The notes beneath the pieces were generated by a model, which saw only the letters and a program-made list of their open reading frames with translations, ran no database searches and was not told the DNA's origin. A DNA stretch of 63,718 nt, counting the filler, from Octopus bimaculoides (lineage: Eukaryota), in NCBI RefSeq assembly GCF_001194135.2. It is 3 parts of 3 records of this genome, joined end to end, with 100 filler letters (N's around TTAATTAATTAA, not from the genome) between each part and the next. Parts side by side here need not be neighbours in the genome. Positions count along the whole stretch, not along the records: positions 51,534 to 63,718 come from NC_069002.1; 2 more parts are not named here. One strand, 5' to 3'. Of this stretch, positions 1 through 63,718 are shown piece after piece. The position numbers were made by a program, and so were the translations under genes. Each line of letters begins with the position of its first letter. The first letter of the stretch is position 1.

Positions 1-11747: not shown

Positions 11748-12192
11748 AAATTCAAATTGCGATGAACGTAAACAAACAAACGAAGTTTGCTTTTAGAGGC
11801 GTTGAGATGTCTTAGAAAGCTAAGGAAGTGATTTTAAATTCTCAAACGCAGGGATAATGCTAATATAGCCTGAACAGGGTAAGCTATCCCTATTTTGCAG
11901 AAAAACAGTGTTGGCAGCCAGCTATGAGACTCGAACTCACACATCCGTGATTACGCATCACGGTGCTCTAGACCAATTATGCAAAAATTCCCGCACCACA
12001 CATTGTCTTGCAAATTTAAGATGTATAGAAATCTCGCTTTATGAGATGCTATCATAAGTTAAATTCAAATTACGATGAACGCAAACAAACAAACGAAGTT
12101 TGCCTTTAGAAGCGTTGAGATGTCTTAGAAAGTTAAAGAAGTGATTTTTAAATTCTCAAACGCAGGATAATGATAATAATATAGCCTGAACA
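11748..12192. repeat. 313-bp tandem repeat (about 1.4 units visible, gaps on both sides)
   Basis: aaattcaaatt(g/a)cgatgaacg...atagcctgaaca recurs at 11748 and 12061. Confidence 0.9.
11916..11991 (-). tRNA. tRNA-like pseudogene or Pol III cassette (CGT-centred loop, broken acceptor stem)
   Basis: A-box-like ttgcataattgg, anticodon-like arm ccgtga-tgcgtaa-tcacgg, T arm gtgag-ttcgagt-ctcat, T5 run shortly downstream; 5' and 3' ends do not pair. Confidence 0.6.
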
Positions 12193-12982
12193 NNNNNNNN
12201 NNNNNNNNNNNNNNNNNNNNNNNNNNNNNNNNNNNNNNNNNNNNNNNNNNNNNNNNNNNNNNNNNNNNNNNNNNNNNNNNNNNNNNNNNNNNNNNNNNNN
12301 NNNNNNNNNNNNNNNNNNNNNNNNNNNNNNNNNNNNNNNNNNNNNNNNNNNNNNNNNNNNNNNNNNNNNNNNNNNNNNNNNNNNNNNNNNNNNNNNNNNN
12401 NNNNNNNNNNNNNNNNNNNNNNNNNNNNNNNNNNNNNNNNNNNNNNNNNNNNNNNNNNNNNNNNNNNNNNNNNNNNNNNNNNNNNNNNNNNNNNNNNNNN
12501 NNNNNNNNNNNNNNNNNNNNNNNNNNNNNNNNNNNNNNNNNNNNNNNNNNNNNNNNNNNNNNNNNNNNNNNNNNAGGTATTGGTGTCAAGAAGACCCTTT
12601 ATAAATGTTCTGAAAACTATTTACAGCCTTGGATTTTTTTTCTCATTCTGTCAATACACACACACACACACACACACACATCATATACATCAGTTATAGC
12701 CATTCGGTGTTTAAACATTTCTATTGTACTTTTATAATTGAATATTAATTAAGAATCTTTATAAAAATTGTTAAAATATTTGTTGTATTGTGGACATACA
12801 ACCAATTTATTGCACATAAACATTACTGGTCTAAAGCACAATTTTTTCATGGCCCCTGAAAAATTACCTGGACCCCAATTTACTCTATTGCATCCGTGGA
12901 CCTCACCAAAATTTTAAATGGACCCCAATTGAGAACTCGTTAACTCATTAAACTCTACCTTCTTGTGTGTGAATGTATGTTT

Positions 12983-13213
12983 CTTATTTCTTTATTGCCC
13001 ACAAGGGGCTAAACATAGAGGGGACAAACGAGGACAGACAGAGTGATTAAGTCGATTACATCGACTCTAGTGCGTAACTGGTACTTAATTTATCGACCCC
13101 GAAAGGGTGAAAGGCAAAGTCAACCTCGGCAGAATTTGAACTCAGAACGTAACGGCAGACGAAATACCTTTAAGCATTTCGCCCGGCGTACTAACGTTTC
13201 TGCCAGCTCGCCG
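12983..13213 (-). mobile_element. SINE family C, full length, with 15-bp TSD
   Basis: TSD tgtgaatgtatgttt at 12968-12982 and 13214-13228; head cggcgagctggcagaaacgttag, B-box gagttcaaattc. Confidence 0.95.
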
Positions 13214-14226
13214 TGTGAATGTATGTTTGTTTGTGTGGATGCTTTTCCCTGTTATACGGAAATACGTGAGTATATGTTTATTCATTGGTAGTATTTTACT
13301 TGAAACTTTCACTTATATGGGTATGTATGTGTATATGTATGTGTATATGTATGTGTATATGTGTTTGCGCAGATGCTTGCCTGCATTTCTTTGTGTGTAC
13401 GATTTACATTGCAACATGGGGGAAAAACATACACGCATATTCTCTAATCCTACCTCATCTCACACCACCACCTCACCACCCTGTTTAGTAACTGAATTCA
13501 CACACATACTTGTTCACACTTTACACCCATTTTCACTTCCTACATGCTGAAAGAAGAAAATAAAAGACTTTAAATATATATCTTAAAATGCTGATTTTTC
13601 TGTGGCCAAAAATTCTTCAAGCTAGTGCCCCAGCATGGCAGCAATCCAATGACTGAAAAAAAAAAAAAAAATATTTAGGAAAAAATAGAATTTTAGAAAA
13701 AAAAAAATTGAGGGGGTTTTAAAAAAATTTCAAGAGATTTGGCTGTTGTTTCTAGGATGTGGAGATAGCTTCTTGGCTTAACTTCATGCACTGGTTGAAA
13801 ATCATTAAAAAGCATTCTGGGATCGTTACATTTGACTAAAAATTCCTCAAGGTGGTGCTGCAGCATGGCTGCAGTCTAATGTCTGAAACAAGTAAAAGGT
13901 GAAAAAAACGAAAAAATAATCAAAAAATATAACTGGGGCTTTTGTCCATTTTCATACTTTAACTATGGGGCATTTGTCTGAGGGGATTTTCTTCTACACT
14001 CTCAACTCACACATATGAACATACACCTTACATACACACGCAAACACAAATGTGTACCCTAACCATACATATTCTTCTTACACACTCGTGCATATGTCTT
14101 GTATTAGTTCTTGACTGTTTTTTTTGTTTTTTTTTTTCTCATTTATTAAAAATGACCTATTATATATTTGTGAGTTGAAACTTTTAATTTGTAGCACAGG
14201 TGTTTAGTTTAGTTTGGTAATAGTTG

Positions 14227-14537
14227 AAGGCACGCGGCTTAGTGGTTAGGGCATTCGGCTCACGATCGTGAGTTCAATTCCCGGCGACACGTATCCTTGG
14301 GCAAGACACTTTATTTCACGTTGCTCCAGTCCACTCAGCTGGCAAAAATGAGTAGTACCTGTATTTCAAAGGGCCGGCTTTGTCACACTCTGTGTCACGC
14401 TGAATCTTCCTGAGAACTACATTAAGGGTACACGTGTCTGTGGAGTGCTCAGTCACTTGCACGTTAATTTCACGAGCAAGCTGTTCCGTTAATCGTATCA
14501 ACTGGAACTCTCGTCGCCGTAACCAACGGAGTGCTCC
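14227..14537 (+). mobile_element. SINE with CORE-like centre and family E tail; 8-bp TSD
   Basis: tRNA head ggcttagtggttagggc...gagttcaattccc; ccttgggcaagacactttatttcacgttgctccagtccactcagctg; TSD aatagttg. Confidence 0.9.
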
Positions 14538-15163
14538 AATAGTTGCCATTCTAATATGCATTTACAGGAATTTTTCAAATAAAATTATTTTACTGTAAAT
14601 GCAATTGTTAAAGTTATCTCTACAGATATAACAGTTTAAAGGATAAGCACATTACAATGGATAATACTAGGTGGACTTTTCCTTTTTCTCTCTCTTTTTC
14701 TTTTTTCTTTGTGATGTAATCTTGGGACTGAAAATGTTTGCGGCTGAAGATAGCTTTAAACCATCCTTTCTATCAATTATATACTCATATAATGATGCAA
14801 CAACTGTTTGTGTATAAAGCTTGAAACACGTGTACCGCGGAATCCTTTGTGTTCTGTTTTCATTTTTCGTTTTTACGTCTTAATATATTCTTTCACCTCG
14901 GCCACCATATACAGGTGCTTACAATTATCAATTATTACCTCTAAAATTTGCTATATCTACAGATTTGCGATAGAAATTATAACCAGCACTGATTTTGTGA
15001 CTACGTTTTGTATCTTAAGACACCAGATGTAAATAAACAATGAGATCAAAGATGAAAATGGGTAATGGACATATAATGACATATTCAGGAGTTTTTGCTT
15101 CTTCCTAAGCACCCAACCACCTACTAATCATCCATGAACTCATTGGTTAAATATCCTCTAAAC

Positions 15164-15421
15164 CAGTGGTTCCCAAAGTGGGTGGTATTGCCCCCCTGGA
15201 GGCAGTGGAAATTTCTAAGGGGGTGTTGAAGAAAAGCGGGGCATGTAAAAACAACAAAATAATGGGTTCATTAGGTTAAGTTTTATTTGTGAAATACAAT
15301 TGCTTTGAATTTACTTCAGAAAGAAGTCTATGTTTGTGATGGTTAGTTGGGGTGGGGGGGCACTAGGAATGTGGCCCAGGTGTCAAGGAGGTGGCAGCCT
15401 GAAAATGTTTGGGAACCACTG
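15164..15421. mobile_element. hAT (Charlie-like) MITE, 258 bp
   Basis: TIR cagtggttcccaaa/tttgggaaccactg; 8-bp TSD ctctaaac/cactaaac. Confidence 0.9.
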
Positions 15422-15782
15422 CACTAAACATAGTGGTGTAACATTATTGGATATAACGATTTTACATATTAAACACATTCCTGGAAGTGGTACATAAATA
15501 TCGATGACTTGTAGGGATATTGTATTTCATTATGCAACCATAATATGCTACAAAGTATATTAAATATTTTTATAAATCAATACTGTGTTCTGTGTTAGCA
15601 GTGCTATTACATTATTTGTTAAGGTCATCTCTACAGATTTTCTATAGAAATTATAACCAGCACTGATTCTGTTATGACTTTTCGTATCCAAGACACCAGA
15701 TCTAAACAAACAATGAGTATATTATGGTTGCATAACGAAATACCATGTCCCTACAAATTATTAATATGTAAATGCAGTGTTG

Positions 15783-15821
<39 letters not shown>

Positions 15822-15840
15822 ATGCATGCANNNNNNNNNN

Positions 15841-15878
<38 letters not shown>

Positions 15879-15934
15879 TTTGTGTATAGAAATTAAGTTT
15901 CCATGTAGAATAATATCTGGAATTTCTCTTTTAG

Positions 15935-15969
15935 GTAATCCTGAGATGGCAGCACTTTCTGTTGGAAAG
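15935..15969 (+). CDS. Plus-strand small exon candidate (35 nt, phase 1/0): (G)NPEMAALSVGK
   Basis: tttctcttttag acceptor and aag|gtaaga donor, both near consensus. Confidence 0.45.
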
Positions 15970-16143
15970 GTAAGAGAAATTTCTTCGTTTCTTCATTTGT
16001 AGTTGTTTAGGAATTTTCACTTTGATGATGACAATGACGATGACCACCACCATCATTATCATCATCATCATCATTGTGAAATCCCTTGTAGTTGAATAAA
16101 AATTCTCAAAATAGAGTACATGCTTCAGTGTAGTGAAACACAC

Positions 16144-16185
16144 TTCATTTAAAGCAGTAAATTCTTCATTATAATGGGGTGCAAT
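16144..16185 (-). CDS. Weak exon candidate (42 nt, 0/0): IAPHYNEEFTALNE
   Basis: Strong ttaactattttacag acceptor, weak gaa|gtgtgt donor; only phase 0 is open. Confidence 0.25.
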
Positions 16186-16540
16186 CTGTAAAATAGTTAA
16201 TGGTTAATGTTATTGGAATTTTTCTAATAAAACTGTGTAAGGTGTTAGGAAGGGCATCCAACCACCCCCACCCCCACCCCCAGAAAAAGAAAAAANNNNN
16301 NNNNNNNNNNNNNNNNNNNNNNNNNNNNNNNNNNNNNNNNNNNNNNNNNNNNNNNNNNNNNNNNNNNNNNNNNNNNNNNNNNNNNNNNNNNNNNNNNNNN
16401 NNNNNNNNNNNNNCAATTATCTTGGATGAAGTAAATCTGAACAAGAACTGACTCAGTCTGCAACAGCAGTGTCCATACTATGCCAGCATGGAAAGCAAAT
16501 ATAAAAAATGATAGTAATGACGACAAAGATGATGATTATT

Positions 16541-16596
<56 letters not shown>

Positions 16597-17978
16597 GAAT
16601 GGAATCTTTCTAAGTTACATGTGACATATTCATAATGATGGTATCTATGTGTGCATGAATGACAAGTTTGGTATGATATGGCAGGACTAATAACCCAATC
16701 AACACAGCTGTCGGGGGTGTCTCTAATTAGAGGCAAAGTTCCAATGGCATGGCTTACTGAAATAATTGGGACTCTAGTTTGAAGTGATACAGCACCAGCT
16801 ATTGCAAAGAATCAGAGACCTTTGTGACACTTGGTTATTGACACTGTACTGTACGTAGGATGGAAGCGGAAAATGAACCATCGATCGATCCGTCTACATC
16901 TGATATTTTGAAAATTTTATTAACTCTGCAAGCTGTGACTCTATATGCCATTTGGTGAGCAGTTATTGTTAGTAAACACATGCAAAAAAGGGTGAGGTGA
17001 AATTAATATTGTCAGTGGTATATTAAAATCGGTTTGGAAGTTTATTGGAATGAAAGTTAATTAAATATTGGCTTTTTGGTCATTTTATTTGGATTTTGAT
17101 TTTTAAATGACAGTTTTTATTTATTTTTATTTGTTTTAATTTCTCATGTATTTATTATTCCCATTTCTTATTTTAGTTTATTTATTTATTATTGTGATTT
17201 ATTATTCATTTGTTTGGTGAAAGACTAAGTTGATTGGTAACATGCTGCAAAGCAAACCTGTTGAACTCATACATGAACGTGGATAAACAGATGTTGAAGC
17301 ATAACCATGTTATATATGTTAGGTATTTAGGTTTCATAGTTTCCCAGGTGCCTTTGTACAATGCTTCCAAATGCCTGGACATGTCTTTTTTGTTGTGCTT
17401 TTTTTGTGTGTGTTTTTGTTCTTTCTGTTATTGATTATAGCCAAATGTTACTTTTCACATGAGCCATTTGACAAAAAGTTGGCCATTAGAACAGTTTTTT
17501 TTTCCACGTAGTCATTGGATTTCCTCCTCTCATTTCATTTTTGTTTTATATTCATTTCTTGTGCTTCAGTTAACACATGGCAAAGATTGTAAAAGATTTT
17601 GTGATATTATTCAGTTAGATGTCAGTGGGCGGTATTGTTGGGATAGAAGTAGGTTTGGGTTATTGTTGAGATAAAAGCAGGAATGTAGTATTATTGAAGT
17701 AAAGGTAGATCTGAGCTATTATTGGGATAAAATGGGTAAGTATTGTTGAGGCAGAAGTAGTTTTTGGTATTTTTGAGGTAGAGGTAAGACTATGGTGTTA
17801 GTTGTACAAAATCAGTTAAAACTGTTTGATAAATCTAATCGGACGAGGATCTCACTGTACACATCTTTTAATATATCAACTCTTTGTAAAAGATTATCGG
17901 TATGTTAGGTGAGATGGCATTGTATTTTGTCCTGCCTTTCAAAATGCTGTTTTATATACATATATTTTCCCATCTCTC

Positions 17979-18009
<31 letters not shown>

Positions 18010-18012
18010 TAT

Positions 18013-18436
18013 CTGAACGTGGTTGATGTCAGTGTCTCCTGACTGGCTCCCATGCTGGTGGCATGTAAAAAACACCATCCAAACACAGTCGATGCCAGGT
18101 CCGCCTGACTGGCTCCCATATGCTAGTGGCACGTAAAAAGCACCATCCAAACACGGTCGATGCCAGTATCACCTGACTCGCTCCCGTGCCAGTAGCACAT
18201 AAAAAGCATTATCGATGCCAGGACTGCCTGACTGGCTCTTGTGCCAGTGGTACATAAAAGGCACCCACTACACTCTCGGAGTGGTTGGTGTTAGGAAGGA
18301 TATCCAGCTGTAGAAACATTGCCAGATCAGATTCAAGCCTGGTGCAGCCACTGGCTCTCCAGACCTCAGTCAAATCATCCAACCCATGCCAACATGGAAA
18401 ATGGACATTAAACGATGATGATGATGATGATGATGA
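18013..18436 (+). mobile_element. SINE/RTE-tail family B with internal ~60-bp tandem units and (GAT)n tail
   Basis: Four gatgccag...cctgactggctcc...aaaagcacc units, then ggttggtgttaggaagg...catggaaaatggacattaaacgatgatg. Confidence 0.85.
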
Positions 18437-18476
18437 TATATCATCATCATCATCATCATCATCATCGTTTAACGTC

Positions 18477-18515
<39 letters not shown>

Positions 18516-18584
18516 CTGTTGCCTGTCAGTGAGATTAGCTGAAAGAATCTCTTTAGAAAGCACAATGTCACAAGACTTGATGGT

Positions 18585-18830
18585 TCTTCTTGTTTAGCCC
18601 TGAGTCAACTCTAATCAAGCAGACCTTTTGATGAAAGGGATCCTAGTCATGACCATCACTTCTTTTTTCAACTATTGTGCATCTAAAATTCATACCTATC
18701 CAATAAGTCTCTTCATCTCTTTTTTGTTTTTTTGAAAATTTTTTTATGTGCGTCTTGATTTGAAGAACTTTGTTTTCAAAATGTAATTGAAAGAGAATTT
18801 AACTGCTATTTTTAATCAGTTGAGTGACCC
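18585..18830 (-). mobile_element. SINE family D, degenerate (related pieces near 19230, 29080, 32540, 36220)
   Basis: tgtttagccc...tcaagcagacct...catgaccatc...atttaactgctattt shared among copies. Confidence 0.6.
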
Positions 18831-19784
18831 CATTAATATAAGCTTGGTTAAGACTTTTTTTAATCTCTGTAGTCTTATATGTAAACAATATAAATATCTC
18901 CTAAGTCTCAAGTGACTAAGTGATTTTTGAAGTGGACGAGTGATAAATTTGCCCTTCCCCCATTCTCGAGAGGTCACTAGTTTCTCATGTATAATGTTTC
19001 AAGATAATTTTGAATCTATTCTCACTATTCAAAACCAAATGAAGCATTTTGTGAAGGAGTACAACAAAATGCTTAAAGTGGCTTTGAACTCATAACTTTT
19101 GAGCTGTTAGTGCTAATAGCTTATAAACTCAACTTTTTTGTGTGGAGAAGTTGGAACAGGAGTGTGAAGCAAAAGATTTGGATTATTGACTTTCTTGTAA
19201 TGAGTTCAATCTTTACTATGTTATTGCTTTTGTAGTTGTTTAACCCCAGGCCAAATAAGGCCGACCTCTTATTAAATACATCCTATTTGTGACCATCTCA
19301 TCTTTTTGTATATCAGTAATAACGTCTTGTGTGTTCTTCTTTATTTACCTTGATGCTTAGCTAGTTTTCAGCCAGTATTGACCCAGGCCACATGTAACTT
19401 AATAGCACCACCGGAAGAAGACATTTCATCATGCTTCATGTTACAGCCATACTTTGGACACTATTGGAGTAAAGAGTTATTGTTTGTAGAGATATATCTT
19501 AGTGTAGGTGGTTTATTTGGAATATTTTGGAGGAATTAATCCAATAATCATTTAAATGTTATGAGGTCTTTTTTTCTTTTCCTTATGTATATTGGCACGA
19601 TGTTGAAGAATGTAGGGCCAGTTGAAATGAAACAGTTCTGCCTTAGGGCTGTGGTGTGATGTGAGCTCAGTTTTGTAAAGTTTGGATGGTGTGGGGATCA
19701 GGTGTTGGGTGAATTTGGCAGAATCATTAGAGTCTCTGAAAAAGTACTTTGTGGCATTTCTTCTGTTTTTTTTTTTTTTTATAT

Positions 19785-19925
19785 TCTGAGTTCAAATTCT
19801 ACTGAGGTTAATGTTACCTTTCATCTTTTTGGGTTTGATAAAATATAGACTAGTTATGTACTGGGGGTCAATGTAATTGACTAACCTCCTCCTCCAAAAT
19901 GTTGGACCTTGTGCTTATAATACAA
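19785..19925 (+). mobile_element. SINE family C fragment followed by (TTC)n(TTA)n
   Basis: ttctgagttcaaattctactgagg...cctttcatc...ggaccttgtgc. Confidence 0.8.
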
Positions 19926-19991
19926 AGAATTCTTCTTCTTCTTCTTCTTCTTCTTCTTCTTCTTCTTCTTCTTCTTCTTCTTCTTCTTCTT

Positions 19992-20019
<28 letters not shown>

Positions 20020-20022
<3 letters not shown>

Positions 20023-20420
20023 TTATTATTATTATTATTATTATTATGTAAATCTTCAATATATGATAGATTGAGGCAAATTTGTACTGCATCACCTGCT
20101 ACACTTATGTGTTGCTGGGGTGTGTGCAACATTGTGTGTTCTTTTCTGCTGTTGGGTGTGTGTAAACTCTTCCTGGTACTGCATTGTGTTAGTGTTTTTT
20201 TTTTTTTCCTTGAGGTCTGATACTGTCTTTTGTTGTGTTACTGCTTGTATTGTGTGTTAAGTATGTAATGCTTTGCTTTTTTGGCTTGCTGGTGGGAATT
20301 TATTTCACTGGGTAGATGCTGTATAGAGTGTGTCTAGTATTTGTGGGTTGTTTTGTTTATGTTGTATTATTGGATTGATAGTGTCTTGCTTAGGATGTGG
20401 GCTGTTCCTAGCAAGGCTAT
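20020..20420 (-). mobile_element. R4/Dong LINE 3' end with 3' UTR and (AAT)n tail
   Basis: IALLGTAHILSKTLSIQ-stop on the minus strand, then UTR running into the AAT repeat. Confidence 0.75.
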
Positions 20421-20421
20421 T

Positions 20422-20774
20422 TAAAAGCATAGGACAAACTATTACTTCAAGTAAAGCAAAAAGTAAGAAACTTTTTACTTAAACTATTGCAGCTAAAATT
20501 AAAATTTGAATATTAAGAAATATTTTATTATAGTTTACAAATAATACTATACTTATTTAAGTAAAATTTGGCTAATTTACTACCTTAAATACAGAAAAAG
20601 GTGACTAATTAGACAAACTTACAAATTAGCTGAACAGTTTTGTACAATAAATTTAAAAGATGAGAACTGTAAAGTGATAAATTAGAAGAACCGGCATTCT
20701 TTGCTGCAATATTTTAAGTAAAAAGTTTCTTATTCTGTACTTTACTAGAAGTAATAGCCTGTCCTATACTTTTA
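20422..20774. mobile_element. Inverted-repeat (MITE-like) element with ~75-bp arms
   Basis: taaaagcataggac...ctttttacttaaactattgcagc versus its reverse complement at about 20700-20774. Confidence 0.75.
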
Positions 20775-20879
20775 GAGGTGTAATAACTTGTCCTGTACTT
20801 TTCTAGGTTTATCATCTTAAGATTGTTACTTTTCATGCTTGCGTTTTTCCATGTAATATAAATATGTGTGCATGTATGT

Positions 20880-21120
20880 ATGTTTGTGTATGTCTTTGTG
20901 TCTGTGTTTATCCCCACCATCATTGCTTGACAACTGGTGTTGGTGTGTTTACATCCCCATAATTTAGTGGTTTGGCAAAAGAAACCAATAGAATAAGTAC
21001 TAGGTTTACAAAGAACAAGTCCTGAGGTGGATTTCTTTGACTAAAAAGACCATTTAAGGCAATGCTCCAGCATGGCTGCAGTCAAACGGAAACAAGTAAA
21101 AGAATAAAAGAATAAAGATT
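20880..21120 (+). mobile_element. SINE family A, 3' half
   Basis: cattgcttgacaac...gaataagtact...ctccagcatggctgcagtcaa...gtaaaagaataaaag. Confidence 0.85.
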
Positions 21121-21671
21121 AAAAACAAAAGAGAAAGAAAAAAATCTCAAAAAATGGAAAAAGAAGAAAAAGAATGACAATTTTAAAATATTTGACAATG
21201 TCAATTTCCTTGAATAATATGCTAAAATGGTTGTTTATTAGGAAGGAGCCTGAATGTGATTGAAGAAAAATCAACAAATATGTCAGAATATATATATACA
21301 TTTGAAATGAAATGGTTTAAAAATTTTTGTCTCTTTCTATTAGAAATTTATTAAAATAAATATTGGACTGTAGTCTTGGGTATCATCCATCTCCATTTCC
21401 CACTCTCTTACATTACATATAGGTGTGTGGATGGGGAGGGGGTGTTCATATTTTTAAAAAATATTTAACTTCCTTCTACCATTCTATCTCTCTTTTCTCT
21501 ACCTATCTGCATCTCCTTTCTGGACAAACTCTGTGTGTATAAATATATCTATAAATACATGTGTTTGTATTTATATATATCTATATGTGTTTGTGTATCT
21601 TCTGTTTACTTCTTTCACCTTTGTTTCGCTTTCTCCTCCTCTTTATGTCATTCTCTCTCTATCTCTCTTTC

Positions 21672-21709
<38 letters not shown>

Positions 21710-21904
21710 TGTAGACATCTTTGAGACAAACTCTTCTTAGGCATTTCGTTTCATTTGCTTTCCTGATGACTTACCTTCTTTTTTCCTTTCTTTTTTCTTA
21801 TTTCATCCATTTTTCTCTGTATTGATATTAAGGTCAAAGGAAACTTAAAAACAGAAATAGTTACAACAACAACAATAGTTTATTCATTTGCTTTGGGAAT
21901 AATA

Positions 21905-22125
21905 ATAACAATGATTTCAAATTTTAGCACAAAGGCAGCAATTTCAGAGGAGAGGACTCGTCAATTACATTGACCCCAGTGTTTCACTGGTACTTATTTT
22001 ATCGAACCCTGAAAGGATGAAAGGCAAAGTCGACCTTGGTGGAATTTGAACTCAGAATGTGAAGACAGATGAAATACATTAAGCATTTTTCCCAAGCGTG
22101 CTAACAATTCTGCCAGCTTGCTGCC

Positions 22126-22128
<3 letters not shown>
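21905..22128 (-). mobile_element. SINE family C
   Basis: Reverse complement carries the ggcagcaagctggcagaattgttag head and the gtcgactttgcctttcatcctttc core. Confidence 0.9.
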
Positions 22129-22188
<60 letters not shown>

Positions 22189-23575
22189 NNNNNNNNNNNN
22201 NNNNNNNNNNNNNNNNNNNNNNNNNNNNNNNNNNNNNNNNNNNNNNNNNNNNNNNNNNNNNNNNNNNNNNNNNNNNNNNNNNNNNNNNNNNNNNNNNNNN
22301 NNNNNNNNNNNNNNNNNNNNNNNNNNNNNNNNNNNNNNNNNNNNNNNNNNNNNNNNNNNNNNNNNNNNNNNNNNNNNNNNNNNNNNNNNNNNNNNNNNNN
22401 NNNNNNNNNNNNNNNNNNNNNNNNNNNNNNNNNNNNNNNNNNNNNNNNNNNNNNNNNNNNNNNNNNNNNNNNNNNNNNNNNNNNNNNNNNNNNNNNNNNN
22501 NNNNNNNNNNNNNNNNNNNNNNNNNNNNNNNNNNNNNNNNNNNNNNNNNNNNNNNNNNNNNNNNNNNNNNNNNNNNNNNNNNNNNNNNNNNNNNNNNNNN
22601 NNNNNNNNNNNNNNNNNNNNNNNNNNNNNNNNNNNNNNNNNNNNNNNNNNNNNNNNNNNNNNNNNNNNNNNNNNNNNNNNNNNNNNNNNNNNNNNNNNNN
22701 NNNNNNNNNNNNNNNNNNNNNNNNNNNNNNNNNNNNNNNNNNNNNNNNNNNNNNNNNNNNNNNNNNNNNNNATATATTGCTATATTGCTATATTTGGGGA
22801 TGGTCATATATACTTGAACTATATACTTGGTCTTCACTTCAGCTTTATTATTATTCTTATTTTACTGTCCTTTGTCTGAAATCTTTCATCACACATCCTG
22901 TGATCTCTTCATGATATATATTACGTAGTTGAGTAGTATGTCTTTGTTTATGACTGGCTAGAAAGTTACCACTGGTTTTGCACCTACTATTGCACTTGGC
23001 AATGTAGACGAACTCCTCGAACCTGCTGGCCAGAAGCACACACCCTCTTTACTAATGGAGGTAAAAATAGTCTCGATCAGTTTGGTGGTGAAAATAGCCC
23101 ATTCTGAAAGGGACAGTTACTTTCCCTTGGATGCTTTTAGCAATACTAAAATGAGTCAGCTTGTGTCCATTTCTTTTTTTTTTGTTCATCATCATTTGAC
23201 ATCCAAGACAGTTTGACAGGATCCAACATGTCCAAGGACTCCAGTGTCTCTGTTGTTTCTATGGCTATATGCCGTCCCTAATACCAACCCCTTCATTGTG
23301 TGTACTGGGTGCTTTTGCATAGCACCAGCACTAGTGAGGTTACCATGCAGCTTGCAAGACTGTGCTAGGAGATGAGGAGTAGAGGAGGAGTAAAGAATAA
23401 GAGACACAAGCCAAAGCAGAATAGATTTCTTGGTGTAGAAATGCTGTATGGCTACTCACATTTTAAAAGATAAGATATGAGTGATAAGATGAAGCTAAAA
23501 AGTGATAAAGCAGTGATGAAGTTGAGCAGTAGATAAGTTGTTTTGCAGTGTGGCCTTGTCAGATGACAGTTAACT

Positions 23576-23800
23576 TGAACCCTTTCACATTCAGATCACC
23601 ATCTCAAATGTAATACATATTTATTTGCATTATTTTGAATTAATCATGCATTACCGTGTAGCTTTGAAATTTTGATGATGTGGGCTGTTTATTTTTAGAA
23701 TGACATTGAAGGGTATGTATGAGAAGTCAGATCTAGTTGGTCTGAACATTAAATAGGATACTGGAGTCAGATATGGTTGGTTTAAATACCAAAGGGTTAA
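23576..23800 (-). mobile_element. piggyBac-type MITE, solo copy (about 225 bp)
   Basis: Ends ccctt.../...aaagggttaa with a TTAA-like flank; reverse complement of the unit at 54407-55853. Confidence 0.8.
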
Positions 23801-24099
23801 TGTTTCCTTAGTAGATGATAGTTAACCTCAATGTGGCTTTCCAACATAATGTTCTCACTTCTGATCTATTACATTACATTACAGCATTTATTACGTGTTG
23901 TTGCCAAATTTTAAAGATGGTAAATTGTTTAGTAATGGAGATTTATTTGCAATGCTGAGAAGTTACTGTGGCTATGAAAGAACTCTCTCATTTACTTCTC
24001 TTGTTCAGACTGTTTGTCATGTTTGTTTATATTATATATTTTTGTCAATCTTTTATCATTTACTCTTTTTCTTCTTCTCTTTTATTCTTTTACTTTTTT

Positions 24100-37647: not shown

Positions 37648-37760
37648 ATATCAGCCGAAACGTTGTGTCAACAACAAACAAGATGTGGACAAGTATCCGT
37701 CAAATGTAAATAATGTAAATAATGTAAATAATTCCTCATCTCTTAAATATAGAACTGTAT
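37648..37760 (+). mobile_element. Possible Penelope pLTR piece with the 3' half of a hammerhead
   Basis: cagcc-GAAAC-gttgt-GTC at the gap edge, palindromic aacgtt, then (aatgtaaat)x3. Confidence 0.4.
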
Positions 37761-38549
37761 CCATGTTTCTTTATACATTTTTTGCTTTTTTTTTGTTTTT
37801 TCTTTGTTGTTTTTTTTTCACGGTCCATTTCTTAAACTCTCTCTTTCTTTCCCTCCCCGTCGATCTCTCTTCATGTTTCATAATTTTCTTTAGGTTTACC
37901 AATCTCTTCCTCGGCTTCAAACTCACCTTTCTCGCATTACCATCTCATCATCACATTTCCATACTCCCGCCTCTTTCATTTTGCCACGGTCCCCTTTATC
38001 TATCCCTCCCTCTCTCTCTCCGACTGTCTCTTACGCCCATGGTAATTACTGACACTATCGTCTCTCCTTCTTATTCTCCCCTGTTCTTTCTCTTTTCCTT
38101 CCTTCATATTTCTAGCTCCCTTCATTTCTACTCTCTCTTTATAACCTCGTCTTTCTAACGTTGCCTTCTTATGTCCATCATGAATAATAAGTTTTACACC
38201 TTTTCGTCTCTATTTTGCTTCTAATTTCTCTAGTCGCAATTTCCTTCGCTCATCTCTAGGCTCGCCACATTTAGTGTTCCTCTTTCTGTGAGTTTATGTT
38301 TCTACTAAGTTGTTTTCGCTTCTTTCTTTCTTGCTTGCTTTCTTTCTTGCTTGCTTTCTTTCTTGCTTGCTTTCTTTCTTGCTTGCTTTCTTTCTTGCTT
38401 GCTTTCTTTCTTGCTTTCTTTCTTTCTTTTCGTCATTCTTCTTTTTGCTTGTTTGTTTGTTTATTTCCTTCCTTCCTTCCTTCCTTCCTTCCTTTCTCTC
38501 TGTCTTTTTTTTATTCGTTTCTACCTTCTTTCTTTTTTATTTCTGCCCT

Positions 38550-38592
<43 letters not shown>

Positions 38593-38980
38593 GTCTTCTT
38601 TCTTTCTTTCTTTCTTTCTTCTTTCTTTCTAACTTTTTTCTTCCTTCCTTTCTTTCTTTATCTTCTTCCATTCTTTATTTCTTTTCTTCTTTCCGACCTT
38701 CTTTCTTTCCTTCTTTCCTTCTTATTTTCATTTTCTTCCTTTCATTCATTCATTCATTCATTCATTCATTCATTCTTTCATTCTTTCTTTCATTTCCCGT
38801 TTTGTTTTCTATCTTAACTATCACTTATTTTGAATATTTTTTACTTAATACTAGCCATCTATGCGTTTCCTTGTATTCACTTACTAAATCATCTGTCTAT
38901 CTGACGCTCTGTCTATCTGTCTGTCTGTCTGTCTCTGTCTGTCTCTGTCTCTCTCTTTCTCTCTCTCTCTNNNNNNNNNN

Positions 38981-39016
<36 letters not shown>

Positions 39017-39277
39017 TATACACACATACACTTCTATGATACTGCCTGCTGTCAGCATTTCAGTTTCATTCTTTCTCCTTCATACCCTCTTTCAGCCATT
39101 TGTTTCCTTTCTCAGTTTCTTGTCTCGATGCCCCACCCTCTTTCTGCCTTCTTCTTTTCTGTTCCATTCTTTCACTCCTGTCTTATTTTGGTTCTGTTAG
39201 GCCTCACCTATATTAGTTTTATGTTTTCATGCTTTTTATTTTAATTTTTGCCTTTTGCTGTTGATGGTTGATGCTGT

Positions 39278-39308
<31 letters not shown>

Positions 39309-39820
39309 AATGTTGTATGAGTATATGTNNNNNNNNNNGAAAAATGAAAAACGAGAAAAAAACAAAAAAAGTCACTCCTAAAGTTAAAGAAAAAGTGAAC
39401 TAAACAATAAGATCAATAAACTAGGAAAAGCGAACATCGTCCGAGAGTCCTGTTTTCTTCTCCATTCACCTTCTTTGCTAAAGTTAAACGTATTCCATTT
39501 CCTTGTCTGCAGGGTCATGTTAGTACGGAAAAAAAAAAGAAGTAATAACAACAAGAAGACGACAGCAGCAAAAGTAACGATAAAAAAAAATCAAAAAAAC
39601 AACAAGCAGAAAGCACAAACAAACAATAATAATAACAACATGAACGTTGTAGAAGAAAAAAGACAAGATAAATAAACATTTTAAAAGTAAAAAGAAAATA
39701 ATAAGTAACCAAAAAAAAAGAAGAGAAGATTTTAAAAAGAAATAGATGCAGAAAATATACGAAAATGCAAGAAACAAAGAGATACAAACTACAGGCAAAA
39801 GAAAGTGTATAATAATAATG

Positions 39821-39875
<55 letters not shown>

Positions 39876-40840
39876 TAATAATAATAATGAGAAGAAGAAG
39901 AAGAAGAAGAAGAAGAAGAAGAAGAAGAAGGGAGGGGGAGGAAATGATGAGGATGCAGATGAGAGGGAAAGAAACTAAAAAAATAAAAATTGATTTGATG
40001 ATGATGAAGACGAAAAAGGAGAAGACGAAAAGAAGAAGAATAGAAAGAGATGAAGAAGCAGATAATGAGAAGAGAAACTTAACAGCAAAAATTGATCGTG
40101 GTGGTGATGAGGATGATGATGATGAGGGAGAAGGAGGAGGAGGAGGAGGTAGAGGAAGAGGCAGAGGAGGAAAAGAAGAAGATTAAAAAATAGAAAGTAC
40201 ACAATAAAGTAATACTGAAAGAGTAAATGAAGAAAGAGATGAGAGAATGTATGATGGGCTAAAACAACGGAAAGAAATAATGAATAGATAAAGGGGAAAA
40301 AAATGGGGGGAAAAAAAAAGAGGAAGAAACAATAACGAAAATACACAAGCACAGACGAGTGTGCGTGCGCTAGTTAAGCTTGTAATGGCGTTTGCTGACA
40401 ACCATGTTGTCTTCGAAGAAGTTCTTAAAGCGGAAACGAGGCCGTAGGAAATTAGGAGACATGTCATTGGTTTCGAATCGTATCGAATTCAGTAATCAAT
40501 ATATTGATGGGATATAGTGATGAGTATTTGTTGGAATTATTTTTTAAAAGAAAATATATATATATGTATATATATTAAAATAAATAAAAATCAATTTTGA
40601 ACGTAAAATATCGGCAAAATTTATCCATTCAGCCATATATGTATGATTCATCAATGTATGTTGTTGTTGTTGTTGTTGTTGTCGGTTGTTGTTGATGTTG
40701 TTGTTGTACACTACAAGTGAATACAAAGTTGTTTATATGATATCTATTTTCTGAATGTTTGAATGGAACATTTAAAAAAAATGGTATGTATGTATGTATG
40801 TATCTATGTATGTATATAAAAAACACATACACACACATAT

Positions 40841-40884
<44 letters not shown>

Positions 40885-41399
40885 NNNNNNNNNNNNNNNN
40901 NNNNNNNNNNNNNNNNNNNNNNNNNNNNNNNNNNNNNNNNNNNNNNNNNNNNNNNNNNNNNNNNNNNNNNNNNNNNNNNNNNNNNNNNNNNNNNNNNNNN
41001 NNNNNNNNNNNNNNNNNNNNNNNNNNNNNNNNNNNNNNNNNNNNNNNNNNNNNNNNNNNNNNNNNNNNNNNNNNNNNNNNNNNNNNNNNNNNNNNNNNNN
41101 NNNNNNNNNNNNNNNNNNNNNNNNNNNNNNNNNNNNNNNNNNNNNNNNNNNNNNNNNNNNNNNNNNNNNNNNNNNNNNNNNNNNNNNNNNNNNNNNNNNN
41201 NNNNNNNNNNNNNNNNNNNNNNNNNNNNNNNNNNNNNNNNNNNNNNNNNNNNNNNNNNNNNNNNNNNNNNNNNNNNNNNNNNNNNNNNNNNNNNNNNNNN
41301 NNNNNNNNNNNNNNNNNNNNNNNNNNNNNNNNNNNNNNNNNNNNNNNNNNNNNNNNNNNNNNNNNNNNNNNNNNNNNNNNNNNNNNNNNNNNNNNNNNN

Positions 41400-41432
<33 letters not shown>

Positions 41433-43199
41433 TAATGCAGATGTACTCCCACAAACACATATTCAGAAATATTGATGTTTGTCTAGTGAAGATGGCACAA
41501 TGTGTTGACATATTTGTAATATTTTGTGAATGACAATTTGAGGCAAGTTGATCTGAACTTAGCGTTTTTGAGTTCAAATCCTTTGAAGGTGATCAAGATT
41601 GAGTAGACTCATAGAGGCTTGATAGATAATTGATATCATCGAATGATATGTCTATATGTATCATTCATTCTCCTCCACTCCGATGCAGGCGCGCGCGCGT
41701 GTGTGGGTGGGTGTGCACATGCGTTCTAATTCAACCACCTTATAATCATCCATGAATAATGGTGGCTCAATGGACCTATTCAAATGGTGTATTGACATAG
41801 TTTATTGTCATCACATACTCAATTACACACACATATATGCACATGCACATGCACGCATACATAGCCACATGCTACATGAATACATACATACATACATATA
41901 TACATACATATATACGTGTGTGTGTGTGCACGTGTATATATATGAGTGTGTACATATATGCGTGCTCACGCACACAGACACACACACACAGACACACACA
42001 CACATGCACATAAGTATTTAGATGCGATATGGGAAAATTTATCTATACTTCTTTATCTATCTTCTTATTCATATTTGCGTGAATGTATGTGTGTGTGTGT
42101 GTGTGTGTGTATACATGTGTGTGTACATGTGTGTGTACATGTGTGTGTGCGTATGTATGTGTTTACACGCGCTGACATAGGCATACGTATATATATATNN
42201 NNNNNNNNNNNNNNNNNNNNNNNNNNNNNNNNNNNNNNNNNNNNNNNNNNNNNNNNNNNNNNNNNNNNNNNNNNNNNNNNNNNNNNNNNNNNNNNNNNNN
42301 NNNNNNNNNNNNNNNNNNNNNNNNNNNNNNNNNNNNNNNNNNNNNNNNNNNNNNNNNNNNNNNNNNNNNNNNNNNNNNNNNNNNNNNNNNNNNNNNNNNN
42401 NNNNNNNNNNNNNNNNNNNNNNNNNNNNNNNNNNNNNNNNNNNNNNNNNNNNNNNNNNNNNNNNNNNNNNNNNNNNNNNNNNNNNNNNNNNNNNNNNNNN
42501 NNNNNNNNNNNNNNNNNNNNNNNNNNNNNNNNNNNNNNNNNNNNNNNNNNNNNNNNNNNNNNNNNNNNNNNNNNNNNNNNNNNNNNNNNNNNNNNNNNNN
42601 NNNNNNNNNNNNNNNNNNNNNNNNNNNNNNNNNNNNNNNNNNNNNNNNNNNNNNNNNNNNNNNNNNNNNNNNNNNNNNNNNNNNNNNNNNNNNNNNNNNN
42701 NNNNNNNNNNNNNNNNNNNNNNNNNNNNNNNNNNNNNNNNNNNNNNNNNNNNNNNNNNNNNNNNNNNNNNNNNNNNNNNNNNNNNNNNNNNNNNNNNNNN
42801 NNNNNNTATATATATATATATATATATATTTATATACGTGTGTTAAATCTTTAATCTTTTAGCTTCTATTAATTATAGTCATTGTACTGCAGTCATGCTG
42901 GGTCATCCCTTTGAAGGGCTTTTGTCGAACGAAATTTTTTAAATTTTAACCATGCTGAAAATTTCAACTATGCTGAAACAGTATGTTACGAGGACCTAAG
43001 CAAACCAGCACCAGTTGACGAGGGATGTTTGGAACAAAGACAAAGGTACACATATATACAACGAGCCTTCTTCTGTGCTTGTGTGTTTGGTTTGGGGTTT
43101 ATAGTAGTATACACTTAGTCAAGTGCCTACACACTTGAACTGAACCCGTAGCTATATGTTTCGGAAGCACCAGCAACCCACTCTGTAGATCTTTACATT

Positions 43200-43544
43200 A
43201 ATTTCCGCTGAGATCGACTTTGCCTTTCATCCTTTCGAGGTCGAAATAATAAGTACCAGTTGAGCACTGGAGTCGATGTAATAGACTAGTCCCCTCCTCC
43301 GAATTTCTTGGTCTTGTGCCAAAATTTGGAATCTATATATCTCTACACGGACATTCATGCATACGCAAGTTCTCACCCCCATATATATATATATATATAT
43401 ATATATATTCTTTTACTCTTTTACTCTTTTATTTGTTTCAGTCATTTGACTGCGGCCATGCTGGAGCACCGCTTTTAGTCGAGCAAATCGACCCCGGGAC
43501 TTATTCTTTGTAAGCCTAGTACTTATTCTATCAGTCTGTTTTGC
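43200..43544. mobile_element. SINE C (plus, 43200-43330) and SINE A tail (minus, 43405-43544)
   Basis: Family cores as described above. Confidence 0.85.
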
Positions 43545-44849
43545 NNNNNNNNNNNNNNNNNNNNNNNNNNNNNNNNNNNNNNNNNNNNNNNNNNNNNNNN
43601 NNNNNNNNNNNNNNNNNNNNNNNNNNNNNNNNNNNNNNNNNNNNNNNNNNNNNNNNNNNNNNNNNNNNNNNNNNNNNNNNNNNNNNNNNNNNNNNNNNNN
43701 NNNNNNNNNNNNNNNNNNNNNNNNNNNNNNNNNNNNNNNNNNNNNNNNNNNNNNNNNNNNNNNNNNNNNNNNNNNNNNNNNNNNNNNNNNNNNNNNNNNN
43801 NNNNNNNNNNNNNNNNNNNNNNNNNNNNNNNNNNNNNNNNNNNNNNNNNNNNNNNNNNNNNNNNNNNNNNNNNNNNNNNNNNNNNNNNNNNNNNNNNNNN
43901 NNNNNNNNNNNNNNNNNNNNNNNNNNNNNNNNNNNNNNNNNNNNNNNNNNNNNNNNNNNNNNNNNNNNNNNNNNATATATCGATATTTATATGTGAATAC
44001 ATCTATGCGCACACATATGGATACATATAAACATATTAGCTATAAGAAAAAGAATTTCGAAAAATAAAGCTGAAGAGAATAATAGAAGGATGTGAGAAAG
44101 AAAATAGGTAAAGTAAAAAAATATGTAGAAAATAATAGAATTGAATAATAGGAAAGAAAGAAAGAAAGCAAGAAAGAAAGAAAGAAAGAAAGAAGGAAGG
44201 AAGGAAGGAAGGAAGGAAGGAAGGAAGGAAGGGTGAGAATATAAACAAAAAAATTATGAACGAAAGAAAAGAAGGAAAGATAAAGTAAAAGAAATGGAGG
44301 GGGAGGATAGAAAGATTGGAACAAAGAAACAGAAGAAAAAGAAAGAAGGAAAGATTGAAATAAACAAAGGAAGAAAGAAAGATATACGCTGAATAGTAGA
44401 ATCATTATCAGTTTGCTGAAGCCAGTATCTTCTTCACCTTCACCATCAACTAGCCATATATATAGAGCTGCTAAATTGTTTAGCTTCCAGAATGTTCTTC
44501 AATATTCGGAACCTATTTTCTTGAACTTTTGCCACCTCGATCGAGGTGATATGACACTGTTCATCTTTGAAATTATCCCTTGCATCATCTGCGTTCACAG
44601 TCCGCTATCCATTTCCCCCCATCCATCCCTTTTCCTACCTATCACCTGCCTCTTCACTTCCATACTGATTCAACGTTGCCATATTTTCCCTACAAAGCGT
44701 AGTCCCCACTTTGGGGATTCAGGTCACGTGAGATAAAGAAAAAAAATCAAATAAACGCCAAAAAAAAAGATACGTACACACCTCTCACAAGCATCGTAGT
44801 ACATGAAATGTGTGTATGAGAGAGATAGAAGAAAGAGAGAGAGAGAGAG

Positions 44850-44894
<45 letters not shown>

Positions 44895-45126
44895 AGAGGA
44901 ATAGTGTGTGTATGTGTGTGTGTGTATGTGTGTGTAGCTCTGCGTGTGTATGTGTGTGTGTGGATATGAATGTGTGCATACAAAAGTACGGCCAATTTGC
45001 ACTAGCAGAAACATATAGAGACAAGCCTAAAAGCACAACTCAGTAAAATATATCTGAAAGTAAACACACAAAACGCACGTAAAACACACACACACATACA
45101 CACAGACACACACACACACACACACA

Positions 45127-45207
<81 letters not shown>

Positions 45208-45447
45208 CATAACATACACATACTCATATAAACCAAAAACACCTGACAAGATACGTACCAATTTAGTCAAACATCCATTCTACATCACGAAAAAAAATAA
45301 CAAAAAATGTAAGCGTTCAGTGCAATATGCAAATAAAATATATTTACATTTATTTGGAGTATAATACATAGAATTCAGTAGGTACGTCTAATTCGTATAG
45401 TTAGATTGTTGATTTGCATTATACCACAATCGTATAATGAAGTAGAC

Positions 45448-45517
<70 letters not shown>

Positions 45518-45554
45518 GTGTGCGAGTATGTGTGTATGTGTATAATGTCTATCT

Positions 45555-45760
45555 TTTTTTCTACTTGTTTCAGTTATTAGACTGCGGCCATGCTGGGGCA
45601 CTGCTTTGAAGAAATTGTTACGATCGATCCTAGTACTGATTTTATTTTAAATCTCGGCATTTATTCTATTGCTCTCTTTGCCGAGTCGCTATGTTAAACG
45701 GACGTGGACACACCAGCATCAGTTATCCAGCGGTGGTGGGGAATAAACACAGACACAATG
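45555..45760 (-). mobile_element. SINE family A, 3' half
   Basis: gactgcggccatgctggggc...ctagtact...caccagcatcagtt. Confidence 0.8.
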
Positions 45761-45769
45761 AAACACGCG

Positions 45770-45800
<31 letters not shown>

Positions 45801-46054
45801 ATGTATAAATACATCTGTGTGTGTTACAACTTAATATTTTAGAAACATTTTTTTCTGTTATGTAAATCTATTTATAACGTTTTTGTATGTGCTTGAGTTT
45901 TATATCTGGTTCGTGTTGGGTTAGGAAGCTGTGCTGAGGACGATCATTGATGTAGAATTCGTACTCTTAGCTGCCTTGTCTCCACTGGCAACTTTAAATG
46001 AGATATTGCTATTGCTCATTTTTGTTTTATTTATGTCTGTGTGTGTGTGTGCGC

Positions 46055-46166
<112 letters not shown>

Positions 46167-47202
46167 TGAAAGATTAGCAACAAATTCGTCACGGGCAAGC
46201 AAAACGATGTTCAGAACACACACCAGATGATATTTCTATAGATTACATCATAATTTAAATAATTTATAAGAAAAGCAATGAATGCCAAGAAATATATCTT
46301 AGTCGTATTTCGAGGCATTAGAAGTTTTCTTTTTCTTTTTTCTTTTAATGAAAGCTTTTTAAGACCATGTTTTGACGTCGAGAATTATTTAACACTACCC
46401 ATTCGTTAATACATTTACAGGAAAATTTTGTTTATTTATTCATAAAATAATGTTCAATGTAAATGCATTTAAATTCATTAATTGGAAATTGCTGAGAGTT
46501 CAATTAAATCAAGCCGTGGCATCTTAGTTTTTCAGACTCTCTGAGAAATGTAGAAATGAGTTAACAAGAAAACGTAAATTATTTCTATATAAACAAACAT
46601 ACACTGCCATGCAAACGTATATATACAAGAGGATTCTTTCATATGAAAAAAATCAGGACCAGCATTCTAAAATTTGATACAGAAAAGGGATTGTAATTAA
46701 TGAGTTTAGATATATGTAGAAATCCCTCTAAAATGCAATCATTTAGTGAAGCTATATTTAATGGCATGGTATGTAATTTCAGTAAGGTCAAAATGACTCA
46801 AATTTTCTATTGATATTCCTCAGACCATTTGCCTGTAACAAAATCAACATGAAACTTTAACATACGGCTGGTCATCAAAACTGTTAGTCTAGTATAGCTA
46901 ACACGTTTTCTAACCGGATATGATTATAGAGACAATACATATAAATACTTTCTTTTAAGAAGAATCCTGCTAACTATGTAATGGGTGTACTTTGTAACTG
47001 TACATATAGTATTGATGAACGATACAATATATGAACTTAGTTCGAATACATCATCAACGACGATACGTTTTAAAGGAGTAAAGAACCCAGAGACAATGAA
47101 GTGGTAAGATATGAAAATACTAATACGATGTAAAAAGGCGTAGTAGGTTGTAATCTTAGTAGTGGTGGCAGATGCGGAGGCAGCAGCATTGGTGTTGATA
47201 AT

Positions 47203-47584
47203 TGTTGGCACTCCGTCGCTTACGACGTCGAAGGTTCCAGTTGATCCGATCAACAGAACAGCCTGCTCGTAAAATTAACGTGCAAGTGACTGAGCACTCC
47301 ACAGACAGGTGTACCCTTAACGTAGTTCTCGGGGATATTCAGCGTGACCCAGTGTGACAAGGCTGACCCTTTGAATTACAGGCACAACAGAAACAGGAAG
47401 TAAGAGTGAGAGAAAGTTGTGGAGAAAGAGTACAGCAGGGTTCACCACCATCCCCTGCCGGAGACTCGTGGAGCTTCAGGTGTTTTCGCTCAATAAACAC
47501 TCACAACGCCCGGTCTGGGAATCGAAACCGCGACCCTATGACCGCGAGTCCGCTGCCTCTACTACTTGGCCATTGCGCCTCCAC
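47203..47584 (-). mobile_element. SINE family E, full length
   Basis: Reverse complement starts gtggaggcgcaatggcc..gtagtagaggcagcggactcgcggtcatagggtcgcggtttcgattccc; tail shared with 14227-14537 and 60258-60401. Confidence 0.9.
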
Positions 47585-48001
47585 GGTTTTGATAATAGTG
47601 AATGAAGAAACACATATATACACACTCGCACCTGCTACACTGAAGGATAACTAAAATAGATGAAAGAATGAGATAAGTAAATGAGAGAATGAGATACATA
47701 AAGATGTAGTGATGTCGAACAGCCTTTCACTTCTTCGGATACTTTAACTCATTTTCTATCTCCCTTTTGTTTCTTTCTCCGTTTACGATTATTTAGACCA
47801 ATATTATCACCACTGTCTCAGTCAGCACCACAACTATATCAAATAATGCCGCTGTCTCCGCCACTACCGCTACCATAACATGTAAAATTTCCTTTTTTAT
47901 TATTTGAGTTATTTCCCTTAGAGTTAAACATATTTCGTAATGGCAGGAACGCGAGCATTGATACATATTTAAATAAATGCATACGCTTGTCTATCTGTTA
48001 T

Positions 48002-48032
<31 letters not shown>

Positions 48033-49077
48033 NNNNNNNNNNNNNNNNNNNNNNNNNNNNNNNNNNNNNNNNNNNNNNNNNNNNNNNNNNNNNNNNNNNN
48101 NNNNNNNNNNNNNNNNNNNNNNNNNNNNNNNNNNNNNNNNNNNNNNNNNNNNNNNNNNNNNNNNNNNNNNNNNNNNNNNNNNNNNNNNNNNNNNNNNNNN
48201 NNNNNNNNNNNNNNNNNNNNNNNNNNNNNNNNNNNNNNNNNNNNNNNNNNNNNNNNNNNNNNNNNNNNNNNNNNNNNNNNNNNNNNNNNNNNNNNNNNNN
48301 NNNNNNNNNNNNNNNNNNNNNNNNNNNNNNNNNNNNNNNNNNNNNNNNNNNNNNNNNNNNNNNNNNNNNNNNNNNNNNNNNNNNNNNNNNNNNNNNNNNN
48401 NNNNNNNNNNNNNNNNNNNNNNNNNNNNNNNNNNNNNNNNNNNNNNNNNNNNNNNNNNNNNNNNNNNNNNNNNNNNNNNNNNNNNNNNNNNNNNNNNNNN
48501 NNNNNNNNNNNNNNNNNNNNNNNNNNNNNNNNNNNNNNNNNNNNNNNNNNNNNNNNNNNNNNNNNNNNNNNNNNNNNNNNNNNNNNNNNNNNNNNNNNNN
48601 NNNNNNNNNNNNNNNNNNNNNNNNNNNNNNNNNNNNNNNNNNNNNNNNNNNNNNNNNNNNNNNNNNNNNNNNNNNNNNNNNNNNNNNNNNNNNNNNNNNN
48701 NNNNNNNNNNNNNNNNNNNNNNNNNNNNNNNNNNNNNNNNNNNNNNNNNNNNNNNNNNNNNTATATATATAAAATTATATAAGATATACGTTATATATGT
48801 ATGTGTATGAATATACATATATGTATATATATGTGTGTGCGTGTGTGCATGTGTGCGTGTGTGCATGTGTGCGTGTGTGCATGTGTGCGTGTGTGTGCTT
48901 GTTCATGTGTATGTATGTGCGTGTGTGTGCGCGCATGTGGTCAAGGTTTATACCTTTATGTTTGTATGCATAAAATTTCACATATTCAGAATTTATCTTG
49001 CCACAGATATTTCACTTATACACACGCGCCTGCATTCACGCACATATGCGGTAGGCGCACATCTCAAACATGTGTTT

Positions 49078-49135
<58 letters not shown>

Positions 49136-49279
49136 GCTGTACAATATGCTGTCATACATGCATGTATATGGCGTCACACGCATAGATACAAAAACAAGCA
49201 AACGCATGCGCATGCATATAACAGCAGCAAACATAAATGGAAACCTTTGTAAATAGGATGTTTTTATCTCCGATTGCAG

Positions 49280-49295
49280 CGACTGGATTTAGGCG
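49280..49295 (+). CDS. Plus-strand microexon candidate (16 nt)
   Basis: tttttatctccgattgcag acceptor, gcg|gtaagt donor. Confidence 0.3.
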
Positions 49296-50449
49296 GTAAG
49301 TCCTAGCACGTAACATTAATCCTTGATCCATATACGGATTAAGCGAGGGAGCATATGGATTCACTGATTAATTTAATCGACTCATAATCTCTGTCATATA
49401 GATTTCTTGTATGTTTGTTCAGTTCCTACACAAACACATATACCCATACACATATAGATTCGTTTAGATATACATTCACATACATACAAACATGCATTTG
49501 CACTTATCTACAAACATTATATATATNNNNNNNNNNNNNNNNNNNNNNNNNNNNNNNNNNNNNNNNNNNNNNNNNNNNNNNNNNNNNNNNNNNNNNNNNN
49601 NNNNNNNNNNNNNNNNNNNNNNNNNNNNNNNNNNNNNNNNNNNNNNNNNNNNNNNNNNNNNNNNNNNNNNNNNNNNNNNNNNNNNNNNNNNNNNNNNNNN
49701 NNNNNNNNNNNNNNNNNNNNNNNNNNNNNNNNNNNNNNNNNNNNNNNNNNNNNNNNNNNNNNNNNGGAGCATGAAAAGAGTGAGTGTGTATGGAGGGACT
49801 AGAGATAGAAGAGGGACGGCAGATGGATAGAGAAAGGAGGGGAACACGATGAAATACGGATTAGTTGAAGAAACGTCAGTTAATGCATGAATAAAATCGT
49901 GTTCAAGTGGCGACTCACTTTACAACGATATACGTACGCACGCAGAAGCTTATACATACACATATTCACCATCTCACAGAGAGAGAATGAGACAGAGAGA
50001 GAGAGAGAGAGGGGGGGGGGAGAGTGTGAGAGAGGGAGAGAATGAAAGAAAGGAAGAGAGATTACATCTAAAAGCTGCTTCATCTATATTCATCTTTTGT
50101 GAACGTAGTCTTGATCAGGGGGAGTTGATGCGTCAGATGCCGTACAACGTTCATTAGGTATTTCGCCTCAATTCAGCGCGTAGTCAGAGTGGGCCAAATC
50201 ACTGGCCAGCTTCTTCTCCGCACTTCCAGCTTATCTCTTCTCTTTTTCTTTTTTTTATTACTAACAAAAGGCTCTCTCAGTGTCATACCCATCCTGTGAG
50301 CAGGTGTCTATGGGACTTTTTTTTTTTTTTTTTTACATTCTGATGTCTGTGAGCATTCTGTTAATACTGATTGGGTGAGGAATCTTCTGCAGACGACATC
50401 GATTGGGAGTAACCATGCCTGTCATTCTTTCTCCATGCAGCTTTTCAAA

Positions 50450-51020
50450 ACGCTTGATCCCACTTTTCTTTCCTTGAGAACACTCGATCTGAGTGAACTT
50501 CTCTGCTTCAAACCACGACACCTAAACCAGCCTCGGAATTTTATGGATGACCCACGTAACTGCAATAGTCCGTTAGGTCTACCTCCATATCTCCTTTAGT
50601 GTACTGATTGTTCTCCTTGCCGTGGTTGACAGTTTTTCTCTCCTGTCACGAATTTAATTGCAAGTATTGGTTCCCCGTTATATTCGCGTTTCCTGAGGTT
50701 CACCTGCTCCAGGTTGCTAGCAAGTATCGTGAACACAATGTGAACTAAATATCTATATTTTCATTGTGTACATTCGTACTCTGACAAGATATGTATTAAT
50801 TGTTTTCGTGAACGAATTCGCATCTACTTCATGGAGATCTTCAAATACTTTGACATGAGATCGAAGATCATGTGCACTTGGAACAATGACGCATTGTTCT
50901 TTCTGGATCTAACACTAGATTGGGAGGATGGTGATTTGGCAATAAGTAGAGGTAACCAGTACCAAGCACTAATATCGTTTTCAATGCCAAAGTATGGTGT
51001 AAGCCCTTTGAAAATTCCCT
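50450..51020 (+). mobile_element. Penelope-like RT remnant, heavily decayed
   Basis: TPKPASEFYG.P, WLTVFLS, LVPRYIR, and SKIMCTWNNDALFFLDLTLDWEDGDL resembling PLE RT motifs (IKFT.E....LPFLD). Confidence 0.55.
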
Positions 51021-51929
51021 AAAACATGCATACGTATAAGCAAATATATGTGCAGACGGATATGTGCATTTATGTGTAGACAAAAGAGCGCGCGCGAACA
51101 CACACACACACACACACATGTCTACATAAAAAGAGCGTACACTGTATGCGCCAAATGCAAATGGGCCGACATGACATGTCCTTTTGTACAGGTGAGATTA
51201 CAGAAAGTCTTCTACAGGTTAAAATGTGTATAACTTGGAACGGTAGTGGAAGTATGATAGTTGCGGGACATTGTAATGGCAAAGGTTGGCAGGGGATGTA
51301 AGTTGTTACATTAGACGTAGCTGCATGGGAAATATCTTTAAATGTGTAATGTCAGGTGTCTATATGTTGATAAGGAGGTTCCGCATCATTGCTGGAAATT
51401 ACATACATACATACATAAATGTGTGTGTATATANNNNNNNNNNNNNNNNNNNNNNNNNNNNNNNNNNNNNNNNNNNNTTAATTAATTAANNNNNNNNNNN
51501 NNNNNNNNNNNNNNNNNNNNNNNNNNNNNNNNNGCAATTGGTAGCGGGAGATGAATTATGTCTTTGATAGGTACTCTGAGAGAATAGTAGTTATGGTAAC
51601 ATATTTGTAAAGATGAAAAAAAAATATATAGACAATATAAAAAAAAACAAACAAAAGAGAAACAGAAAAACAGACAACGCCACAAAAAGAACAACAACAA
51701 CAACAACACTGACAAAAGCCAGGCAGCATTATGGAAATAATGGTAAAGCAAGCAAGGTGTGGAAACGGGTGAGGAATTAAATAGGAATATGGTTATAATG
51801 GAAGTAGCAACAATAGGAGTTGTGGTTTAGTCAAAGAGGTGTAAATATGTTTCCGAGAGGAAGAAAGAAGAAGAAGAGGAAAAAGGAGTCCATTTTATTT
51901 GGTTCTTTCTCTTCTCTTTCCATGCCCAG

Positions 51930-52002
51930 CTGAAGGAATATTTCCCCGTACGTTTCGTTTCGTATATTTTTGGCCCTCACGTTCATTAATGCCAAAAATA
52001 AG
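51930..52002 (+). CDS. Plus-strand exon candidate (73 nt, phase 1/2): EGIFPRTFRFVYFWPSRSLMPKI
   Basis: Long pyrimidine tract ending cccag, aag|gtaacc donor; only one frame is open. Confidence 0.25.
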
Positions 52003-53809
52003 GTAACCTTATATTCTTCACATTGTGAAGGAAACATGATTTTGGCCGTCAGAGAATTGGAAATCAAAATACATATATATATATATATATTATATATACA
52101 TATATACAAATATGTGTGTGTGTGTGTGTGTGTGTATGTGTGTGCATGTGTGTGCGTGTGTGTATAAAGATATATATATATATATATATAAAAATAGATA
52201 CATGTGTGTGTATGTGTGTGTGTGCATNNNNNNNNNNCTGGTGGTGGTGGTGGCAGTGTATGATTCCTTTGTAGAGAACAGAGAGAAGAGAGAGAGAAAG
52301 AGAGAGAACAGAGAGAGAGAAAGGGGTAGAGAGAACAGAGAGAGGGAGAGAAGGAAAGAAAAGAGAAAGGAAGGAAAGAAAGGAGGAAAGGAAGAAAGAA
52401 GGAAAGAAAGAGAGAAAGACAGACAGAAAATGAAGTGATAAAGTGATAGCTCACGACAGAGAGGGGGAGAGAGAGAGAGAGAGACAGACACAGAGATAGA
52501 GAGAGAAAGTGAGAGACGAAGAAAGAAAGAAAGAAAGAAAGAAAGAACGAATGAAAGAACGAAAGAAAGAAAGAAAGAAACAAAGAAAGAGAAGAGAGGA
52601 GATTGTCAGACAAAGAGAGAGAGAAGAATAGAGAAAGACAAAGAGAGTGAAAGAGATAGAGGGAGACAGAGAGTGTGAGGGAGACGCAGGCAGAGGGAGA
52701 ATGAGACAGATAGATAGAGACAGAAGGAAATTGAAAGAGTAAGGGAGACAGAGAGAAAGAGAGAAGCAGAGAGAAAGAGAGAAAGATAGAGAGAGAGAGA
52801 GTCAGATAAAGAGAGAAAGACAAACGGACAGACAAACAGAGAGAAACGAGGGGGGTAAGTAGGGAACAAGAGGCAAAGAAAAAGGAGGGAGAGTGTTTGG
52901 TGAGAGTGCAGATTGAGTTAATGGCGGACGCCAGAGGGAATGGTGGAGNNNNNNNNNNNNNNNNNNNNNNNNNNNNNNNNNNNNNNNNNNNNNNNNNNNN
53001 NNNNNNNNNNNNNNNNNNNNNNNNNNNNNNNNNNNNNNNNNNNNNNNNNNNNNNNNNNNNNNNNNNNNNNNNNNNNNNNNNNNNNNNNNNNNNNNNNNNN
53101 NNNNNNNNNNNNNNNNNNNNNNNNNNNNNNNNNNNNNNNNNNNNNNNNNNNNNNNNNNNNNNNNNNNNNNNNNNNNNNNNNNNNNNNNNNNNNNNNNNNN
53201 NNNNNNNNNNNNNNNNNNNNNNNNNNNNNNNNNNNNNNNNNNNNNNNNNNNNNNNNNNNNNNNNNNNNNNNNNNNNNNNNNNNNNNNNNNNNNNNNNNNN
53301 NNNNNNNNNNNNNNNNNNNNNNNNNNNNNNNNNNNNNNNNNNNNNNNNNNNNNNNNNNNNNNNNNNNNNNNNNNNNNNNNNNNNNNNNNNNNNNNNNNNN
53401 NNNNNNNNNNNNNNNNNNNNNNNNNNNNNNNNNNNNNNNNNNNNNNNNNNNNNNNNNNNNNNNNNNNNNNNNNNNNNNNNNNNNNNNNNNNNNNNNNNNN
53501 NNNNNNNNNNNNNNNNNNNNNNNNNNNNNNNNNNNNNNNNNNNNNNNNNNNNNNNNNNNNNNNNNNNNNNNNNNNNNNNNNNNNNNNNNNNNNNNNNNNN
53601 NNNNNNNNNNNNNNNNNNNNNNNNNNNNNNNNNNNNNNNNNNNNNNNNNNNNNNNNNNNNNNNNNNNNNNNNNNNNNNNNNNNNNNNNNNNNNNNNNNNN
53701 NNNNNNNNNNNNNNNNNNNNNNNNNNNNNNNNNNNNNNNNNNNNNNNNNNNNNNNNNNNNNNNNNNNNNNNNNNNNNNNNNNNNNNNNNNNNNNNNNNNN
53801 NNNNNNNNN

Positions 53810-53842
<33 letters not shown>

Positions 53843-54557
53843 AATTATGTTGTTTTGAGTAATTCTTAATTGATGTAGAATTCGATCAATCATTATTATG
53901 GGTCGGTAGAATATTGAAAGAAGGAACTATCTTTTAATTAACATGAAACAAACCATCTTTGAATTAATATGACCAAGATGAAAAACTCAAACGTCCATTG
54001 TTATCTCTTAGATTTCCTGATGTTATTCCATCTTTTTAGTCTACCATAAAACCATAGATTTACTTCACTACCAAGACAAAACCTTAGATCAATGGAATGG
54101 TAAAAAAAAAATATATAAAAATGGCAGAAAGCCAGACAGAATATTTTGATATATATAATTATGTTAATTCATATGTTTGTGTTCAAATCCTTATGGAATT
54201 AATATTTATTCCCCATCATACCTTGGGGCCAATAATTAAGTACATACCAAATATTGGGGGTTGATTCAACAAACTGGTCATATCCAATAAATGGTATGAC
54301 CCTATACAAAAAAAAAGATTGTTGTCTTTAGTAAAATATAACCTAAAATAACTTATAAGTGAAGGCCCTTAAATTTCAAGCCCCCTGTAGTGAATGTTCC
54401 CTGCCTTTAATCCTTTAGCATTTAAACTAACTATATCTGGCTCAAATATTCTACCTTTTTTTTTTATCTGTTCGCACCAGCCATATCCAGCCTCTCACAC
54501 CTATCCTACAATGAAAATAAACAATCACATTGTCAAAATCATGAAGCTATGAGATAA

Positions 54558-54896
54558 AAAGAACCCCTTCAGTGATGACTGACCATGGGATTGCACCTGG
54601 AAAGTTACCCTCTGAGGCACAAGTCTAGGCAAGGTTGTTTATAGAAGACCAACAGTTGCCCATGCATACCAGCAGCCCCTCTTCATGTCACTGATGTTAA
54701 CCAAGAGAGAGGCAAAGGGGCCGATACAGCTTGGAACCTGTGACGTCGCAATTCATTTCTACAGCTGAGTGAACTGGAGCAATGTGAAATAAAGTGTCTT
54801 GTTCAAGAACACAACACACAGTCTGGTCCGGGAATTGAACTCACTACCTCCTGATTGTAAGCCCCACACTCTAACCACTGAGCCATGCACCATCAC
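54558..54896 (-). mobile_element. SINE with CORE-like centre inserted in MITE unit 1; 9-bp TSD
   Basis: TSD atgagataa at 54549-54557 and 54897-54905; cttgaacaagacactttatttcacattgctccagttcactcagctg on the minus strand. Confidence 0.9.
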
Positions 54897-55316
54897 ATGA
54901 GATAATTCTGAATGCTAAAGAATTAAACTAGCCATATCTGGCCTTAAATATTAAAACTGTTTTATGTTCAAACTGGCCAGATCCAGCCTCTCACACGTAT
55001 CCTACAATGTCATTAAAAAATAAACACTTACATCATTAAAATCTCTAAGCGCTAAGATAATGCAAGATTAATCAAAATTATGTGAATAAATAAGCATTAT
55101 ATTTGACTGAGTAATCCAAATGCTAACGGGTTAAACCAGCTATATCCAACCCAAGGGCTCTACTTGTTTTGTGGTGAAACTGGCCAGCTCTGGCCTCTCA
55201 AACCTACTCTACAGTGTCATTCAAAAAGTAAAACAATCACATCATCGAAATCTCAAAGCTACAAGATAATGAAGGATTAATTCAAAACAATGTGAATAAA
55301 CATGCATTACATTAGA

Positions 55317-55317
<1 letters not shown>

Positions 55318-55358
<41 letters not shown>

Positions 55359-55636
55359 TTAACGTCCGCTTTCCATGCTAGCATGGGTTGGACGATTCGA
55401 CTGAGGACTGGTGAAACCGGATGGCTACACCAGGCTCCAATCTGATTTGGCAGAGTTTCTACAGCTGGATGCCCTTCCTAACGCCAACCACTCCGAGAGT
55501 GTAGTGGGTGCTTTTACATGCCACTGGCACGAAGGCCAGTCAGGCGGTACTGGCAACTGCCACACTTGAAATGGTGTCTTTTACGTGCCACCTGCACAGG
55601 AGCCAGTCCAGTGGCACTGGCAACGATCTCGCTCAA
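55318..55636 (-). mobile_element. Family B copy inserted in MITE unit 3
   Basis: (cat)n-ttaacgtccgctttccatgctagcatgggttggacg...gcccttcctaacgccaaccactccgag. Confidence 0.9.
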
Positions 55637-55864
55637 CGCTAAAAGGTTAAGCCAGCCATTTCCAACCTAGATATTCCACCTGTTTTATGTTCAAAACTGG
55701 TCAGATCTAGCCTCTCACACTTACCTACAATGTCAATCTAAAAATAAGCCATCATCAAAATCTTAAAGCTATAAGATAATGCATAATTAATTGAAAACAA
55801 TTTAAATAAATACGCATCACATTTGACAGAGTGATCTGAATGCACAAGGGTGAGTCCTAAGTTA

Positions 55865-56205
55865 TTACCATGCCCAGACAACCATTATCCAAGACTAAAC
55901 ACACGATCTCCAGTGAACAAACTTAGCCATGTTATCATTCCTCCTTCTCTATTCCTTTTGGGCCGGTTTGCTGCACTCACTCACAACATTTGATATTCTT
56001 TCATTTTTGCAATCCACACGGACACCAAAAATGGGGTGATTCACTGCTCATATCTATTTGGAACTTGATGTAATTAGTTCTCTGAGCTCATTCCTGGCCA
56101 CTGCATATCAGTGCTGCCTCGGTGCATCCTTTCAGATCACTTTTCCTTAACCATCTCCAGATGTTGGTCTTGTCTTTCCCTTTATAGCTAATGAAAGTTA
56201 TCTGA
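55865..56205 (-). mobile_element. R4/Dong LINE fragment (pre-RLE zinc-knuckle region)
   Basis: DKTNIWRWLRKSDLKGCTEA..QE...RTNYIKFQID..SESP, then ..VVSECSK.AQKE.RRRND. Confidence 0.8.
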
Positions 56206-56368
56206 GGCATGGGTATTGCTTGTTTAAAATTGTTGTTGTTGTTGCTGTTGCTTTGGTTATTGCTGTTGTTGTTAATTGTAGCGCCACATAATCAAAGACA
56301 AAGACGTTGAATTCCATTGTACTTTGTGCCTGCCAATAACATCTGTCCTGTTAATTCCCTGCCGAAAC

Positions 56369-56377
56369 TCATTTTAG
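56369..56377 (-). CDS. Possible terminal coding exon of gene A (LK-stop)
   Basis: Pyrimidine-rich gctcctcacag acceptor about 160 nt downstream of the previous donor, then cta aaa tga. Confidence 0.35.
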   Translation of the reverse strand, partial: LK

Positions 56378-56538
56378 CTGTGAGGAGCATCACAGAAGAT
56401 TTTTAAAAAAAAAAGGCAAAAGATAAGCAGGCAACAGATGTCAGCCACCTTAACTGATAATCACAAGATTGTGTCAGTTGTCTCAACTGACCACCAACTG
56501 ACCCTCACTCTAAAATGTAGAATAAAGCATGGCCTTAC

Positions 56539-56577
56539 CACTTTTAGTTTCAGCAAGGATTTCTGGAATCTTTCAGG
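56539..56577 (-). CDS. Gene A exon (39 nt, 0/0): PERFQKSLLKLKV
   Basis: tttctttttattttag acceptor, gtg|gtaagg donor. Confidence 0.8.
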
Positions 56578-56889
56578 CTAAAATAAAAAGAAATGACAAA
56601 TTATGAATAATTTAAGCATACCCCACCCCACTTACACACACACACGCACATATATATTAGGTTGTCAAGAAAGTTCTTGCGGAATTTTTAATTTTGGTTT
56701 TAAATTATGTATTTTCAAATTAATTTTTGTTAAATTACTTTGACTTTATATACCATTTTAAGCCCATTTTTCGCTCCATCTAATCGTGTTACTCTTTTTC
56801 TTTTTGAATAATTAGGCCTTTTTTCTGGAACATTGAATACAACTTGAACAAAAAGCAAATTCACACAATTTTCTTATTCTAGTTCAAGC

Positions 56890-57020
56890 TGGGCTGGAGC
56901 CTCGTGGAGCTTTAGGTGTTTTCGCTCAATAAACACTCACAACACCCGGTCTGGGAATCGAAACTGCGATCCTATGACCGCGAGTCTGCTGCCCTATCCA
57001 CTGGGCCATTGCGCCTCCAC
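56890..57020 (-). mobile_element. SINE family E, 5' part
   Basis: Near-identical to 47460-47584. Confidence 0.9.
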
Positions 57021-57189
57021 AGAGGTCCCTTATAAACATGATCAAAAGGACATCTTTGGACAAATTAGTGATATTTTAACAATTAAAGGCAGATCAGGAA
57101 ACAATGCTGTGAAACTGTCTTAAAATTGCCCCAAGTTGTTTATTTTACTTATTCAATGGTTGAGGAGGAAAACGGTTACTTTTACTTAC

Positions 57190-57258
57190 ATTTATGGCAT
57201 AAGAATCCAGTTTCACAAATATCTTTTGCTTTGCTGATGCTTTTTCATAGTCTTTGGT
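57190..57258 (-). CDS. Gene A exon (69 nt, 0/0): TKDYEKASAKQKIFVKLDSYAIN
   Basis: ctttcatttataattccag acceptor, aat|gtaagt donor. Confidence 0.85.
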
Positions 57259-57743
57259 CTGGAATTATAAATGAAAGATTAACGATATTAAGTAGAATTG
57301 TTATTTTTACTTTCAGTACATGATCTCCTAATTAGTCAAGAAGTTATCAGATAATAGACTTAGTGGAAACATTGGGGATCAGGCAGCTGGAGGGGGGAAG
57401 GGCCATATCAGCACTACATTGGTCCTCATTTTCAGCTGAATAAACTGGAGCAACAAAAAATGAAATACCCTGCTCAAGAACATGGTTTAGGAATTGAATA
57501 CACAACCTTTTAATTGTGTATTAATGGGAGGGGATAAGTCGATTATATCAGCCCCAGTGTTTCACTGGTACATCAAAATCTCAAGGCTCTGAAACAAAGC
57601 ATGGTTAATTCAAAACAAGGTGAATAGATAAGAATTACATTTGAGAGAGTAATCTGAATGCTAAAGGTTTAATTAGCAATGTTAACTAAACAAAACTAAT
57701 AATAAATTGCCAAAAAATTAAAAAGAAATCCTGGAATACTTAC

Positions 57744-57830
57744 AAGTGCCATTGATGCTTTCTTTTGTTGTATGGATTCTTGTTCTTCAGCAAACAAGCT
57801 CTCCTGACTTATCTCATCAGATGGTTGAGA
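57744..57830 (-). CDS. Gene A exon (87 nt, 0/0): SQPSDEISQESLFAEEQESIQQKKASMAL
   Basis: ctaat branch-like motif, ttcttctatgcattcag acceptor, ctt|gtaagt donor. Confidence 0.85.
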
Positions 57831-57889
57831 CTGAATGCATAGAAGAATATATTAAGATTAGAGTTAAAAAAGAAAGAAAAAAGAAAAAA

Positions 57890-58130
57890 GGTAAAGTCCC
57901 TTCTTAAGTCACGGAGACTCATAAGGGCCAGTTTCTTGGTTTCTGTGGCGTAAATATTCCCCCACCTGGATGGGATGCTGGTCCATCACAGGATTATTCA
58001 TTTTTGCTGGCCGAGTGGACTAGAGTAACGTGAAATGAAGTGTTCTGCTCAGTTCAGGAATTGAAACCACAAACTTACAATCATTAGTCCAACACCCCTA
58101 ACCACTGAGCCACACACACCTCCACAAGAC
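57890..58130 (-). mobile_element. SINE (family F) with CORE-like centre and taaaggtaaag-type tail
   Basis: tRNA head gtggctcagtggttagggg...ggtttcaattcc; ttcatttcacgttactctagtccactcggccagc; tail gggactttacctttt. Confidence 0.75.
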
Positions 58131-58544
58131 TGGAGAGGGAATTCAAAGAGTTAAAAGTAGGGTTCTGGCAAGAGTTAGCACTTACACCTTAGAGGGGAAC
58201 TTTCTAGGTGCAATCCCATGCTCATTCTTGACTGAAGGGGTTCTTTGCCCTTATCCTTTACCCTATGCATCTTTTCTATAGCAAGACACTTCTGTTTTTG
58301 CCCCTTGTATAAAGTCACCTCTCCGCTCTCTCAACCACTTCCCCCATCACTTACTCAAGAGAGATTTTTGCTTTTCTTTGTTCTTTCCTGTCTTGCAAAT
58401 TACTTGGGAACCATACAAGTGGTGATGACATGATAAAAGTCCGCAATACACACTGTAAAGTGGTTAGCATTAGGAACGGCATTCGTCCATAGAAACCATT
58501 GCAAAGCTGACATTGCATAAGTTCAAAATTAGCATTTTAAAAGT

Positions 58545-58790
58545 CATAAATTAGTGCTGTAAACGCGTGATATTAGTATCACAAATGTATTAAATTAGTG
58601 TCATAAATGTGTCATATTAGTACTACAAAAGTATTCAATCAGTATCATAAAATGTTATATTAGTACCAATAAGTACCAAATTAGTGTCAAAAAAGTGCCA
58701 TATTAGTTCCCAAAAGTACTTAACTAGTGTCATAAAAATGTTATATTAGTACCAAATTAGTATCATAAAAGTGCCAGATTAGTGTCATCA
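58545..58790. repeat. Degenerate ~20-21-bp minisatellite
   Basis: About 12 recurrences of attagt(g/a)(t/c)ca..aaa..gt.. Confidence 0.85.
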
Positions 58791-58800
58791 AAGAACTCAC

Positions 58801-58878
58801 CAAAGATTCCTCTGATACTTCTAATTCTTCATTGATTTGTTCAGTTGATCTTTTTTCAAGTGCATGTGGTTCTTTTAC
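58801..58878 (-). CDS. Gene A exon (78 nt, 0/0): VKEPHALEKRSTEQINEELEVSEESL
   Basis: ttttcttttaattcttcag acceptor, ttg|gtgagt donor. Confidence 0.85.
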
Positions 58879-59630
58879 CTGAAGAATTAAAAGAAAAATG
58901 GAGAACGGTGCATTTGCAATGAATTGCAGATTAGCAAGTCACTGTACTTTAGCAGATGGTGGTGCAACAACAGATGCATGTGCACTGACAGATTATGTTG
59001 CACTGACATGTAATGGTGCACAGTGCATAAGCGAATATGCAGGCCATGGCATCTTTACAATGGTAACTGAAGAAGAAAGTGGGGTAGTAGGAGGAGGACA
59101 AGGAAGAGGTGAAGGAGAGAAGGATATAGCAGAAAGAGGAGAGGTAGAAGGAAGAAGAGGAGAGGGAGGAAGAGGAGGGGAGGAAGATGAGAAAAGGATA
59201 TAAGAGAAAGAAGAAAAATAAGAAAACGGAGGAAGAGGAAGAAGAGAAAGTGAAGGCAAAAAAAGATGAAGAGAAGGAAAAGGAGGCAGAGGAGGAAGAG
59301 GAAAAGGAAAAGAAGGAGGAGGAAAATGCAGAAGAGGGAAAAGAGGAGGAGGAGGAAGAGGAAGAGCAGAAGAGGAAAAAGAAGAGAAGGAGGAGGAAAA
59401 TTCAGAAGAGGGAAAGGAGGAGGAGGACAACCACAAGGAAGTGGAAAAGGAGGGGAAGAGGGGAGGATGAAGAGGAAATCGTGGGGAGGAAGGAAAGAAG
59501 AAGAAAAAGAAGAAGAAGAATATAGCGGCAGCAGGATGAGAATTAGATGGAGTGGAAAGGTATGTGACAGCTAGCTCCGGCTGATGATGATGATGATGAT
59601 GATGATTAATCCAAAGACTCAGTCACTTAC

Positions 59631-59678
59631 AACATATGTTTCAGAAGGAAATTTCTTAATTTCTGGTTTCTTTTCTCT
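59631..59678 (-). CDS. Gene A exon (48 nt, 0/0): REKKPEIKKFPSETYV
   Basis: cttctgtttctttccag acceptor, gtt|gtaagt donor. Confidence 0.8.
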
Positions 59679-59834
59679 CTGGAAAGAAACAGAAGATTTA
59701 CTATTAATATTTCTTAATTCTTCAGATATACAATTATTAAGTCTTAATTAGTGGTTCCTGAAGAAAACAATAAATGAAGGAATTAAACAAGGTTTAATAA
59801 ATCTGTAATTATCTTCCTTTTCTTTTTAATCTTT

Positions 59835-60225
59835 TTATTTGTTACAGTCATTAGACTGTGGCCATGCTGGAGCACCACATTGAAGAACTTTCAGTTGGAT
59901 GAATCAACCCTAGTACTTATTTTTTTAAAGCCTGGTACTTATTCTGTTGATCTCTTTTGTCGAACAGCTAAGTTATGGGGATGTAAACACACTAACATGG
60001 GTTGTCAAGCAGTGGTGGGGGACAAGCAATTGCAAAGACACACACACATGCACACACACATCAAGGATGAGCTTCTTTCAGTTTTTGTTTATCAAACTCA
60101 CCTGCAAGTTTATGGTTGGTCCAAGGCTATAGTAGAAGATACATATACAAGGTGCTATGCTGTGGTACTGAACCTGGAACTATGTAGTTGGGAAACAAGC
60201 TTCTTACCCCATAGCCACACCAGTG

Positions 60226-60228
<3 letters not shown>
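59835..60228 (-). mobile_element. SINE family A, near full length
   Basis: Tail gactgtggccatgctggagcacc, internal (CA)n, head. Confidence 0.9.
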
Positions 60229-60257
<29 letters not shown>

Positions 60258-60265
<8 letters not shown>

Positions 60266-60401
60266 GCACTCCGTCGCTTATGACGACGAGGGTTCTAGTT
60301 GATCCGATGAACGGAACAGCCTGCTCGTGAAATTAACGTGCAAGTGGCTGAGCACTCCACAGACACGTGTACCCTTAATGTAATTCTCGGGGATATTCAG
60401 C
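60258..60401 (-). mobile_element. SINE family E, 3' part, up to the gap
   Basis: gttggcactccgtcgcttatgacgacgagggtt...ggggatattcagc. Confidence 0.9.
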
Positions 60402-61765
60402 NNNNNNNNNNNNNNNNNNNNNNNNNNNNNNNNNNNNNNNNNNNNNNNNNNNNNNNNNNNNNNNNNNNNNNNNNNNNNNNNNNNNNNNNNNNNNNNNNNN
60501 NNNNNNNNNNNNNNNNNNNNNNNNNNNNNNNNNNNNNNNNNNNNNNNNNNNNNNNNNNNNNNNNNNNNNNNNNNNNNNNNNNNNNNNNNNNNNNNNNNNN
60601 NNNNNNNNNNNNNNNNNNNNNNNNNNNNNNNNNNNNNNNNNNNNNNNNNNNNNNNNNNNNNNNNNNNNNNNNNNNNNNNNNNNNNNNNNNNNNNNNNNNN
60701 NNNNNNNNNNNNNNNNNNNNNNNNNNNNNNNNNNNNNNNNNNNNNNNNNNNNNNNNNNNNNNNNNNNNNNNNNNNNNNNNNNNNNNNNNNNNNNNNNNNN
60801 NNNNNNNNNNNNNNNNNNNNNNNNNNNNNNNNNNNNNNNNNNNNNNNNNNNNNNNNNNNNNNNNNNNNNNNNNNNNNNNNNNNNNNNNNNNNNNNNNNNN
60901 NNNNNNNNNNNNNNNNNNNNNNNNNNNNNNNNNNNNNNNNNNNNNNNNNNNNNNNNNNNNNNNNNNNNNNNNNNNNNNNNNNNNNNNNNNNNNNNNNNNN
61001 NNNNNNNNNNNNNNNNNNNNNNNNNNNNNNNNNNNNNNNNNNNNNNNNNNNNNNNNNNNNNNNNNNNNNNNNNNNNNNNNNNNNNNNNNNAAACCACAAT
61101 GACAAGAAAGGTTTTCATTTAGAGGAGCAAAATTTTGCCAGCATACCTTCAGGCTTGCATGAAGTTGGTCCTGATGTTGGAGTTGACTTTGCTCAAATAG
61201 CTGAACTGGCACCAGGTCCTGCATTCTGATGCTTCGTTTTCCCAGGAAAAAAAGGAAATGTTGCATCATTTTCAGTTTCTGTTTACCAAGTCCACTCACA
61301 AGGTTTTGGTGGGCCCAAGATTATAGAAGAGACTTGCCCAAGGTGCCATGTAGTGGGACTGAACCCAGAACTATGTGGTTGGGAAGCAAACTTCTTACCA
61401 CACGGCCAATCCTGCACTTAAACTCTTGTGAATAATTTTTGAAATCTGAATAATTTTATCTTTTTTCAGACCTATGACAATGGAATGTACAAATGTGAGA
61501 TGGTGATTCAGGAGAATCACGCAGACAGAGGCCTAATGACCCACCTTTTGTGCTCAACAATCAAAGGATTGAACATTGCAACCTGTACTGTGAACCCTTA
61601 CTTGTGATTGGTTGTTCAACCATGTCATAGGTTGAGTGGTCGACTGATGGTAGACAGACGTCATAGCAATATATGCTAGACAGACATTACAACAACGCAT
61701 TCAATGTATGGTAGACTGACATCAAAAACAAAAGATTGTATGCAATGATATAATTGTTTACTCAC

Positions 61766-61816
61766 AGCTGCAATGTTTCTTCTTTGGAAAACGAAATCTC
61801 TCACATATTCTGGGTC
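61766..61816 (-). CDS. Gene A exon (51 nt, 0/0): DPEYVRDFVFQRRNIAA
   Basis: cttttttcttccttag acceptor, gct|gtgagt donor, open frame. Confidence 0.8.
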
Positions 61817-61881
61817 CTAAGGAAGAAAAAAGTAACAACCATGTCATAATTATTTTGTCAAACTGTAAAACAACAACAGAC

Positions 61882-61911
61882 CATCTTGTTTGAGGATGTC
61901 CTGAGCTTATA
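61882..61911 (-). CDS. Possible extra gene A exon (30 nt, 0/0): YKLRTSSNKM
   Basis: atatcatttag acceptor and weak atg|gtctgt donor; leaves only a 65-nt intron to the next exon. Confidence 0.3.
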
Positions 61912-62054
61912 CTAAATGATATATAAATTGCAATGTTAGAGTATGATTATATACACATTCGAAAGTATGTAAGCACTACCAATTTGATATTCCTGCTATC
62001 TGGTATGAACACCCTCCTGGGCCAGTGGCTGAAGGCAAAAATGTCATCATCCTC

Positions 62055-62245
62055 TGGAGGCTTTCTGTCAACATTCACAGACCAATCTAGGTTACCTAAC
62101 CCAACATTACCATTAAAGACAAGAGAAAAGTACTTGTAAATTAACAGATGTAAGTGTCCCTTCTGAAAATAATATATCTGTCGAGGAATTTGACAAACTG
62201 AGTAAATACAAGGATCTAGAAATTGAAACATAAAAGATGTGGTAT
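62055..62245 (+). mobile_element. R4/Dong RLE fragment, subfamily 1
   Basis: PNITIKDK and TDVSVPSENNISVEEFDKLSKYKDLEIET.KMW. Confidence 0.8.
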
Positions 62246-62289
62246 CTTTTGCTATTGGTTTCATAAAATAAAAGAGATGCCAGAAACAT

Positions 62290-63017
62290 GCCAGAAATAT
62301 GTGCAAGGAGAGAAGGTGTCATCAAAATGTAGAGTATGGGGAATTAGGGATGAAACAATGGCAAACATTGTTGCAGAATGCTCCAAGTTGGCCAGGGGAG
62401 AATATGAAAAAAAGTGACACGACCAAGTTGTGAAAGTTTTGCAATAGAAGGTTTGTCAGAAATGAGTGTTTTAAGCTGGATTACTTGGTATAATCACAGG
62501 GGTTGAAAGAGCACTTGAATCAGCAAAATGCAAGATTTTATGAGATTTTCCATTTCAAATGGATAAGAAGATAGAAAATAATAAACCAAATATAATAATT
62601 GACAAGGAAAATCTAAGTTGCTTACTGATTGACCCATCATGTCTGTTTCATTCCAGGATTGTAAAGAAAGAAAACAAAAAAATTCTTAAAGAATACAATC
62701 CCTTAAAATTTGAAACTGCAAGAATTTGGAATATGAAAATTGTAAATGTTGTGCCTGTAATAATTGGTGCATAAAAGAATGTAAGTAATGATATAGACAA
62801 ATGATTGAAGGAGATTTGAATGGAATATCTTGTAAAGCTTCTACAGAAAGTTTGCCTCTTAGGAACTGGGAAAAATCATAGGAAGGTTTTTGAGCTCTTC
62901 AAGGCTTATTGAAATCATGTGAATAGCTAAGGTTACAGTAACTCGCCACCCACATAAATTCTACCAGGAATAAGACCAACCCCAAGACAAGTCAACCAAT
63001 AGCAATAATAATAATTA
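62290..63017 (+). mobile_element. R4/Dong 3' fragment, subfamily 2, with (AAT)n end
   Basis: KCRVWGIRDETMANIVAECSKLA...HDQV, KPNIIIDK...LLID, KEYNPLK, VVPVIIGA, LQKVCLLGTG. Confidence 0.9.
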
Positions 63018-63024
63018 TATCGAA

Positions 63025-63385
63025 CATTTCATTTCATTTTACTCATTTTATCTAGTTTCAGCTCATGAGCCCGCCATTTGGTGTTGCTACACAATTTTAC
63101 TTCACGAATTTTACTTCAGGAATTGACATTTGGTGCATGAGAGAGTTTGATGCAGCTGCCCTCATCTGCACCTACTGCTGTGAAGTTGGTTCATCTGGGA
63201 CACCTGACAGGAAGAGGTCCAACCTCATCTTGAAGACACCTACATCCACCGCATGCAGGTCTCTCAGGTCCTTCGGGAGGATATTGAAGAGTTGTGGACC
63301 TCTGAAGCCCAGGCTATTGCAGTATTTTGTCCTACATCTTGATGACAATTTGGAATCCATGACAAAAATTTGTATTTAATGTGAA
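63025..63385 (-). mobile_element. CR1/L2-group LINE 3' end
   Basis: NSLGFRGPQLFNILPKDLRDL...FKMRLDLFLSGVPDEP...RAAASNSL with an (AAATG)n-like tail. Confidence 0.85.
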
Positions 63386-63631
63386 GGCTTGACATAGTTA
63401 ATAAAAGACATTCCAGGTGTGTGAATGGTATTTTAATCTATTGAACCCAAAGTTCAGCACAGGCAGGGTTTGAACTCAGAACATAAAGAGTTAAAAGGTT
63501 ATAATTAAATACTTCACCAATCTACCATATTAGACTCAAATTATAATTATTGCGCCATCAAATTAAATGAAGCAAGGAATGAACAAGATTGAATTATATG
63601 TGTTTAGAGTTTAATTAAAATATATTTTTAC

Positions 63632-63667
63632 CTGGAATTTCTTTTTCTCTCTCTTCTTAAAAGTCAG
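63632..63667 (-). CDS. Gene A exon (36 nt, phase 0/0): LTFKKREKKKFQ
   Basis: Minus strand: poly-T tract ...tttttag acceptor, cag|gtaaaa donor, open frame joining the next exons in phase 0. Confidence 0.75.
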
Positions 63668-63718
63668 CTAAAAAAAAAAAAAAAAAGAACGTTGTAGAAT
63701 TGTCCAGTTGAAAGAGCA

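What the first reader, a model, noticed from the sequence alone, without database searches (positions are those of the whole stretch)
56369..63667. Hidden minus-strand gene built from very short, all phase-0 exons
Seven exons of 36-87 nt, each with near-consensus acceptor and GT donor and all phase 0/0, splice to one open frame: LTFKKREKKKFQ-DPEYVRDFVFQRRNIAA-REKKPEIKKFPSETYV-VKEPHALEKRSTEQINEELEVSEESL-SQPSDEISQESLFAEEQESIQQKKASMAL-TKDYEKASAKQKIFVKLDSYAIN-PERFQKSLLKLKV (136 aa). None appears as this frame in the ORF track. I recognise no family. The region goes basic, then acidic/disordered, then a helical-looking end. Uniform phase means any exon could be skipped in frame (inference: combinatorial alternative splicing). 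The gene probably continues beyond the window end.
Basis: partly seen in the sequence, partly recalled or inferred. Interest (0 to 1): 0.75.

Follow-up and report, generated by a model that had tools for sequence, protein, structure and literature searches.

The report
Known octopus gene's seven short exons

Summary
All seven minus-strand exons (36, 51, 48, 78, 87, 69 and 39 nt) have YAG acceptors with pyrimidine tracts and GTRAG or GTAAA donors, and all are phase 0/0. Their joined 136 aa match residues 280-415 of XP_014775265.1 at 100% without gaps. That is residues 950-1085 of XP_014775265.2, 'trichohyalin [Octopus bimaculoides]', 1255 aa, UniProt A0A0L8IIP2.

The piece is identical to GCA_001194135.2 CM046622.1. 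The gene has 24 coding exons, and these are numbers 13-19 within a run of nine 0/0 exons.

O. sinensis has the same seven exons with the same lengths and splice sites. Between the two species there are no indels, codon-position differences are 11/6/19, and dN/dS is 0.28-0.45.

The N gap lies inside intron 14. The frame does not depend on it. The fully sequenced O. sinensis intron holds no candidate exon.

No Pfam domain, PDB relative or homologue outside Octopus was found. AlphaFold gives isolated helices in a disordered chain. The names 'trichohyalin' and 'titin-like' reflect composition only.

Combinatorial splicing has no support: each species has one annotated product that keeps all seven exons, and 0/0 symmetry alone does not predict skipping.

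Verdict: an ordinary, already annotated gene segment.

The parts
63668..63718 (-). 3' end of intron 12 (T-rich tract and AG acceptor); the piece starts here, directly after an assembly gap
63632..63667 (-). coding exon 13 of 24, 36 nt, phase 0/0, LTFKKREKKKFQ (aa 950-961 of XP_014775265.2)
   Evidence: O. sinensis orthologue L001 36525-36560 has the same length and splice sites
61817..63631 (-). intron 13, 1815 nt, with degenerate retroelement-like ORF fragments
61766..61816 (-). coding exon 14, 51 nt, phase 0/0, DPEYVRDFVFQRRNIAA
59679..61765 (-). intron 14, 2087 nt as assembled, containing the N gap 60402-61090, which is flanked by two same-orientation SINE-like copies
59631..59678 (-). coding exon 15, 48 nt, phase 0/0, REKKPEIKKFPSETYV
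58879..59630 (-). intron 15, 752 nt, mostly CT-rich low-complexity repeat on this strand
58801..58878 (-). coding exon 16, 78 nt, phase 0/0, VKEPHALEKRSTEQINEELEVSEESL
57831..58800 (-). intron 16, 970 nt, with a 22/43/86-nt tandem array and a SINE-like element
57744..57830 (-). coding exon 17, 87 nt, phase 0/0, SQPSDEISQESLFAEEQESIQQKKASMAL
57259..57743 (-). intron 17, 485 nt
57190..57258 (-). coding exon 18, 69 nt, phase 0/0, TKDYEKASAKQKIFVKLDSYAIN
56578..57189 (-). intron 18, 612 nt
56539..56577 (-). coding exon 19, 39 nt, phase 0/0, PERFQKSLLKLKV
51534..56538 (-). 5' part of intron 19 (13.2 kb in the chromosome assembly), made of repeats and two N gaps; exon 20 (NRIFDTLQ...) lies beyond the piece

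Best explanation
The seven segments are canonical GT-AG internal coding exons, numbers 13-19 of 24. They belong to one Octopus bimaculoides protein-coding gene that is already annotated: XP_014775265.2 'trichohyalin', UniProt A0A0L8IIP2, 1255 aa, about 67 kb, on the minus strand of CM046622.1. Spliced in order, they encode residues 950-1085. This segment is a polyampholyte with 39% charged residues. It lies between an E/R/K/G-rich repeat (exon 7) and a better conserved, more hydrophobic C-terminal part (exon 23). Shown: the exon boundaries, identity to the annotated product, the same exons in O. sinensis, and preservation of frame, length and splice sites under relaxed purifying selection. Inferred: the segment works as a flexible charged linker or scaffold. 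It would carry a few short conserved helix-prone motifs (DPEYVRDFVFQRR; ISQESLF.EEQESIQQKKASMAL; KQKIFVKLDSYAINP.RFQKSLLKLKV) that bind partners, plus basic clusters (KKREKKK) that look like nuclear-localisation or polyanion-binding patches. Exons in such a region can be short and symmetric because nothing has to fold across their borders. They are most likely spliced constitutively. The cellular function of the protein is not known. The confidence given is for the identification as exons 13-19 of this gene; confidence in the linker/scaffold function is far lower.
For: The peptide is 136/136 identical, without gaps, to XP_014775265.1 residues 280-415. The same sequence is in the 1255-aa XP_014775265.2 / A0A0L8IIP2. 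The piece is identical over 12,185 positions (N runs included) to L002 49940-62124 of GCA_001194135.2. The first 22 of the 23 junctions of the 24-exon model were fitted against XP_014775265.2 by script; junction 23 found no solution in that run and its boundaries (exon 23, 161 nt; exon 24, 40 nt with the stop codon) are taken. A full-length retranslation of the final exon set was not rerun. This gives intron phases 0,0,0,0,0,2,2,1,1,1, then ten 0s, then 2,0,2. In O. sinensis (L001, XP_036367993.1) the seven exons have identical lengths, identical AG acceptors and identical donor hexamers. Between the species there are 36 nucleotide differences in 408 nt, split 11/6/19 by codon position. There are 17 amino-acid differences against 25.4 expected under neutral evolution (P=0.04), no stop codon (P=0.17 under neutrality), and 0 indels against 5.3 expected from the intron rate (P=0.005). 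dN/dS is 0.28-0.45 by four methods. Exons 9-24 total 1487 nt with identical exon lengths in both species and dN/dS 0.48-0.65. Disorder: the segment falls on the disordered side of the charge-hydropathy plot. The AlphaFold2 model has mean pLDDT 48 and pTM 0.18, with only isolated helices. No Pfam family was found.
Against: No transcript evidence could be examined here; the annotated models are predictions. Overall substitution in the exons (8.8%) is no lower than in the aligned introns (8.3%), so constraint on the protein is weak. No homologue outside Octopus and no domain was found, so the functional statement rests on composition and conservation pattern only. The AlphaFold run used a two-sequence alignment, which by itself gives low confidence.
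Confidence: 0.93

Rival explanations
1. The exons form a cassette array that is alternatively spliced in many combinations. Uniform phase 0 lets any subset be skipped in frame, producing a family of linker lengths and charge patterns. This reading can coexist with the main explanation.
For: Nine consecutive 0/0 exons (12-20), each 36-105 nt, encode a disordered region. In human data, alternative symmetric exons tend to encode the most disordered regions (PMC3632108). The O. vulgaris model omits O. bimaculoides exons 4-6 elsewhere in the gene. That could be exon skipping or an annotation difference.
Against: The O. bimaculoides (two versions), O. sinensis and O. vulgaris products all contain all seven exons, and the 90% clusters hold no exon-skipped isoform. 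The splice sites are strong and identical in the two species compared at DNA level. (0,0) exons are not enriched among human alternative exons: 22.4% against 24.9% of constitutive exons. Symmetry permits skipping but is not evidence for it.
Confidence: 0.12
2. The chain is a chance concatenation of AG...GT open segments, or a mis-annotated non-coding or decaying locus, and is not translated into a functional protein.
For: The exon substitution rate equals the intron rate. There is no domain and no relative outside Octopus. No transcript data could be seen here.
Against: There are 13 rule-passing candidates on the minus strand against 1 on the plus strand and a simulated mean of 1.4. No indel occurs in 1487 nt of exons 9-24, while introns open a gap every 77 nt on average. 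Differences show codon-position periodicity, dN/dS is below 1, and there are no stop codons in two species at DNA level; the O. vulgaris protein model also reads through these exons. All 14 splice dinucleotides and the donor hexamers are conserved.
Confidence: 0.04
3. The assembly gap at 60402-61090 hides an additional coding exon, so the true protein has extra residues between ...RRNIAA and REKKPE...
For: The gap is unread sequence of estimated length inside the intron. It persists in the chromosome-scale assembly.
Against: The orthologous O. sinensis intron is fully sequenced (1061 nt, no N) and contains no phase-0 open segment passing the splice rule. The gap's flanks align to O. sinensis 39576-40383 and 40707-41257, leaving only 323 nt opposite the gap region. 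O. sinensis and O. vulgaris proteins have the same direct AA|REKK junction. The gap is bracketed by two copies of one SINE-like element, a typical cause of assembly breaks.
Confidence: 0.03

Closest known systems
RefSeq XP_014775265.2 / UniProt A0A0L8IIP2 (O. bimaculoides 'trichohyalin'), with orthologues XP_036367993.1 (O. sinensis 'titin-like') and CAI9739105.1 (O. vulgaris hypothetical protein)
   Same: This is the same gene. The window peptide equals residues 950-1085. The exon chain is identical, and the orthologues are 88% identical over the 136 aa.
   Different: Nothing differs. The finding re-derives part of an existing model. The O. sinensis model (512 aa) starts with a different first exon and lacks the part matching O. 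bimaculoides residues 1-742.
Mammalian trichohyalin (S100 fused-type protein)
   Same: It shares an extreme Glu/Arg/Lys-rich repetitive segment, which in the octopus gene lies in exon 7, outside the window. This is presumably why NCBI chose the name.
   Different: There is no S100/EF-hand domain. The octopus coding sequence is split into 24 exons. The window segment is not repetitive. The similarity is compositional, not homology.
Titin PEVK region (many short symmetric exons encoding a charged disordered spring, with heavy exon skipping)
   Same: The gene architecture is similar: a run of short, same-phase exons encoding a charged, unfolded segment.
   Different: No Ig, FN3 or kinase domain is present. 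P+E+V+K make up about 39% of the 136 aa, so it is not PEVK-like. The exons are not repeats of one another. No exon skipping is documented.
Mostly disordered proteins assembled from successive symmetric (0,0) exons (Schad, Kalmar and Tompa 2013, PMC3632108)
   Same: A run of nine successive 0/0 exons encodes a region predicted to be disordered.
   Different: [quoted passage not shown] No similarity between the exons was detected here. At 12-29 aa, the exons are also shorter than the human mean of about 43 aa for successive (0,0) exons.

Membership tests
Annotated gene model XP_014775265 (O. bimaculoides) | The joined peptide is identical to the annotated product, and the exons map to the same genomic positions | tested here: met
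   136/136 identity without gaps. The piece is identical to L002 49940-62124. The first 22 of the 23 junctions of the 24-exon model were fitted against the 1255-aa protein; the last junction's boundaries come.
Trichohyalin / S100 fused-type proteins | N-terminal S100 EF-hand pair | tested here: not met
   Pfam scans of the 1255-aa, 1166-aa and 512-aa proteins found no family at E<=1.
Trichohyalin / S100 fused-type proteins | Long Glu/Arg/Gln-rich tandem repeats | tested here: inconclusive
   Residues 501-600 are 44% E and 34% K+R, which matches in composition only. BLASTP self-comparison with composition correction found no repeats. The window segment itself has no such repeat.
Titin | Ig-like and fibronectin type III domains, and a kinase domain | tested here: not met
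   No Pfam hit and no PDB sequence relative.
Titin PEVK-type exon array | Exons are diverged copies of a repeat rich in P, E, V and K | tested here: not met
   P 4%, E 15%, K 15% and V 5% (counted from the sequence). No self-similarity at E<=0.01.
Disordered proteins built from successive symmetric exons (PMC3632108) | Successive exons of the same symmetric phase class | tested here: met
   Exons 12-20 are all 0/0, bounded by ten consecutive phase-0 introns.
Disordered proteins built from successive symmetric exons (PMC3632108) | Encoded region predicted to be mostly disordered | tested here: met
   The segment is on the disordered side of the charge-hydropathy plot. AlphaFold2 gives pLDDT below 50 for 378 of 585 residues and pTM 0.18. 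The caveat is the two-sequence alignment.
Alternatively spliced cassette-exon array | Isoforms that lack individual exons | tested here: not met
   All four annotated products from three species keep all seven exons, and the clusters hold no other isoform. This test covers annotation only.
Alternatively spliced cassette-exon array | Exon-skipping junction reads in RNA-seq or long reads | not testable with these tools

The most novel reading that the evidence does not exclude
An Octopus-restricted, rapidly evolving disordered protein uses its run of nine in-phase mini-exons as a combinatorial splicing module. This would tune linker length and charge pattern between tissues. A conserved SINE-derived, exon-like 51-nt phase-0 segment in intron 16 could be a further cassette in the making.
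Probability: 0.08. Interest if true: 0.4.

Novelty: already known. Interest (0 to 1): 0.12.

Why it matters
The finding matters little as a discovery. It shows that the first-stage reader can recover a correct multi-exon eukaryotic gene model from raw sequence. However, the model has been in RefSeq and UniProt for years. The gene itself is uncharacterised. It has no domain and no detectable relative outside Octopus, and it evolves quickly (dN/dS 0.3-0.65). It is therefore one of many lineage-restricted disordered proteins in cephalopods. It would be worth a look only if expression data single it out.

Tried and rejected
1. The word-indexed protein search found nothing with the 136-aa peptide or with the C-terminal 72 aa. 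Both results are false negatives, because the database holds proteins containing these exact sequences. Its negatives were therefore disregarded.

2. Pfam on the peptide and on the 512-, 1166- and 1255-aa proteins found no family. NCBIfam gave only a far sub-threshold hit. PDB sequence searches gave nothing meaningful.

3. Rfam at gathering and at E<=1 gave only sub-threshold chance hits on TA repeats. ARAGORN found no tRNA.

4. The O. vulgaris locus could not be fetched because the gene range exceeds 100 kb. XP_014775265.1 is not on record as a gene product.

5. tblastn of the N-terminal 760 aa against the O. sinensis locus found nothing within the 10-kb upstream flank.

6. Self-comparison for exon duplication was negative.

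7. Nucleotide conservation as an exon test fails. Exons are 91.2% identical and aligned introns 91.7%. Indels, codon periodicity and dN/dS were used instead.

8. A fold search was not run. The AlphaFold model (pTM 0.18) is too poor for meaningful matches.

9. Literature searches for the accessions and for 'octopus trichohyalin' found nothing relevant.

10. My first PWM acceptor score missed exons 17-19. It was replaced by a simpler rule.
Full report
**1. The observation**

The exons lie at:
- 63667-63632 (36 nt)
- 61816-61766 (51 nt)
- 59678-59631 (48 nt)
- 58878-58801 (78 nt)
- 57830-57744 (87 nt)
- 57258-57190 (69 nt)
- 56577-56539 (39 nt)

Each is preceded by [CT]AG, with 11-16 pyrimidines among the 16 bases at -20 to -5. 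Each is followed by GTAAGT, GTGAGT, GTAAGG or GTAAAA. All lengths are multiples of three and open in frame 0.

I then applied a fixed rule: that acceptor, a GTRAR donor, length 30-150 nt, and an open phase-0 frame. It gives 13 candidates on the minus strand (10 distinct acceptors), 1 on the plus strand, and a mean of 1.4 (maximum 7) in 300 first-order Markov simulations. The rule was set after seeing the exons, so this only shows the background rate. The extra minus-strand candidates lie in repeats and are hydrophobic.

**2. Identity**

A full HMMER search of 1.84 billion representative proteins with the joined 136 aa returned one hit, P0001. It has E=5.9e-64, 88% identity and a single stretch, query 1-136 against 207-342.
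- P0001 is XP_036367993.1, 'titin-like [Octopus sinensis]'.
- Its relative P0002 is XP_014775265.1, 'PREDICTED: trichohyalin-like [Octopus bimaculoides]'.
- The current version of that protein is XP_014775265.2 / UniProt A0A0L8IIP2, 1255 aa. An O. vulgaris orthologue, CAI9739105.1 (1166 aa), also exists.

The locus that encodes the 1255-aa protein is L002, from GCA_001194135.2 CM046622.1. It contains the piece with no mismatch over all 12,185 positions (N runs included), at L002 49940-62124 and bounded by N gaps on both sides. The 'hidden' gene is therefore an annotated one.

**3. Gene structure**

I fitted exon boundaries to canonical AG/GT sites so that the translation follows the 1255-aa protein. 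The script solved junctions 1-22; junction 23 failed in that run, and I took its boundaries from the earlier trial (exon 23, 161 nt; exon 24, 40 nt with the stop codon). The full-length retranslation of the final set was not rerun. This gives 24 coding exons over about 67 kb.

The intron phases are 0,0,0,0,0,2,2,1,1,1, then ten 0s, then 2,0,2. The window holds exons 13-19 (residues 950-1085), inside a run of nine 0/0 exons (12-20; 63, 36, 51, 48, 78, 87, 69, 39 and 105 nt). Exons 1-12 lie beyond 63718. Exon 20 lies 13.2 kb downstream of exon 19, beyond 51534.

How unusual is the run? With the human phase-0 frequency of 46.3% (PMC3632108), a run of ten or more phase-0 introns among 23 has P of about 0.004. 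Given this gene's own 16 of 23 phase-0 introns, P is about 0.055. That is mildly unusual but not remarkable. Successive (0,0) exons are common and tend to encode disordered regions.

**4. The assembly gap**

The N run 60402-61090 lies inside intron 14 (59679-61765). Exon 14 ends in phase 0 and exon 15 starts in phase 0, so the frame does not depend on the gap's length. The same gap persists in the chromosome-scale assembly.

In O. sinensis the orthologous intron is fully sequenced: 1061 nt with no N. It has no open phase-0 segment that passes the splice rule. The gap's flanks align to O. sinensis 39576-40383 and 40707-41257, leaving 323 nt opposite the gap region.

Both the O. sinensis and O. 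vulgaris proteins join ...RRSIAA directly to REKKPE.... Two same-orientation copies of one SINE-like element, 80% identical, bracket the gap, which is a plausible cause of the assembly break. I find no sign of a hidden exon.

**5. Is it a constrained coding sequence?**

In O. sinensis (L001) all seven exons have the same lengths, the same AG acceptors and the same donor hexamers.

Nucleotide conservation alone does not separate exons from introns. Exons differ at 36 of 408 positions (8.8%). Orthologous intron blocks differ at 374 of 4529 aligned positions (8.3%).

The pattern of change, however, is that of a coding sequence:
- Differences fall 11/6/19 on codon positions 1/2/3 (P=0.03 for position 3).
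- There are 17 amino-acid changes against 25.4 expected under the intron-derived mutation spectrum (P=0.04).
- No stop codon arose, which happens in 17% of neutral simulations.
- There are no indels, although introns open a gap every 77 nt on average (5.3 expected; P=0.005).

dN/dS is 0.28 (NG86), 0.44 (LWL85), 0.45 (YN00) and 0.29 (ML). Over exons 9-24, the two species have 1487 nt with identical exon lengths and dN/dS 0.48-0.65. The exons are therefore maintained as coding sequence, but under relaxed constraint.

I could not see transcript data. The RefSeq, UniProt and ENA models are predictions.

**6. What the protein is**

No Pfam family matches the peptide or the 512-, 1166- or 1255-aa proteins. 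There is no meaningful NCBIfam hit and no PDB sequence relative. The only relatives found are in Octopus.

From my own knowledge, few cephalopod proteomes other than Octopus are in public protein databases. 'Octopus-restricted' therefore means 'not detectable in other molluscs', not 'absent from squids'.

Composition: the 136 aa are 15% K, 15% E, 10% S and 39% charged overall. Net charge per exon is +5, 0, +2, -5, -4, +2, +3. The segment falls on the disordered side of the charge-hydropathy boundary.

AlphaFold2 on XP_014775265.1 with its O. sinensis orthologue gives mean pLDDT 48 and pTM 0.18, with no compact fold. Within the window segment it shows:
- helices over exon 13 and over exon 14 into exon 15 (pLDDT 62-75);
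- coil from exon 15 to the first third of exon 17 (pLDDT 31-45);
- one long helix across exons 17-18 (pLDDT about 70);
- short, low-confidence helices at the end.

The exons are not copies of one another.

Across species, exons 13-15, 17 and 19 are the best kept within the window (90-94%). Exons 11, 21 and 23 are the best kept in the gene (94-96%). Exons 7-9 are the most variable, at about 41-64%.

Basic clusters of the K[KR]x[KR] type occur at residues 158, 162, 209, 354, 883, 954 (exon 13), 1170 and 1248. One RVxF-like KVRF lies at 774. These are motif matches only.

**7. Most likely mechanism**

Shown: these are canonical, conserved internal coding exons of an annotated gene.

Inferred: the segment is a flexible, highly charged linker or scaffold with a few conserved helix-prone motifs for partner binding, plus basic patches that could direct nuclear import or bind polyanions. 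Short symmetric exons are tolerated there because no fold spans their borders. This fits the link between exon symmetry and disorder described for human genes (PMC3632108).

The names 'trichohyalin' and 'titin-like' reflect composition. They come from the E/R/K-rich exon 7, which is 44% E in residues 501-600. They do not reflect homology, because no S100, Ig, FN3 or kinase domain is present.

**8. Alternative splicing**

Uniform phase permits in-frame skipping, but nothing available here shows that it happens. All four annotated products in three species contain all seven exons, and no other isoform is in their clusters. The splice sites are strong and conserved. In human data (0,0) exons make up 22.4% of alternative and 24.9% of constitutive exons, so symmetry of this class does not predict skipping. 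The question needs junction reads.

**9. Verdict**

Its splicing inference is untested. This is an already annotated, uncharacterised, lineage-restricted disordered protein gene, and the interest is low.

Noticed in passing
window 58079-58129 (-) and L001 45986-46036: A SINE-derived segment in intron 16 passes the same splice rule: YAG acceptor, GTRAR donor, 51 nt, open in phase 0 (SCGGVCGSVVRGVGLMI). The orthologous O. sinensis copy, about 245 nt upstream of exon 17, does too (SGGGVCGSVVRSVGLMI). No annotated model uses it. It could be a candidate for exonisation, or the signals may simply belong to the SINE consensus.
   Followed up: partly
window 61290-61425 and 60110-60245 (-): Two same-orientation copies of one SINE-like element, 80% identical, flank the N gap 60402-61090. 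This probably explains why the assembly breaks there. ARAGORN and Rfam do not call them tRNA-like.
   Followed up: yes
window 59034-59550, 52273-52824, 58539-58756, 55317-55358: The introns hold long purine/pyrimidine-skewed low-complexity tracts (GA-rich on the plus strand, periods 15/30/74 and 4/8/22), a 22/43/86-nt AT-rich tandem array, and (CAT)14. The GA-rich tract gives long spurious plus-strand ORFs rich in E, K and R at 59187-59574.
   Followed up: partly
window 63172-63360 (-), 62223-62417 (+) and 62559-62774 (+): ORF fragments in intron 13 (…GPQLFNILPKDLRDL…FKMRLDLFLSGVPDEP; …NVVPVIIGA) remind me of the C-terminal tails of invertebrate non-LTR retrotransposon ORFs. Pfam found no family for them, so this rests on memory alone.
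   Followed up: partly
L002 24624-28053 (O. bimaculoides exons 4-6), and exon 16 at window 58801-58878: The O. vulgaris model (CAI9739105.1) lacks most of the residues of O. bimaculoides exons 4-6. It also lacks two residues (HA) inside exon 16. The O. sinensis RefSeq model (512 aa) starts with a different first exon and lacks everything upstream of exon 9. These could be annotation differences, real skipping or 5' truncation; this was not resolved.
   Followed up: partly
window exons 13-19 compared with L001: Third codon positions differ at 19 of 136 sites (14%), and dS is 0.13-0.23. Both exceed the aligned intron divergence of 8.3%. Total exon divergence equals intron divergence. The cause could be chance with few sites, mutational context in A-rich codons, or alignment bias in the introns.
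   Followed up: no
tool behaviour (searches compared with 17-19): The word-indexed protein search returned no candidates for two peptides that are exact substrings of proteins in its own database. Its negative results for short or low-complexity queries are not informative.
   Followed up: yes
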